DNA of 4,742 bases from a virus (Duplodnaviria; Heunggongvirae; Uroviricota; Caudoviricetes). The stretch lies in the IMG/VR virus record IMGVR_UViG_2740892258_000009, one strand, 5' to 3'. The position numbers and the translations under genes are program-made. Shown here one piece after another: positions 1 to 4,742 of this stretch (positions are counted from its first letter, which is position 1; the number at the start of each line of letters is the position of its first letter). Under the pieces are notes generated by a model. That model saw only the letters and a program-made list of their open reading frames with translations, was not told the origin of the DNA and ran no database searches.

Positions 1-3341: not shown

Positions 3342-3605
3342 ATGTCATCTCAAAACTACACAGAGAAAGCAGTAAAAGCTGCGGGAAAATCTTTATCTGA
3401 AGTAGCCCGTCACTTTGGTTTTAAGTCCACTCAATCCGTCGCTAATTGGGTAATTAACAATCAAGTCCCGTCAGAACGGGTTTTACAACTTTGTGAGTTG
3501 GGAAACTGGTCCGTGACCCCTCATGAACTGCGTCCTGATATTTACCCCAATCCAAATGATGGATTACCTGAGTGCTATTCAAAAGTTAGCGGTTCAGCTG
3601 CGTAA
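3342..3605 (+). CDS. Cro-like / YdaS-type small HTH regulator, 87 aa
   Basis: Track ORF 3342..3605, divergent from the repressor, with a GGAG SD. LSEVARHFGFKSTQSVANWV..VPSERVLQLCELGNWSVTPHELRPDIYPNP resembles the YdaS/Cro HTH pattern (..RPDLYP) that I recall from Rac-type prophages. Confidence 0.85.
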   Translation: MSSQNYTEKAVKAAGKSLSEVARHFGFKSTQSVANWVINNQVPSERVLQLCELGNWSVTPHELRPDIYPNPNDGLPECYSKVSGSAA

Positions 3606-3633
3606 ACGTAACCACAGAAACGAGGAGTTAACC

Positions 3634-3983
3634 GTGGGTAAGCATCACTGGAAAATAGAAAAACAGCCTGAGTGGTACGTGAAAGCTGTCAGAAAAACTA
3701 TCGCAGCGTTGCCGGGGGGTTACGCTGAAGCTGCTGACTGGCTGGACGTAACAGAGAACGCATTATTTAACCGCCTTCGTGCCGATGGCGATCAGATTTT
3801 CCCGCTGGGATGGGCAATGGTTTTACAGCGTGCTGGTGGTACCTCTCAATTTCGAAGCTGCAGGAGCATGCAGCACTGGTCTACAAAATCTTTTGTGTTT
3901 CAGAAAGTAATGACGCCCGCGAGTGTGCAGCTCCGGGCGTCGTGGCGTCGATTGCTTCTGGTTGTGGAGAAACTAACGCATGA
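3634..3983 (+). pseudogene. cII-like phage regulatory protein disrupted by a reading-frame switch near 3840-3845
   Basis: GAGGAG (3622-3627) lies 6 nt before GTG 3634. Frame 1 is protein-like through VGKHHWKIEKQPEWYVKAVRKTIAALPGGYAEAADWLDVTENALFNRLRADGDQIFPLGWAMVLQRAGGT, then becomes a Trp/Arg/Cys-rich tail ending at 4032. From 3843, frame 3 reads LSISKLQEHAALVYKIFCVSESNDARECAAPGVVASIASGCGETNA* and ends in an ATGA overlap (3980-3983) with the start of the next gene. Confidence 0.6.
3832..3839 (+). other. Chi octamer GCTGGTGG
   Basis: Exact match to 5'-GCTGGTGG-3', immediately 5' of the frame-switch point in the cII-like gene. One such octamer in a window of this size is not statistically remarkable. 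Confidence 0.9.
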
Positions 3984-4074
3984 ACAGTTTAACAACACAC
4001 TACCGTCGCTCGCAACTGTGTGGAGAAACTAACGCATGAACAGTTTAACAACACACTACCGTCGCTCGCAACTG
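3963..4074 (+). repeat. Perfect tandem duplication, 2 x 56 bp
   Basis: 3963-4018 is identical to 4019-4074 (TGTGGAGAAACTAACGCATGAACAGTTTAACAACACACTACCGTCGCTCGCAACTG). The unit contains the last 7 codons of the cII-like gene, an SD (GGAG) and the first 13 codons of the next gene. Confidence 0.95.
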
Positions 4075-4374
4075 ATTGCGCTTCCTGTACCGGGTGGAAA
4101 AGCGAAGGTGGAGTATTGCTATGCAGTAAATGTACCAGGTGACAGGGAAATTGTAACCCACAGCTTTGCTGAGTGGGCTGTGGGTGATTTCAACCGGCAG
4201 AAGGAGACAGTCCTTTGCGACAAGTTAACCGCTGGTTCAAAGATCACTACGGAGTGCCCGTCAGAGTCATTCGTTGGGAACCGGAAACACAACGTGTTAT
4301 CTACCTCCGCGAAGGCTATGAGCATGAGTGCTTCAGCCCGCTCGAACAGTTTCGTCGTAAATTCAGGGAAATAG
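4036..4374 (+). CDS. Hypothetical protein; the 3' third is probably an out-of-frame over-run
   Basis: Track ORF 4036..4374, with GGAG 9 nt upstream of the ATG. The N-terminal ~60 residues are protein-like ([52 protein letters not shown]..). The tail is low-complexity Ser/Ala-rich (..[24 protein letters not shown]) and overlaps a better-looking frame-3 gene by 160 nt. Confidence 0.4.
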
Positions 4375-4394
4375 AGGTCGGTCATGAGCACTAA
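4215..4394 (+). CDS. Small protein (59 aa, TTG start) with a DUF4222-like pattern; absent from the ORF track
   Basis: Frame 3 is open from 4188 to TAA 4392-4394. AAGGAG (4201-4206) lies 8 nt before TTG 4215. The translation is (M)[58 protein letters not shown]. The D-x2-G-x-P-V-x-V..RV-x-[FY]-x-R-x-GY-x3-C-x2-P-x3-F pattern matches my recollection of DUF4222 proteins found next to lambdoid replication genes. The 3' end overlaps the next ATG by 11 nt. Confidence 0.6.
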
Positions 4395-4742
4395 ATTAAC
4401 CGGCTATGTATGGGATGGTTGCGCTGCATCAGGCATGAAATTATCCAGCGTGGCAATTATGGCCCGCCTGGCTGATTTCAGTAATGACGAAGGTGTGTGC
4501 TGGCCATCAATTGAAACCATTGCCCGCCAGATTGGCGCGGGGATGAGTACCGTCAGAACGGCTATCGCACGGCTGGAAGCAGAAGGCTGGTTAACGCGTA
4601 AGGCGCGTCGCCAGGGTAACCGCAATGCGTCGAATGTTTATCAGCTTAACGTTGCGAAGCTTCAGGCAGCGGCATTTTCTCAACTGTCAGATTCTGACCC
4701 GTCAAAATCTGACGCATCAAAATCTGACGCATCAAAATCTGA
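4384..4742 (+). CDS. Replication initiator (lambda O-like role), N-terminal winged-helix DNA-binding domain; 3' end outside the window
   Basis: GAGG lies 6 nt before ATG 4384 and frame 1 is open to the window end. The translation is [104 protein letters not shown]. The HTH/winged-helix pattern and the position after the cro and cII-like genes fit a phage O-type initiator. Confidence 0.85.
   Translation, partial: MSTKLTGYVWDGCAASGMKLSSVAIMARLADFSNDEGVCWPSIETIARQIGAGMSTVRTAIARLEAEGWLTRKARRQGNRNASNVYQLNVAKLQAAAFSQLSDSDPSKSDASKSDASKS
4687..4742 (+). repeat. 15-bp tandem repeats (iteron-like) inside the initiator gene, running off the window
   Basis: TCAAAATCTGACGCA occurs at 4702-4716 and 4717-4731, with a partial copy from 4732. 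A degenerate copy, TCAGATTCTGACCCG, lies at 4687-4701 (11/15). In frame they encode SKSDA pentapeptide repeats. Confidence 0.85.

Follow-up and report, generated by a model that had tools for sequence, protein, structure and literature searches.

The frame switch in a deposited prophage ymfL gene is best explained as an assembler mis-join

The frame switch that interrupts the regulatory gene ymfL in a draft Escherichia coli prophage contig is, in our judgement, an assembler mis-join rather than a mutation in the phage, and we would put the probability of this reading at about 0.93. All breakpoints in the deposited sequence, and both ends of the contig, fall on k = 57 unitig boundaries that are set by the differences between two near-identical prophage copies, and for this reason we favour a mis-join over a deletion. 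The window, by which we mean the whole stretch of DNA that was analysed, is the entire draft contig CVOH01000015.1 of assembly GCA_001245225.1 (4,742 bp); we found no mention of this assembly accession in the literature. An earlier note on the same DNA, made from the letters alone, had named an assembly error as something to be excluded. On the k = 57 coordinate matches it turns out to be the explanation, though not in the form of a small indel.

The contig derives from an E. coli lambdoid prophage, of which it covers the immunity and early-right region (Table 1). An S24 repressor gene on the minus strand is followed on the plus strand by a YdaS-like gene, ymfL, ymfM, a DUF4222 gene and an HTH_36 replication gene, and with the exception of ymfL every one of these is intact within the window. 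The YdaS-like Cro product has 87 aa. The longest ORF of the repressor encodes 253 aa, a protein recorded in exactly this form for many genomes; the start chosen by PGAP in APEC O18 lies 19 codons later and gives 234 aa. The stretch from the repressor to the left end of the contig holds two further genes, neither with an obvious role in a lambdoid immunity region. One (381-899) encodes a product whose N-terminal half resembles a coiled coil and which has two CxxC pairs, and the other (1284-2360) encodes a ParA-family ATPase (AAA_31 / CbiA) that is an orphan, no parB lying in view as its partner. Among the best 30 matching complete E. coli chromosomes, which include APEC O18, IHE3034 and PMV-1, the prophage region is present at 99.4-99.8% identity, and the gene 3' of the cro-like gene is annotated there as ymfL, with a product of 185 aa. 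The evidence points to a common prophage type of ST95-type E. coli.

Table 1. Features of the 4,742-nt window (L001, coordinates of the APEC O18 reference prophage)
Feature	Position	Strand
Hypothetical gene, 172 codons	381-899	+
ParA-like ATPase	1284-2360	-
cI/LexA-like prophage repressor (HTH_3 + Peptidase_S24)	2531-3292	-
YdaS-family HTH gene in the cro position, opens the early-right operon	3342-3605	+
GAGGAG ribosome-binding site of ymfL, 6 nt 5' of GTG 3634	3622-3627	+
ymfL 5' part, codons 1-69, frame 1; end of assembly block A	3634-3839	+
Chi octamer GCTGGTGG, native to intact ymfL alleles	3832-3839	+
Probable false join; 208 nt of ymfL (L001 4041-4248, codons 71-139) absent	3839-3840	.
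Block B = X-specific k = 57 unitig L001 4249-4427; ymfL codons 140-185 (frame 3, 3843-3983) and first 56-mer copy	3840-4018	+
First 56-nt copy	3963-4018	.
Second 56-nt copy; start of shared unitig (L001 4372 onward)	4019-4074	.
ymfM, SfiC cell-division inhibitor homologue, intact	4036-4374	+
DUF4222 gene, in another frame, overlaps the 3' half of the ymfM ORF	4215-4394	+
HTH_36 replication-initiator-like gene, 5' part, intact up to the contig end	4384-4742	+

The near-identical APEC O18 prophage (NZ_CP006830.1), called copy X below, serves as the reference for the window, and its coordinates are prefixed L001. The start of ymfL had seemed convincing in the earlier note on account of its ribosome-binding site, and it is the same start that PGAP assigns to ymfL in APEC O18. 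Frame 1 had been read as protein-like for about 70 codons and frame 3 as protein-like from 3843. Both observations hold, since the first stretch equals YmfL residues 1-70 exactly (3634-3843) and the second equals residues 140-185, ending at TGA 3981-3983; the frame-1 ORF itself stays open over 3634-4032. Alignment to APEC O18 reveals a clean 208-nt gap after 3839 (L001 4041-4248) that removes codons 71-139 and shifts the frame, and the window is 100% identical to APEC O18 over 1-3839 and 3839-4018. The preference of the earlier note for an internal out-of-frame deletion over a 1-nt indel agrees with this 208-bp gap in the deposited sequence relative to APEC O18. Its statement that intact members of the family are substantially longer is likewise supported, as these have 183-185 aa and all large protein clusters are of that length.

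The gap and one other lesion are the only structural differences from APEC O18. The second, which the earlier note missed, is a perfect 56-bp tandem duplication (3963-4018 / 4019-4074) that spans the ymfL stop and the ymfM start. Its two copies are 100% identical and form the only repeat of at least 25 nt in the contig, and there is no flanking microhomology (3962 and 4018 differ, as do 4019 and 4075). This duplication alters how the end of ymfL is to be read. The ATGA overlap with the next gene, previously taken as the mark of the true 3' end, is present at 3980-3983, but it lies inside the first 56-bp copy, so that its ATG leads into a stub of no more than 19 codons; ymfM in its full length is read from the second-copy ATG at 4036.

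The origin of both lesions can be read from the relationship between two prophage copies. Carriers of copy X, the prophage of this contig (APEC O18, IHE3034, MS20655, N44, N54, N66 and others), also hold a copy Y, a UTI89/e14-type ymfL region (ymfK-ymfT-ymfL-DUF4222-replication) that is 100% identical to that of UTI89. We simulated a de Bruijn graph from the two APEC O18 copies and determined its unitigs at odd values of k from 21 to 127. At k = 57, one X-specific unitig spans L001 3844-4040, where 4040 corresponds to window position 3839, the left edge of the gap. A second X-specific unitig, L001 4249-4427, is exactly window 3840-4018, and a shared unitig (L001 4372-4465) starts at the first base of the repeated 56-mer; L001 3985-4085 and 4243-4304 are shared nodes as well. 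The contig begins at L001 202, which is a unitig start (146) plus 56, and ends at L001 5095, which is a unitig end (5151) minus 56. The same spacing recurs at the internal breakpoints, with 3839 lying 56 nt after the X/Y SNP at 3783, 3840 lying 56 nt before the X/Y SNP at 3896, and the last divergent base, 3962, preceding 4018 by 56 nt; the repeated block is likewise 56 nt long, or k-1. Only k = 57 places all six coordinates (contig ends, deletion edges and duplication edges) on unitig boundaries, and every other k listed places at most three of the six there, those being independent of k. The chance that the three internal coordinates would all fall on unitig boundaries is approximately 1.5e-6 for the 616-nt stretch concerned.

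The contig amounts to three graph pieces butted together, with two-copy nodes skipped and a k-1 overlap left untrimmed. When L001 202-4040, 4249-4427 and 4372-5095 are placed end to end, the result is 4,742 nt long and departs from the window at three bases (4113, 4128 and 4601). All three carry Y alleles, as expected from merged X/Y bubbles, and they are the sole base differences from copy X outside the junctions; in its downstream part the contig is thus a mosaic of X and Y. Two lambdoid prophages whose ymfL-ymfM-DUF4222-replication modules are nearly identical are most likely present in the source strain, and we infer that one of them is copy Y from the closest genomes, from contig ends that lie at X/Y differences and from the three Y-type bases. 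In a k = 57 de Bruijn graph, unitigs specific to one copy would have alternated with unitigs shared by X and Y. The output would then have come as three pieces, written in succession without proper overlap handling, the first ending at the X-specific unitig that runs to L001 4040, the second consisting of unitig 4249-4427, and the third opening with the shared unitig that begins at L001 4372. The apparent 208-bp deletion and frame shift would result from skipping the two-copy nodes that separate the first piece from the second, and the apparent perfect tandem duplication from keeping the 56-nt (k-1) overlap between the second and third. A k = 57 assembler, together with a scaffolding or gap-closing step, was presumably responsible.

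With the de Bruijn contig-join artefacts of short-read assemblies of multi-prophage E. coli, such as untrimmed k-1 overlaps and skipped nodes of collapsed repeats, the contig shares a perfect tandem repeat of even length (56 = 57 - 1) that has no microhomology, breakpoints located k-1 from paralogue variants, ends at paralogue variants and mosaic X/Y alleles. Prophage loci are a documented source of misplacement and misassembly in Illumina-based E. coli assemblies (PMC4134206). The simple model alone does not explain why only these two junctions were mishandled, given that approximately 20 other unitig boundaries in the contig were correctly merged. Orphan fragments of the skipped nodes, predicted to encode YmfL residues 51-156 or 66-154, were absent from the protein collection.

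The alternative that survives best, although we regard it as very improbable, is that the rearrangement is real. The phage would then have suffered a 208-bp out-of-frame deletion in ymfL and a 56-bp duplication, for example when a RecBCD-processed 3' end at Chi entered a single complex event of repair or template switching, leaving a cII-null prophage that keeps YmfM and the replication genes. What recommends this reading is that the left breakpoint falls on the last base of a correctly oriented Chi, that two lesions occur within 180 bp in DNA otherwise identical to its relatives, and that, with the duplication in place, the TAA ending the frame-shifted ORF (4030-4032) is separated by 3 nt from the ymfM ATG at 4036, such that stop/start coupling would be kept. 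However, there is no biological reason for breakpoints and contig ends to lie exactly 56 nt from paralogue-distinguishing bases, an arrangement that only k = 57 fits. Neither junction was found elsewhere: 50-base probes centred on 3839/3840 and 4018/4019 had no counterpart in 5,426 complete E. coli genomes, and the exact junction 32-mers were absent from GTDB species representatives, IMG/VR and JGI metagenomes. Microhomology amounts to at most 1 nt at the deletion junction and is lacking at the duplication junction, the frame effect of the duplication has a prior of 1 in 3, and the truncation points of YmfL proteins in the database are not clustered at Chi.

A more elaborate form of this alternative, which we consider less probable still, gives both lesions a joint origin. 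A RecBCD-resected 3' end would have stopped at the ymfL Chi, primed 208 nt downstream and slipped back 56 nt, with the duplication restoring a stop/start arrangement before the SfiC-type ymfM. Another candidate was a compensatory role for the duplication, as a suppressor that brings back the coupling of ymfL' to ymfM. It suits the reading frames, but an untrimmed k-1 overlap predicts both the length and the position of the duplication, and this candidate was rejected. If the lesion were true, it would represent a single strain-specific cII-null prophage of modest interest.

The position of Chi deserves separate comment. The earlier note correctly located an exact Chi octamer directly 5' of the junction (3832-3839), and it is the sole Chi in the window, against a chance expectation of 0.14. 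The suggested link between the two does not hold, as the octamer is native to intact ymfL and the paralogue SNP at 3783 explains where the breakpoint falls. Chi abuts the junction because this nearest upstream SNP happens to lie 56 nt from 3839, and the adjacency is coincidental. A Chi/RecBCD-mediated deletion was rejected on the further grounds that the octamer occurs in every intact allele examined (X, Y and 1008S13) and that the points at which YmfL variants in the protein database are truncated or fused range over residues 58-175 and show no clear peak at residue 70. The proposed TACC microhomology fares no better. The nearest intact allele reads GCTGGTGG/CACT upstream and GAGCTG/TACC downstream, with at most one G shared. 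A TACC/GTAC version was also set aside, as the sequence of strain 1008S13, GGTGGTAC, would give 4 nt but the closest allele is GGTGGCAC, and block B begins with the T at 3840.

The original proposal, that ymfL is a true cII-like pseudogene in a defective or lysogeny-locked prophage, is in our view scarcely credible. The deposited sequence does indeed lack an intact ymfL. However, the lesion is best explained as an artefact, and the repressor, the cro-like gene, ymfM, the DUF4222 gene and the replication gene are intact. The term 'lysogeny-locked' would be inappropriate even if cII had truly been lost, to judge from phage 186, in which CII activates the leftward establishment promoter and is required for lysogenisation (PMC8538670). 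Lysogens of cII-minus 186 still yield phage and are used as a phage source, whereas it is the establishment of lysogeny that fails (PMC8538670). Since CII is needed to establish lysogeny in phage 186, its loss predicts a clear-plaque, poorly lysogenising phage rather than a locked one.

A further reading, in which the short product of frame 1 is a real and conserved variant of the gene or the site is one of programmed frameshifting, has in its favour the open ORF at 3634-4032 and nothing further, and can be dismissed with near certainty, because the called short product (P0001, start 3559) is a one-member cluster among approximately 15 billion proteins in the homology search, its tail is an out-of-frame reading of the ymfL 3' end, and intact homologues have 183-185 aa. 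These full-length forms populate clusters of 161 to 1,862 members. Exact protein look-ups for the frame-1 product, whether begun at GTG 3634 or at ATG 3523, gave no match, and the conserved homologues of the same short length that the earlier note thought might overturn its proposal were not found.

The same homology search returned dozens of one-member clusters (within P0002-P0104) in which the YmfL N-terminus is joined to other sequence. The partners include out-of-frame tails as well as RusA, PerC, antiterminator Q, LexA-like and DUF4222 domains, and most of these singletons come from draft or Logan assemblies. Many of the fusion and truncation singletons may reflect the same kind of mis-join across multi-copy lambdoid modules rather than real fusions.

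On the mis-join reading, the real ymfL would be an intact gene of approximately 185 codons that belongs to the phage 186 CII family. The intact APEC O18 allele, which is identical to the window gene in the retained parts, can stand in for it. The assignment to a cII-like family made in the earlier note is borne out by this homologue, which scores 51.6 bits (cutoff 26) with Pfam PF06892, the family of phage 186 CII, and covers positions 5-141 of the 146 in the profile; the corresponding scores are 48.9 bits for K-12 YmfL and 163.6 bits for 186 CII. It also scores 169.9 bits against the 90-bit cutoff of the NCBIfam equivalog NF041471 (YmfL family putative regulatory protein) and matches PHROG 101, 'CII-like transcriptional activator'. 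The first 70 aa encoded in the window reach 66.1 bits with NF041471, which is under the cutoff because the piece is truncated. Neither this frame-1 piece nor the frame-3 piece matches any Pfam family, an outcome that we attribute to the 208-nt gap and so to misassembly. There is no match of intact YmfL to lambda CII (Phage_CII), and a Pfam scan at E <= 1 gives PF06892 alone. Thus, ymfL appears to be 'cII-like' in the phage 186 sense and not in the lambda sense, a putative label that draws on the profile match and on gene position, with ymfL directly after the gene in the cro/apl position and before the replication genes. We found no experiment on activation of an establishment promoter by YmfL and no solved YmfL structure.

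Three known systems help to place the gene. Phage 186 CII (CP76) is the founder of PF06892 and so falls in the same Pfam family as intact YmfL, although pairwise BLASTP finds no similarity between the two proteins. Both cII of 186 and ymfL lie just after the gene in the cro/apl position and form part of the early lytic transcript. Positions 1936-2680 of phage 186 (L004) and 3634-4374 of the window have the same order, with the cell-division inhibitor gene fil directly after cII in the former, and in the latter, directly after ymfL, the gene ymfM, which has been described as an SfiC cell-division inhibitor (bioRxiv 10.1101/2020.11.19.390815). There is no detectable sequence similarity between YmfM and Fil. 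Over-expression of YmfL gave no division phenotype (bioRxiv 10.1101/2020.11.19.390815).

The closest comparison is with the e14 prophage of K-12 (gene order ymfK-ymfT-ymfL-ymfM), whose YmfL (b1147) has 185 aa and is 98-99% identical at the protein level to the parts retained in the window. As in e14, ymfL begins with GTG, overlaps ymfM through ATGA and follows the cro-like gene, and the window YmfM is 96% identical to that of K-12. The contig as deposited departs from e14 in the absence of codons 71-139 and in the 56-nt repeat where ymfL meets ymfM. It also has different immunity genes, namely the 253-aa S24 repressor, the 87-aa YdaS-like Cro and an adjacent ParA-like gene. Among temperate phages, SfII and SfIV of Shigella, PhiR29 of Escherichia and others are 96.6-97.3% identical over the region from ymfL to the replication genes, and in SfII the gene is annotated cII / YmfL. 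These SfII-type functional phages align to the window in three pieces, as do the complete E. coli genomes, which is the pattern expected if they possess the 208 nt and lack the 56-nt repeat.

Some observations on the downstream genes can be recorded here. Across the ymfM/DUF4222 overlap (4215-4374), compared in six sequences, six of the seven variable sites fall at third positions of the DUF4222 frame, where they are synonymous, and change amino acids in ymfM. In the part of ymfM that lies 5' of the overlap, all three variable sites are third positions of ymfM. There are four differences from K-12 YmfM, all in the C-terminal half, and a 63-aa PHROG family matches YmfM residues 1-63 only. Taken together, these patterns suggest that the constrained portion of the SfiC inhibitor may be just the first ~60 residues. 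In the non-K-12 genomes examined, PGAP annotates the DUF4222 gene and not ymfM. Further downstream, the end of the contig (4687-4742) contains 15-nt tandem repeats within the HTH_36 gene that encode D-x-S-K-S units. The number of repeats varies among copy X, copy Y and strain 1008S13, and the contig stops at the first X/Y difference within them.

For the biology of this prophage, the lesion itself appears to be unimportant, and the evidence points to an ordinary intact ymfL. Its wider meaning is as a warning that pseudogene calls in short draft contigs from genomes with multiple prophages can be pure assembly artefacts. Such artefacts carry a recognisable signature, namely a perfect tandem repeat of even length, k-1, that adjoins a seeming deletion.
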